From NCBI GenBank assembly GCA_964413825.1, contig CAYPTS010000005.1:1-51205 (forward strand): a DNA stretch of 51,205 nt. Direction: 5' to 3'. Each line of letters begins with the position of its first letter. Within the stretch, counting starts at the first letter, position 1. Made by a program: the position numbers and the translations under genes. This DNA comes from an uncultured bacterium. GTDB lineage: Bacteria > Ratteibacteria > UBA8468 > B48-G9 > JAFGKM01. Shown here piece after piece: positions 1 to 51,205 of the stretch. Under the pieces are notes generated by a model that did not search any database, was not told the origin of the DNA, and saw only the letters and a list, made by a program, of their open reading frames with translations.

Positions 1-2583
1 TTATGTAAAAACAGGGGCGCCGTCCTTGAGGTCTACCTTTACCTTGCCGCCGTCTTTTATTTCACCGGCGAGAACCTTTAAGGCAAGCGGGTTTTCTATC
101 TCTTTCTGTATCAGCCGTTTCAGCGGTCTTGCACCGTAAACTTCATCGTACCCTTTTTCCGCAAGGTATCCCCTGACGGCATCGGTAAGAATTATCTTTA
201 TCTTGCGCTCGTCCAGCCGCTTCTGCAGGTATGCGGTCTGTATGTCCACTATCCTGGTCAGGTCATCCTTTTTCAGCTTGCCGAAGGTGATAATCTCGTC
301 CACCCTGTTGAGAAACTCCGGCCTGAAGGTACTCTTCAGAACTTCAGTAACCTTCTCCTTCATCGCCGCCTCGTCCTTGAACATGGTGATATACTGACTG
401 CCGATGTTTGAGGTCATTATTATGACGGTATTCCTGAAATCTACCGTCCTGCCCTGTCCGTCGGTCATGCGCCCCTCGTCGAGAAGCTGGAGAAGAACGT
501 TGAAAACCTCCATATGCGCTTTTTCTATCTCGTCGAGAAGTATCACACTGTAAGGCCTCCTTCTCACCTTTTCAGTCAACTGCCCGCCCTCTTCGTATCC
601 CACGTATCCGGGAGGCGCACCCAGCAGGCGCGAAACAGAGAACTTTTCGGTATACTCGCTCATGTCAACCCGCACCAGCGCGTTTTCATCGTTAAAAAGT
701 ATCTCCGCAAGAGTTTTCGCAAGTTCGGTCTTGCCCACACCGGTAGGCCCCAGGAAAATGAAAGAACCTATGGGCCTGTTGGGGTCGGAAAGTCCCGCCC
801 TGTTTCTTCTTATCGCGTTGGAGATTGCAACAATCGCCTCGTTCTGCCCGACAACCCTCAACGAAAGACGGTCTTCCATCTTTATGAGTTTTTCAACCTC
901 GCCTTCCAGCATCTTGGATACCGGAATGCCTGTCCATTTGGAAACTATATCCGCTATGTCTTCCTCTGTCACCTCGTCCTTGAGAAGGCCGCCTTCTTTC
1001 GCCTGCGTCTTCTTCAACCTTGCGGTCTCGTCGTCCATTTGTTTCTGCAGGTCAATGAGCGTACCATATTTGTACTCCGCGGCCTTGCCGAGGTTTCCTT
1101 CCCTTTCCGCCTTCTCCACGATGTTTTTCGCGGACTCAATGTCGCCTTTTATTTTCCTGATGCTTTCGACGACTTTCTTTTCTTCAGTCCACTTCGAATG
1201 GAGTTTTTCCCTTTCCTTTTTCAGTCCCTCCAGTTCTTTTTCTATGCGTGCGAGACGTTCTTTCACCTCTGGCCTGGACTCTTTCTTGAGTGCCTGGCGT
1301 TCTATCTCTATCTGCTTTATCCTTCTCTCGGTCTCATCCAGTTCCGCAGGCATGCTGTCAATCTCTATCCTCAACCGGCTCGCCGCCTCGTCGATAAGGT
1401 CTATCGCCTTATCCGGAAGAAATCTTCCGGAGATGTACCTGTGGGAGAGTACCGCAGCGGAAATGAGCGCACTGTCGGTTATTTTTACGCCGTGGTGCAC
1501 CTCGTACCGTTCTTTCAGTCCGCGCAATATTGATATCGACTCCTCAACGGACGGCTCTTTTACGAATACCACCTGAAACCTTCTTTCAAGCGCGCGGTCC
1601 TTTTCTATGTGCTTCCTGTACTCATCCAGCGTGGTTGCACCGATACACTTCAGCGCTCCCCGGGCGAGCGCGGGCTTAAGCATGTTGGAGGCGTCCATCG
1701 CGCCCTCCGCGGCCCCTGCTCCGACAAGCGTATGAAGTTCGTCTATGAAGAGTATGACCTGTCCCTCTTTTCTCTCCAGTTCCTTTAAGAGCGCCTTGAG
1801 GCGGTCTTCAAATTCCCCCCTGTATTTCGTACCCGCAACAAGCGCGCCGAGGTCAAGAACCAGAACGCTTTTATTCTTAAGCCCTTCCGGAACGTCCCCG
1901 GAGACAACCCGCCTTGCAAGTCCCTCGACTATTGCAGTCTTGCCGACGCCGGCCTCTCCTATCAGCACGGGATTGTTCTTGGTCCGCCTTGAAAGAACCT
2001 GTATAACCCTGCGGATTTCCTCATCCCTGCCTATAACCGGGTCGAGTTTCCCCTTGCGTGCGAGGTCGGTAAAATCCCTGGTATATTTTTCAAGCGCCTT
2101 GTATTTGCTCTCCGCATCTTTGTCCGTCACTTTTTCACCGCCCCTTGTCTGCTGTACTATCTTTAGCAGACGCTCTTTAAAAATGTCATATTTTTTAAGA
2201 AGTTCCTGCGCAGGCGACTGTACAGACGCCAGCGCCATAAGCAGGTGTTCAACGCTTACGTACTCGTCTCCCATCTCTTTCGATTCCTTTTGCGCCGCAT
2301 TTAACGCCTGGTTCAACTGCGGGGTAATATAAACGTTTCCCGTAACTCCGGAGCCGGTCACCTGCGGAATCTTTTCCAGCGCCGCAGATATCTCCTTTTT
2401 CAGAGGTTCCGCCTTGATATTCATCTGCTTTAAAATTTCCGATACGGTTTCATCGCTTTCAACCAGCGAATACAGCAGGTGAACGCAGTCAACCGCCTGG
2501 TGGCTCCTTTCTTGAGCGGCGGACTGTGCGCCTATGAGGGATTCCTGCGCCTTGAGCGTAAGTTTTTCGTTAATGTTGTCCAT
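1..2583 (-). CDS. clpB: ATP-dependent chaperone ClpB (AAA+ disaggregase)
   Basis: 860-aa ORF with its stop at bases 1-3. Two Walker A loops ([16 protein letters not shown]), N-terminal Clp repeats and a long coiled-coil middle domain. Confidence 0.95.
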
Positions 2584-2630
2584 ACTTCTTTAGATGGGCT
2601 ATGCGTTAAAAGGTTACAAAAGGGCTGCTG

Positions 2631-3008
2631 TTATTCGGAAGAGAAGACGCATTCCACCGGGCCGAACCTGATTTTGCTTTTATCGTCGAGAGGATAGGGT
2701 TTCTTAACCTCGAGGCGCGCCTCGCTCACATAGGTGCCGTAGTGGCTTCCGAGACCCTGCGTTCCGATGTCTTCAATATACCAGTTGCTGTCTTCCTTGT
2801 TGAAGGTAAGACGCGCATGAACTCTCGAAACCTTTGTCAGATCGTTAATCAACAGTCTCTGGGCAACAGGGGATATCGCCTTGAACAGTTTATAATCCGG
2901 AATCATGATGTCGTTGGTATTCACCCTGCCCACGTCTATCTTGCTCTTGTTTTCGTCAAGGACATATTCCTTTTCCATGTAAGGATAGTCAAAGATAAGC
3001 TTTGCCAT
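2631..3008 (-). CDS. FHA domain-containing protein
   Basis: Start placed at the internal ATG 3008, with GGAGGAG 6 nt upstream. The 35 upstream ORF codons are a read-through of palindromic repeat A1. FHA-like motifs: VGR..NDI, SRVHARL, WYIEDIG, GTYV. Confidence 0.7.
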   Translation of the reverse strand: MAKLIFDYPYMEKEYVLDENKSKIDVGRVNTNDIMIPDYKLFKAISPVAQRLLINDLTKVSRVHARLTFNKEDSNWYIEDIGTQGLGSHYGTYVSEARLEVKKPYPLDDKSKIRFGPVECVFSSE

Positions 3009-3043
3009 GGTGTTCTCCTCCCTCGCCCCGCTCCGACGCTTTT

Positions 3044-3113
3044 TGTCGTTGCGAGCCGTATTGTGGCGAAGCAATCTCATGAGATTGCTTCGGCTATTGC
3101 CTCGCAATGACAA
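3044..3113. repeat. Family A palindromic element, copy A1
   Basis: tgtcgttgcgag...gcgaagcaatctcat|gagattgcttcg...ctcgcaatgacaa, an imperfect 70-bp palindrome between the lgt stop and the FHA start. Confidence 0.85.
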
Positions 3114-3124
3114 TCAGTGCGAGG

Positions 3125-3868
3125 TTATGATTTATCTTTTTTGCCGAGGATGGAGAAGAGGCTTATTGAACCTGCGACGAACAGCGCTATGCCGATAATC
3201 TGGGTGGGATATAAACCGAGACCCGTGGGTAACAGGTCTCCTCTCAAGATATCAATGATATACCTGATTAGTGCAAAACCCAGAATATAGGACGTGAAAA
3301 CAATGCCCGGTTTAAGCCGCTTCTTATACAAAACCCCCAGGATAAAAAACAGCGCTAAGTATGTTATTAAATAATACAACTGCGTCGGATGAACTTTCTC
3401 AGACAGATACGGGAATCTTACCCCCCAGAAAAACTCCGTTGGTTTCCCGTAACAGCACCCGTTAAGAAAACATCCCAGCCTGCCGATTGCCTGCCCGAGA
3501 GGAACAGGCAACGCCACAATGTCCAGCATTTCATTAAGGTTGAATTTTTTGATTTTTGAGTAAATCTGAAGAAATATAAGAGCGGCTATAACGGCTCCCT
3601 CAACAGCAAGCCCCCCGTTTCTCAAACTTAGTATTTCCAGCGGGCGCCGGCAATAATAGGACATCTGGACTATTATGTGCAGAAACCTGCCCCCTATTAT
3701 CCCCCATACTATGGTCCAGAAAAGAAGTTTCGAAACCAGTTCGGGGGAATACCCGCGCCGGGAAGCGTTATGCTGAACAATCAAACTGCAAACAAAAACC
3801 CCGGCCGCCACGAGTACCCCGTACCAGTATATTACAAAACTCCCAATTTTAAGACATACCGGATGCAT
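3125..3868 (-). CDS. lgt: Prolipoprotein diacylglyceryl transferase
   Basis: 247 aa, multi-TM. Shows YGVLVAAG, GGRFLHI and GRLGCFLNGCCYG motifs and the HPTQLY segment typical of Lgt. Its ATG directly abuts the lspA stop. Confidence 0.9.
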   Translation of the reverse strand: MHPVCLKIGSFVIYWYGVLVAAGVFVCSLIVQHNASRRGYSPELVSKLLFWTIVWGIIGGRFLHIIVQMSYYCRRPLEILSLRNGGLAVEGAVIAALIFLQIYSKIKKFNLNEMLDIVALPVPLGQAIGRLGCFLNGCCYGKPTEFFWGVRFPYLSEKVHPTQLYYLITYLALFFILGVLYKKRLKPGIVFTSYILGFALIRYIIDILRGDLLPTGLGLYPTQIIGIALFVAGSISLFSILGKKDKS

Positions 3869-4432
3869 TTATCCCTTTTCCCCTCTTTCTTCACCCCCAC
3901 CGCACCCAGCCTTCGGCTGCGTGTCTGCCTCCCCCCTCAAAGGGGGAGGCGAACAATGTAGACAGTTCTGTGGTGAGGGGTTTCTGTTTTTAATCTGCTT
4001 CAGAAAAATAAGCCCTATGCCGGAAACAATGAAGACATCCGCCAGGTTGAATACCGGCCACACGTGGAAATTTATAAAATCTATAACGGCGCCTGTCGTT
4101 ATCCTGTCAATAAGATTGCCCGTGATGCCGCCCTCAATCAAACCGAGAGCCGCCGCTGTCGGACGGCTGTTTCCGGCGAACCTGTGGAAATAAACCAGTA
4201 TTGCCGCGGCAATAACAAAGGACGCGGCGATTATGGGAATTTTTATGTCTACGGCGCTCAACACGCCGAAACATATTCCCGTATTCCTTACAAGCGTTAG
4301 AGAAAAAAATCTGAATACGTTTAAGGAGGCGTCTTCTTTTAAAAAATCAAGCATCCAGTACTTGGATAGCCGGTCTGCAACCACCGACAGCAAAGCCGCA
4401 AGATAAAAAATCCTTAGATTTTTACCCTCCAC
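3869..4432 (-). CDS. lspA: Lipoprotein signal peptidase (signal peptidase II) with a repeat-derived C-terminal tail
   Basis: Motifs DRLSKYW, NTGICFG, NLIDR, VIDFINF and FNLADVFI. The last ~33 aa (QNCLHCSPPPLRGEADTQPKAGCGGGEERGEKG) are encoded by GC-rich repeat B1. Confidence 0.85.
   Translation of the reverse strand: MEGKNLRIFYLAALLSVVADRLSKYWMLDFLKEDASLNVFRFFSLTLVRNTGICFGVLSAVDIKIPIIAASFVIAAAILVYFHRFAGNSRPTAAALGLIEGGITGNLIDRITTGAVIDFINFHVWPVFNLADVFIVSGIGLIFLKQIKNRNPSPQNCLHCSPPPLRGEADTQPKAGCGGGEERGEKG
3872..3952. repeat. Family B-like GC-rich hairpin cluster B1 (degenerate), inside the lspA 3' end
   Basis: Hairpins 3907-3919 (cagcc-ttc-ggctg) and 3928-3949 (cctccccc...gggggagg). Translated as the lspA tail. 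Confidence 0.55.
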
Positions 4433-4793
4433 TTTTTTCTTTCTCGTTCTGGCATTTTATACAAAATCTCGCATACGGAAGAGCTTTCAAGCGCGATTCA
4501 GGAATTTTCTTTCCGCATTCCTCGCAGGTCCCGTACTTGTTTTTCTCTATCTTCTCTATCGCCTTGTCTATTTTGTCGAGAATTTTTCTTTCGGCATCGG
4601 AAATATCTATGTCCAATCCTTTTTCAAATTCATCCGTGCCATGGTCGGCTATATGGGTGGGAATGCCCTTCTCGCCTTTGCCTATACCTTCCTTCAGGTA
4701 TCCGAGATTGCTGTAGATTCTCTCTTTTTCCTTGTTTAGCAACTCCAGATAGCGTTTCTTTTCTTTCCTGTCCATATCAACCTTCCTCCTCAT
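4422..4793 (-). CDS. DksA/TraR family C4-type zinc-finger protein
   Basis: Four-Cys finger CEECGKK...CIKC after a helical N-terminus. ATGA overlap with the gyrA stop. An alternative ATG at 4775 is preceded by AGGAGG. Confidence 0.75.
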
Positions 4794-7237
4794 GCTTGCG
4801 GCTCTATTTCTTCCTTTACCACAAGCGCCATATCCACAATAGTATCGCCCGCAGAGAGATTGATAAGTTTAACGCCCTGCGTATTCCTTCCTACCGCCCT
4901 GGCATCTTCAGCATTCATCCTGATAACCACGCCCGCCTTGGTGATAAGCATTATCTCGTCTCCGGGTTTTACCGCCTTAATCCCGACCACGTAGCCGTTG
5001 CGGCCTCCGGTCTGGATGTCTATGATGCCCTTGCCGCCCCTGTGCTGTTTCCTGTAGCGGTAAATCATCGTTCTCTTGCCAAACCCTTTGCTGGTCGATG
5101 TAAACAGGGATTTTTCCTTTTCTTCCTCATTGAAAATCTCGCATCCGACAACCTCGTCTTCTTTCTTCTTGAACCTTATTCCTATAACCCCGATGGAAAC
5201 CCTTCCCACCGTGGAGATTTCTTTCTCGGAAAACCTTATGCCCAGGCCGTATTTTGTACTTAAAACCACGTCCTGACTGCCGTCGGTCAGCCGAACCTCT
5301 ATCAGTTTATCGTCTTCCCTGAGATTAATTCCCTTTATGCCGCCTTTTCTCGGCCTGCTGTAAGCGTTTAACGCAGTCTTCTTGACTATGCCGTTTTTGG
5401 TCAGCATGAGAAGAAACTTGTCTTCGGCAAACTCGCTTACCGGAATAACCGCGGCTATCCGCTCTCCGGCGTCTATCCTCAGAAGATTGACTATCGGCTT
5501 GCCCTTGGCATTCCGTCCCGCATCCGGTATGAGATATCCCCTCAGCCAGTGCACCGTGCCCTTTTCAGTGAAAAACAGTATCGTGTCGACCGTAGAGCAT
5601 ATGAACAGATGCTTCACGTAGTCTTCTTCTTTTGTCTTTACGCCTATAAGCCCTTTGCCGCCGCGGCGCTGACGCCTGTACAGGTCGAGAGAACTTCTTT
5701 TGATGTACCCTTCCGAAGAAACTACCACCATGATATCCTCGGGATGCACCAGGTCCAGTTCGTCAAAATCCTCGACCGAGCCGACTATTTCCGTCCGCCT
5801 TTTATCCCCGAATTTTTTCTTTATATCGGCAAGTTCGCCCTTTATGATGGCCTTCACTTTCTCCGGATTGGACAGTATCTCTTTGAGTTCTTTTATGGTT
5901 TGCTTGAGTTCTTCTTTCTCCTGGAGTATCTTTTCCCGCTCCAAGCCGGTCAGTCTTGCCAGAGGCATCGCAAGAACCGCCTGCGCCTGCTTTTCGCTCA
6001 TCTTGAACTTCGCCATCAACGAACCGCGCGCCTCGTCCACATTCTTGGATTCCCTGATAAGTTTTATCACCCTGTCAAGATTGTCCAACGCTATAATGAG
6101 ACCTGAAACAATGTGGTCCCTGTCTTCCGCCTTGCGCAGGTCAAACGCGGCGCGTCTCAAAACTATTTCCTTCCTGTGGTCAAGAAACAGCTGCAGCAAC
6201 TGTTTTATATTCAGGAGTCTCGGCTGCTGGTTTGTAAGCGCAAGATTGATGATGCCGAAGGAGGTCTGCAGCTGGGTATACTTATACAACTGGTTGATTA
6301 TTATGTCCGAATTCTCTCCCCTCTTAACCTCGAGAACCACGCGCATGCCTTCCTTGTCCGACTCGTCCCTTACTTCGCTTATGCCGCTTATCTTGCTTTC
6401 CCCTATGAGATTGGCTATCTGTTCTACAAGCCGCGCCTTATTTACCTCGTAGGGAAGTTCCTTTATGACGATAGTCTCCCTTTTCTTGTCTTCCTCAACC
6501 TCGACCCTGCCCCGCACCGTAATTATTCCCTTGCCGGTGGTATACGCGCTCCTGATGCCGTCGCGGCCGCAGATAGTTGCGCCCGTAGGAAAATCCGGCC
6601 CGGGCAGAATCTGCATAATGTCTTCTATAGTTATGCCGGGGTTGTCAATAAGTTTTACCAGCGCATCCACGACCTCGGTCAGGTTATGGGGCGGCATGTT
6701 TGTCGCCATGCCCACCGCTATTCCGGAAGAACCGTTAATCAAAAGATTCGGCACGCGGCTGGGCAGTACAACCGGCTCCTGCAGGGACTCGTCGAAATTC
6801 GGCATGAAGTCCACGGTGTCTTTTTCAATGTCAGCCAGCATCTCCATTGCGATGGGGGTAAGACGCGCTTCGGTATACCTCATGGCCGCGGGCGGGTCTC
6901 CGTCAATCGAGCCGAAGTTTCCCTGTCCGTTGACCAGCGGGTACCTCAACGAAAACTCCTGCGTCATCCTTGCTATGGATTCGTATATCGCCGCATCCCC
7001 GTGGGGATGGTATTTGCCCATTACTTCTCCGACAATCCTTGCGGACTTTTTAAACGGTTTGCCGGGTTCAACGCCCAGTTCAAGCATTCCGTAAAGAATT
7101 CTCCTGTGGACCGGCTTAAGCCCGTCCCTCGAATCGGGAAGTGCCCTGCCTACAATGACGCTCATGGCATAGTCAATGTACGAGCCTTTCATCTCCTCTT
7201 CTACGCCTACCGGTACTATTCTTTCCTCTTCTCCCAT
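4790..7237 (-). CDS. gyrA: DNA gyrase subunit A
   Basis: 815 aa. Has [18 protein letters not shown], the active-site AAMRYTE motif and C-terminal beta-pinwheel repeats. Confidence 0.97.
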
Positions 7238-7249
7238 TCTTCTTTCTCC

Positions 7250-9625
7250 TCAGATATCAAGATTTTTGACTTCTTTGGCAAACTTCTCTATAAAATCCCT
7301 TCTCGGCTCCACGGCTTCACCCATAAGGATGGTAAATATCTCCTCGGCCTTGACCACGTCCTCAAGAGTAACTCTTTTCATCCTTCTGGTATTTGGGTCC
7401 ATCGTGGTCTCCCACAACTGCAGAGGGTTCATCTCCCCGAGACCTTTGTACCTTTGAACCGACAGCCCCTTCTTGCCCTTGTTTTTCAGGGTTTCGTACA
7501 AATCGATGAAACTGTATTTCTCCTGCCTGTTTTCACCGTCTTCCATGATAAAAATCTCGTCCGACGGCAGTTCCACGTCTACGCTGTTCTCTTCAAGACG
7601 TTTCAGTATCTTTTCAATGTCTCTCGCTTCGTAAATCTCGATTAACTTGTAGTTTTTATCACCGTTGGAGAAAAGGTCCACCTGGTCCTTGTTCTGTTTC
7701 TCCATAAACATGGAGAGTTCCTTATCCGTAGGGAAAAACTCTTCTTTCTCCCCGTATTTCATCCAGTACATGGGAACAATTCCCTTCGCCTTGCGGTACT
7801 TAAAGATTTTTCCCAGGTCGAGCCCCTTGTTTTCCAGACTCTGCTTGATTTCATTGAGCCGCTTGCTCAAAGTTGCCAGCTTCACCGCGCTGTCGCTTCC
7901 CGCAGGTTCCGGCTTCCCCTTCTTCTGCACCATGAGTGAAACGTTTTCTCTTGCCATCTGGATGAGCATCTTGTCCATCTCGGCTTCGGTATCCACATAT
8001 GACTCTTTTTTTCCTTTTTTAACCTTGTAAAGCGGCGGCTGGGCAATGTAAACGTAACCCTGCTTGATAAGTTCGGTCATCTGCCTGTAAAAGAATGTGA
8101 GAAGAAGCGTCCTGATGTGCGCACCGTCAACGTCGGCGTCCGCCATGATAATAATTTTTCTGTATCTGGTTTTCGATACGTCAAAATCCTCTCCGACTCC
8201 CCCGCCTATGGCGCCTATCATCATCTTCACTTCTTCGTTGTTGAGCACCTTTTCAAGTGGCGCCTTCTCCGCATTGATAATCTTGCCTCTCAAAGGCAGT
8301 ATCGCCTGAAAAAACCTGTCTCTGCCCTGCTTCGCGCTGCCTCCGGCGGAATCTCCCTCAACTATGAAAATCTCCCGCTGTGCCGGGTCCTTCACCGTGC
8401 AGTCGGCAAGTTTTCCTGGCAGGGCGCCTGTTTCGGAAAGTTTCTTTCTGGTAAGTTCGCGCGCCTTCCTCGCCGCATCCCGCGCCTTGGCGGTCATCAC
8501 GCACTTGTTGATTATCTCCCTGGCCGGCTCCGGATTTTCTTCAAGAAATGTAACCACCTGCTCTGAGGTTATTCCTTCCACGAGAAACCTTATCTTGGAA
8601 TTGCCCAGTTTGGTTTTTGTCTGCCCTTCAAACTGCGGCTCCGCTATTTTTACGCTTATAACCGCCGTGAGACCTTCCCTGATATCCTCTCCCGCAAGCG
8701 GCTTGTCGGTCAGAAACCCGTTGTTCTTGCCGTATTCGTTTATAGCGCGGGTGAGTCCGCCTCTGAACCCGGCGATATGGGTTCCGCCTTCTTTGGTATT
8801 GACGTTATTGGCGAAGGAAAGCACCGTTTCGCTGTACCCGTCGTTATACTGGAAAGCCACCTCGACCTCGCCCTCTTCCGCTTCCTTTTTAAAGTAAAGC
8901 GGCGCGGGAAAAAGAACCTTCTTGTTCTTGTTCAGATGCTCCACGAAAGAAACCAGCCCGCCGTCATACCTGTATTCCTCTTTCAGGCTCTTTCTTTCGT
9001 CTTCGAAAACTATCTTCACGCCGGCGTTCAGGAACGCCAGTTCCTTGACCCGCCCGGCAAGTATCCCGTCGTCAAATTCCTTCGTCTCAAAAATATCCTC
9101 ATCCGGCTTGAAGGTAACCTTGGTACCGGTGGTCTTTGTCTTGCCGATAGCAGTAAGTTCGGTAACCGGCTTGCCCCGCTCGTATCTCTGATGATAAACC
9201 TTGCCGTCTCTTTTAACCTCCACTTCCAGCCATTCAGAAAGCGCATTTACAACCGAGACTCCCACGCCGTGCAGTCCGCCGGACACCCGGTAGGCCTTCT
9301 TGTCGAACTTGCCTCCGGCGTGAAGCACCGTCAGAATGACCTCCACGGCAGGCCTTTTCTCCGTTTTGTGTATATCCACGGGGATGCCCCTGCCGTTATC
9401 CGACACCGTAACGGTATTGTCCGCATGCACGACAACGCTGATTTCACTGCAATGCCCTGCCATCGCTTCGTCTATACTGTTGTCTATGACCTCGTATACA
9501 AGGTGATGCAGACCGGAGATGGCAGTGTCCCCGATGTACATGGCCGGTCTTTTTCTTACCGCCTCAATCCCGCCCAGTACCTGTATAGTCGTCGCATCAT
9601 ATTTCTGCGTGCTTCTGTTATCCAT
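7250..9625 (-). CDS. gyrB: DNA gyrase subunit B
   Basis: GHKL ATPase and TOPRIM motifs ([32 protein letters not shown]). ATG 9625 is preferred, with GGGAGAG 8 nt upstream. The ORF track start at 9634 is a GTG. Confidence 0.95.
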
Positions 9626-9662
9626 TTTTACCACTCTCCCGATAGTTTAAGATAAACATTCT

Positions 9663-9691
9663 ATAATATCCTTTTTTCCCGCTCATGTCAA
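9663..9691 (-). promoter_or_regulatory. Sigma70-like promoter upstream of gyrB
   Basis: On the minus strand: TTGACA (9691-9686), 17-nt spacer, TATTAT (9668-9663). Confidence 0.5.
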
Positions 9692-9791
9692 ACCCTTTCT
9701 GAAGAGGGAGTTCTCTGTATTTGAATGCTCTTTACAGGTGTGTAAAACTGAGCGATGGAAATCCTGAAAGGTGAAATGACCTGCAAAAGCA

Positions 9792-10868
9792 TTATTTTTG
9801 ACGAACGTCTTCTACATCTACAGGTTGGCCTGTCTTTGTGGATTGGTAACACATCTCAATCATACCTGTGACGGCAACGGTATCATCCAGAGTAATCAGA
9901 GGTTGTCGATGGTTTTTCACGGAGTCGACAAAATCATTTACATACAGTTGTACAATAGACTCTTCACAATGTTCCAATTGATAACCCGGAGCGAATGGAT
10001 ATTGCAGTGTTTCAACATCAGGATATACGATAATGCGTTCCCCAAGACCGTCATTGATAGCAAACATCCCTGCATTTCCTATAACCTCACACCTGATATC
10101 TGCTTCGGGGATTGTTGCCGTCGCTGTTCGTCCAACCACCAATGTCCCTATGCCTCCTCCTTCAAATATAATAGAAGCGACAGCAAAATCTTCTGTTTCA
10201 TTCTCCCTGTACGAAGAATAGAAACAACTGCCTCTTCCGGCAAAAACAGATTTCACTTCGCAGCGGAAGAATTTCCTTAGAGCAAGCAATCCATAGGGAC
10301 CAAAATTAATTAGTTCCCCGGTTTCGCCTTTCGGGTTCATAAATTTTCTTGCCAGATACATGAAATGAGCAACCAGCGGTTGACCTATCTTCCCTTCGTC
10401 TATAATTTTTGCAGCAAGGCGAAACGGCCGGCCGAAGACCGGAAGAGGAACATCCCATGTGAAATTGATTTTTGTGCGCCGGACGGTTTGCGCCATGCGT
10501 TTTACCCGGGCAAAATCAGTACCGGCCGGTTTTTCACACATGATATGCACACCCTTTTCTGCAATGTTTTCCACGACATCCGGATTGTCTGCAGCGGGAA
10601 CTGCTATGGAAGCAACATCTACTTTATGGTGGCGGAATACCTTATGATAATCATTGTAGATAGGTACGCTGTCTCTCTTGCGGTTGATATAGTCGAAAAA
10701 ACCCTTAATGCGCTTATCTTGTTCTTCATCCGGTAATCCGGGATATGTACTGACAGCAACCAGTTCCGTATCCGGATGCATCGCAAGAACTCCTCCATAA
10801 CCAGATTGATGGCCGGTCATGCCGATAATTGCTGCTTTTAACTTAGAAGACATAAGATACCTTTTCAC
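9792..10868 (-). CDS. Gfo/Idh/MocA family oxidoreductase
   Basis: 358 aa with an N-terminal Rossmann segment AAIIGMTG and an EKP motif (HIMCEKP). An alternative ATG at 10853 would reduce the overlap with the upstream gene. Confidence 0.75.
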   Translation of the reverse strand: MKRYLMSSKLKAAIIGMTGHQSGYGGVLAMHPDTELVAVSTYPGLPDEEQDKRIKGFFDYINRKRDSVPIYNDYHKVFRHHKVDVASIAVPAADNPDVVENIAEKGVHIMCEKPAGTDFARVKRMAQTVRRTKINFTWDVPLPVFGRPFRLAAKIIDEGKIGQPLVAHFMYLARKFMNPKGETGELINFGPYGLLALRKFFRCEVKSVFAGRGSCFYSSYRENETEDFAVASIIFEGGGIGTLVVGRTATATIPEADIRCEVIGNAGMFAINDGLGERIIVYPDVETLQYPFAPGYQLEHCEESIVQLYVNDFVDSVKNHRQPLITLDDTVAVTGMIEMCYQSTKTGQPVDVEDVRQK

Positions 10869-11859
10869 ACCGGTTGTTCTTTAACGACTCGATTGCGGTA
10901 AGAATAGCCGACAGAACATTGCCGGAAAAGCGTATTGGAATTTCCACTCTACGATTATTAATTATTGAATCTATGAACGAGGCGATTTCCGCTGCAAACG
11001 GATTTGAGCCCGGGCTTGAGGATAGGGGATAGATGGTATAACCTTCACGTGTATATGCGTACATGCCGGAAGCCGCTGAATTGTAGCATATTGTCCCTTT
11101 TGTCCCCACCACATAAAAGTCGGTTTTTCCCGGAAAGTTGGGAAAGTTCATTATCCGGTTTTCTTCTGTTATGGCCGTTCGCCCGTTAGTGAACTCCATC
11201 TGTACGGAAAAATACTCATAGAGAGGTATTTCATTCCGCCCGTTGTGCCCGATAGCATATACTGTACCGGGCAGTTCGCCAAAAAGCCAGCATGCCATAT
11301 CTACGCTGTGCATACCGTTGTGCAGAAGGAGAAAATGCGGACTATCAGCGTAACGTTGAACATATGGATTCTCCGGTGTCCAGTTATTGCCGCCTGCCCC
11401 TATGAGTATCCGCGCAAAAACGGGTTCGCCGATTCTGCCTGCGTGCACGATATCAGCTATCTTGCGGATACGAGGAACGTGACGGCATGACTGGGCACAC
11501 ATTATTTTGATATTATTTTTTTCCGCTGTCTCGATCATAAGCCGTGCATCCTCAATGGTAGTAGCCAAAGGTTTTTCAACCAACACATGTTTCCCGCGGC
11601 GGGCGGCAGCCACGGCAATCTCGCAATGCACTTCGTCCGATGCGGCAATATCCACCATCTGGATGCCAGGCTCTTCGATGAGTCTGCGGTAATCATAGTA
11701 AGGTTTTGCGCCATACTCCCGGGCCAGCATATCCGCTTTCTCCCGAACGATGTCACAGACACCTGCCAAGACAGCCTGTGCATTTGCGGCAATTCCCAAA
11801 GCATGCTGGGTTGCAACGCCACTGGCTCCGATAAGACCAACACCTATTTTACTGCTCAT
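10843..11859 (-). CDS. Gfo/Idh/MocA family oxidoreductase
   Basis: 338 aa with IGVGLIGASG (Rossmann), VLVEKPLA and a typical C-terminal alpha/beta domain. Confidence 0.8.
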   Translation of the reverse strand: MSSKIGVGLIGASGVATQHALGIAANAQAVLAGVCDIVREKADMLAREYGAKPYYDYRRLIEEPGIQMVDIAASDEVHCEIAVAAARRGKHVLVEKPLATTIEDARLMIETAEKNNIKIMCAQSCRHVPRIRKIADIVHAGRIGEPVFARILIGAGGNNWTPENPYVQRYADSPHFLLLHNGMHSVDMACWLFGELPGTVYAIGHNGRNEIPLYEYFSVQMEFTNGRTAITEENRIMNFPNFPGKTDFYVVGTKGTICYNSAASGMYAYTREGYTIYPLSSSPGSNPFAAEIASFIDSIINNRRVEIPIRFSGNVLSAILTAIESLKNNRCEKVSYVF

Positions 11860-14365
11860 CTGTTTTCAAAAGGTGTAATATTTTTGCCGTATTATACTGA
11901 AAAGAGCTATCGTCTCGATTCAGAGATGTGGTGAAAGACACTATGCCGTTAACGTAGTTACTTGTAACTGTCTGTTTTGCCGCCAAGTCTATCACTTTCG
12001 GAGGAACCTTGCAGTTCATAGTCACCTGAACCTTTGTGTTTGCTGTGGTTTTGTCCGGTATCCATGGACTGGAAACAAAAATAAGCGCTTCCTTTTCTGT
12101 TTCCAGTCCGTGTCCCCAACCCCCGCCTCTAATGCTGATGCGCCCGGGAGAGATAGGTTCTCCTTCCAGAATGATATGCTCAACCGGGATTATCTGCTGC
12201 ATTACTTCTGCCAGCACCTGGTAGTCCAGCGGCGTCAATCCCAGGCCGGTGTCAAAAAGTATACCTTTCAAGCCAGAAGCAAAAGCCCCAAGCAAGTATT
12301 CTTTGACGTATCTGGAACTCACCATATTATAGACACCTCTTGATTGAATATAGGGAAAATCGACAGTTTTAACTTTGCGGGGCAGTGCATGCCGGTAGAA
12401 AAGATGCGGTCTGTCCACTAACGGATTGGGATGTGTGCCGAATCGTGTACCCACATCATCAAGAACACCTTTTTTCAAGAGGGTTGCGTAATCATGAAAT
12501 GCATGGTGTCCGTAGGGTCCGTCATGCCAAGGAGTGGCAAGCAACTGGCAGAACTTTGCCGGTGAAAGTCCGCGCGTGGACAGTCCCTCGGAAGCTGCTC
12601 TTTTTAACATTAAAAATCTTTCAGCCAGAAAATCGTACCAAAAACTCATCCAGGCGTTTTGATAAAACTTATCTTCTGGTTTCTTTGAAACCACAAATTT
12701 TTCCGGGCAGGCATCTTGCGAGAGTTCTGGATGATGTTTTTTAATGAACTCCTGAAATCGCCGCAGGCAATCCGGGCAAAAACATCCCTTCGGGTCCCAT
12801 CCCCGCGGTTCATAGTCGTGGTAAAAATATTCAAATCCCATAGCCCCGAGTTTGCGATAATCATCCGCGGTTTCTTCTCCAAAGCGTTCCTTTTCATACC
12901 ACGGACATATCCCTCCTCTCTCATCAGGTTTTACCGAACCGTCCGACTGCAATTTCAGAAACGGGGCAGAACGTTGCTCCGAAGAAGGCAGCCATGAACG
13001 TATTGCAACGAAATTCCCAACCGGTTTTATGCCTGCCGGCAGCATCTTTGTTTGAATAATATCCTCGGGTTTACGCAAACATAGAGGATACTGCTTGAAA
13101 TATCCGTCTTCTGTATAGTGCGCAGACATGTCACTCAGGAGTCCGTAACCGGTAAAGTTCATCCCGTTCAATCCTGTCTGTCCGTAACTTTCCCCAAAGT
13201 CCGGCCAGGCAGCAACTTGGTAGATATAAAACCATGGACCTGTAGTTATCAGATGTTTAGGTTTTTCTTTTGTCCATGGAATATTTACCGCATACATCTC
13301 AAATTTTTGTTCGCGTGCCTTCTGAAAAGTTCCATCAGGGAGACTGCGATATGATTCTATGAGAGCCGGACCTAAATATCCCGGACCCTTTTTTCTTGAA
13401 CGCCAGTACCAAGTCTCAACTCTGTTTCTCCTGCCATGGTCAAATTCCGACTCGAGTTCATAGCAGTGAGCCGGCTTCCCATAGAGAGATGTTGCGCCCA
13501 TATCTCTCACAGTATAAAGGTAAGAACTGCCGATTTCTACTTCCGGTGGAACAGTAAGCCGTATCTTATGCAAATCAGACCCTATTCCGAAATTGGTAAA
13601 AAAATAGAAAAACCGGTCTGCCAGATATACGTCAGAACGCCAGTGAAGGGAAAACACATTGGTATTACCATAGATACGTTCCTCTTCCGGATGAGGGTCA
13701 TCATTGCGCACCGGCCGGCCGTAGGCTTCCACTTCCAGAAGTAGAGGACTGCCAATAACTACAAGGGTTTTTCCCTTCAGCCGTAAATCCTTGAGCCGTA
13801 GCGGAACAATCTCTCTTTCCTCATTATACACATCGATTTCCTTCACTGTATCGTATATTCCACCCAATGTGAATGTTCGCCGGTCGCTGGTAGCCATAAC
13901 CCAGAAACGTTGCGGCAGACTTCCGGCAAGGTCGTACGGATTATGCCGGGAGAAGAGAACAACCTCATCGAACCACATCTCCTCATCAAAATCAAAGTAA
14001 AACGCCCATTCCGCAGTTGGCGGCGTCAGCAGATAAGCGGGAATTTTATTCTGTTCTGTATGGAAGGACGTTAACTGGATAGACGGATATGGCTGGGAAA
14101 TAATACCGTCTGTCAGCCAGCCGGCAGGACACTTCTGGTTCACAATTGTCACCTCGCCGTCCTCACTTACCCAACCCTCTGTCCCGAACTTGCGGAATAT
14201 CTTTTCCCCGTAGAAAACACCATCAGAGTACTTTGACAATTGCTGTATTACAAGTGAATAAGGCCTCCCTGAAAGAATGTTTTCGCCGCCCGCTAAAACG
14301 GATGTTGTAAAAACAGCAACAAGGAACACGTAAAGAGACAATTTCCTAATACGGCCAGTATCCAT
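11849..14365 (-). CDS. Secreted 838-aa protein of unknown function, possibly glycoside-hydrolase-like
   Basis: Start placed at internal ATG 14365, which gives a signal-peptide-like N-terminus ([27 protein letters not shown]). The longer ORF overlaps the upstream gene. The [19 protein letters not shown] segment resembles the Cys cluster of GH42-like TIM-barrel glycosidases, but the resemblance is weak. Confidence 0.5.
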
Positions 14366-15161
14366 AGACCTCCCCCCAGTCTGTTGGTGTTGCTTTCTGA
14401 GTCCAGTTTTTATTTTCCATCCAGGTATTCCAAGGATAACTATCCACATTACCCTGCCACAACCACTTTTGGTCTCCGGGAGCAGCATGCCCATCTGCAT
14501 ACAACACATTGGCAAAATGGCTATGCCGGTAGCACACATCTTGTTGGCTGGGGACAATGTAATATCCCTGTTTTCTTGTATCTGCCTCGGGACTTGCTTG
14601 TCGCCGGTACCACGAATCCACCAGAACCATTTGCTGTTCAGGTTTGGTTATTCGCGAAAGTTTGACCGGATATTTTGTCTCGTAATATGACGTATAATTC
14701 GCATTCCCCAACGCATAATTGTTATAGCCGTACCCACAGTATATCAATTGTGTATGTTTCTTTTGTAGAGACGGGCAGAAGAAAAAACCGTGGCGAGAAA
14801 TGCTAATCTGCTTCCATCCCGCATATCCCGTTCCCATGTCAGTCCCCAGATAGGAAGCGAGCATCTGCGGCCAGACATATTTCCAGTCGTTCCAGCCTGA
14901 CCCGCCGTAAAGACTTGGGGGGAAGCATTCGTCGTAGTCTCCTAAGTACATATGGAATGCCAGTCCGAGTTGCTTCAGATTATTTACGCAAACGGCAGCC
15001 CGCGCCCTTTCCCTCGCCTGTGACAGCGCCGGAAGAAGCATCGCCGCCAGGATGGCTATGATAGCCACCACTACAAGCAATTCAATCAAGGTGAAGGCTT
15101 TCTTGTTTTGTTTCCGCCTGTTTTTAAAGATTTGGTGAAGAAAAAAATTTTTTCTGTCCAT
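14346..15161 (-). CDS. Prepilin-type N-terminal cleavage/methylation domain protein (DUF1559-like pseudopilin)
   Basis: N-terminus [27 protein letters not shown] and C-terminus [14 protein letters not shown] (H-X9-DG-like). This family is expanded in PVC-type bacteria. Confidence 0.85.
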
Positions 15162-15250
15162 TTTTCCATTTCTCCTTTAACTTAAATACTGCCTGATGCA
15201 GACTGTTTGTTCTGCTTAATATTCTTTATTTCATCACCCCCCCCGTCCAT

Positions 15251-16258
15251 TCAATCCCCCTTAAATCCACAGGATTTTCTGACAACAAGTTCCGGCTGAA
15301 TAACTACCTCTTCATAAGGAACTCCTGAATTCTGTTTCTTCGCAATGCTCACTATTATCCTGACCAATTCTCCGGCGATGATATCGACGGGCAAAGATAT
15401 CGTCGTAAGGGACGGCGTTAGAAATCTTCCTTCCCTGATATTGTCAAATCCAACCATAGCCATCTCCCCGGGCATCTTCATCCCTGCTTCTCCTATGGCA
15501 TGCATCGCACCTATCGCAAAAACGTCGTTTCTGGCAAACACAGCAGTGGGCATCTCTTTAAAAGATAAAATTTTTTTCATGCATTCATATCCCTGTTCCA
15601 TGTAATCCCTGCACTGTTCATGGGAATAAGGAGTAATCCAATTTTCATCGAAAACCGCCTTGTGTTTTAACAAAGTATCTTTATATCCGATAAATCTCGG
15701 TTCATCCACCGCTGAACCTATAAAACCTATCGTCCGATGCCCGCATTTTATAAGGTGTTCCGTTGCCAAACACCCTCCCTTATAGATATCTACTGATACA
15801 TAGTTGTTGAGAATTACGGGTTTATTAAAGAAAACCATCCCGATGTTTTCCTTTTGCAGTTCCATTATGGATTTCACTTCTCTGGTCAGGAAATCGGAAG
15901 TAACGATAATGCCTTCAACACCCCTGTTGAGCAAAAACTCGATGGCTTCTTTGCAATCATTCGGCCCGGTAACCGGAAAAAAAATAGCCGTATAGCCTTG
16001 TTTATGCAAAAAAGAATGAATCTTAGCGGTGAGTTCTGCGAAAAAAGGATGGGAAAAGGACGGTGTAATTACACCGATTAGAAAAGTCTTTTTTAAGGAC
16101 AGGCTTCTTGCCGCCATGTTAGGCCTGTAATTCAGAGTTGAAGCCAGTTTTTTCACCCTGTCTTTTGTCTGCTTCTTGACTTTTGGCGAATCTCTTAGTG
16201 CAAGCGAAACAGTCGATCTGGAAATTTTTAATATATCCGCTATTTCTTCTTGTACCAT
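15251..16258 (-). CDS. LacI family transcriptional regulator
   Basis: Start placed at internal ATG 16258. N-terminal HTH EEIADILKISRSTVSLALRD followed by a periplasmic-binding-protein-like sugar-binding fold. A consensus promoter lies just upstream. Confidence 0.85.
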   Translation of the reverse strand: MVQEEIADILKISRSTVSLALRDSPKVKKQTKDRVKKLASTLNYRPNMAARSLSLKKTFLIGVITPSFSHPFFAELTAKIHSFLHKQGYTAIFFPVTGPNDCKEAIEFLLNRGVEGIIVTSDFLTREVKSIMELQKENIGMVFFNKPVILNNYVSVDIYKGGCLATEHLIKCGHRTIGFIGSAVDEPRFIGYKDTLLKHKAVFDENWITPYSHEQCRDYMEQGYECMKKILSFKEMPTAVFARNDVFAIGAMHAIGEAGMKMPGEMAMVGFDNIREGRFLTPSLTTISLPVDIIAGELVRIIVSIAKKQNSGVPYEEVVIQPELVVRKSCGFKGD

Positions 16259-16291
16259 TGTTTTATCCTCTTTTTCACGCGGTTGAATTTC

Positions 16292-16320
16292 ATTATACCA
16301 TCTGTTTTTGAATTTGTCAA
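16292..16320 (-). promoter_or_regulatory. Consensus extended -10 promoter upstream of the LacI-family gene
   Basis: On the minus strand: TTGACA (16320-16315), 17-nt spacer ending in TGG, TATAAT (16297-16292). The ATG lies 34 nt downstream. A direct repeat of cggttgaattt occurs at 16280-16290 and 16359-16369. Confidence 0.6.
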
Positions 16321-16443
16321 TAATAATTGTGTAAGTCCGGCAATATAGATATTTCACTCGGTTGAATTTATTAAACGGATACCCATCTCTTTCCGTAGAG
16401 GGACTGTCAACATTGGAGATACCATGAGGAAAAAAGTTGTCTG

Positions 16444-16959
16444 TCAAAATTCCAGCAAATGCTCTGTTTTGACGCCGAGCGCTTCGGCCGTCTTTTTGAG
16501 AGATGTAACAGAAAGATTTTCCCTTCCTCTCTCTATGCGGGATACGAACTGCTGGGACACGTCCATCTTTTCCGCCAGTTGTTCCTGCGTCAGATTTTTA
16601 TTCTTTCTTATATGCGTTACTTTTTTGCCGATGCCTGACAATAACGGGTCGGAAGGATGAACCGGCTTTTTCTTTTCCAGAACGCCCTTTGCTTTCAGTT
16701 TCTCCCGCACGTTTTCATATACCGCCTGCCAGAAAACGATGCGCGGCTGCGCCCAGTTGTTCTTGCGCATAACCTTTTTTATCCCCTGCCAGTTGCTGAC
16801 AAAATCCACGGGATTTATGTAACCGGCAAAAACCTCCTTCGGAGCATTGCTCCTTTCCAGAAGCAAAGCGGAAAACTCCAAAAACCTCGGATTGCCGGGG
16901 TTTTTCAATATCTCCTTAACCTTTTCCTCTTTTATCTTCCTGTCCCAGAGCCAGTTCAT
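16444..16959 (-). CDS. XRE-family HTH protein with an uncharacterised N-terminal domain
   Basis: C-terminal HTH LTQEQLAEKMDVSQQFVSRIERG. The ~110-aa N-terminal domain is not recognised. Start placed at internal ATG 16959. Confidence 0.65.
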   Translation of the reverse strand: MNWLWDRKIKEEKVKEILKNPGNPRFLEFSALLLERSNAPKEVFAGYINPVDFVSNWQGIKKVMRKNNWAQPRIVFWQAVYENVREKLKAKGVLEKKKPVHPSDPLLSGIGKKVTHIRKNKNLTQEQLAEKMDVSQQFVSRIERGRENLSVTSLKKTAEALGVKTEHLLEF

Positions 16960-17140
16960 AATTCGCCGACCTCTTTTTCTATGCCTATATTTTGAATTTT
17001 CTTGCCATGTTCCATAGTACAACTTATATGTTGTATTGTCAAGTCTTTTACAATTGATATGTTGTTAAAATTCGCGCTCTGCCGGCCGCGGCGCCCTAAA
17101 CATACTTGCTGTTGTTATAAAAATGGGATAAAATGGGGGC

Positions 17141-18142
17141 ATGGAAGAAGAGATAAAAAGGACTTACGATTCCATACAATACTTCAGGGACATCAGCCCC
17201 CGCACGTATCAGTTGATGGGCTATCTCGGATACAACAAAGAAGACGAATTCGAGAACCCGCACGGCAGATGGGCCGTATACACAAAAAAGGATTTTTCCT
17301 TCCCTTATTTCAACACGGAGTATTCCTCTCCGGTAAACAAGTTCGTCGCGGTTTACAAAGGCGCAAACGGTAAAAACATGTTTGTCTACGGGTCGTTCGA
17401 GGCGCAGGATACCGGCGGTACAAAAAAAAATCTGCTCACCTTCACCAATACCATGCTTGCCCCGGTGGAAAAATTTCTCGGAATCCCGGTAACGCTGACC
17501 GAAGAAAACGCCCGGGACTACGGCTACATCCGCGGAGTAATCCTGGGCATTGTGCTGATTATCGCAGATTTTGTATATTCCTGGACGTTTAAACTAAACG
17601 AAGGCATACTGACAGGGTTTATCGAGTACATAAAACGGGTGTACGACGGCAATCCGGCACTCGGCAACGCCATAGGAATAGCCTGGACCGGCATGTATTT
17701 CGGCCTTCCCCTGATTCTCATGCCTATACTCTACGGGAATGTCTGCGTCAGGCGGGCGGCGCAGGCAATGCAGAAAAAACTTAAACGCATAGAGCCTATT
17801 CTTACCGGTTACGAGTTCGGAGTTAACGCCGAAAACGCCCTTGAAGAGGAACTCGCCACCATAATAGACGAAAAGAAAAAAGCGGTCATATACGATGAAA
17901 TGCTGAAGACGGATGCAAAACTCGGCAAAGAAGATTTCGAAACACTTTACAGACAGATTCAGGAGGGTTTTTTATCGCCGGACGCCCTGAGGGATTTCAT
18001 AGACGACGTAAAAAAACTGGCGGGAGACAAACTGCCGTTTGAAAAGTTCGTGGAGATTATCGCCAGATACCACAAAGCCGACCTTGTGACCGACTTTACC
18101 ATCAAACCTTTTACCCCGAATCTTGATACGCTTTCATCGTGA
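17141..18142 (+). CDS. Hypothetical membrane protein
   Basis: 333 aa with two clear hydrophobic helices (GVILGIVLIIADFVYSW, IAWTGMYFGLPLILMPILYG) between soluble N- and C-terminal regions. No recognisable motifs. Confidence 0.55.
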   Translation: MEEEIKRTYDSIQYFRDISPRTYQLMGYLGYNKEDEFENPHGRWAVYTKKDFSFPYFNTEYSSPVNKFVAVYKGANGKNMFVYGSFEAQDTGGTKKNLLTFTNTMLAPVEKFLGIPVTLTEENARDYGYIRGVILGIVLIIADFVYSWTFKLNEGILTGFIEYIKRVYDGNPALGNAIGIAWTGMYFGLPLILMPILYGNVCVRRAAQAMQKKLKRIEPILTGYEFGVNAENALEEELATIIDEKKKAVIYDEMLKTDAKLGKEDFETLYRQIQEGFLSPDALRDFIDDVKKLAGDKLPFEKFVEIIARYHKADLVTDFTIKPFTPNLDTLSS

Positions 18143-18172
18143 AGTGTTAACGATGTTGTTTTTTTTGTCATT

Positions 18173-18196
18173 CCCTAATCTCCGATCCCGAACCTC
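18173..18196 (-). repeat. Family C fragment C3
   Basis: ccctaatctccgatcccgaacctct matches the reverse complement of the C2 5' end (cctctaatcccgagtcccgaacctct). It abuts the Maf-RlmD stop codon. Confidence 0.55.
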
Positions 18197-20125
18197 TTAG
18201 CCTGTCTTTACAAAAACACCCATGCATTCCATGTGCGGGGTGTGCGGGAAGAAATCGGCGCAGTACAGTTTCTTCAGTTCGTACCCGCCTTCTTTCAGCA
18301 GTGCGGAGTCCCTGGCAAAGGCGGCGGGATTGCAGGAAACGTAAACGAGAGACGGAGAATTTACTGCGAGGATATTTTTTAACGCTTTCCCGCTCAAACC
18401 CGCCCGCGGCGGGTCTACGATGACAACCTGTGCGCCCTCTCCGGCAGGAAAACTACCTTTCAGGACGTCTTCAACGTACCCGCAGTAAAACCGGCAGTTG
18501 GCAATCTTGTTCAATTTGCAGTTTTCTTCCGCGTTGTTGATATTCGCCTGTTCCGAGTCCACTCCTGCAACCTCCCCGGCAACGCCGGATATAAACATCT
18601 CTATGGCGCCTGTGCCGCAGTACAGTCCCAACACCTTTCCGCCTGCGGCCAGTTCCTTCACATTGTCCGCTATCTTCCCATACAAGACCTGCGCCCCGCG
18701 GGTATTGGGCTGGAAAAACGACTGCGGGTATACCCGAAACTTAAGGTCTTCCATCCTTTCTTCTATGTACTGCCTTCCGTAAAGATGGTGCTTTTTCTCA
18801 AACGACACCACGTCGGAAATCCTGTCGTTTTCCACCCACCACAAACTCTTGATTCTTTCCGGCAGGTCCGCGGCAAGGCCCGTCATATCCGGAACCTGCC
18901 CGCCGGTTGTAACAAGAACAGCCATCAATTCTCCGGTATTTTTCCCTTCCCTCAACACAAGATGCCTGAAAAATCCCTTTTTTGAACCCGGGTCATACGC
19001 TCCCAGCCCCGTCTTCCGTGCAAACTTAAGGAAAACGGGAAAAACCTCCTTTACCGCAGGGCTGAATATGGGGCATTCGTCCAGCGTAACGCTTTCCCGG
19101 GCATACAGGGAAAACGGGGAAGTCCTTTCACGCAGTCCGAGAAAAACCCCGCCTTCGCCTTGTCCGAAGGCAAACTCCATCTTATTCCTGTAATAGAAAA
19201 CATCCGGCGAGGGAATAATTGAATTCGTTTCAATCTTTCCCGTATCGATGCCGCCTATCTTGCCGAGCGTCCTTAAAAGATACCTTTCTTTCAGGTCCGT
19301 TTGTTTTTTATATTCGAGGTCCTGGAAGGCGCATCCTCCGCATGTCCCGAAATGCGGGCATTCAGGCACAGCCCTGTAAGGAGATTTTTCGACAATGCCG
19401 GCAACCTCGCCGTAAGAAAAATTTCTTGACTTTTTGTCAACCAGCCGCACCCTGACCCTGTCGCCGTATACCGCTCCCGGGATAAAAACCACCTTGCCCT
19501 CCACCCTGCCGACAGCCCATGTTTTGGGAAATGCGATATCTGCCGCCTCCGCCTCGAATTCAGGCAGAAAAAACCGCTCAAGCAGTTTTTTAAGCCGGTA
19601 TACCGGCAGACCGACCACGTTGTCATAATCACCCTTGATTTTTTCCACGAACCTGTCGCCGACCTCTTGTATGGCGTAAGCGCCGGCTTTGTCCATGTAC
19701 TCGTTTTTCGAAAGGTACTCCTCGATGTCTCCTTTCGCCAACTGCCTGAACTGCACCCGGGTAATCTCGTAGCCGGTAAGCAGCCGCTCCCCGTCTTTTT
19801 TGTAAACGGCTATACCGGTTATAACCTTGTGGCTTGTCCCGGACAGTTTTTCCAGAATCCTTTTTGCATCGCCGAGGTCCTTCGGCTTGCCTATGATTTC
19901 CCTGTCAAGCGCAACAACCGTATCCGCGCCTATGACGACATCCCCGGGATGCCCCCGCCCGACGTCCTTTGCCTTTAGCACTGCCGCTTCCACGGCAAAG
20001 CACACCGGGTCTTTCTCCGCAACGGCGCTTTCATCAGCGGCGCTCGGCACAACGATGAAACCGTCCGTTACCCGTTTCATCAGTTCCCGCCGCCTGGGCG
20101 ACTTTGATGCCAGTATTATATCCAT
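18197..20125 (-). CDS. Fusion protein: Maf nucleotide pyrophosphatase plus RumA/RlmD-type 23S rRNA (uracil-5)-methyltransferase
   Basis: Residues 1-~186 look like Maf (ASKSPRRRELM, GAYAIQE). The remainder has a TRAM domain, an Fe-S Cys cluster (CPHFGTCGGCAFQ), a SAM motif (LYCGTGAIEMF), DPPRAGL and the catalytic SCNP. Confidence 0.85.
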   Translation of the reverse strand: MDIILASKSPRRRELMKRVTDGFIVVPSAADESAVAEKDPVCFAVEAAVLKAKDVGRGHPGDVVIGADTVVALDREIIGKPKDLGDAKRILEKLSGTSHKVITGIAVYKKDGERLLTGYEITRVQFRQLAKGDIEEYLSKNEYMDKAGAYAIQEVGDRFVEKIKGDYDNVVGLPVYRLKKLLERFFLPEFEAEAADIAFPKTWAVGRVEGKVVFIPGAVYGDRVRVRLVDKKSRNFSYGEVAGIVEKSPYRAVPECPHFGTCGGCAFQDLEYKKQTDLKERYLLRTLGKIGGIDTGKIETNSIIPSPDVFYYRNKMEFAFGQGEGGVFLGLRERTSPFSLYARESVTLDECPIFSPAVKEVFPVFLKFARKTGLGAYDPGSKKGFFRHLVLREGKNTGELMAVLVTTGGQVPDMTGLAADLPERIKSLWWVENDRISDVVSFEKKHHLYGRQYIEERMEDLKFRVYPQSFFQPNTRGAQVLYGKIADNVKELAAGGKVLGLYCGTGAIEMFISGVAGEVAGVDSEQANINNAEENCKLNKIANCRFYCGYVEDVLKGSFPAGEGAQVVIVDPPRAGLSGKALKNILAVNSPSLVYVSCNPAAFARDSALLKEGGYELKKLYCADFFPHTPHMECMGVFVKTG

Positions 20126-20153
20126 AGTTTTTATATTGGGGAGAAATCCCGCA

Positions 20154-21386
20154 TTAGTTGTTGGGAAAGACAGTCTGTTCTTTACTCGTCAAGGTTTCTA
20201 TCCGGGACATAAGAACGTCCTTCATCTCCACAAACTGCGGCATGTACTTTTCGTCAAGGGGATACGACGGGGGCATCTTCAGCGTAAGGAAATTGAGGAA
20301 TTTCCCGCCTTTCTGTATACGGAAGTCCAGATGCGGACCTGTTGACAAGCCGGTTGACCCGACATAGCCGATAACCTGCCCTTTTCTCACCTTTGCGCCC
20401 TTTCTAACGCCCTTTGCAATTCTCGACAGGTGCCCGTACCAGGAGATGTAGCCGTTTGGATGTTTTATTATTACCGCATTGCCCAGCCCGCCCCTTCTTC
20501 CGGTAAAGTTCACGGTGCCGTTTCCTATGGAAGAAACGGGAGTTCCCGATTGAGCGGCATAATCTATGCCGAGGTGCGGACGGTATACTCTGCGTATCGG
20601 ATGAAACCTCCTGTGGGTGAAATGGGAGGATATGCGCCTGTAGTTCAGCGGCGCCTTCAGAAAAGCCGACTCGACGCTTTTTCCTTTTTCGTCGTAATAT
20701 CCGCCTTTTCCTTCCGGCGTTTCAAAATAAAAGGCATAATGAGTGCTGTCGCCGTTGCTGTAAGATGCCGCGGAAACACTTACGTCTTTCAGCGGATTGC
20801 CATGCTTGTCGAAATACGACTCCCACAGAATATTGAAGCCGTCGCCAGTACGGCAGTCGGTAAAAAAATCCACCTTGGAAGCGAATATTTCTGCAAACTG
20901 TATGATTATCTCCGGATTTACGCTTACGTAAGACATGCTCTCGTACAGGGAACTTCTTATCTCTCCGCGCACCCCGCGCATCATCCTCTCCGACTCCACC
21001 TGCAGTGCTGAAGCCAGGTACGTATCTTCTACGCGGTCAACCTCCACGATGTAAAAATCCATGGGCCCGGCGTAGTATATGAATTTTACGAACTCTTCCT
21101 CATTGGTCAGGTAAAGTTCCCATCTGTCGCCGATTCTGCACCTCCGCAGGTTGAACACCTTTTTCAACTCGGCGGTTATCCGGTTTACTTCAGACGCCGG
21201 TATGTTTTGAGCCAGCAGGAGGTCGCCCAGCAGGTCGCCTTCGGAAATACATCCTTCAATAATCTGGTATCGGGGACCGCGGCGCAGGGAAAAACTTCCG
21301 TTTTTTATTTTGAGAAGGACAAAAGGAAGGAGTACAATCAGGGTGAGCAACGCAATAAAAACTATTTTTCTTTTCACCATAATCAC
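20154..21386 (-). CDS. M23 family metallopeptidase
   Basis: N-terminal TM helix. HLGIDYAA and GSTGLSTGPHLDF zinc-binding motifs. The start codon is GTG. Confidence 0.85.
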   Translation of the reverse strand: MIMVKRKIVFIALLTLIVLLPFVLLKIKNGSFSLRRGPRYQIIEGCISEGDLLGDLLLAQNIPASEVNRITAELKKVFNLRRCRIGDRWELYLTNEEEFVKFIYYAGPMDFYIVEVDRVEDTYLASALQVESERMMRGVRGEIRSSLYESMSYVSVNPEIIIQFAEIFASKVDFFTDCRTGDGFNILWESYFDKHGNPLKDVSVSAASYSNGDSTHYAFYFETPEGKGGYYDEKGKSVESAFLKAPLNYRRISSHFTHRRFHPIRRVYRPHLGIDYAAQSGTPVSSIGNGTVNFTGRRGGLGNAVIIKHPNGYISWYGHLSRIAKGVRKGAKVRKGQVIGYVGSTGLSTGPHLDFRIQKGGKFLNFLTLKMPPSYPLDEKYMPQFVEMKDVLMSRIETLTSKEQTVFPNN

Positions 21387-21863
21387 CTATAAGTTTTCTG
21401 CCAGAAGCACGGAAACCATGCAGGCGCAGGCGTTTCCGGCGCCAATTTCCCCCATGCCCTCAAAAGTTTTCGCCTTCAGCCCGATTCTGTCTTTTTCAAG
21501 TTTGAGAATTTCCGACAAACTGTCTCTTATCGCCCCGTAGAAAGGCAATATCTTCGGCTTTTCGCAGATAACGACAATATCGACATTCTCTATGCGGTGT
21601 TTCTCTTCTTCAAGAACCCGCAACGCCTTTTCAAGGATTTCCCTGCTGTCAATTCCCTTTATGGCAAGGTCCGTATCAGGGAAAAAAGAACCTATGTCCG
21701 GCTTTCCCGCGGCTCCGAGCAGGGCGTCGCTTAAGGCATGGAGAAGAACATCCCCGTCGCTGTGTCCCAGCAGTCCTTTCTCAAACGGTATGTGCACGCC
21801 GCCCAAAACAAACTTCCTGCCTTCCGCAAACCTGTGGATATCAAACCCCAGCCCTGTTCTCAT
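21387..21863 (-). CDS. ispF: 2-C-methyl-D-erythritol 2,4-cyclodiphosphate synthase
   Basis: 158 aa with GFDIHRF, GHSDGDVLLHAL and PKI motifs. Confidence 0.93.
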   Translation of the reverse strand: MRTGLGFDIHRFAEGRKFVLGGVHIPFEKGLLGHSDGDVLLHALSDALLGAAGKPDIGSFFPDTDLAIKGIDSREILEKALRVLEEEKHRIENVDIVVICEKPKILPFYGAIRDSLSEILKLEKDRIGLKAKTFEGMGEIGAGNACACMVSVLLAENL

Positions 21864-21896
21864 TTCCCTTAATTATAAACCACCTTACCGATGAAA

Positions 21897-23111
21897 TCAA
21901 CCCGGCAGGCAGGTGATCATGTAGGCCTGCAGAATTCCCGACTCATCGGAATTGAAAAAGGCATTTGTTCCGTCCGGAGACAGGAACGGATGGATATGAT
22001 TTTCCTTGGTACCCGAGGTATTGGTTGAGAGAAGCCGTTTCCAGTTCACAACGGCTCTGCCCGCTTCCTGCAATCTTCCCATGTACAAGTCTTTGCCGAA
22101 GTAATCCGAGATTATGAGTTTGCCTTCAATGTCGGTGGCAAAATGGTTGAATTTCGGCTTCTCAAACCCTCTGCTCAAGTCATTTCTGATCCCGCCGGGA
22201 GTTTTCAATCCGATGTGCCCCTTGTCTTCTGTTGCCTTACCCTCAACCAGACGGGTTTCATGCGTATCCATCTGCGAGTTGCTCGTTATCGCCCACTCGC
22301 TCTTTCCTCTCCAGCATTCATGCCCGGTACAGAATTCATTCCCGTCTCTCCCCCACGGCATTGTCCTGAAACCTGTGCCGTCGTCTCTTATCACGTGAAT
22401 ATCCGCTCCGTTGCCACCCACCAATACAGAGAACTGGCCGTATCTGTCATGAACGTTGCCGTGGTTTTCCTGTATAAGTATGTTTCTCTTGAGTTCAGGA
22501 TCGGTGGAACGGCAGTACTGGGGATGCATGTTGCACCATGTCTGTCCTTGAAGTATCATGGAAACAGAAGCTTTCTGTATGTCAATTACCATCAAACCAA
22601 ACGGTGAATTATCCTTTCTGCCGTCTCCAATAAATGCGGATATGGCAATCTTTGCGCCGTCAGAGGATATCGTGGATAAGGGATATATCCGGCTGGGTTT
22701 TGTACCTGTTTCATTCAGGGGTTTATCCATGGCAAGGATTGTTTCCCTGCTGTTGTCTAAAAGACACTTCCGCTTCAGGGTCAAACGTCCGGCGTTTGTT
22801 TCGGTTTCGTCAACAAAGTAGTAAAAATACCTGCCGTCAGGGGAGATGGAAGGCCCTGTCACGCCCGTTTCATCAGTAAGCGGGGCAAGACTGCAGTTAT
22901 CCTCAATGTTACATAGGAGATATCTGTGTTCAGGATCGTCTTTCTTTCCGCCGTGCGCGGTGGCCGAACGGTGAAGGACAAACCTCTTTGAGTCCGGGGT
23001 GAATATCTGCGCCTCCATATATACGTGGCAGGCAGGGCATTTATTCTCCTCTGTCAGCTGGAAAACCTCAATCCCCTTTAAAGCGCCAGTAAAATCTTCC
23101 CTTTTTCTCAT
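21897..23111 (-). CDS. TolB-like beta-propeller protein (oligogalacturonate-lyase-like)
   Basis: Start placed at internal ATG 23111. Repeated SPDG/SSDG segments and the C-terminus FLSPDGTNAFFNSDESG fit PD40-type propellers. The family assignment is tentative. Confidence 0.45.
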   Translation of the reverse strand: MRKREDFTGALKGIEVFQLTEENKCPACHVYMEAQIFTPDSKRFVLHRSATAHGGKKDDPEHRYLLCNIEDNCSLAPLTDETGVTGPSISPDGRYFYYFVDETETNAGRLTLKRKCLLDNSRETILAMDKPLNETGTKPSRIYPLSTISSDGAKIAISAFIGDGRKDNSPFGLMVIDIQKASVSMILQGQTWCNMHPQYCRSTDPELKRNILIQENHGNVHDRYGQFSVLVGGNGADIHVIRDDGTGFRTMPWGRDGNEFCTGHECWRGKSEWAITSNSQMDTHETRLVEGKATEDKGHIGLKTPGGIRNDLSRGFEKPKFNHFATDIEGKLIISDYFGKDLYMGRLQEAGRAVVNWKRLLSTNTSGTKENHIHPFLSPDGTNAFFNSDESGILQAYMITCLPG

Positions 23112-23330
23112 CTCCAAGCCTTTCTTTTCCACAAACGAAGCAGACAAATCAGGAATCTTAAGTCCATGAAGAAAGCAGTTTGAGCACAAGTAGCGGAAGG
23201 ACAGCCCCAAAACTTGTGTTTGGGAAAGAGGGAAAGCCACCCCGTTTTCCAGAGGGTGGAAGGGGCATCGCATCCCCATGTCTTATATGGGGTTTCCCCT
23301 TTCCTCAAATACTTAGTTTTGTCTGTCCTG

Positions 23331-23358
23331 GAGCGTCGTGCGAGAACTGGCTTTCTTC
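23331..23358 (-). repeat. Family D 28-bp element, copy D1
   Basis: Its reverse complement matches 38818-38845 with one mismatch. It lies 14 nt downstream of the rubrerythrin stop, in the same orientation relative to the gene as D2. Confidence 0.75.
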
Positions 23359-23372
23359 ATGAATATTACGGT

Positions 23373-23951
23373 TTAGTAGTTTTCGGCAAGCAATTCGTAG
23401 TATGACTGCGGATGCTTGCACGCAGGGCATTCTTTCGGCGCCTCATCTCCTTCATGGACGTATCCGCAGTTGATACAGTGCCATTTCACCGGCGTTTTCT
23501 TCTTGAACACCTTTCCCGCGGCTATGTTTGCGATAAGTTTGCGATAGCGGCTTTCGTGAAATTTCTCCACCTTTGCTATCTGGTCAAAAGACCGGCTGAT
23601 TTCCGGAAATCCTTCTTCTTTCGCGATTCCCGCAAAATCCTGGTAGAGTACCGACCACTCCATCTTCTCGCCTGCGGCGGCCTCTTCGAGGTTGGTCTTT
23701 GTATCACCTATTATCCCTGCCGGATAAGCGGCGGTTATCTCCACATCCCCGCCTTCGAGATACTTGAAGAAGACCTTTGCATGCTCTTTTTCGTTTTCCG
23801 CTGTTTCGATAAAGATGCGGTTTATCTGCTCATACCCTTCCTTTTTTGCCGCGCTCGCAAAATAGGTGTACCTGTTCCTTGCCTGCGACTCTCCGGCAAA
23901 CGCCTTGAGAAGATTCTGCTCCGTCTTCGTTCCCTTCACCGATTTTGCCAT
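23373..23951 (-). CDS. rbr: Rubrerythrin
   Basis: 192 aa with a ferritin-like di-iron domain (NEKEHAKVF, EKFHESRY) and a C-terminal rubredoxin-like CINCGY...CPACKHP. Confidence 0.93.
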   Translation of the reverse strand: MAKSVKGTKTEQNLLKAFAGESQARNRYTYFASAAKKEGYEQINRIFIETAENEKEHAKVFFKYLEGGDVEITAAYPAGIIGDTKTNLEEAAAGEKMEWSVLYQDFAGIAKEEGFPEISRSFDQIAKVEKFHESRYRKLIANIAAGKVFKKKTPVKWHCINCGYVHEGDEAPKECPACKHPQSYYELLAENY

Positions 23952-23983
23952 TTCCGCCTCCTTTACCCCGAACCGACGTTTCC

Positions 23984-24118
23984 TGTCGTTGCGAGCGAAT
24001 TCTGCGCGGCAATCTCAACCTTAATATGAGATTGCGGCGCCTGTTTCGAGCGTGTCATTGAGATTGCGGAGCCTGCCCCGAAACAAAAGTCGAAGGGGTC
24101 TCATTCCTCGCAATGACA
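23984..24118. repeat. Family A palindromic element, copy A2 (double-length composite)
   Basis: Starts tgtcgttgcgagcg and ends cctcgcaatgacaa. It contains three caatctc/gagattgc cores. Its near end is 33 nt upstream of the rubrerythrin ATG. Confidence 0.85.
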
Positions 24119-24149
24119 AAACGTTCGGACTGTGATTTTGCTTTTTCTT

Positions 24150-24158
24150 ATTATACCA
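24150..24158 (-). promoter_or_regulatory. Extended -10 promoter (TGGTATAAT) for the rubrerythrin leader
   Basis: The minus strand reads TGGTATAAT, identical to the tRNA-Cys and lacI -10 regions. The -35 is weak. Confidence 0.4.
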
Positions 24159-24327
24159 TACCTGCTGGCAAAATTCTCCTCCCCGTGTTATCATTCCTCA
24201 CTATGAGAACGGACCGGACGGATAGTTATCTTGTCGTCGACGGGAAACCGCTCGCGTTGAAAAAACGGGATGCTCTTTTTACCGGAAGTTTCAGGTTCCG
24301 CGCAGAAAGACACCTTATTACCATAGA

Positions 24328-25179
24328 TTAAACCCTGACTTTTTCCTCCGCGTCCGCCTGCAAAGGAGAAAGAACGGGAACCTTTTTGACCGTCCATATT
24401 TCCACATGTTCCGCCGCACCTCCGGGCTTTAGGGTTTTAAGCGGCCCCACGGTTTCCAGTTCAAGCATGTCGGCATTGGTATAAACCTCCACACTGCACC
24501 CGAAATCCGGATACTCGCCTTTTTCCTGAACGAATTGTTTTACAAACAGCAGGCCGTCAACCCAGTATGCTGTCCAGCACGGATGCGCCATAGTCCCTAT
24601 CTTTACCGGATTCTTGCTTTTTACATCCTGTTTCAGAAATATGAAATCCTTTTCCATGACCAGGCGCCTGTCCGAAAGGTCGGTATAAGGCCACAGCGTA
24701 AGCCGCCTGTCAGGAAGAAGTCCCCCGCCGCCCCTCTTGGCCGGCACTATGGCAAACCCGCCCGGCTTCATAACGCTCAGAGCCCAGCAGGCAAGCGTAA
24801 CCGGCCACCTTCCGGTGTTCTTTATCCGGTGCACGACCTCGACCGAGTAATCTCCGGCAGGCCGTATCTCAATTTCCTTCTGTATGTTATTCTGTGTTTC
24901 TGTATTGCCATAAATATTTATGCGCCCGTCCCTCTCCTCGACCCTTACCGGCGTGTTGTCCGCCGAATAAGAACGGGGCATGGCTTCGGGCGAAGACCAC
25001 AGCCGGTGCCCGCCGTATATGTGCCAGAACCCTTCCGGCGTATCAACCCCCGCATCGGGCAGGACCGCAAACAGGTTTTCGCCGGGCATTCCCTTCACCG
25101 TCAGTTTCATAATCCTCGGCCCTATGCCCTGCGCAACCCCCAGAACCAGGTCTCCCATGACAAACTCTCTTATTTTCAT
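24328..25179 (-). CDS. Hypothetical protein, possibly with a galactose-mutarotase-like fold
   Basis: 283-aa ORF with good coding appearance. The resemblance to DUF4380/aldose-epimerase-like proteins is from memory only. Confidence 0.4.
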   Translation of the reverse strand: MKIREFVMGDLVLGVAQGIGPRIMKLTVKGMPGENLFAVLPDAGVDTPEGFWHIYGGHRLWSSPEAMPRSYSADNTPVRVEERDGRINIYGNTETQNNIQKEIEIRPAGDYSVEVVHRIKNTGRWPVTLACWALSVMKPGGFAIVPAKRGGGGLLPDRRLTLWPYTDLSDRRLVMEKDFIFLKQDVKSKNPVKIGTMAHPCWTAYWVDGLLFVKQFVQEKGEYPDFGCSVEVYTNADMLELETVGPLKTLKPGGAAEHVEIWTVKKVPVLSPLQADAEEKVRV

Positions 25180-25287
25180 CTCGTTGCTCCTCTCTTAATA
25201 GACAGCGCAACCATTTTAAAACTCTCTCCCCAAAAAGTCAACCGCCGCCCCTTTACCTTGAAAAACTTTTACTGTAAGATAAATAAC

Positions 25288-26391
25288 ATGATACCTTATG
25301 TGAATTTCGGAAAAACGCCCTGCAAGATAAGCAGGCTGGGATTCGGTGCGATGCGCCTGCCGACGCATCCGGACGGAAAGGTGAACTTCGACCTTTCAAC
25401 GCCCTTGCTCCGGTATGCCATTGAGAACGGGATAAACTTCTTTGACTCCCACCACTTCTATCATCAAGGACAGAGCGAAGAGGCAATCGGCAGAGCCATA
25501 AAAGGCATTCCGAGAGAAAAACTTATCCTGCAGACAAAAATCGGCATGTACAACAATTACAAAGAAAAAGACTGCCGGCGCCTTCTGGAAGAAGCGCTGA
25601 AAAAACTGAACACCGATTACATAGACTTCTACTTCACCCACAGTCTGAACCTCAAAGACTACCGCGAATACAACAAATTATTCCTGAAGTTTACCGGCAA
25701 AGCCCTTAAACAGGGGCTGATAAGACACAGGGGCTTTTCGGTGCACGACAGGCCGGAAAACATAAGAGAGTTCATCCTCTCCGAAGAATATTCCGCAATG
25801 CTCATCCAGTACAACCTCATTGACCGCACCAATGAAGAACTTCTGCACCTTGCGCATGAAAAAGGCCTGGGAGTTGAAGTAATGGGGCCCGTTGCAGGAG
25901 GACTGCTTGCCATGCCCAATGAAAACATTTTCCGGAACTCGCCGGTAAAAGTAAAAACTTCCGCAGAACTGGCGCTGAAATTCGTTCTGGCAAATCCTGA
26001 CATTGACGTGGCGGTATCCGGAATGTCAACGCTCCGGCAGGTGCAGGAAAACGTCTCAACGGCTTCTGCCCCGGACAGGCTCTCCCGCCAAGACGCGAAG
26101 AAACTGGCCGGAACCTTTGAGGAGAGAAAAAAACTGCTTGAGTTGTACTGCACAGGGTGTCAGTACTGCATGCCCTGTCCGAACAAGGTTGCCATCCCTG
26201 CCATATTCAGGTTTTATAACCTGGCAAAGGTCTACGGCTTCGTCGACAGGGCAAGAAAGGGCTACGCGGGACTCAAGCCGGAAGAAAAAGCATCCGCATG
26301 TACCGAATGCGGGGCGTGCGAACCGAAATGCCCCCAGAAGATATCCATACGGAAGAAACTCAAAGAAGCAAAATCCTATTTTGAGTCCTAA
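25288..26391 (+). CDS. Aldo/keto reductase with a C-terminal 4Fe-4S ferredoxin-type domain
   Basis: Start placed at internal ATG 25288 (MIPYVNFGKT...LGFGAMRL). The C-terminus has two Cys clusters, CTGCQYCMPCP and CTECGACEPKCP. The upstream 251 ORF codons overlap the opposite-strand gene. Confidence 0.85.
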   Translation: MIPYVNFGKTPCKISRLGFGAMRLPTHPDGKVNFDLSTPLLRYAIENGINFFDSHHFYHQGQSEEAIGRAIKGIPREKLILQTKIGMYNNYKEKDCRRLLEEALKKLNTDYIDFYFTHSLNLKDYREYNKLFLKFTGKALKQGLIRHRGFSVHDRPENIREFILSEEYSAMLIQYNLIDRTNEELLHLAHEKGLGVEVMGPVAGGLLAMPNENIFRNSPVKVKTSAELALKFVLANPDIDVAVSGMSTLRQVQENVSTASAPDRLSRQDAKKLAGTFEERKKLLELYCTGCQYCMPCPNKVAIPAIFRFYNLAKVYGFVDRARKGYAGLKPEEKASACTECGACEPKCPQKISIRKKLKEAKSYFES

Positions 26392-26407
26392 CCGAAATCC
26401 CTATCCC

Positions 26408-26437
26408 TTGACACCTGCCCTGACAAGCGGGTATAAC
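26408..26437 (+). promoter_or_regulatory. Sigma70-like promoter ahead of the candidate RNAs
   Basis: TTGACA (26408-26413), 18-nt spacer, TATAAC (26432-26437). Confidence 0.5.
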
Positions 26438-26443
26438 TATAGC

Positions 26444-26556
26444 GGAGAGTTCAGAGAGCAGGAAAGTTTGTGAAGTAAGTATGCGGAAAGAAACAGAACC
26501 AGTACGTGTTTCACAAAGAAGTCCGAAATACTCTGAACTCTCCTTCTCTTTTTTTA
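26444..26556 (+). ncRNA. Candidate small RNA or leader: long hairpin plus U-tract
   Basis: Perfect 13-bp stem 26444-26456/26531-26543 enclosing an inner 8-bp stem 26467-26474/26510-26517, followed by UUCUCUUUUUUU. It starts 7 nt after a TTGACA-N18-TATAAC promoter. Confidence 0.35.
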
Positions 26557-26571
26557 TCCCCATCCCCCTTT

Positions 26572-26898
26572 CAATGATTTCTGATTAAGAAGGCACCCAG
26601 CCGCAAGCCGCAGGTTTCCGGCACGCCCGGTCAGGGGCAAATAGAGATACAGTTGACGGCGAGTGTGTAAGCACAGCTGCAAGACAAGGTGAAAAGCGCA
26701 AGCGTTCCGACCGATTACCTTGCCCGGAGCTGTCTGAACCCTCCGTAGCCTTGGCGAAGGAGGGTGAGTTCTCCGGGAGTCGGATTTCGCCGTAGTGCTT
26801 GCCTGTGCTGAAGCCCAAGCCCGAAGGGCTGTTTCCGAGTCCGGAAACTGGTATCCTTTTGCCATGGACTGCCTTCCGTCCTTAATCAGAAATTATTG
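26572..26898 (+). ncRNA. Candidate large structured RNA of unknown class (alternative: MITE with 18-bp terminal inverted repeats)
   Basis: At least nine mutually nested helices can be paired by hand, including an 18-bp closing stem 26572-26589/26881-26898. Strand inferred from a G-U pair and the upstream + strand promoter. No signature of a known RNA family recognised. Confidence 0.4.
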
Positions 26899-26955
26899 TT
26901 ATTCTATACAGTTCAGTCCCTGTTATGTCAAATAGGAATCTATATGAAAGCACGA

Positions 26956-26983
26956 TTGAAACCTGAAAAATCTGTGGTATAAT
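26956..26983 (+). promoter_or_regulatory. Extended -10 promoter of tRNA-Cys
   Basis: TTGAAA (26956-26961), 16-nt spacer ending in TGG, TATAAT (26978-26983). The tRNA starts 11 nt later. Confidence 0.6.
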
Positions 26984-26993
26984 AAGAGGCAAC

Positions 26994-27065
26994 GGCCTGG
27001 TAGCCAAGTGGCAAGGCAGCGGTCTGCAAAACCGTTATTCGCCGGTTCAAGTCCGGCCCAGGCCT
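26994..27065 (+). tRNA. tRNA-Cys (anticodon GCA)
   Basis: Cloverleaf by hand: acceptor GGCCUGG/CCAGGCC, anticodon loop CUGCAAA, T-arm GCCGG-UUCAAGU-CCGGC, discriminator U. CCA is not encoded. Confidence 0.9.
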
Positions 27066-27069
27066 CTTT

Positions 27070-27105
27070 CCCCCTCACCTATCCTCTCCCCACGGGGGGA
27101 GAGGG
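27070..27105 (-). repeat. Family B unit B2 (left-end type, reverse orientation)
   Basis: ccccctcacctatcctctccccacggggggagagg, the reverse complement of the ccctct...gggtgagggg unit. It starts 5 nt after tRNA-Cys and its hairpin could act as a terminator. Confidence 0.75.
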
Positions 27106-27160
27106 ATTTAGCGGATAACTTCTTTTTAGGGCTAATACATTACCAATTTTCGGGGAAGTG

Positions 27161-27189
27161 TTGACAGAGGAATGTTTTTGCGTTAAAAT
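27161..27189 (+). promoter_or_regulatory. Sigma70-like promoter of hcp-rrf2
   Basis: TTGACA (27161-27166), 17-nt spacer, TAAAAT (27184-27189). Confidence 0.55.
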
Positions 27190-27209
27190 ATTACTAAATT
27201 GATAATATT
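27187..27209. promoter_or_regulatory. Candidate Rrf2-type operator (11-1-11 AT-rich palindrome)
   Basis: AATATTACTAA-A-TTGATAATATT, with 9 of 11 positions symmetric. It overlaps the hcp -10 box and the predicted transcription start site. Confidence 0.35.
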
Positions 27210-27257
27210 ACTTTGACAATGCAGATTGGGAAACAAAATCATGAGCCCCTCATTTCT

Positions 27258-27338
27258 CGTCATTGCGAGGAGCGAAGTGACGAAGCAATCTCACATTAAG
27301 GTTTAGATTGCCGCGCCATAATACGGCTCGCAATGACA
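27258..27338. repeat. Family A palindromic element, copy A3
   Basis: cgtcattgcgagg...cgaagcaatctca...agattgccgcg...ctcgcaatgaca. It ends 31 nt before the hcp ATG at 27369. Confidence 0.85.
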
Positions 27339-27368
27339 AAGAACGTGAGTTGGGGCGAGGAGGTAAGG

Positions 27369-28676
27369 ATGGAAGAAATGAATATGTTTTGTTATCAGTG
27401 TTCGCAGACGGCAAAAGGACAGGGATGCACGGTTTCAGGAGTGTGCGGCAAGATACCCACCGTGGCAAGACTTCAGGACAATCTTATTTTTGCGCTGAAA
27501 GGTCTTTCCGCCTATCTTTATCATGCTGAGGAACTCGGGTATAAAGACCACGAACTTGAACGGTTCGTCACGAAATCCCTGTACAGAACTTTAACAAACG
27601 TGAATTTTGACGCCGCTGATTTTATCGAGGCCGGCCTGGAAGCGGGCAGAATAAACATCGGGGTGATGCGGCTTCTAAAAAAGGCGCATATAGAGACGTT
27701 CGGAGAGCCGGAACCGGTAAAAGTGCAGACAGGCACAAGAAAAGGAAAGGGAATAATCGCCACCGGGCACAGCCTGAAAGTCCTTGAGGAACTGCTGAAA
27801 CAGACGGAGGGAACGGGGATAAACGTCTACACCCATTCCGAACTTCTGCCTGCCCACGGCTACCCCGGACTTAAAAAATATTCCCACCTCGCAGGCAACC
27901 TCGGCAAAGCGTGGTATGACCAGAAGAGCGTTTTTTCCGAATACCCTTTTCCCATACTTGCCACTTCCAACTGCGCCCTGATACCTAAAGACGCCTACAG
28001 GGACAGAATGTTTACCGCAGGAGTCGTCGGACTGCCCGGGGTCAAGCACATTAAAGGATACGATTTTACGGAACTGGTGGAGATGGCAAAACAGGCGCCT
28101 GACGCGCAGGAAACCGCCGGAAAGAGTGTTCTGACGACAGGGTTCTCTCTTTCTTCTATTGCGGCGGCGAAAAACAAGATAAAGCAACTGGTGGAAGATG
28201 GTAAAATCAGGAGGTTTGTGCTTGTGGGCGGGTGCGACGCTCCGACAAAGAAAAACGAGTATTACAGGGAACTGGTAAAATCCCTTCCCAAAGACGCCGT
28301 GGTTCTCACCCTCGCCTGCGGCAAGTTCCGGATAAACGACCTTGATATGGGCGACATAGAAGGAATTCCGCGGCTGATAGACCTTGGACAGTGCAATGAC
28401 TCCATAGTGGCCATTGACGTTGTCTCATCCCTGGCAGAGCTGTTCGGCGCCGACATAAACTCCCTGCCGGTCTCCTACGTTTTGATGTGGATGGAGCAGA
28501 AGGCGGTAGCGGTACTGTGGAGCTTGCTCGCCCTCGGGATAAAGGGAATAAGAATCGGGCCGATTATACCGGCGTGGGTGAACGAAGATATTCTTAAGGT
28601 GCTGACAGGCAGTTTTGACATGAAACTCATCGGGGACCCTCGAAAAGACGCGGAAGAGATAATGGGGGGCGCCTGA
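27369..28676 (+). CDS. hcp: Hybrid-cluster protein (hydroxylamine reductase), short class
   Basis: N-terminal Cys motif MFCYQCSQT...[13 protein letters not shown] 27369 has GGAGGT 5 nt upstream; ATG 27384 is an alternative. About 436 aa. Confidence 0.88.
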
Positions 28677-28678
28677 AA

Positions 28679-29113
28679 ATGAAACTTTCGACAAGAACAA
28701 GGTACGGAATCAGGGCAATGGTTGACCTTGCGGCGCATTACAGGAACAAGCCGGTTCTTATCAGGGAAATAGCAAAAAGGCAGAAAATTTCCGTCAACTA
28801 TCTTGAACAGATAATGCTCTCTCTGAAAAAAGCAGGGATTGTGGAGAGTTTAAGCGGGGCAAAGGGCGGCTACATTCTCACGAAAAAACCGGAGGATATT
28901 AGAGTAACAGGCATAGTAGAGGTTCTGGAGGGCTCTCTTTCGCCGGTGTCGTGCATTGACCACAAAAACCTCTGCGGACGTGAGAAAAACTGCCCGGCGA
29001 GAAGTTTGTGGATAAAGGTGCGTAAGAACATAAAGGACGTCCTTGATGCCACCACGCTTGAAGACCTTGCAGAGAACAAAGAGGAAAAAAAAGCGGATAT
29101 TTATCAAATATGA
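28679..29113 (+). CDS. Rrf2 family transcriptional regulator (IscR/NsrR-like)
   Basis: MKLSTRTRYGIRAMVDLA winged helix plus three Cys (CIDHKNLCGREKNC). It starts 2 nt after the hcp stop. Confidence 0.88.
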   Translation: MKLSTRTRYGIRAMVDLAAHYRNKPVLIREIAKRQKISVNYLEQIMLSLKKAGIVESLSGAKGGYILTKKPEDIRVTGIVEVLEGSLSPVSCIDHKNLCGREKNCPARSLWIKVRKNIKDVLDATTLEDLAENKEEKKADIYQI

Positions 29114-29127
29114 TAGAATAGTGAAAT

Positions 29128-29186
29128 AAATCCCCCCGGTTTCCCCTTTTTCAAAGTGGGGGTGAGAGGGGATTTGGGGGTAAGGG
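29128..29186. repeat. Family B-like hairpin cluster B3 (degenerate)
   Basis: aaatcccc...ggggattt outer stem with G/C-run inner arms, directly after the rrf2 stop and next to A4. Confidence 0.5.
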
Positions 29187-29203
29187 ACGGTGAATCAATG
29201 CGT

Positions 29204-29237
29204 GAGATTGCCGCGCAAAAGACGCTCGCAATGACAA
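29204..29237. repeat. Family A element, half copy A4
   Basis: gagattgccgcgcaaaagacgctcgcaatgacaa, the right half only. It ends 29 nt before the COG1900 ATG. Confidence 0.7.
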
Positions 29238-29265
29238 CGTTGGTTCGGGGCACGGGAGGTTTACA

Positions 29266-30465
29266 ATGGGGAAAACAATTGCGGAAATCAATGAAAAAAT
29301 AAAGGAAGGCAAAGCGGTTGTCGTTACCGCCGATGAAATCGTTGAACTGGCGAAAAAACAGCCGGCAAAAAAACTTGCGGCCGAGATAGACGTTGTCACA
29401 ACCGGCACCTTCGGACCCATGTGTTCGTCCGGCGTCTTCCTGAACTTCGGACATTCAAACCCGAGAGTCAAGATTGGCGGAGGGAAAATTTATCTTAACG
29501 GCGTTCCGGGTTACACCGGCATAGCGGCAGTCGACACCTACCTCGGAGCCACCGCGTCCCCGGACAACGACCCGCGCAATTCCGAACATCCGGGCGCCTT
29601 CAGGTACGGCGGGGGACACGTCATAGAAGACCTGGTTGCAGGCAGGGAAGTGATTCTCGAGATAGAGGCATACGGAACCGACTGTTATCCGAACAAGTCG
29701 GTATCGACGCGTTTGAAATTAAGCGACCTAAACGAGGCGCTTTTGTTTAACCCGAGAAACTGCTACCAGAATTACAACGTTGCGGTAAATCTTTCTAAGA
29801 AAACCATTTATACCTATATGGGCATATTGAAGCCGGAAATGGGCAACGCCAATTACTGCAGTGCGGGGCAACTGTCGCCTCTCCTGAAGGACCCCTATCT
29901 CTCAACGATAGGGTTCGGCACAAAAATCTTTCTTGGAGGAGGAACCGGTTACGTTGCATGGTGGGGCACGCAGTACAACCCCGGGGCCAAGAGGACGAAA
30001 AACGGCGTTCCCTGTACGGGCGGGGCGACACTCGCCCTGATAGGCGACCTGAAACAGATGAAGCCGGAATACCTGCGCGGAGCAAGTTTAACCGGCTACG
30101 GAGCAAGCATGATAGTAGGCGTCGGCATCCCCATACCCGTATTGAACGAGGATATAGTGCGCAGGGCATCCATACCGGATGAAGAAATCTATGCTCCTGT
30201 CGTGGACTACAGCCATGACTATCCAAACTGCACGGGAAAAATTCTCGGAGAGGTAAACTACGGACAACTGAAGAGCGGCGAGATAAAACTGCAGAACAAG
30301 AAAATTCCGACAGGGTCGCTTTCAAGTTATAAAAAAGCCAGGGAAATAGCAAACACGCTCAAAGTATGGATACAAAACGGCAGTTTCACGCTTACCGGGA
30401 AGATTTTTGATTTCCCGTCCGCCGACAGCGGGTATGGATTTAAAATGATGAAGGAGGGCCGGTGA
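29266..30465 (+). CDS. COG1900/DUF39 homocysteine-biosynthesis protein
   Basis: N-terminus KTIAEINEKIKEGKAVVVTADE and the overall 399-aa layout match the DUF39 family (MA1821-type), without CBS domains. Confidence 0.75.
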   Translation: MGKTIAEINEKIKEGKAVVVTADEIVELAKKQPAKKLAAEIDVVTTGTFGPMCSSGVFLNFGHSNPRVKIGGGKIYLNGVPGYTGIAAVDTYLGATASPDNDPRNSEHPGAFRYGGGHVIEDLVAGREVILEIEAYGTDCYPNKSVSTRLKLSDLNEALLFNPRNCYQNYNVAVNLSKKTIYTYMGILKPEMGNANYCSAGQLSPLLKDPYLSTIGFGTKIFLGGGTGYVAWWGTQYNPGAKRTKNGVPCTGGATLALIGDLKQMKPEYLRGASLTGYGASMIVGVGIPIPVLNEDIVRRASIPDEEIYAPVVDYSHDYPNCTGKILGEVNYGQLKSGEIKLQNKKIPTGSLSSYKKAREIANTLKVWIQNGSFTLTGKIFDFPSADSGYGFKMMKEGR

Positions 30466-30466
30466 A

Positions 30467-30871
30467 ATGGAAAAAAAATACGTCATGCACTTTCCCGGAA
30501 AGCTCGTTGACAAACCGATTATGTCCAATCTGGTAAAGAAGTTCGGACTGGATTTCAATATTTTGAAAGCATACGTGACGCCCGAAGAAGAAGGCACTCT
30601 TGTCCTCGCGCTCCAGGGAACCGAGAACAACATAAACGACGCGGTCAAGCACCTGAAGGAAATAGGCGTGCGGGTACAGCCGATAGGACGGGGCATTAAA
30701 ATGATAAAGGAATTGTGCACAGACTGTACCGCATGCATACCTGTATGCCCGGTGGGCGCCCTGTACAGGGACACAAAAGACCTGAGCGTAAAGTTTGACG
30801 CAGAAAAATGCATCACCTGCGGCATATGCATAAAGGCATGTCCGACAAAGGCGATGGTGTTCACCATCTAA
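30467..30871 (+). CDS. NIL domain plus 4Fe-4S ferredoxin protein (MA1822-type partner of COG1900)
   Basis: N-terminal NIL-like domain, then two ferredoxin Cys motifs (CTDCTACIPVCP, CITCGICIKACP). Starts 1 nt after the upstream stop. Confidence 0.75.
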   Translation: MEKKYVMHFPGKLVDKPIMSNLVKKFGLDFNILKAYVTPEEEGTLVLALQGTENNINDAVKHLKEIGVRVQPIGRGIKMIKELCTDCTACIPVCPVGALYRDTKDLSVKFDAEKCITCGICIKACPTKAMVFTI

Positions 30872-30953
30872 CCCGAAACCCCTCCATTCCCCCCTTTACA
30901 AAAGGGGGGAGAAGTCATGACCCCTCAAAAAAGGGGCAAGGGGTCAGGGAGGA
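30872..30953. repeat. Family B-like hairpin cluster B4 (degenerate)
   Basis: Two hairpins, 30887-30913 (tcccccc/gggggga) and 30918-30946 (tgacccc/ggggtca), between the NIL-ferredoxin gene and nadA. Confidence 0.5.
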
Positions 30954-30996
30954 TTTGAATGTGTTTTGAAAAATAACAGGAATATCTGCTCTGCAT

Positions 30997-31887
30997 ATGG
31001 ATATAGAAAAATTGAAGAAGGATAAGGGAGCGGTGGTATTGGCGCATAACTATCAACTGCCTGAAATCCAGGAGATTGCGGATTTTACCGGCGATTCCCT
31101 CGAACTGGCGAGGAAGTCGGCGGAACTGGATTGTAAAACGATAGTATTCTGCGGCGTAAGGTTCATGGCGGAGACTGCAAAAATTCTTTCTCCGCGGAAA
31201 ACCGTTCTTTTGCCGGAAATTGATGCCGGATGCCCGCTTGCCGATACTGCCGCGCCGGACGAGGTGCTGAAACTGAAAAAAAAGCACCCCGGCGCATGGG
31301 TAGTCTCTTACGTCAACACGTCCGCGGAGATAAAGGCGCTCACCGACGTCTGCTGTACATCCGCAAACGCGGACAAGGTGGTTAAAAACGTTCCAGCGGA
31401 TAAGATACTCTTCCTGCCGGATAAAAACCTGTGTTCATACGTGCGAAAGCGTGTGCCGGAAAAAGAGATAATCTGCTGGGACGGCTGCTGCTACGTGCAC
31501 AGTAAATTCACGACTCAAGAGGTGGAACAGGCAAGGAAATCTCATCCCGACGCCGAGATTCTGGTTCATCCGGAATGCGAACCGAACGTACAGGAACTGG
31601 CTGACGGCATATATTCAACGTCGGGGATGCTGAAAAGAGCAAAAGAAACCAAAGCGAAAATACTCATTATCGGCACGGAAGAAGGCATGCTTTTCCGTCT
31701 GAAGAAGGACAATCCGGAAAAAGAAATTTACTCGCTCGGTTCCCCCAAGGTCTGTTACAACATGAAAAAGATAACACTGCAAAGTCTTGAAAAGTCTCTG
31801 GAAAAAGGGCAGTACGAGATAAACATTCCGGAGAACATTGCTGAGAAGGCGCGGCTGTCTCTTGAACGGATGATACAGTACATATGA
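30997..31887 (+). CDS. nadA: Quinolinate synthase
   Basis: 296 aa with VLAHNYQ, GDSLELA and VHPEC motifs. Confidence 0.92.
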   Translation: MDIEKLKKDKGAVVLAHNYQLPEIQEIADFTGDSLELARKSAELDCKTIVFCGVRFMAETAKILSPRKTVLLPEIDAGCPLADTAAPDEVLKLKKKHPGAWVVSYVNTSAEIKALTDVCCTSANADKVVKNVPADKILFLPDKNLCSYVRKRVPEKEIICWDGCCYVHSKFTTQEVEQARKSHPDAEILVHPECEPNVQELADGIYSTSGMLKRAKETKAKILIIGTEEGMLFRLKKDNPEKEIYSLGSPKVCYNMKKITLQSLEKSLEKGQYEINIPENIAEKARLSLERMIQYI

Positions 31888-32007
31888 TTCAAAAGGGAAT
31901 CTCTAAGCACCAAACACTAAACAAGTTACAATGAGCCAAATAATAAATTCCAAACAAGAAAATTCAAGTTTGGAGTTTGAAAAATTAGAATTTGAAGGGG
32001 GATAAAA

Positions 32008-32238
32008 ATGGAACTGAGAGAAAAAGTTGAGAAGGCACTCGAAGATATTAAAAAGTTTCTGCAGGCGGACGGCGGAGACTGCGAGATAGTCGACGTAGAC
32101 GACAAGGGGAAGGTCAGCGTGCGGCTGATGGGCTCCTGCAGAGGATGTCCGTTTGCCGCTATTACGCTGAAGACGCGCGTAGAGGCAATTATCAAGGAGC
32201 GCGTTCCGGAAGTTACCGAGGTCGTCGCCGTAGAATGA
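32008..32238 (+). CDS. NifU-like (Nfu C-terminal domain) Fe-S assembly protein
   Basis: 76 aa with LQADGGD...L.GSCRGCP, typical of the NifU C-terminal domain. Confidence 0.85.
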   Translation: MELREKVEKALEDIKKFLQADGGDCEIVDVDDKGKVSVRLMGSCRGCPFAAITLKTRVEAIIKERVPEVTEVVAVE

Positions 32239-32350
32239 TGCAGGATGGATTTCGCCCGTATAGCGGAAGAGGTCTCTCCATAAATTCCTGTGGGAGAGGT
32301 CTCCTGACCTCGATTCTTTCGGCATCGGGAGATGCCTCCCACAAAACAAG

Positions 32351-33538
32351 ATGAGCAAGAAGATACTGGTGGGAATGAGCGGCGGCGTCGATTCCTCGGT
32401 CGCCGCTTTACTCCTCAAAAAAGAGGGATATGCTGTAACCGGCGTTTTCATGAATGTCCGGGGCGATACCGCGCATCCGGTCAATGCATCCCTCAAATCC
32501 GCCTGTTGCGGTCATGAAGGAAAAGACCTTGAAGACGCACAAAAAATTGCCGGCATCCTCGGCATCAAACTGCACATAATAGACCTGTCAAAAGAATACG
32601 GGAAAACCGTTTTAAAATATTTCACAGGGGAATACACCGCCGGCCGCACCCCCAACCCCTGCGTCATCTGCAACAGATTCCTCAAATTCGGAATTCTGCG
32701 CGACAGGGCGGAGAAAGCGGCAGGGGCGACCTTCGACTATTTCGCCACGGGGCACTATGTGCGGGCGGAATACGACAAAACCCTTCGCAGGCACGTGTTG
32801 AAAAAGGGCGCCGACCCGGAAAAAGACCAGAGTTATTTTCTTTTTCTTCTCACACAGGAACAGATTTCACACACGCTTTTCCCGCTCGGCAGGCATACAA
32901 AAAAACAGGTGCGCGCGCTCGCAAAGGAATACGGACTTCCGGTATCGGACAAGGAAGAAAGCCAGGACTTCGCCTGCGGAGACAGGCTTTTCCTTTTTGA
33001 AGGCGCTTGCGGCGAAGGGCCAGTGATTGACCAGGACGGCAGGGTGCTGGGCAGGCACAAAGGAATTTTCAACTACACGATAGGCCAGAGGAAAGGCATG
33101 GGCATAGCGGCGAAACACCCGCTTTACGTCACCGGCATAGACAAAAAGACCAACAGCATAACGGTCGGCGAAAAAAAGGACGTTTACGGGAAGGAACTTA
33201 TCGCCGGAGACGTTAACCTTGTGGGGATTGACAGCATTTCTAAACCGCTGAAGGTCTACGCGAAGATACGGTATAAACACCCCGCCGCTCCCGCCACAGT
33301 TGAGCCCTTTGATGCAAAGCAGCCCCCTCAACCTGCACCTTCTCCCCCAGGGGAGAAGGAAAAGGAGACGACGAAATTCCCTCTACCCTTTGGGGAGAGG
33401 GATAGGGTGAGGGGGGAAAAGGGAAAAATACTGGTACGCTTTGAAAAACCGCAGTGGGCGATAACCCCGGGACAGGCCGTCGTCTTCTACAGAAAAAACC
33501 TTCTCCTCGGCGGCGGCTTTATAAAAAAACGTTTATAA
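32351..33538 (+). CDS. mnmA: tRNA 2-thiouridine(34) synthase MnmA with an internal repeat-derived insertion
   Basis: PP-loop GMSGGVDSSV, catalytic-region NPCVICN, C-terminal TPGQAVVFY. About 33 extra aa are encoded by the repeat pair at 33323-33416. Confidence 0.9.
   Translation: MSKKILVGMSGGVDSSVAALLLKKEGYAVTGVFMNVRGDTAHPVNASLKSACCGHEGKDLEDAQKIAGILGIKLHIIDLSKEYGKTVLKYFTGEYTAGRTPNPCVICNRFLKFGILRDRAEKAAGATFDYFATGHYVRAEYDKTLRRHVLKKGADPEKDQSYFLFLLTQEQISHTLFPLGRHTKKQVRALAKEYGLPVSDKEESQDFACGDRLFLFEGACGEGPVIDQDGRVLGRHKGIFNYTIGQRKGMGIAAKHPLYVTGIDKKTNSITVGEKKDVYGKELIAGDVNLVGIDSISKPLKVYAKIRYKHPAAPATVEPFDAKQPPQPAPSPPGEKEKETTKFPLPFGERDRVRGEKGKILVRFEKPQWAITPGQAVVFYRKNLLLGGGFIKKRL
33323..33416 (+). repeat. 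Family B pair B5 (right-end type, 19-bp spacer, left-end type), in-frame inside mnmA
   Basis: 33323-33359 differs by 1 nt in 37 from 41628-41664. 33379-33416 matches 41219-41256 except in the loop regions. Confidence 0.85.
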
Positions 33539-33607
33539 ATTCCTTTCTTTGTGGTAAAATCAGATAGAAGGTGTTCTATTCCAAAAATATTTAAGACGGA
33601 GGTAATT

Positions 33608-35059
33608 ATGACCGAAGCAAAAATCTTAAAAATTATGGAAAAGGGCGTATCGCAGAAGGTGATACAGGGCGTTTTGTCCACGGGGTTGAAAAACTCCGTG
33701 ACCAGAAAGGCGCTTCTGAAGTCTATCGAGAAAGCTACCTGCAAAATGTCGATGAGGGCCGAAAACAGGCCCGGGAAAGTCAACCTTGAAAGGTACTACA
33801 TGGGCAGGGCGCTTTTAAATTCCATCGGGAAAGCCCTGGACGACAGTTCCATCTCCCCGCAATGCATGCAGGCGCTTACGAACATTTTTCTCGGCAGGAT
33901 ACTGCTGGAGGGCATCCATGCAAGGCGCTCGTTTGAATCAATGCACGGATTCAGGCCGCCCTGCTTCGTCACCATATCGCCCACCAACAACTGTAACCTG
34001 AAGTGCAAAGGATGTTACGCCGGAGACATATACAAACGGCATTCTTTGAGATACGACGTCTTCGACAGGGTAATCACGGAAATAAAAAAAGAGTTCGGGG
34101 CGTACTTCTTCGTGATTTCGGGAGGTGAACCGTTCATTTACAGAGACGGAGGAAAAACACTGTTCGACATACTTGAAAAGCACAGCGACGCCTATTTCAT
34201 GGCGTATACAAACTCGACGCTCATCAGCGACGCCGCCGCAAAGAAACTTAGCCAGCTGGGCAACTTCTCCCCAGCAATCTCCGTAGAGGGGTTTGAGGCG
34301 GAAACCGACGCCAGGCGGGGAACAGGTACGTTCAGGAAAATCATGGCGGCCATGGACAACCTGAAAAAATACGGCGTCCCGTTCGGATTTTCCGCCACCC
34401 CGACGCGGTACAATGCGGATACCCTGCTGTCGGACGAATTCATAAATTTTTATTTCAACGAAAAAGGCGCGATGTACGGATGGTATTTCCAGTATATGCC
34501 CATCGGCAGGAATCCGTCCCTCGAGTTGATGGTCACGCCGGAACAGAGATACAGGATGTTGAAACGCATATGGAAACTCGTGGAGGAAAAATACCTTTTC
34601 ATAGCGGACTTCTGGAACTCGGGCACCGCATCCGACGGATGCATGGCGGCGGCAAGAGGCGGCGGGTATTTTTATATCATGTGGGACGGGACGATAACTC
34701 CCTGCGTCTTCATTCCGTTCAGGGATAAAGACTGCGGAAACCTTTACGAGTTGTACGGAAACGGCAAAACGATAACCGAAGCAATAAAATCTCCATTTTT
34801 TGAGAGATTAAGAAAATGGCAGGACGATTACTGGATTAAACAGCCGAGGGAAAAATGCGGCAACCTTCTGGTTCCGTGCGCAATCAGGGACAACTCGGAA
34901 GACTTCTACCGGATAGTGAAAACCGCCGGAGCGATTCCCGTAGACGAAGGCGCCGAAAAATACCTTGAGTTCATAGAAAAGGGCATTATGCCCGAATACA
35001 ACAGCCGGTACAGGCAATACGCGGACCCTCTGTGGAATAAGGAATATCTGGCACATTGA
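33608..35059 (+). CDS. Radical SAM protein, subfamily unassigned
   Basis: CNLKCKGCYAG (CxxxCxxC) about 125 aa from the N-terminus, and a GGEP motif. ATG 33608 has GGAGG 5 nt upstream. 483 aa. Confidence 0.8.
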   Translation: MTEAKILKIMEKGVSQKVIQGVLSTGLKNSVTRKALLKSIEKATCKMSMRAENRPGKVNLERYYMGRALLNSIGKALDDSSISPQCMQALTNIFLGRILLEGIHARRSFESMHGFRPPCFVTISPTNNCNLKCKGCYAGDIYKRHSLRYDVFDRVITEIKKEFGAYFFVISGGEPFIYRDGGKTLFDILEKHSDAYFMAYTNSTLISDAAAKKLSQLGNFSPAISVEGFEAETDARRGTGTFRKIMAAMDNLKKYGVPFGFSATPTRYNADTLLSDEFINFYFNEKGAMYGWYFQYMPIGRNPSLELMVTPEQRYRMLKRIWKLVEEKYLFIADFWNSGTASDGCMAAARGGGYFYIMWDGTITPCVFIPFRDKDCGNLYELYGNGKTITEAIKSPFFERLRKWQDDYWIKQPREKCGNLLVPCAIRDNSEDFYRIVKTAGAIPVDEGAEKYLEFIEKGIMPEYNSRYRQYADPLWNKEYLAH

Positions 35060-35095
35060 TTCCGGACGACCCAGAAGACTGCACGGGAGACTTCA

Positions 35096-35740
35096 ATGCA
35101 GAAGAGAGGTATGTTTTTTTTGACAATTTTGACGGCTTTCTTTTTTTTCCATACGGCACGCTTGGGCGCTTTAAACCTTGACGAGCCCGCCTCGCAGGTG
35201 GGGGTTTTCGGCGCCGCACTGCTGTTATCTTCCATACCCGCGATGAATTTCAACATCAAGCAACCCGTTTCAAAAGAGGTCTTTTTCGGTTACGGATACG
35301 ACGACCATCTCGAAGGCAAAGGCGAATACATACACCAGACGCTGGCTGTAGACTTCAACTACCAGTACAACCGGAACAACCGGTTCTGGCGGTATTTTCA
35401 GTTCCAGCTTGAACCATTCGTTTCTTTCGTCTCTTCCCCTGACGATAATGCCGAAATAGGATGCGTATTCTTCATCAAGTACACGGTCCCATGGGATTTT
35501 CCCCTCAAACCCTACGTAAGAGGCGGCAGCGGGGTGATACTTCTCACTCAGGAAACCAAAGAGCTGTCCACCATGTTTAACTTTGCAAGCCAGATAGGCT
35601 GCGGCGTCTCCTGCGCCCTGCCCAGGGTTAACATCTCGCTTGAATACAGACTCCGGCACATATCAAACGCGGAAATAAAACAGCCCAACGACGGCATAGA
35701 CGACCGCATATGGCTTGTGGGCATCGGCGGAAATTTCTGA
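35096..35740 (+). CDS. Acyloxyacyl hydrolase / PagL-like lipid A deacylase (outer-membrane beta-barrel)
   Basis: Signal peptide, alternating beta-strand pattern, and C-terminal RHISNAEIKQPNDG...F matching the H.SN catalytic motif of the PagL family. Confidence 0.65.
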   Translation: MQKRGMFFLTILTAFFFFHTARLGALNLDEPASQVGVFGAALLLSSIPAMNFNIKQPVSKEVFFGYGYDDHLEGKGEYIHQTLAVDFNYQYNRNNRFWRYFQFQLEPFVSFVSSPDDNAEIGCVFFIKYTVPWDFPLKPYVRGGSGVILLTQETKELSTMFNFASQIGCGVSCALPRVNISLEYRLRHISNAEIKQPNDGIDDRIWLVGIGGNF

Positions 35741-36972
35741 TGAAAATCGTGGTACTGGCGGGCGAAACCTCCGGAGACAACTACGGCGCATTGCTTGTCG
35801 AAAACATCCGTAAACTCTCCTCGGGCGTTTTCATCGCCGGCACCGGCGGCGAAAAGATGAAAAAGCGGGCAGACCTTTTTATCGAAGGCCTGCCTTGCGG
35901 CACAATGGGTTTTTCAGGAGTGCTGAAAAACATCCACCTGTTCTACCGCTCGTTCAAAGAAATCAGAAAGGCGATTGAAGACATCCGCCCGGATTTAATC
36001 ATACTTATAGACAATCCCGGATTCAACCTGAAAATGGCGCAGGCGCTTGGGAAAAAATTCCCCGTCTGCTATTACATACCCCCCAAGATATGGGCCCATA
36101 ATTACGGCAGGATAAAAACAATAAAAAAATATGTCCGGGCGGTCATCCCCATTTTTGATTTCGAGGAAGGAATATACAGGAAAGAAGGCATCCCGTGCAG
36201 GTGGTTCGGACACCCCGCGGTTGACCTTATTTCATCCTCCATAGAGAATCCCGAAAGAAAAAAAGTGGGCGGGAATGTACCGGTTGTCGGGCTCCTTCCC
36301 GGAAGCAGGCACGAGGAAGTTGCCGGACTTCTCCCTGTTTTCATACGTACGGTACGGCTCCTGAAACAGAAGATGCATGTTGAGGTTCTGCTGTCCGCCG
36401 CCGATGCCGCAACGAGAAAAACGGAGGCGGCAATCCTGAAAGAATACGGCGAGGAACTTGAAATCATCGAAGGCGCTCCCCAGCCGCTCATTAAAAACTC
36501 CGACCTTCTTCTTGCCGCAAGCGGTACGGTAAACCTTGAAGCCGCTCTTGCAGAAAAACCGCTTATAGTTTTTTACAAAACGAGCGCCCTGAATTATCTT
36601 TTGGCGAGAATAATGGTAAAATTAGACTTTATCAGCCCCGTCAATCTTCTTTACGGGGAGAAGATAGTTCCGGAGTACGTGCAGAGGTTCCCTTACGACA
36701 GGATAGCCGAAGACTGCGCGGATATTCTCAAACGCGGGAAGATTTACAGCCGGCAGGCGGAAAAATTCAGGGCACTAAAGGAAAAAACGGGGAGAGGAAA
36801 CGTCAGCGCAAAAGTATCGGAGTTTCTTTTGGGAATGGCTGAAGCAAGAAATCCTCAAGAGACAGAGATTCGGGGCTCGGGATTGGGTGTTCCCCGTAAA
36901 GAAAAAACGGGGCAAGCGGGAAAGACAAAGGCAGGAAAAAGCACTTCCGAATACCTAAACCCGAATCGCTAA
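35740..36972 (+). CDS. lpxB: Lipid-A-disaccharide synthase with a repeat-derived C-terminal tail
   Basis: MKIVVLAGETSGD N-terminus and LLPGSRHEEV. The ATG overlaps the upstream TGA by 1 nt. The last ~38 aa are read from repeat C1. Confidence 0.88.
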   Translation: MKIVVLAGETSGDNYGALLVENIRKLSSGVFIAGTGGEKMKKRADLFIEGLPCGTMGFSGVLKNIHLFYRSFKEIRKAIEDIRPDLIILIDNPGFNLKMAQALGKKFPVCYYIPPKIWAHNYGRIKTIKKYVRAVIPIFDFEEGIYRKEGIPCRWFGHPAVDLISSSIENPERKKVGGNVPVVGLLPGSRHEEVAGLLPVFIRTVRLLKQKMHVEVLLSAADAATRKTEAAILKEYGEELEIIEGAPQPLIKNSDLLLAASGTVNLEAALAEKPLIVFYKTSALNYLLARIMVKLDFISPVNLLYGEKIVPEYVQRFPYDRIAEDCADILKRGKIYSRQAEKFRALKEKTGRGNVSAKVSEFLLGMAEARNPQETEIRGSGLGVPRKEKTGQAGKTKAGKSTSEYLNPNR

Positions 36973-36987
36973 TCCCGGCACCTAAAG
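36857..36987 (+). repeat. Family C element, copy C1
   Basis: About 130 bp and roughly 80% identical by hand alignment to 48088-48221. It shares ttcgggnctcgggatt, ccccgtaaagaaaa..cggggcaagcgggaaagacaaa and ccgaatnccctaaacccgaa. It overlaps the lpxB 3' end. Confidence 0.8.
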
Positions 36988-36993
36988 GGTAAA

Positions 36994-38790
36994 ATGTTGA
37001 GAGAATTTTTGAAACTGCGGCAGTATGTGGAAATACGCTGGAAATATTTCGGCCTGGGCATGTTGTTTATGGCGCTCAACGCTTTTTTGAGCGGAATATC
37101 CATTTCTTCGACGGTTCCCCTCGTAGACAGGATTATAGCCGACAGAAAGGTGCTGCTGCCCGACAACCTGCCCGCGATTCTCAAAAACCGGCTGGAACCG
37201 GTCGCACATGCTCTCAACACCCTGCCGCAGGGCGTGCTGCTGCAGTACCTGCTGGTTTTCATCGTGTCAACAATTTTCCTCAAGGGCCTTTTTTGCTATC
37301 TGAACAGTTACCACTTCAACCTGTTCGGCAACCGCCTGCTCACGGACGTACGAAACAAACTGTATTCAAAAGTGACGAACCTGTCGATGGACTTTTTCAC
37401 GCAGGAACAGTCGGGACAACTGACGTCAAGACTTATCTACGACGTCAACCTGCTGATGCGCGCTTTCGTCTCTCACTTTCCGTCTATTATTCTGCAGTTT
37501 GTCCTTGCGGCGGTTTATCTTGTCATCATTTTTACGATAGACTGGAAATTAAGCCTTCTATCGCTCCTTATATTCCCGCCGGTATTGTTTCCCATATACA
37601 GGATAGGCAAAAAACTCCGGAAACTCGGAAGAAGGGTACAGGAAGCATACGGAAAGATAGGCAATCTCATACACGAGTGTATTTACGGACAGCAGGTAAT
37701 AAAGTCATACAATCAGGAAAAAAACATCATAAAACGCTTCAGCACGGAAAACGAGCGCATATTCAAAACGGTCATGTCGGCAACAAGAAAAACCCTCCTG
37801 ATAGGACCGCTCACCGAGATAGTCTCGGTTATCGGGGCAAGCGGCCTTTTGTATTTCGGGGCGAAGAAGGTTATCGACGGGTCCATCAGTTCGGGATTTC
37901 TCTTTTTCTTTTTCGTCGCACTTTTCTCCATCATAAGCCCGCTTAAGGGCATTGGAAACGCTTACGCCAATTTGAAACACGACAGTTCCGCCCTGCCCCG
38001 CCTGTTTTCTATTCTCGACCGGCAGAGCATGACGCAGGATTCAGGCAGGGAAGTTTTCACTGGCCTGAAAGAAACCATTGAGTTCAAAAACATCTCTTTC
38101 GCCTATGGGCGCACGCCTGTCCTCAAAGACATCTCTTTCTCTCTGTCCATGGGCAAAAAGATGGGCATCGTAGGACCCACGGGCGTAGGGAAAACAACGC
38201 TCACGGGACTTTTGCCGAGATTTTACGAACCGGCGGCAGGGGAAATCATGATAGACGGCAGAAACATCAAGGATTTCACCATGCATTCCCTCCGGGAACA
38301 TATAGGACTTGTAACGCAGGAACCGATTCTTTTCAACGACACCATAAAAAGAAACATCGCTCTGTCCGACGAGCCCGACATGGAAAGAATCGAACGGGCA
38401 ATGAAAAACGCCTGCATTAAGGAATTTATTGCCTCTCTTCCCGACGGCTGCGAAACACTCGTGGGCGAACGGGGAACGACGCTTTCCGGAGGACAGAAGC
38501 AGTTGCTTTCAATAGCGCGTGCGCTGTACAAGGACCCGGATATTCTAATCCTTGACGAAGCCACCGCTTCTCTTGACAGCAATTCCGAGAAACTCCTGCA
38601 GGGGGCGATGGACACGATTATGGAGGGACGCACCGTTTTCATCATTGCACACCGTCTCTCAACCTTGAGACACGTCGACAGAATCATAGTGCTAAAGGAC
38701 GGGGTGATAACGGAAGAAGGCAGTCATAAGGAACTTTTTGAGAAGAAGGGGGACTACCACAAACTCTGGGAGATACAGTTTTCCCCATAA
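36994..38790 (+). CDS. msbA: ABC transporter permease/ATPase, MsbA-like lipid A exporter
   Basis: Six-TM N-terminal half, Walker [10 protein letters not shown], signature LSGGQKQ, Walker B ILILDEATS. Sits in a lipid A gene context. Confidence 0.8.
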   Translation: MLREFLKLRQYVEIRWKYFGLGMLFMALNAFLSGISISSTVPLVDRIIADRKVLLPDNLPAILKNRLEPVAHALNTLPQGVLLQYLLVFIVSTIFLKGLFCYLNSYHFNLFGNRLLTDVRNKLYSKVTNLSMDFFTQEQSGQLTSRLIYDVNLLMRAFVSHFPSIILQFVLAAVYLVIIFTIDWKLSLLSLLIFPPVLFPIYRIGKKLRKLGRRVQEAYGKIGNLIHECIYGQQVIKSYNQEKNIIKRFSTENERIFKTVMSATRKTLLIGPLTEIVSVIGASGLLYFGAKKVIDGSISSGFLFFFFVALFSIISPLKGIGNAYANLKHDSSALPRLFSILDRQSMTQDSGREVFTGLKETIEFKNISFAYGRTPVLKDISFSLSMGKKMGIVGPTGVGKTTLTGLLPRFYEPAAGEIMIDGRNIKDFTMHSLREHIGLVTQEPILFNDTIKRNIALSDEPDMERIERAMKNACIKEFIASLPDGCETLVGERGTTLSGGQKQLLSIARALYKDPDILILDEATASLDSNSEKLLQGAMDTIMEGRTVFIIAHRLSTLRHVDRIIVLKDGVITEEGSHKELFEKKGDYHKLWEIQFSP

Positions 38791-38817
38791 ATTGAAAAAT
38801 AGAAGAGACCGGCTACC

Positions 38818-38859
38818 GAAGAAAGCCAGTTCTCGCACGGCGCTCGAACTGCTTTCTTC
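38818..38859 (+). repeat. Family D element, copy D2 (full hairpin, possible terminator)
   Basis: gaagaaagccagttc-13 nt loop-gaactgctttcttc, starting 28 nt after the msbA stop. Confidence 0.7.
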
Positions 38860-38886
38860 TTTGCCACAAACGGAAGGAGAGAGACG

Positions 38887-41214
38887 ATGGAAAGCGAAAA
38901 AAGATTTGATTTTGCGGGAATGAAGGCGGCAGAGTACGAGAAGATTCGCAAGGAGAACAGCTGGGGGCTCACGCTGGAAGAGTTTCGGACCGCGCAGAAA
39001 CGCGCGGGAAAACCCCTCACCGTAACCGAGGCATACATAATGGACAGTTTATGGTCCGACCACTGCTCATACAAAAACTCAAAGAACAAACTGCGCCAAC
39101 TCATACGCGACAACCGGTACGTCCTTAAGAGCAAGAACAGCGATGCAGGAGCGGTAAAAATCGGGGACAGTGGCTACTGCGCGGTATTCAAGATAGAGTC
39201 GCACAATCATCCGACACTCATAAACCCTTTTGACGGAGCGGCAACCGGCGCAGGCGGAATCCTGCGCGACATCTTCGCCATGGGAGCGAAAAACCTTGGA
39301 GTAGGGGCTTCCCTGCGGTACGGGCCCAAAGCAGGCCCCGGAGCAAAAGACGTCCTCTCCGGCGCTATGAAGGGAGCCGCTTCCTACTGCAGTGTCATGG
39401 AAACTCCGCTGACAGGACTTGACCTCTACTACGAAGAATCGTTCAGGCATAACTGCCTGATGAACGTTACCGCCATGGGAATCGTGAAGAACAAAGAACT
39501 GATACCCAACATCGTGCCGGCAAATGCTGTCGGCTACAACCTGATTTACATAGGAAAACCCACCGCCGGAGCCGCCGTCGGCGGGGCATCCTTTGCCTCG
39601 CAGGCGTTTGAGGCAGGCAAAAAGAAAGAGATTGAATTCGGTTCCAATCCCCAGCTGGAAAAGGCAACCTTTGACGCGTTTGAAAAGGTAAAAAACGCCT
39701 TGAAAAAGAAGAAACTTCTCAAACAGGTATCCCTTAAGGACATGGGCGCCGCCGGGCTCACCTGCTCGACCGCGGAACAGGTTTCGGAACGGGGGTACGG
39801 AATCGAAATACGTACAGACAGGGTGCCCGTACCAAGAGGAATGAAGGTGCATCCCCTCGCGCTTGCCGTGGGCGAAGACCAGGAACGCAACATGCTGGTT
39901 GCCTCCGACAAAGCGGCGGAAGTTATCCTGAAAGTATTCAACGGCGACAAAAACTTCAAGAAATACGGGGGCAAAGCGGTCGTTATAGGAAAGGTATTGA
40001 AACAAGACAGGTTCGTCATGAAAGACAAAGATGCCGTCTATTGCGACATCCCCGTTCGGCTGATAACCGGCGCGCCCGTCTACAAACCGGCTTCAAAGAA
40101 GCCCTCCGTAAAAGAGACTGCATTCATCGTGGAAAAACCAAAATCCCTTGAGAAAGAGATTCTCAAAATGGTTTCATCCAGAAATGTATACTCAAAAGCG
40201 GACGTCTTTCGCATGCTGAAGGATAAAAAATACGGATTCATATATACCACGCCCGAAGAAACCGACGTCTGCGTCATTGCGGTGCTCAAGAGCGAAAAAA
40301 CATCCGCAAAAAACAAACTCATGGGCGCGGCGCTTACCTTCGGCGGCAAGTCCATACAGGGAAGAAACGGAACCGCCGAACAGCAGGCATACCTTGCAAC
40401 GGTGCTTGCGCGCCTGAAACTCGCGGCGGCAGGACTGAAACCGGTGGCGGCCGCCGACGGATGCAACTACGGCAGTCCCGACAATCCCGAACACTACTAC
40501 TGTTTCGACAAGGGGATAGACGGACTGAACAAGGCATGCAAGATTCCGCTCTACGGGGAGAAACAGCCGCTTGCGGTGGTCGCAGGCAACGTGTCGCTCA
40601 AAAACACATTCATAAGCAACGGGAAGGAAGAACCGATAGACCCGTCGCTTGTCCCTGCGGTATTCGGGTATATCAAAGACTATAGAAAAACCGTGACGAC
40701 CGGGCTGAAGGGTGCCGGCAACCTCCTGTTTTTGGCAGGAAAGCGAAAGCATGAATTCAAGGGCTCGGAATACGCGCAGGCATACGGGCAAGTCGGCAAA
40801 GCCCTCCCATCGGTATCGCCAAAAGAGGCGGCAGGGCTGGAGCATGCGGCGCTGGAATCTGCGGGAAAGGGACTGATTAGGTCCGCGGCGGTTATTGAAA
40901 ACGGCGGGCTTGCCGCCGCGATTGTCAGGATGCTTATGCTGTCAAAGAAAAAGGTTGGAGCGGAGATAGCCATTGGAGCCGCGGGAAGCCTGCGCGAAGA
41001 CTATCTCCTGTTCAGCGAGACCCCGGGATATGTTCTGGAGGTTGCACCCGGCGACGCAGGAAAACTTAAAGCCGCGTACAAAAAATACGGGGTGGGACTG
41101 ATACCGCTGGGCATGACAACAAAAGGCGGAACGTTCAAGGGCTCGGTGAAGGGAAAGGAAATTTTCAACATATCCCTTGCCGACCTGAAAAAATCCTGGA
41201 ACGGTAACAAATAG
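38887..41214 (+). CDS. purL: Phosphoribosylformylglycinamidine synthase subunit PurL
   Basis: 775 aa with SDHCSYK and ESHNHPT motifs and duplicated AIR-synthase-like domains. Confidence 0.92.
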   Translation: MESEKRFDFAGMKAAEYEKIRKENSWGLTLEEFRTAQKRAGKPLTVTEAYIMDSLWSDHCSYKNSKNKLRQLIRDNRYVLKSKNSDAGAVKIGDSGYCAVFKIESHNHPTLINPFDGAATGAGGILRDIFAMGAKNLGVGASLRYGPKAGPGAKDVLSGAMKGAASYCSVMETPLTGLDLYYEESFRHNCLMNVTAMGIVKNKELIPNIVPANAVGYNLIYIGKPTAGAAVGGASFASQAFEAGKKKEIEFGSNPQLEKATFDAFEKVKNALKKKKLLKQVSLKDMGAAGLTCSTAEQVSERGYGIEIRTDRVPVPRGMKVHPLALAVGEDQERNMLVASDKAAEVILKVFNGDKNFKKYGGKAVVIGKVLKQDRFVMKDKDAVYCDIPVRLITGAPVYKPASKKPSVKETAFIVEKPKSLEKEILKMVSSRNVYSKADVFRMLKDKKYGFIYTTPEETDVCVIAVLKSEKTSAKNKLMGAALTFGGKSIQGRNGTAEQQAYLATVLARLKLAAAGLKPVAAADGCNYGSPDNPEHYYCFDKGIDGLNKACKIPLYGEKQPLAVVAGNVSLKNTFISNGKEEPIDPSLVPAVFGYIKDYRKTVTTGLKGAGNLLFLAGKRKHEFKGSEYAQAYGQVGKALPSVSPKEAAGLEHAALESAGKGLIRSAAVIENGGLAAAIVRMLMLSKKKVGAEIAIGAAGSLREDYLLFSETPGYVLEVAPGDAGKLKAAYKKYGVGLIPLGMTTKGGTFKGSVKGKEIFNISLADLKKSWNGNK

Positions 41215-41218
41215 GTAA

Positions 41219-41256
41219 CCCTCTACCCTGCGGGGAGAGGGGCAGGGTGAGGGGGG
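41219..41256 (+). repeat. Family B unit B6 (left end of the DUF559 unit)
   Basis: ccctctaccctgcggggagaggggcagggtgagggggg: an internal hairpin plus a G-rich tail, starting 5 nt after the purL stop. Confidence 0.85.
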
Positions 41257-41258
41257 AT

Positions 41259-41669
41259 ATGAAAAGACCCAACATCCAACGATGCAGAACGCTTAGAAAA
41301 CAACAAACAGATGCAGAAAAGAAACTCTGGAAAATCTTACGTGCCAGGCAACTGACTGGAGCAAAATTCAGAAGACAATTTTCCATAGGACACTATATTC
41401 TGGATTTTTATTCTCCAAAGTATAAACTTGGCATAGAAACAGACGGAGGCCAGCACTATCAGGAAGAAGGAAAGTATAAAGACAGAATAAGAACAGCCAA
41501 TTTGCAGAAAACAGGGGTAGCGATATTGCGTTTTAGCGATTCAGACATTTTAAACAATATCGAAGGAGTGTGGGAGATAATCTGCCGAGATTTAGACAAA
41601 AAAAAGACTCTCTTGCCTCACACTTCTCCCCCTCAACCTGCACCTTCTCCCCCAAGGGAGAAGGAATAA
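41259..41669 (+). CDS. DUF559 (Vsr-like PD-(D/E)XK) endonuclease domain protein
   Basis: LRKQQTDAEKKLWKILR, KFRRQ..IG.YILDF, IETDGGQH and ILRFSDSD are typical of DUF559. The ATG lies 3 nt after the left repeat unit, and the C-terminal 14 aa are read from the right unit. Confidence 0.85.
   Translation: MKRPNIQRCRTLRKQQTDAEKKLWKILRARQLTGAKFRRQFSIGHYILDFYSPKYKLGIETDGGQHYQEEGKYKDRIRTANLQKTGVAILRFSDSDILNNIEGVWEIICRDLDKKKTLLPHTSPPQPAPSPPREKE
41628..41664 (+). repeat. Family B unit B7 (right end of the DUF559 unit)
   Basis: ccccctcaacctgcaccttctcccccaagggagaagg, an imperfect reverse complement of B6. Confidence 0.85.
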
Positions 41670-41697
41670 AGAAATCAAAAGAGAAAAAGGGAGAAAC

Positions 41698-42759
41698 ATG
41701 ATTACGTACGGGAAGGCAGGGGTCAATATTGCGCTGGGAGACGTGTGCTCGCATATCATGTCGGCCGCGGCGGATAAGACTTTCGCAAACAGAAAAGGTA
41801 AAAGCGGCGCGGTGAAAGTACTGGAGAAAAAGGGCCTGCACAGGATTATAACCGTCTCGCTGGGCAGTCTGAAACTGATGCTCAACAGCGACGGCATCGG
41901 CACCAAGGTCGAGTTTGCGGAACGTACCGGCAGGCACGACACCATGGCCTACGACCTGTTTGCGATGCTGTGCGACGACGCCGTGCGGTTCGGATTTGAG
42001 CCCGTTGCGCTTTCCAACATCCTCGACGTCAACTCCCTGAAGGAGGATACCGTGCGGGGACTGGCAAAGGGAATGGTGAAAGCCGCAAAAGACGCAGGCG
42101 TTGCGGTTGTCTCCGGCGAGATAGCGGAACTGGGCGGCAGAGTAGGAGGATACGGAAAAAACAGCTATAACTGGGGCGGAACGGTCTTGAGCATTTTAAG
42201 GAGAGAAATAGGCGGAAACGACATAAAAAAAGGCAGCGCCATAGTTGCATTGCAGGAAAAGGGGTTCCGTTCAAACGGCATCTCCCTGGTGCGCAGGATA
42301 ATGGAAAAAAACTGCGGAACAGACTGGCACAAAAGAAAATCAGGCAAAACGACTCTCGGAGAGATGGCGCTGACCCCTTCTCGCATCTATGCACGCGCCG
42401 CTCTGGAGATGTTCGACCACGTCTCATCCGTCGTTCACGTTACCGGCGGCGGCATCCCGGGCAAACTCGGCAGACTCCTTGCCATGAAAAACTGCGGAGC
42501 AGATATCACCGACCCGTTTGCTCCCTGCGAGCTGATGCTCTCATGCCAGAAGATGGGCGGCGTTCCCGATGAAGAAGCCTACAGGACATGGAACATGGGG
42601 CAGGGTATGCTTCTTGTAACGAACAAGCCGGACAGAATAATCGGCATTGCGGCAAAACACAAGATTGGTGCAAAGGCGATAGGCGGGACAACCGGAAAAA
42701 AGGGAATAAGAATTACCAGCAGGGGATATTTCAATACCGGCACGACCCTTGTTTTCTAA
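41698..42759 (+). CDS. purM: Phosphoribosylformylglycinamidine cyclo-ligase (AIR synthase)
   Basis: 353 aa with YGKAGVNI, SDGIGTK and the PurM N- and C-terminal domains. Confidence 0.9.
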   Translation: MITYGKAGVNIALGDVCSHIMSAAADKTFANRKGKSGAVKVLEKKGLHRIITVSLGSLKLMLNSDGIGTKVEFAERTGRHDTMAYDLFAMLCDDAVRFGFEPVALSNILDVNSLKEDTVRGLAKGMVKAAKDAGVAVVSGEIAELGGRVGGYGKNSYNWGGTVLSILRREIGGNDIKKGSAIVALQEKGFRSNGISLVRRIMEKNCGTDWHKRKSGKTTLGEMALTPSRIYARAALEMFDHVSSVVHVTGGGIPGKLGRLLAMKNCGADITDPFAPCELMLSCQKMGGVPDEEAYRTWNMGQGMLLVTNKPDRIIGIAAKHKIGAKAIGGTTGKKGIRITSRGYFNTGTTLVF

Positions 42760-42797
42760 CTGATGCGCCGCCAAAATCGCAGTAATACCGTCTGGTA

Positions 42798-43211
42798 TCA
42801 GATTTTACTGCCGGTGGTGGCTCTGGAGATGGAAACGTACTTGATTCCCTTTAACGATTTGATGGCGGTAAACAGAGCTTGTATATTCTCAACCATTCCT
42901 TTGAGGACAATAATCTCCAGGCAGTTGTCATGGTCCATGTGGACGTGCTGGCTTGATATTATGCTGTGGTGGAAGTCATGCTGGACATCGGTTATCCTCT
43001 GCACGAGTTCCCTCTTGCGGTGGTCGTAAACCATCATTATGCATCCGGCGACTATCTCGCCTTTTTCCCACTCCTCTTCTACGAACCGCTCCCTTATGAT
43101 GCCCCTGATAGCCTCGGAACGGTTCTTGTAGCCTTCTTTCGCGAGTAATGCGTCAAACTCCTTGAGAAGTTTTTCTTCCATTGAAACGCCGAACCTTATA
43201 ATCCTGGTCAT
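42798..43211 (-). CDS. nikR: Nickel-responsive regulator NikR
   Basis: Ribbon-helix-helix N-terminus (IIRFGVSMEEKLLKEFD) plus C-terminal metal-binding His/Cys residues (HHSIISSQHVHMDHDNC). Confidence 0.88.
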   Translation of the reverse strand: MTRIIRFGVSMEEKLLKEFDALLAKEGYKNRSEAIRGIIRERFVEEEWEKGEIVAGCIMMVYDHRKRELVQRITDVQHDFHHSIISSQHVHMDHDNCLEIIVLKGMVENIQALFTAIKSLKGIKYVSISRATTGSKI

Positions 43212-43230
43212 ACTCCCCCTTCTACCTTCA

Positions 43231-43300
43231 CGTCATTGCGAGGCGTAGCCGAAGCAATCTCAATGGGATTGCCGCGCCAAAAAACGGCTCGCAATGACAA
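43231..43300. repeat. Family A palindromic element, copy A5
   Basis: cgtcattgcgaggcgtagccgaagcaatctcaatgggattgccgcgcc...ctcgcaatgacaa. It starts 20 nt upstream of the nikR ATG. Confidence 0.85.
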
Positions 43301-43312
43301 ATAAGTATATGT

Positions 43313-43341
43313 ATTTTACATTATCCGGAAATATGTTACAA
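43313..43341 (-). promoter_or_regulatory. Sigma70-like promoter of nikR
   Basis: On the minus strand: TTGTAA (43341-43336), 17-nt spacer, TAAAAT (43318-43313). The palindrome ATGTA-TTT-TACAT at 43309-43321 overlaps the -10 box. Confidence 0.4.
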
Positions 43342-43342
43342 T
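43315..43342 (+). promoter_or_regulatory. Extended -10 promoter of kdsB (possible leaderless transcript)
   Basis: TTTACA (43315-43320), 16-nt spacer containing TGT, TACAAT (43337-43342). The ATG is at 43350. Confidence 0.4.
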
Positions 43343-43349
43343 TTCCTGC

Positions 43350-44102
43350 ATGAAAAAAGAGAAGGTCGTCTGCATAATACCCGCGCGGTATGACTCCGAA
43401 CGCCTCAAGGGCAAGGTTCTCTACCCCATAAACGGCAAATCGATACTGGAAAGGGTCTACAACAGGGCTAAGCTGGTCAAGAGTTTTTCCGCCATTTATA
43501 TCGCAACCGACCACAAAAAAATAGTGGAAGCGGCTGAAAAGTTCGGCGCAAAGACGATAATGACTTATGGCAGGTGCAACTGCGGAAGCGACAGGGTTGC
43601 GGAAGCGGCGAGGAAAATCGATGCGGACATCGTCGTAAACATACAGGCGGACGAGCCTTACATGCCCGTTGCCGCCGTTGAAGAACCGCTGAAACTTCTG
43701 CTCGAGGACAAACGCCTTTACGTAACCACCTCGGTAACAAAGATACGCAAACAGGAAGAACTTTACGACCCCAACATCGCAAAAATCGTCCTTGACAAGG
43801 ACAATTTTACGCTGTATTCATCCCGCTCGCTCATCCCTTATCCTACAGTGTACTTCTCGGACAACAAGCCTTCATCCCTGAAAAAGGTGATTTTCTACAA
43901 ACACATAGGTGTATACCTTTTCAGAAAGAAGTTCCTTCAGACGTTCGCGAAACTGCCGGTTTCTCCGCTGGAGAAGGCCGAAAGCCTCGAGCAGTTGCGG
44001 ATAATAGAGCACGGGTACAAACTCAAGGCTTCCATCGTGGCACAGGACTCGCCATGCGTGGACACGCTGGAAGACATAAAAAGAATAGAGGGTAACTCAT
44101 GA
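43350..44102 (+). CDS. kdsB: 3-deoxy-manno-octulosonate cytidylyltransferase
   Basis: IIPARYDSERLKGK and NIQADEP motifs. No Shine-Dalgarno sequence; the -10 box ends 8 nt before the ATG. Confidence 0.9.
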   Translation: MKKEKVVCIIPARYDSERLKGKVLYPINGKSILERVYNRAKLVKSFSAIYIATDHKKIVEAAEKFGAKTIMTYGRCNCGSDRVAEAARKIDADIVVNIQADEPYMPVAAVEEPLKLLLEDKRLYVTTSVTKIRKQEELYDPNIAKIVLDKDNFTLYSSRSLIPYPTVYFSDNKPSSLKKVIFYKHIGVYLFRKKFLQTFAKLPVSPLEKAESLEQLRIIEHGYKLKASIVAQDSPCVDTLEDIKRIEGNS

Positions 44103-45706
44103 AAAAATTCATATTCGTAACCGGCGGGGTTGTTTCTTCTCTCGGCAAAGGCATCGCCTCCGCCTCAATCGGCTCCCTTCTTGAATCCCACGGCTACAAA
44201 ATTTCCATACTTAAACTCGACCCCTACCTCAACGTTGACCCGGGAACGATGAGCCCGTTCCAGCACGGCGAGGTTTACGTTACGGAAGACGGGGCGGAGA
44301 CCGACCTGGACCTCGGGCACTACGAGAGGTTCACCGACGCCCGCATGACCCGGCAAAACAACGCAACCAGCGGGCAGGTATACAACGCGGTACTTACAAG
44401 AGAACGGGAAGGCGGATATCTCGGCAAAACGGTACAGGTCGTCCCCCACATAACAAATGAAATAAAGGACAGGATAAACGCCGTCTCGGACAATGCGGAC
44501 ATAGTCATTACCGAGATAGGCGGAACAGTGGGAGACATCGAAAGTCTGCCGTTTCTGGAAGCGGTACGGCAGATGCACGTACAGTCTAAAGAAAACGATA
44601 CCCTGCACATACACCTTACCCTCATCCCCTACATAGGAGCGGCGGGAGAACTGAAAACCAAGCCGACCCAGCACAGCGTCGGGCGCCTGAGGGAAATCGG
44701 CATCCAGCCGAAAATCCTTTTGTGCCGCACCGAAAAACCTCTGAACGGAGAATTGAAAGAAAAAATCGCCCTGTTCTGCAACGTCCGGAAAGAAGCCGTC
44801 ATAGAAGCGCTGGACACCAAAATTCTCTACGAAATACCGCTGACCTTTTCAAGACAGAATCTCGACGGCATCATACTCGACTACCTCGGGCTGAAAAAGA
44901 AAAGCGGAAACGACCTGGCAAAGTGGAAAAACGTTGTCAACACCCTGCAGAAAACGGATAAAGAAGTCGTCATAGGAGTCGTCGGCAAATACGTGAAACT
45001 CCAGGATTCATACAAATCCATATACGAAGCGCTGGCACACGGGGGGATAGCAAACAAGGTCGGCATACGGTACAAAAAGATTGATTCCGAGATAATAGAG
45101 GAAAAAGGAATAGAATCCGTTTTTGACGAGGTTTCCGGGGTTATAATGCCCGGCGGCTTCGGCATACGGGGGATAGAAGGGATGATAACCGCCGCACAAT
45201 ACGTACGCGAAAACAAGATACCCTTTTTCGGCATATGCCTCGGGATGCAGTGCTGTGCTATCGAGATTGCGCGGCACCTTTGCGGAATGCAGAACGCATC
45301 CAGCACAGAGTTCCACCCGGAGACGAAAAGCCCGGTAGTATGCCTTCTGCCGGAACAAAACGCAGTCAAAAATATGGGCGGTTCCATGCGGCTGGGAGCG
45401 TATCCCTGCATCCTGAAAAAAGGCACGCATTCATACGACGCATACAAAAAAACGAAGATTTGCGAACGGCACCGGCACAGGTACGAGTTCAACAACGACT
45501 ACAGGGAACTGTTCGAGAAAAACGGAATAGTTTTTGCAGGAATTAATCCGGAAAAAGACCTTGTGGAGATTCTTGAAATAGACAAGAAACAGCACCCGTT
45601 TTTTCTGGCGACGCAGTTTCACCCCGAATTTAAGTCACAGCCGTTCAAGCCGCACCCGCTGTTTTCCGCCTTTATCAATGCCTCCCTCATTGGAGGAAGT
45701 TTTTAA
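44099..45706 (+). CDS. pyrG: CTP synthase
   Basis: FVTGGVVSSLGKG and the GATase motif GICLGMQ. 535 aa. Confidence 0.96.
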   Translation: MKKFIFVTGGVVSSLGKGIASASIGSLLESHGYKISILKLDPYLNVDPGTMSPFQHGEVYVTEDGAETDLDLGHYERFTDARMTRQNNATSGQVYNAVLTREREGGYLGKTVQVVPHITNEIKDRINAVSDNADIVITEIGGTVGDIESLPFLEAVRQMHVQSKENDTLHIHLTLIPYIGAAGELKTKPTQHSVGRLREIGIQPKILLCRTEKPLNGELKEKIALFCNVRKEAVIEALDTKILYEIPLTFSRQNLDGIILDYLGLKKKSGNDLAKWKNVVNTLQKTDKEVVIGVVGKYVKLQDSYKSIYEALAHGGIANKVGIRYKKIDSEIIEEKGIESVFDEVSGVIMPGGFGIRGIEGMITAAQYVRENKIPFFGICLGMQCCAIEIARHLCGMQNASSTEFHPETKSPVVCLLPEQNAVKNMGGSMRLGAYPCILKKGTHSYDAYKKTKICERHRHRYEFNNDYRELFEKNGIVFAGINPEKDLVEILEIDKKQHPFFLATQFHPEFKSQPFKPHPLFSAFINASLIGGSF

Positions 45707-46250
45707 GAAGGGTTTTGCCGTGTTCGGTAAGGATGGCCTCCGGATGGAACTGCACCCCGAAAAGACTGTATTTTTTGTGCCGCACGCCCATTATCTCGCC
45801 TTCCTGCGTCCATGAATCGACCATCATCTCGTCGGGAAGCGTATTACTCTCGATGATAAGCGAGTGGTACCTTGTCGCGGTAAACGGGCTGGGTATTCCT
45901 TTATAGAGACCGTCTCCCTTGTGATGCACCTGCGAGGTTTTACCGTGCATCAGGCGTCCCGCCTTGACAATCCTTGCGCCGTAAACGCGCCCGATGCACT
46001 GATGTCCGAGACATACGCCGAGAATGGGGATACGCCCGGCAAACTTCCTGATGATTTCGCATGAAATCCCCGCGTCCTCCGGCCTGCCCGGACCCGGGGA
46101 AACCACTATGCGGGAAACGTTTTTCATGCCCTCTATTCTACTAACGTCGACGGCATCGTTCCTGTAGACCGCAACCCGCTCGCCCAGTTCCCCGAAATAC
46201 TGCACCAGGTTATAGACAAACGAGTCGTAGTTATCTATCATCAGCACCAT
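45687..46250 (-). CDS. trpG: Anthranilate synthase component II (glutamine amidotransferase)
   Basis: Start placed at internal ATG 46250, with GGAG upstream. IDNYDSFVYNL, GVCLGHQ and FHPE motifs. A PabA role cannot be excluded. Confidence 0.85.
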   Translation of the reverse strand: MVLMIDNYDSFVYNLVQYFGELGERVAVYRNDAVDVSRIEGMKNVSRIVVSPGPGRPEDAGISCEIIRKFAGRIPILGVCLGHQCIGRVYGARIVKAGRLMHGKTSQVHHKGDGLYKGIPSPFTATRYHSLIIESNTLPDEMMVDSWTQEGEIMGVRHKKYSLFGVQFHPEAILTEHGKTLLKNFLQ

Positions 46251-46327
46251 TTCATTCTCCCAAGTCAGGGGGTCAGGTCTTGGAACGGAGCTGCCCCCCC
46301 TCGGTTTTTGGTTCGCACCAGCCCCTT

Positions 46328-47824
46328 TCAAATGTTTCTGGAGACGCGGCAGGCCTCCATCAACCCTTTCGCCTTGTTCTTCGTCTCCGCAAACTCCTTC
46401 TCCGGCACCGAATCCGCCACGATACCCGCGCCCGCCTGTATGTAAATCCTGTCATCCTTGATGGTGACGGTTCTTATCGTTATGCAGAAATCCATGTTCC
46501 CCTGCAAACTGAAATATCCTGCCGCACCGGCGTACGGGCCCCTTTTTGACGGCTCGAGTTCCTCTATTATTTCCATCGCCCGTATCTTGGGAGCGCCGCT
46601 GACGGTGCCTGCCGGAAAAGACGCCTTGAGCAGGTCGGTCGCCTTTTTTCCGGGCTTTAGAGTACCCTCGACATTGGAAACAAGATGCATCACATGCGAG
46701 TATTTTTCCACCGCCATCAATTCCGTGACCTTTACACTGCCCGGCCTGCAGACCCTGCCGAGGTCGTTTCTTCCAAGGTCGACCAGCATTATGTGCTCGG
46801 CACGCTCTTTCTCGTCCTCAAGAAGCGATTTTTCCATCTTTTTTTCTTCCTTCGCGTTCCTGCCTCTCGGCCGGGTTCCCGCTATGGGACGCACGGTAGC
46901 GGCGCCGCCGTCCAGTTTCACCAGTATTTCGGGTGAAGAGCCCACCAGTTTAACTTCCCCGGCTTCGAGAAAAAACATGTACGGGGACGGATTAACAGAA
47001 CGCAGCGCCCTGTAGAGACTAAAGGGAGACGTGTCCAGTTTTCTCTCCCAGCGCTGGGAAAGAACAGTCTGTATGATATCGCCTTCCTTGATGTGTTTTT
47101 TTGCGGCCTTTACGGATTTTATGAAATCTTTCCTTTTGAAGTTGCTCTTAAACGGCTTTTCTTCAGGTTTTTCCTGCGGCTCGACAAGAAAAAGCGGCTT
47201 TTCTATGTTCTTCTTCAAAAGCGCCAGTCTTTCCATGCCGTTTTCATATGCGCTTCCGGGGGATTTGAAATTCCGCGCGTCAATGTTGGAAACCAGTATG
47301 ATTTTGCGCTTAAAATGGTCAAAGACAACCATGTCGCCGGCAAACAAAAAAAAGAAATCCGGACAGTCCAGGTCGTCGCCCAGTCTGTCCGGAATTCTTT
47401 CTATCTGCCTGACGAAATCATATGAAAAGTAGCCTATCAACCCGCCGGTAAACCCCGGCAGAAAATCATAGGCGGGCGCCCTGTTGTCTTTCAGAATGCC
47501 GTCTATCACTCCCGTAGGGTTATCAGAAACGACGTTTTTCTTTTCCCCTGTAAGGTTGTTATAGATTTCAACTTCCCTGCCTTTGCCCCTCACCGTGAAA
47601 TCCGGCGAAGTCCCGAGAAACGAGTATCTGCCCGTTCTTTCTTCCTGCTCGGCGCTTTCAAGAAGGAAACTGTAACTTCCCTTGCGAACCTTGAGAAAAG
47701 CGGATACCGGCGTTTCCAGGTCTCCCAGGATTTCGGCGCAAAGCGGCACCCTGGGAAATATATCCGCCTGTGACTTGAAGATTTCGTAAGACGGAAAAAT
47801 GTCCATGCTACTCTTCAACGACAA
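46328..47824 (-). CDS. trpE: Anthranilate synthase component I
   Basis: 498 aa with LLESAE...RYSFLG and GAGIVADS, typical of chorismate-binding enzymes. The LLES motif favours TrpE over PabB. Confidence 0.85.
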   Translation of the reverse strand: MSLKSSMDIFPSYEIFKSQADIFPRVPLCAEILGDLETPVSAFLKVRKGSYSFLLESAEQEERTGRYSFLGTSPDFTVRGKGREVEIYNNLTGEKKNVVSDNPTGVIDGILKDNRAPAYDFLPGFTGGLIGYFSYDFVRQIERIPDRLGDDLDCPDFFFLFAGDMVVFDHFKRKIILVSNIDARNFKSPGSAYENGMERLALLKKNIEKPLFLVEPQEKPEEKPFKSNFKRKDFIKSVKAAKKHIKEGDIIQTVLSQRWERKLDTSPFSLYRALRSVNPSPYMFFLEAGEVKLVGSSPEILVKLDGGAATVRPIAGTRPRGRNAKEEKKMEKSLLEDEKERAEHIMLVDLGRNDLGRVCRPGSVKVTELMAVEKYSHVMHLVSNVEGTLKPGKKATDLLKASFPAGTVSGAPKIRAMEIIEELEPSKRGPYAGAAGYFSLQGNMDFCITIRTVTIKDDRIYIQAGAGIVADSVPEKEFAETKNKAKGLMEACRVSRNI

Positions 47825-47996
47825 TCGCCTCTACCGGACAACTTTCCGCGGCCTCTTTAACTTTTTCTTCAAGGTCCGCGGCAACTTCAGCCGTCTTCAC
47901 GATAGAAAGCGCTTCCGGCATCTCAAAAACCTCCGGACATATATCCACGCACAACCCGCAACCCGTACAAAGATTCTCATCCACAGATACTTTCAT
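47808..47996 (-). CDS. Small ferredoxin
   Basis: 62 aa from ATG 47996, with AAGGAGG upstream. CTGCGLCVDICP plus a distal CP. Overlaps the trpE start by 17 nt. Confidence 0.8.
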   Translation of the reverse strand: MKVSVDENLCTGCGLCVDICPEVFEMPEALSIVKTAEVAADLEEKVKEAAESCPVEAIVVEE

Positions 47997-48087
47997 CATA
48001 GCCTCCTTTTCCCGCAAAATTTTAATACCTCTTTATCATTTTGTCAATACTTGTGGTAAAATAGGGTTTTTAAAATCACAATTCTCG

Positions 48088-48221
48088 AAAGAACAGAGGT
48101 TCGGGACTCGGGATTAGAGGTTCCCCGTAAAGAAAATCTACGGGGCAAGCGGGAAAGACAAAAGGCAGAGAAGGGGTTTTTCCGAATCCCTAAACCCGAA
48201 ACGCGAATCCCGGCTTTTAAG
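48088..48221 (+). repeat. Family C element, copy C2
   Basis: See C1. Lies in the divergent ferredoxin/ileS intergenic region and has an internal 7-bp hairpin at 48123-48145. Confidence 0.8.
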
Positions 48222-48246
48222 ATGTTCGGAGCAAAGGAGATTGGAA

Positions 48247-51027
48247 ATGGATTACTCAAAAACGGTTTATCTGCCGCAGACTTCCTTCCCCATGAAAGGG
48301 AACCTTCCGGCGAGGGAACCGGAGTTCCTGAAGATGTGGGAAGAAAAAGACGTCTACGGGAAAGTATCCGAAAAAAACAGGGGAAAGGCAACGTACATCC
48401 TTCACGACGGTCCGCCCTATGCCAACGGGCACATACACCTGGGCACCGCTCTTAACAAGATTTTAAAGGACGTCGTGGTCAAGTACCGCTCCATGAATGG
48501 TTTTTATACGCCCTACAAGCCCGGCTGGGACTGCCACGGCATGCCCATAGAACACCAGGTGTTCAAAGAGATGAAGGCGCGCAAAAGCGACGTCGACATC
48601 CTGCAGTTCCGGAAACAGGCGGCGCAGTACGCACAAAAGTTCATAGACATCCAGCGTGCGGAACTCAAACGTCTCGGCGTGCTTGGCAACTGGAACAACC
48701 CTTACCTCACCCTTTCGCGCGATTACGAAGCGGACATCATAAAGGCATTCGGCAGGCTGGCGCTCGACGGCTACGTGTACCAGGCGTATAAACCCATCTA
48801 CTGGTGCATTTCCTGCGAAACCGCCCTCGCCGAGGCGGAGATAGAGTACGAGGATAAGAAAGCGCCTGCGATATACGTAAAATTCCCCATGGCGGACGAT
48901 GAAAAAAATAACGCCTCGTTTCTGATATGGACGACCACCCCGTGGACGCTTCCTGCGAACACCGCTATAGCCGTGCATCCGGACCTGACGTACGTTCTCG
49001 TTGAAACGCCCGAAGGCAGGTACGTGCTGGCAGAAAAACTTCTTGACGAGGTCATGGGCAAACGCGAACTCAAATACTCTGTACTGCAGAAATTCCCGGG
49101 CACGGAACTGGAAAACCGCCAATATGACAACCCTCTGGTAAAAAGGCGCTCAAGGGTCATACTTGCCGACTTCGTCTCCTCGGAAGACGGGACGGGCTGT
49201 GTTCATTCGGCGCCCGGGCACGGAGAAGAAGACTATTACGCCGGACTGAAAAACAACCTCGAGATACTCTCTCCTGTCGATGAACGCGGCAGGTTCACCG
49301 GCGAAGTAGAAGAGTTTGCGGGACAGAAGGTCTTTGATGCCGACCCGCTGATAATACAGAAACTGAAAGACAGCGGCGCGCTGTTTTTCAGCGAGGAAAT
49401 CACCCACTCCTACCCGCACTGCTGGCGGTGCAAAAAACCCGTCATCTTCAGAAGCACAAAACAGTGGTTCCTGAAAATAGACCACGACAAACTCCGGGAC
49501 CTGATAAACTCCGAGATTGAAAAGACCCGCTGGGTGCCGGCGGAAAGCAAAAACAGGATTTCCGCAATGGTCGGGTCCAGGCCTGACTGGTGCCTTTCAA
49601 GACAGCGATTATGGGGCGTGCCCATCCCCGCGTTTTACTGCGGCGCCTGCAACAAGGCTGTCATCACAAAAGAGTCGGTTTTGCACGTGGAAAACCTCAT
49701 AAGGCAGAACGGGTCTGACACATGGATGGAAAAACCGCCCGAAGAACTCCTGCCCGGAAGGTTTGCCTGTCCTTTCTGCGGGAACGGAGCCAGAAGCAAC
49801 TTCAGGAAAGAAACCGACATACTCGACGTATGGTTTGATTCCGGCGTCAGCCACCTTGCGGTTCTCAAGGAATCCGAAGGGCTCCGTTGGCCCGCGGACC
49901 TCTATCTCGAAGGCAGCGACCAGCACAGGGGCTGGTTCCAGACCTCCATCATAACCTCCTGCGGAATAAAAAAACAGGCGCCATACGGAACGGTGCTCAC
50001 CCACGGGTTCGTGGTGGACGCCGACGGAAGGAAGATGAGCAAGTCCCTGGGCAACGTCATAAAACCGGAAGAACTGATTAAAAAATACGGCGCCGAGATA
50101 CTGCGCCTGTGGAGCATCTCGGAAAACTACCAGCAGGACATAAGGATATCCGACGGCATCCTCAAAAACGTAATCATGTCCTACAGGAACGTGCGCAACA
50201 CACTCCGGTACCTGCTGGGCAACCTGCACGATTTCACGCCGGAGCGGGCGGTTGACGCGGAAAAACTTACAGGGACGGACAGATGGGCGCTGGAAAAACT
50301 GAAAGAGACAGTGAACGAGGTAACCGCCAATTATGAAAAATTCGCATTCAACAAGGCATACGAACAACTGCACAACTACTGCAACCTGTACCTGTCATCC
50401 TTCTACCTCGACCACCTGAAGGACCGGCTGTACACATACGGAAAAAACTCCGCGGAACGCAGAAGCGGACAAACCGCTCTTTACCACATCCTCAACGCGC
50501 TGGTGCGCCTCCTTGCGCCTTTGCTGTCTTTCACCGCAGAGGAAGCGTACCAACTTCTGCCATGGGGTGCGGAAAACGACAGTATATTCATGGAAGACTG
50601 GCCGGAACAGGACGCGCCGAATAAGGAGATGCTGGCGCGCTGGGAACGGTTTTTCGAGATACGCAAGATGGTGCTGAAGAAGATAGAGGAGCAGAGAGAG
50701 GCAAAGGTTGTCGGAAGCAGTCTCGAGGCGAAGGTAACGATTTCGGCGGACGAAGAAACGCTAAAATTTCTGAAATCCTTTGAGGGACTCACGGGACTGT
50801 TCATCGTCTCCGAAGTAATCCTTTCCCCTGTTTCTTCTACCCTACGGGGAGAGGGGCAGGGTGAGGGGGATAAGATAACCATCACCGTGGAGAAGACCTC
50901 TTTCGGAAAGTGCGCACGTTGCTGGGTACATTTTCCCGAGGTGAAAAGCGGCGACCCTGCCGCGGAAATCTGCCCAAAATGCAAAAAAGCCCTCCAAGAA
51001 GATGGCATCTTGCCGCCTACAATATAA
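48247..51027 (+). CDS. ileS: Isoleucine-tRNA ligase with a short repeat-derived insertion
   Basis: HIGH-type GHIHLGT, KMSKS, and the C-terminal zinc finger CARCW...CPKCKK. ATG 48247 has AAGGAG 7 nt upstream; the ORF track start at 48241 is a TTG. Confidence 0.95.
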   Translation: MDYSKTVYLPQTSFPMKGNLPAREPEFLKMWEEKDVYGKVSEKNRGKATYILHDGPPYANGHIHLGTALNKILKDVVVKYRSMNGFYTPYKPGWDCHGMPIEHQVFKEMKARKSDVDILQFRKQAAQYAQKFIDIQRAELKRLGVLGNWNNPYLTLSRDYEADIIKAFGRLALDGYVYQAYKPIYWCISCETALAEAEIEYEDKKAPAIYVKFPMADDEKNNASFLIWTTTPWTLPANTAIAVHPDLTYVLVETPEGRYVLAEKLLDEVMGKRELKYSVLQKFPGTELENRQYDNPLVKRRSRVILADFVSSEDGTGCVHSAPGHGEEDYYAGLKNNLEILSPVDERGRFTGEVEEFAGQKVFDADPLIIQKLKDSGALFFSEEITHSYPHCWRCKKPVIFRSTKQWFLKIDHDKLRDLINSEIEKTRWVPAESKNRISAMVGSRPDWCLSRQRLWGVPIPAFYCGACNKAVITKESVLHVENLIRQNGSDTWMEKPPEELLPGRFACPFCGNGARSNFRKETDILDVWFDSGVSHLAVLKESEGLRWPADLYLEGSDQHRGWFQTSIITSCGIKKQAPYGTVLTHGFVVDADGRKMSKSLGNVIKPEELIKKYGAEILRLWSISENYQQDIRISDGILKNVIMSYRNVRNTLRYLLGNLHDFTPERAVDAEKLTGTDRWALEKLKETVNEVTANYEKFAFNKAYEQLHNYCNLYLSSFYLDHLKDRLYTYGKNSAERRSGQTALYHILNALVRLLAPLLSFTAEEAYQLLPWGAENDSIFMEDWPEQDAPNKEMLARWERFFEIRKMVLKKIEEQREAKVVGSSLEAKVTISADEETLKFLKSFEGLTGLFIVSEVILSPVSSTLRGEGQGEGDKITITVEKTSFGKCARCWVHFPEVKSGDPAAEICPKCKKALQEDGILPPTI
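50833..50869 (+). repeat. Family B unit B8 (left-end type), in-frame inside ileS
   Basis: tcttctaccctacggggagaggggcagggtgaggggg, near-identical to 41219-41255. Translated as SSTLRGEGQGEG. Confidence 0.85.
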
Positions 51028-51029
51028 AT

Positions 51030-51148
51030 AACGGATTGAGTTAGCCAGATAGCAAGGCGGTAAGGAGGAAGCGAAGAGGCGTATTAAACATACGTCGATG
51101 AAGATGACGACGAAACCAACAACGCTATCTGGATGAAATCAATTCGTT
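51030..51148 (+). other. Long bipartite stem structure between ileS and the next ORF
   Basis: 10-bp stem 51030-51039/51139-51148 (one G-U pair on the + strand), 9-bp stem 51045-51053/51124-51132, and an inner 7-bp hairpin 51078-51096. The interior is purine-rich and contains UAAGGAGG. Confidence 0.35.
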
Positions 51149-51151
51149 ACG

Positions 51152-51205
51152 ATGGAATATGTAATTGATGCATACAACCTAATCAAAAGCAGTTTTCTAA
51201 GGGAG
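51152..51205 (+). CDS. Partial ORF (first 18 codons), possibly a YacP/NYN-domain protein
   Basis: MEYVIDAYNLIKSSFLRE resembles the M..L.DGYN.I N-terminus of YacP-like NYN proteins. Truncated by the window end. Confidence 0.25.
   Translation, partial: MEYVIDAYNLIKSSFLRE

Follow-up and report, generated by a model that had tools for sequence, protein, structure and literature searches.

What kind of element lies between an aldo/keto reductase gene and a tRNA gene of an uncultured bacterium, in 327 bp that are full of long nested helices? This question was raised by the window analysed here (the whole stretch of 51,205 nucleotides of one contig), for which the initial annotation had suggested an unclassified large structured RNA, with a MITE as the alternative. 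The gene coordinates confirmed the intergenic location that had been described, from the AKR stop at 26391 to tRNA-Cys at 26994. The features of this region are:

26572-26898: the 327-bp element, intergenic, with the AKR gene upstream and tRNA-Cys downstream
25288-26391: AKR (aldo/keto reductase) gene, with its TAA stop at 26389-26391
26409-26556, + strand: a separate sRNA unit upstream, with promoter, hairpin and terminator
26994-27066: tRNA-Cys(GCA), downstream of the element

All the helices that had been proposed for the element were checked base by base, and every one of them was complementary as described. These helices are:

26572-26589/26881-26898: outer helix of 18 bp, 17/18 complementary, with one G:T
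26590-26595/26870-26875: subterminal helix AAGGCA/TGCCTT, outside the conserved core (see below) and specific to the window copy
26636-26641/26858-26863: helix GGCAAA/TTTGCC, which closes the core
26670-26676/26803-26809: complementary helix
26679-26683/26798-26802: complementary helix
26685-26690/26717-26722: complementary helix
26723-26729/26771-26777: complementary helix
26738-26744/26759-26765: complementary helix
26706-26711/26779-26784: complementary helix, first described as a possible pseudoknot
26613-26621/26841-26849: complementary competing helix

The shuffle z-scores of both strands also bore out the earlier impression that the element folds beyond random expectation. In the case of the + strand RNA, the MFE was -143.7 kcal/mol (z = -6.5, with 0/100 shuffles as good), and in the case of the - strand RNA it was -130.3 kcal/mol (z = -4.9 vs shuffles). 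After removal of the outer 24 bp, z was -3.4 (+) and -2.35 (-). The whole element is moreover an imperfect palindrome: compared to its reverse complement it scored -46, vs -189 +/- 24 for the shuffles, which is six standard deviations above them, and nhmmer reported the self-reverse-complement match of the element with E = 3e-5. The whole element shows no strand asymmetry, neither in the G-U counts (6 on the + strand vs 8 on the - strand) nor in the fold energies with DNA parameters (equal for the two strands, -71.8 and -71.7).

Regarding known RNAs, Rfam 15 gave no match to the element at the gathering threshold or at E <= 10, i.e. chance-level results only, and ARAGORN found no tmRNA. Both searches being negative, the statement that no signature of tmRNA or another known RNA is visible held up in the cmscan check that had been proposed for it. 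The strong fold z-scores and the missing Rfam match, hence ‘unclassified’, fit a free-standing structured ncRNA gene of ~327 nt, in which the outer AT-rich helix would be part of the RNA and any likeness to IS ends would be secondary. The surroundings of the element speak against this explanation. The sigma70-like promoter that had been assigned to the element belongs instead to the separate, conserved sRNA, which has its own terminator. It consists of TTGACA at 26409, a 17-nt spacer and TATAAC at 26432, and is followed by the sRNA body, a ~100-nt rod-like hairpin, and then by a U-run intrinsic terminator. This sRNA unit is >90% identical in four other contigs, L001, L002, L003 and L013, and had no match in Rfam. 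The element begins 16 nt after the terminator of this other gene. A promoter scan found no + strand promoter belonging to the element itself, a scan for its own terminator was likewise negative, and the promoter scan gave tRNA-Cys a strong promoter of its own (TTGAAA-16-TGnTATAAT).

A free-standing gene is also difficult to reconcile with the distribution of the element among relatives. Exact look-ups of the flanking window proteins returned no record; homologous loci were reached by synteny, where AKR homologues led to L001-L003 and HCP homologues to L007-L013. The source names given to the best homologues of the flanking proteins point to an Omnitrophota-like host. The element is missing from all the AKR/HCP homologue loci compared (L001-L003, L007-L013), with the limit that the contig of L007 starts at the HCP gene, its upstream region lying off the contig, and was excluded from the absence count. 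L001 and L002, the two closest relatives with both AKR and sRNA, are among the loci where it is absent. In the case of L008-L013, the HCP-Rrf2-HcyBio operon is present and upstream of it there is neither the element nor tRNA-Cys. Compared to the relatives, gene order changes exactly at the element, and a clean empty site is undefinable because the right flank is unalignable to L001 or L002.

The two termini of the element are identical to those of insertion sequence (IS) copies in other genomes:

26572-26589, + strand: IRL CAATGATTTCTGATTAAG, 18/18 identical to L015 2006-2023 and L018 3402-3419
26876-26898: IRR CTTAATCAGAAATTATTG, its 18 bases identical to the IS right end, plus the 5 subterminal bases CCGTC
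L015 2006-4347: full-length IS copy of 2.3 kb, both ends identical to those of the window element
L018 3402-5662: full-length IS copy of 2.3 kb, both ends identical to those of the window element

The 18 bases of the IRR are identical to the right ends at L015 4330-4347, L018 5645-5662 and L019 6244-6261, and the right-end similarity to L015 extends to 23 nt, with 96% identity. In L015 and L018 the IRL is CAATGATTTCTGATTAAG and the IRR, as reverse complement, is CAATAATTTCTGATTAAG, exactly as in the window; the difference between a G in the left end and an A in the right end is common to the window element and the full-length IS copies. An end-motif scan with the query CAATRATTTCTGATTAAGRA over 185,579 species-representative genomes, the host genome not being among them, led to 7 loci clustered in 3 MAGs. 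L019 is a solo right end, 96% identical to L015, and the third MAG, FK4.bin61, holds a ~50-nt repeat that opens with the same 18-mer. Scans of viral contigs with the element ends gave chance matches only.

The 18-bp closing helix is consequently no evidence for an RNA, because its strands are the IRL/IRR pair of an IS. What had been described as an outer RNA helix with a G-U pair is made up of the two inverted termini of an IS4-like insertion sequence. This holds a practical warning: the feature that spoke most visibly for an RNA gene, a long terminal helix with one ‘G-U’, consists of transposon ends. These ends also speak against the free-standing ncRNA gene: both 18-mers and five further bases on the right are the ends of transposase elements with target duplications, the ‘G-U pair’ is the IS’s own difference between IRL and IRR, and the same ends have already been seen around the unrelated interiors of L015 and L018.

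The full-length copies in L015 and L018 share 84% identity and carry two ORFs. ORF1, of 152-154 aa, matches DUF6788 (E = 5e-20), and ORF2 encodes a 501-503-aa transposase with DDE_Tnp_1 (PF01609, E = 4e-15 and 2.5e-15). The best NCBIfam match of ORF2 is ‘IS4 family transposase’ (NF033592), with 76.6 bits below the cut-off of 115, this being the top-scoring of several DDE families. Target-site duplications are ATTCAAA (7 bp) around L015 and GTGTTTGT around L018, thus 7-8 bp overall. The IS4 family is described by the motif Y-(2)-R-(3)-E-(6)-K and target duplications of ~10 bp; its IS4 subgroup has the end consensus -AATR--------WTW and duplications of 10-13 bp, and the ISPepr1 subgroup has duplications of 7-8 bp (PMC2266710). 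The ends of the IS fit the subgroup consensus, and its duplications of 7 and 8 bp are as in ISPepr1. Read from the translation, the transposase has a YREK-like motif, YSRRWKIEVNGNRELK, with Y-2-R-3-E and then K after 7 residues. Altogether the parent IS resembles the IS4 family in its DDE_Tnp_1 domain, its ends starting with CA, the subgroup end consensus and the YREK-like motif. It differs from the family in its 2.3-kb length, its extra DUF6788 ORF and its NCBIfam IS4 score below the cut-off, and from the subgroup, with its 10-13 bp and E-6-K, in the 7-8-bp duplications and the E-to-K spacing of 7. A tblastn search of the transposase against plasmids for a curated IS name gave no match. These copies define a previously undescribed IS4-like IS, with 18-bp ends, duplications of 7-8 bp and two ORFs, for DUF6788 and a DDE transposase. 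The 3' non-coding regions of the two copies (200-300 nt) are completely different between L015 and L018, and that of one full-length copy is significantly structured; this part of the IS looks like a slot where foreign sequence accumulates.

Ends shared with the 2.3-kb IS make the element MITE- or MIC-like. MITEs are generally <200 bp and reach up to ~400 bp (PMC3184786). The element has 327 bp, 18-bp arms as terminal inverted repeats and ends that match an autonomous IS, being identical to those of L015 and L018. There is no transposase in it, its internal ORFs having no Pfam match, and tblastn of the IS transposase against the window found nothing. It is also predicted to form a long stable stem-loop, as seen from the z-scores of both strands and the palindrome comparison. 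A target-site duplication is not present at the window copy (left flank CCCCCTTT vs right flank TTATTCTA), the 51-kb window holds 1 copy of the element, and BLASTN in distant mode against phage and plasmid collections returned nothing. The MITE alternative that had been raised thus stands as far as the ends are terminal inverted repeats of an IS, and fails in the window copy as far as target duplications are concerned. Because the target duplication is missing and gene order breaks at the element, the window copy may derive from recombination between copies rather than from a fresh insertion. Known MITEs with TIRs that match an IS include the 288-bp IMU element, with ISSod9-like TIRs (PMC3184786). 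The element is like these in being ~300 bp long and intergenic, in its IS-matching TIRs and in its transposase-free core with a stable long stem-loop, and is unlike them in that the window copy has no target duplication and its core recurs elsewhere without these ends.

This could be an ordinary decaying palindromic MITE with a functionless interior, where the helices are the arms of a DNA palindrome and any compensation between them arose by chance or by templated correction. The ends identical to the IS and the imperfect palindrome of the whole element agree with it, and so does the significant folding on both strands, equal with DNA parameters, as MITEs classically form long stable stem-loops (PMC3184786). 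The lack of a promoter in the scan and the number of copies, two sequences only, are on the same side. The interior of the element, however, has a homologue whose differences do not look like such decay.

This homologue was detected by phmmer with a 103-aa minus-strand ORF of the element, which matched a 91-aa called protein, P0241 (E = 6.7e-6), encoded on contig L023 from JGI sample 3300001533. The homologous part is:

26636-26863, + strand: conserved structured core of ~228 nt, with a homologue on the minus strand of L023 (1871-1658)

In the window this core is bracketed by the CAATRATTTCTGATTAAG ends. The subterminal helix at 26590-26595/26870-26875 is seen neither in L023 nor in the IS copies.

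The match to a called protein would by itself fit a small minus-strand protein gene, the 103-aa ORF. This coding reading is effectively refuted, since a 1-nt indel between the window and L023 breaks the frame and the protein alignment ends there. The overlapping ORFs of the element are without Pfam match, the 103-aa ORF is not called as a gene in the window’s own contig, and a word-indexed protein search with it gave no match. Substitutions at codon positions 3/1/2 number 13/8/7, a third-position bias that is not significant, and they follow base pairs rather than codons. We consider the chance of a protein gene here to be negligible.

At the nucleotide level the core is ~85% identical by column between the window and L023. 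With a covariance model, R1, the window gave 291 bits and L023 268 bits, and no further copy of the core was revealed over 244 kb (window plus loci). The L023 copy alone folds with z = -8.2 and had no Rfam match even at E <= 10. No IS-type ends and no transposase were found at or near it. Its termini form a closing helix of 9 perfect bp within a 17-bp imperfect terminal inverted repeat, with a possible direct repeat GTAAAA, and these repeats raise the possibility that L023 holds a mobile insertion of its own; in that case the core would not be captured cargo and would instead make up the body of a MITE family. The L023 terminal repeat was also considered as a relative of the IS ends and rejected, as 9-10/18 ungapped identities are not significant for AT-rich 18-mers.

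The presence of a long closing helix in the L023 core as well (9 bp perfect, ~17 bp imperfect) and covariation in the core (see below) are the remaining points for a free-standing ncRNA gene. Its outer helix in L023 is different in sequence, and taken together with the IS ends, the position past another gene’s terminator and the absence at the same loci in relatives, this makes such a gene an improbable explanation of the whole element.

The L023 core lies in a 391-nt gap between the co-oriented genes GH116 and AP_endonuc_2, with ~60 nt between its end and the RBS and ATG of the latter, a sugar-phosphate isomerase-like gene. This location upstream of a start codon, together with a weak TTGACA-17-TAAGGT motif upstream of the L023 core, would be expected if the core were a cis-acting leader, a riboswitch-like element or a transcription insulator for the downstream gene. 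In the window, though, the core is followed by a tRNA gene that is served by a strong promoter of its own, the neighbours in the window and L023 are unrelated, the L023 promoter motif failed the scan, and a search for a terminator or anti-terminator was negative. A cis-regulatory role is hence very improbable.

Searches with parts of the element did not extend this set of two. The interior was not above shuffles in comparison with the coding and non-coding parts of both IS copies. A metagenome scan with the 20-mer AAGCGCAAGCGTTCCGACCG, which spans two positions variable in L023, gave 3 chance matches in high-GC coding DNA, and scans of viral contigs with three interior k-mers and two conserved blocks gave chance matches only. 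The blocks conserved between the window and L023 are AAGACAAGGTGAAAAGC, TGTCTGAACCCTCCG and AGGAGGGTGAGTTCTCCG, and the core also has a conserved 10-nt loop, GAUUACCUUG, which is proposed to pair with CAAGGU at 26685-26690. This loop and the three-way junction around 26688-26711 are obvious places to seek a function of the core.

The two copies were then compared at the level of base pairs. The structural elements of the core are:

26670-26809, + strand: central irregular hairpin arm of 140 nt
26670-76/26803-09, 26679-85/26795-26802 and 26688-94/26785-91: helices of the central arm
26706-11/26779-84, 26723-29/26771-77 and 26738-44/26759-65: further helices of the central arm
26696-26703: small hairpin GC-GCAA-GC within the central arm
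26646-26654, + strand: arm GAUACAGUU of a peripheral helix, paired to AACU(G)GUAUC at 26846-26855, in competition with the hairpin 26831-26848
26810-26835, + strand: 3' side hairpin, lower part GAAGC/GTTTC, upper part AGCCC-GAA-GGGCT

In the central arm there are 13 aligned differences, 7 at paired columns and 6 at unpaired ones. The substitutions at paired columns keep pairing in 7/7 cases, with 0 disruptions. From the window to L023, double compensatory changes are seen at 26673/26806 (A-U to G-C), at 26680/26801 (C-G to U-A) and at 26724/26776 (C-G to U-A), and at 26789 a wobble pair becomes Watson-Crick (U-G to U-A). The indels of the central arm, a 1-nt deletion and a 9-nt deletion, affect loops or bulges only, the 9-nt deletion being confined to the apical loop. 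With 7 random changes over 45 pairs, the chance that at least 3 pairs are struck on both sides is ~1.5e-4. As a control, the 3' partners were slid by 1-3 columns, which resulted in 0 double changes and in 29-45% of cells paired vs 99% in the real arrangement.

Outside the central arm, the core-closing helix is GGCAAA/TTTGTC in L023 vs GGCAAA/TTTGCC in the window. In the peripheral helix, the window has CAGTT/AACTG and L023 has GAATT/AATTC, and this would raise the number of double changes by two; this comes from a hand alignment, with MAFFT one column off. The 3' side hairpin of L023 (GGAGA/TTTCC and AGGC-TCT-GCCT) keeps the shape with a different sequence. The case for conservation of all these parts outside the central arm, as read from hand alignment, is weaker. 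As a whole, the two sequences show 3 to ~6 compensatory pairs and a central arm without disruption. Substitutions in homologues that break the helices had been named as evidence against an RNA, and none is found in the central arm of L023. The comparison of two sequences is thus suggestive of a conserved core structure. Because the L023 copy differs almost only in ways that preserve pairs or in loops, the core appears to be under selection for its base pairs. Even without selection, a change in one arm of a quasi-palindrome might in principle be copied into the other by template switching. In the helices that both sequences support, the few wobbles are G-U on the + strand, and the assignment to the + strand that follows from them is weak.

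These observations are not what is expected of the ordinary decaying MITE. A neutral palindrome at ~85% identity should show uncompensated changes, and here 0/7 are disruptive and 3 are double (p ~1.5e-4); the peripheral helices hold their shape despite a different sequence; and between copies the ends have diverged more than the core, the opposite of normal MITE decay. With the points in its favour given above, we regard the ordinary MITE as rather unlikely, though worth keeping in mind.

The explanation that we favour, and that probably applies, is a non-autonomous IS4-like transposon with a structure-constrained, ncRNA-like passenger module. Here the transposase of the 2.3-kb IS, supplied in trans, would bind and cut the ends of the element, which would move, or once have moved, by cut-and-paste. 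The passenger core at 26636-26863 is predicted to fold as a rod or Y with the 140-nt central arm, and would be cargo of an ncRNA-like kind, active as a folded RNA whose sense is most likely that of the + strand. If the whole element were transcribed, its inverted repeats would add a duplex of ~25 bp at the base. The parent IS may have picked up the core in its variable 3' non-coding part, and the transposase ORFs would then have been deleted, leaving the core between IS ends; we only infer this origin from a cargo-bearing IS because neither full-length IS shows similarity above shuffles to the interior.

The earlier proposal of an unclassified large structured RNA consequently survives for the core of ~230 nt, where pairing is kept in L023 and Rfam has no match, and falls for the whole 327 nt. 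The core may reasonably be called an ‘unclassified structured RNA-like module’, and ‘orphan RNA gene of 327 nt’ is not correct for the whole element. More tentatively, and possible rather than probable on two copies, the core may represent a new class of ncRNA, a + strand transcript that would spread from genome to genome as a non-coding passenger in the ends of DDE transposons, a ‘mobile ncRNA cassette’ with terminal repeats that differ per lineage. Such an ncRNA might serve the transposon, e.g. as a trans-acting factor that controls or targets the IS4-like transposase, or it might serve the host. In its size range, its several helices and some covariation, the core is similar to the large ncRNAs of Rfam, such as RNase P, tmRNA, SRP, 6S, OLE and GOLLD, and likewise to ROOL, HEARO/omega RNA, raiA and group I and II introns. 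It is unlike these families in that neither copy is matched by any model and no partner protein gene is nearby; TnpB, IscB and reverse transcriptase genes were looked for and are found neither near the element nor near the L023 copy.

In the case of MIC231, the ends of IS231, a member of the IS4 family that makes 10-12-bp duplications, surround protein-coding passenger genes in units of ~1-3 kb. The element is similar in having IS4-family inverted repeats around a passenger that is not a transposase, with mobilisation in trans by the cognate IS presumed. It differs from MIC231 in its passenger, a non-coding structured module of ~230 nt instead of protein-coding genes, and its parent differs from IS231 in the two ORFs (DUF6788 plus DDE) and the 7-8-bp duplications. 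The MIC231 mobile insertion cassettes are cited in PMC2266710. A second comparison is offered by the bcr1 repeat of the Bacillus cereus group, which is ~155 bp long, shows compensatory base-pair changes between its copies, is flanked by 5-bp direct repeats, has many copies and is transcribed (PMC3184786). Like bcr1, the element is a non-autonomous mobile repeat whose predicted RNA structure is preserved through compensatory changes. Unlike bcr1, it is longer, it has a different sequence, it is from a different phylum and it is known from sequence alone.

The element is therefore a further one of the MITE or cassette type with IS ends, now in an uncultivated phylum. Its interior is not junk, as the pairing is maintained at two loci that are not otherwise related. 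Should further copies bear this out, a structured RNA from a poorly studied, uncultivated, Omnitrophota-like lineage would be travelling as transposon cargo, which, if true, would be a rarely documented route for the horizontal spread of non-coding RNA genes.

Directly upstream of the 327-bp MITE-like element, a separate transcription unit could be recognized, which was also present on contigs carrying homologues of the AKR gene (L001-L003) or of HCP (L013).

Window 26409-26556, + strand: stand-alone small RNA gene with promoter, hairpin and terminator, conserved
L001 7207-7359; L002 5326-5477; L003 2858-3013; L013 2858-3010: copies of this gene

The promoter reads TTGACA-17-TATAAC/T, and the body forms a rod-like hairpin of ~100 nt with conserved internal loops, ending in an intrinsic terminator. 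Identity is >90% among five Omnitrophota-like contigs, and the neighbours of the gene differ in L003 and L013. The apical sequence, GCGG(A/U)AAGAA(A/G)CAG, loosely resembles the tetraloop region of SRP RNA; the SRP models of Rfam gave no match, nor did Rfam as a whole, even at E <= 10. This gene is a candidate for an unclassified sRNA family.

Another feature of the HCP-homologue contigs was an intein within the conserved HCP-Rrf2-HcyBio-NadA-NifU cluster.

L007 5603-7117; L008 12349-13863; L009 11133-12677; also L010-L012: NifU_N gene with intein (Intein_splicing and LAGLIDADG domains)

In L013, NifU_N has 137 aa and carries no intein.

Regarding mobile DNA, genome loci matching the 18-mer end motif of the element revealed an insertion sequence (IS) that has not been described before, together with a short AT-rich repeat.

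L015 2006-4347; L018 3402-5662: insertion sequence, 2.3 kb
L019 6050-6261: solo right end of the IS
L014 7873; L016 4427; L017 6676; L020 4381: AT-rich repeat, ~50 nt, in MAG FK4.bin61

The IS has inverted repeats of 18 bp and target duplications of 7-8 bp; its ORF1 matches DUF6788 and ORF2 encodes an IS4-like DDE transposase. Downstream of the transposase stop codon, the two copies have unrelated stretches of 200-300 nt that run up to the right end. The AT-rich repeat opens with an 18-mer identical to the IS right end (CAATAATTTCTGATTAAGAAATAAAAAAGATA...). No partner end lies within reach at its four loci, all from one MAG. Each repeat may be a solo end, or the repeats may represent another kind of small element.

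Further repeats and hairpins were found around the element and in the IS.

Window 24004-24119; 27285-27339; 29203-29237: family of REP-like palindromic repeats (GCGCGGCAATCTCA / TGAGATTGCCGCGC, then GCTCGCAATGACAA)
Window 27083-27106: GC-rich hairpin CCTCTCCCC...GGGGAGAGG, directly after tRNA-Cys
L018 5515-5545: hairpin CCCTCTCCC...GGGAGAGGG, in the 3' non-coding part of the IS

The REP-like repeats occupy several surrounding intergenic regions and are unrelated to the element. The two hairpins resemble each other; they may be members of a second family of small repeats, or may represent a terminator.

Finally, on the metagenomic contig L023, an imperfect inverted repeat of 17 bp (GTAAGTTTTCACTGAAC / GTTCAGTGAGCATTTAC) surrounds the homologue of the folded core.

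L023 1902-1907 and 1618-1623, minus-strand reading: hexamer GTAAAA, just beyond both ends

This hexamer pair, not significant taken alone, is possibly a target duplication, in which case the L023 core copy would be a mobile insertion with different ends.
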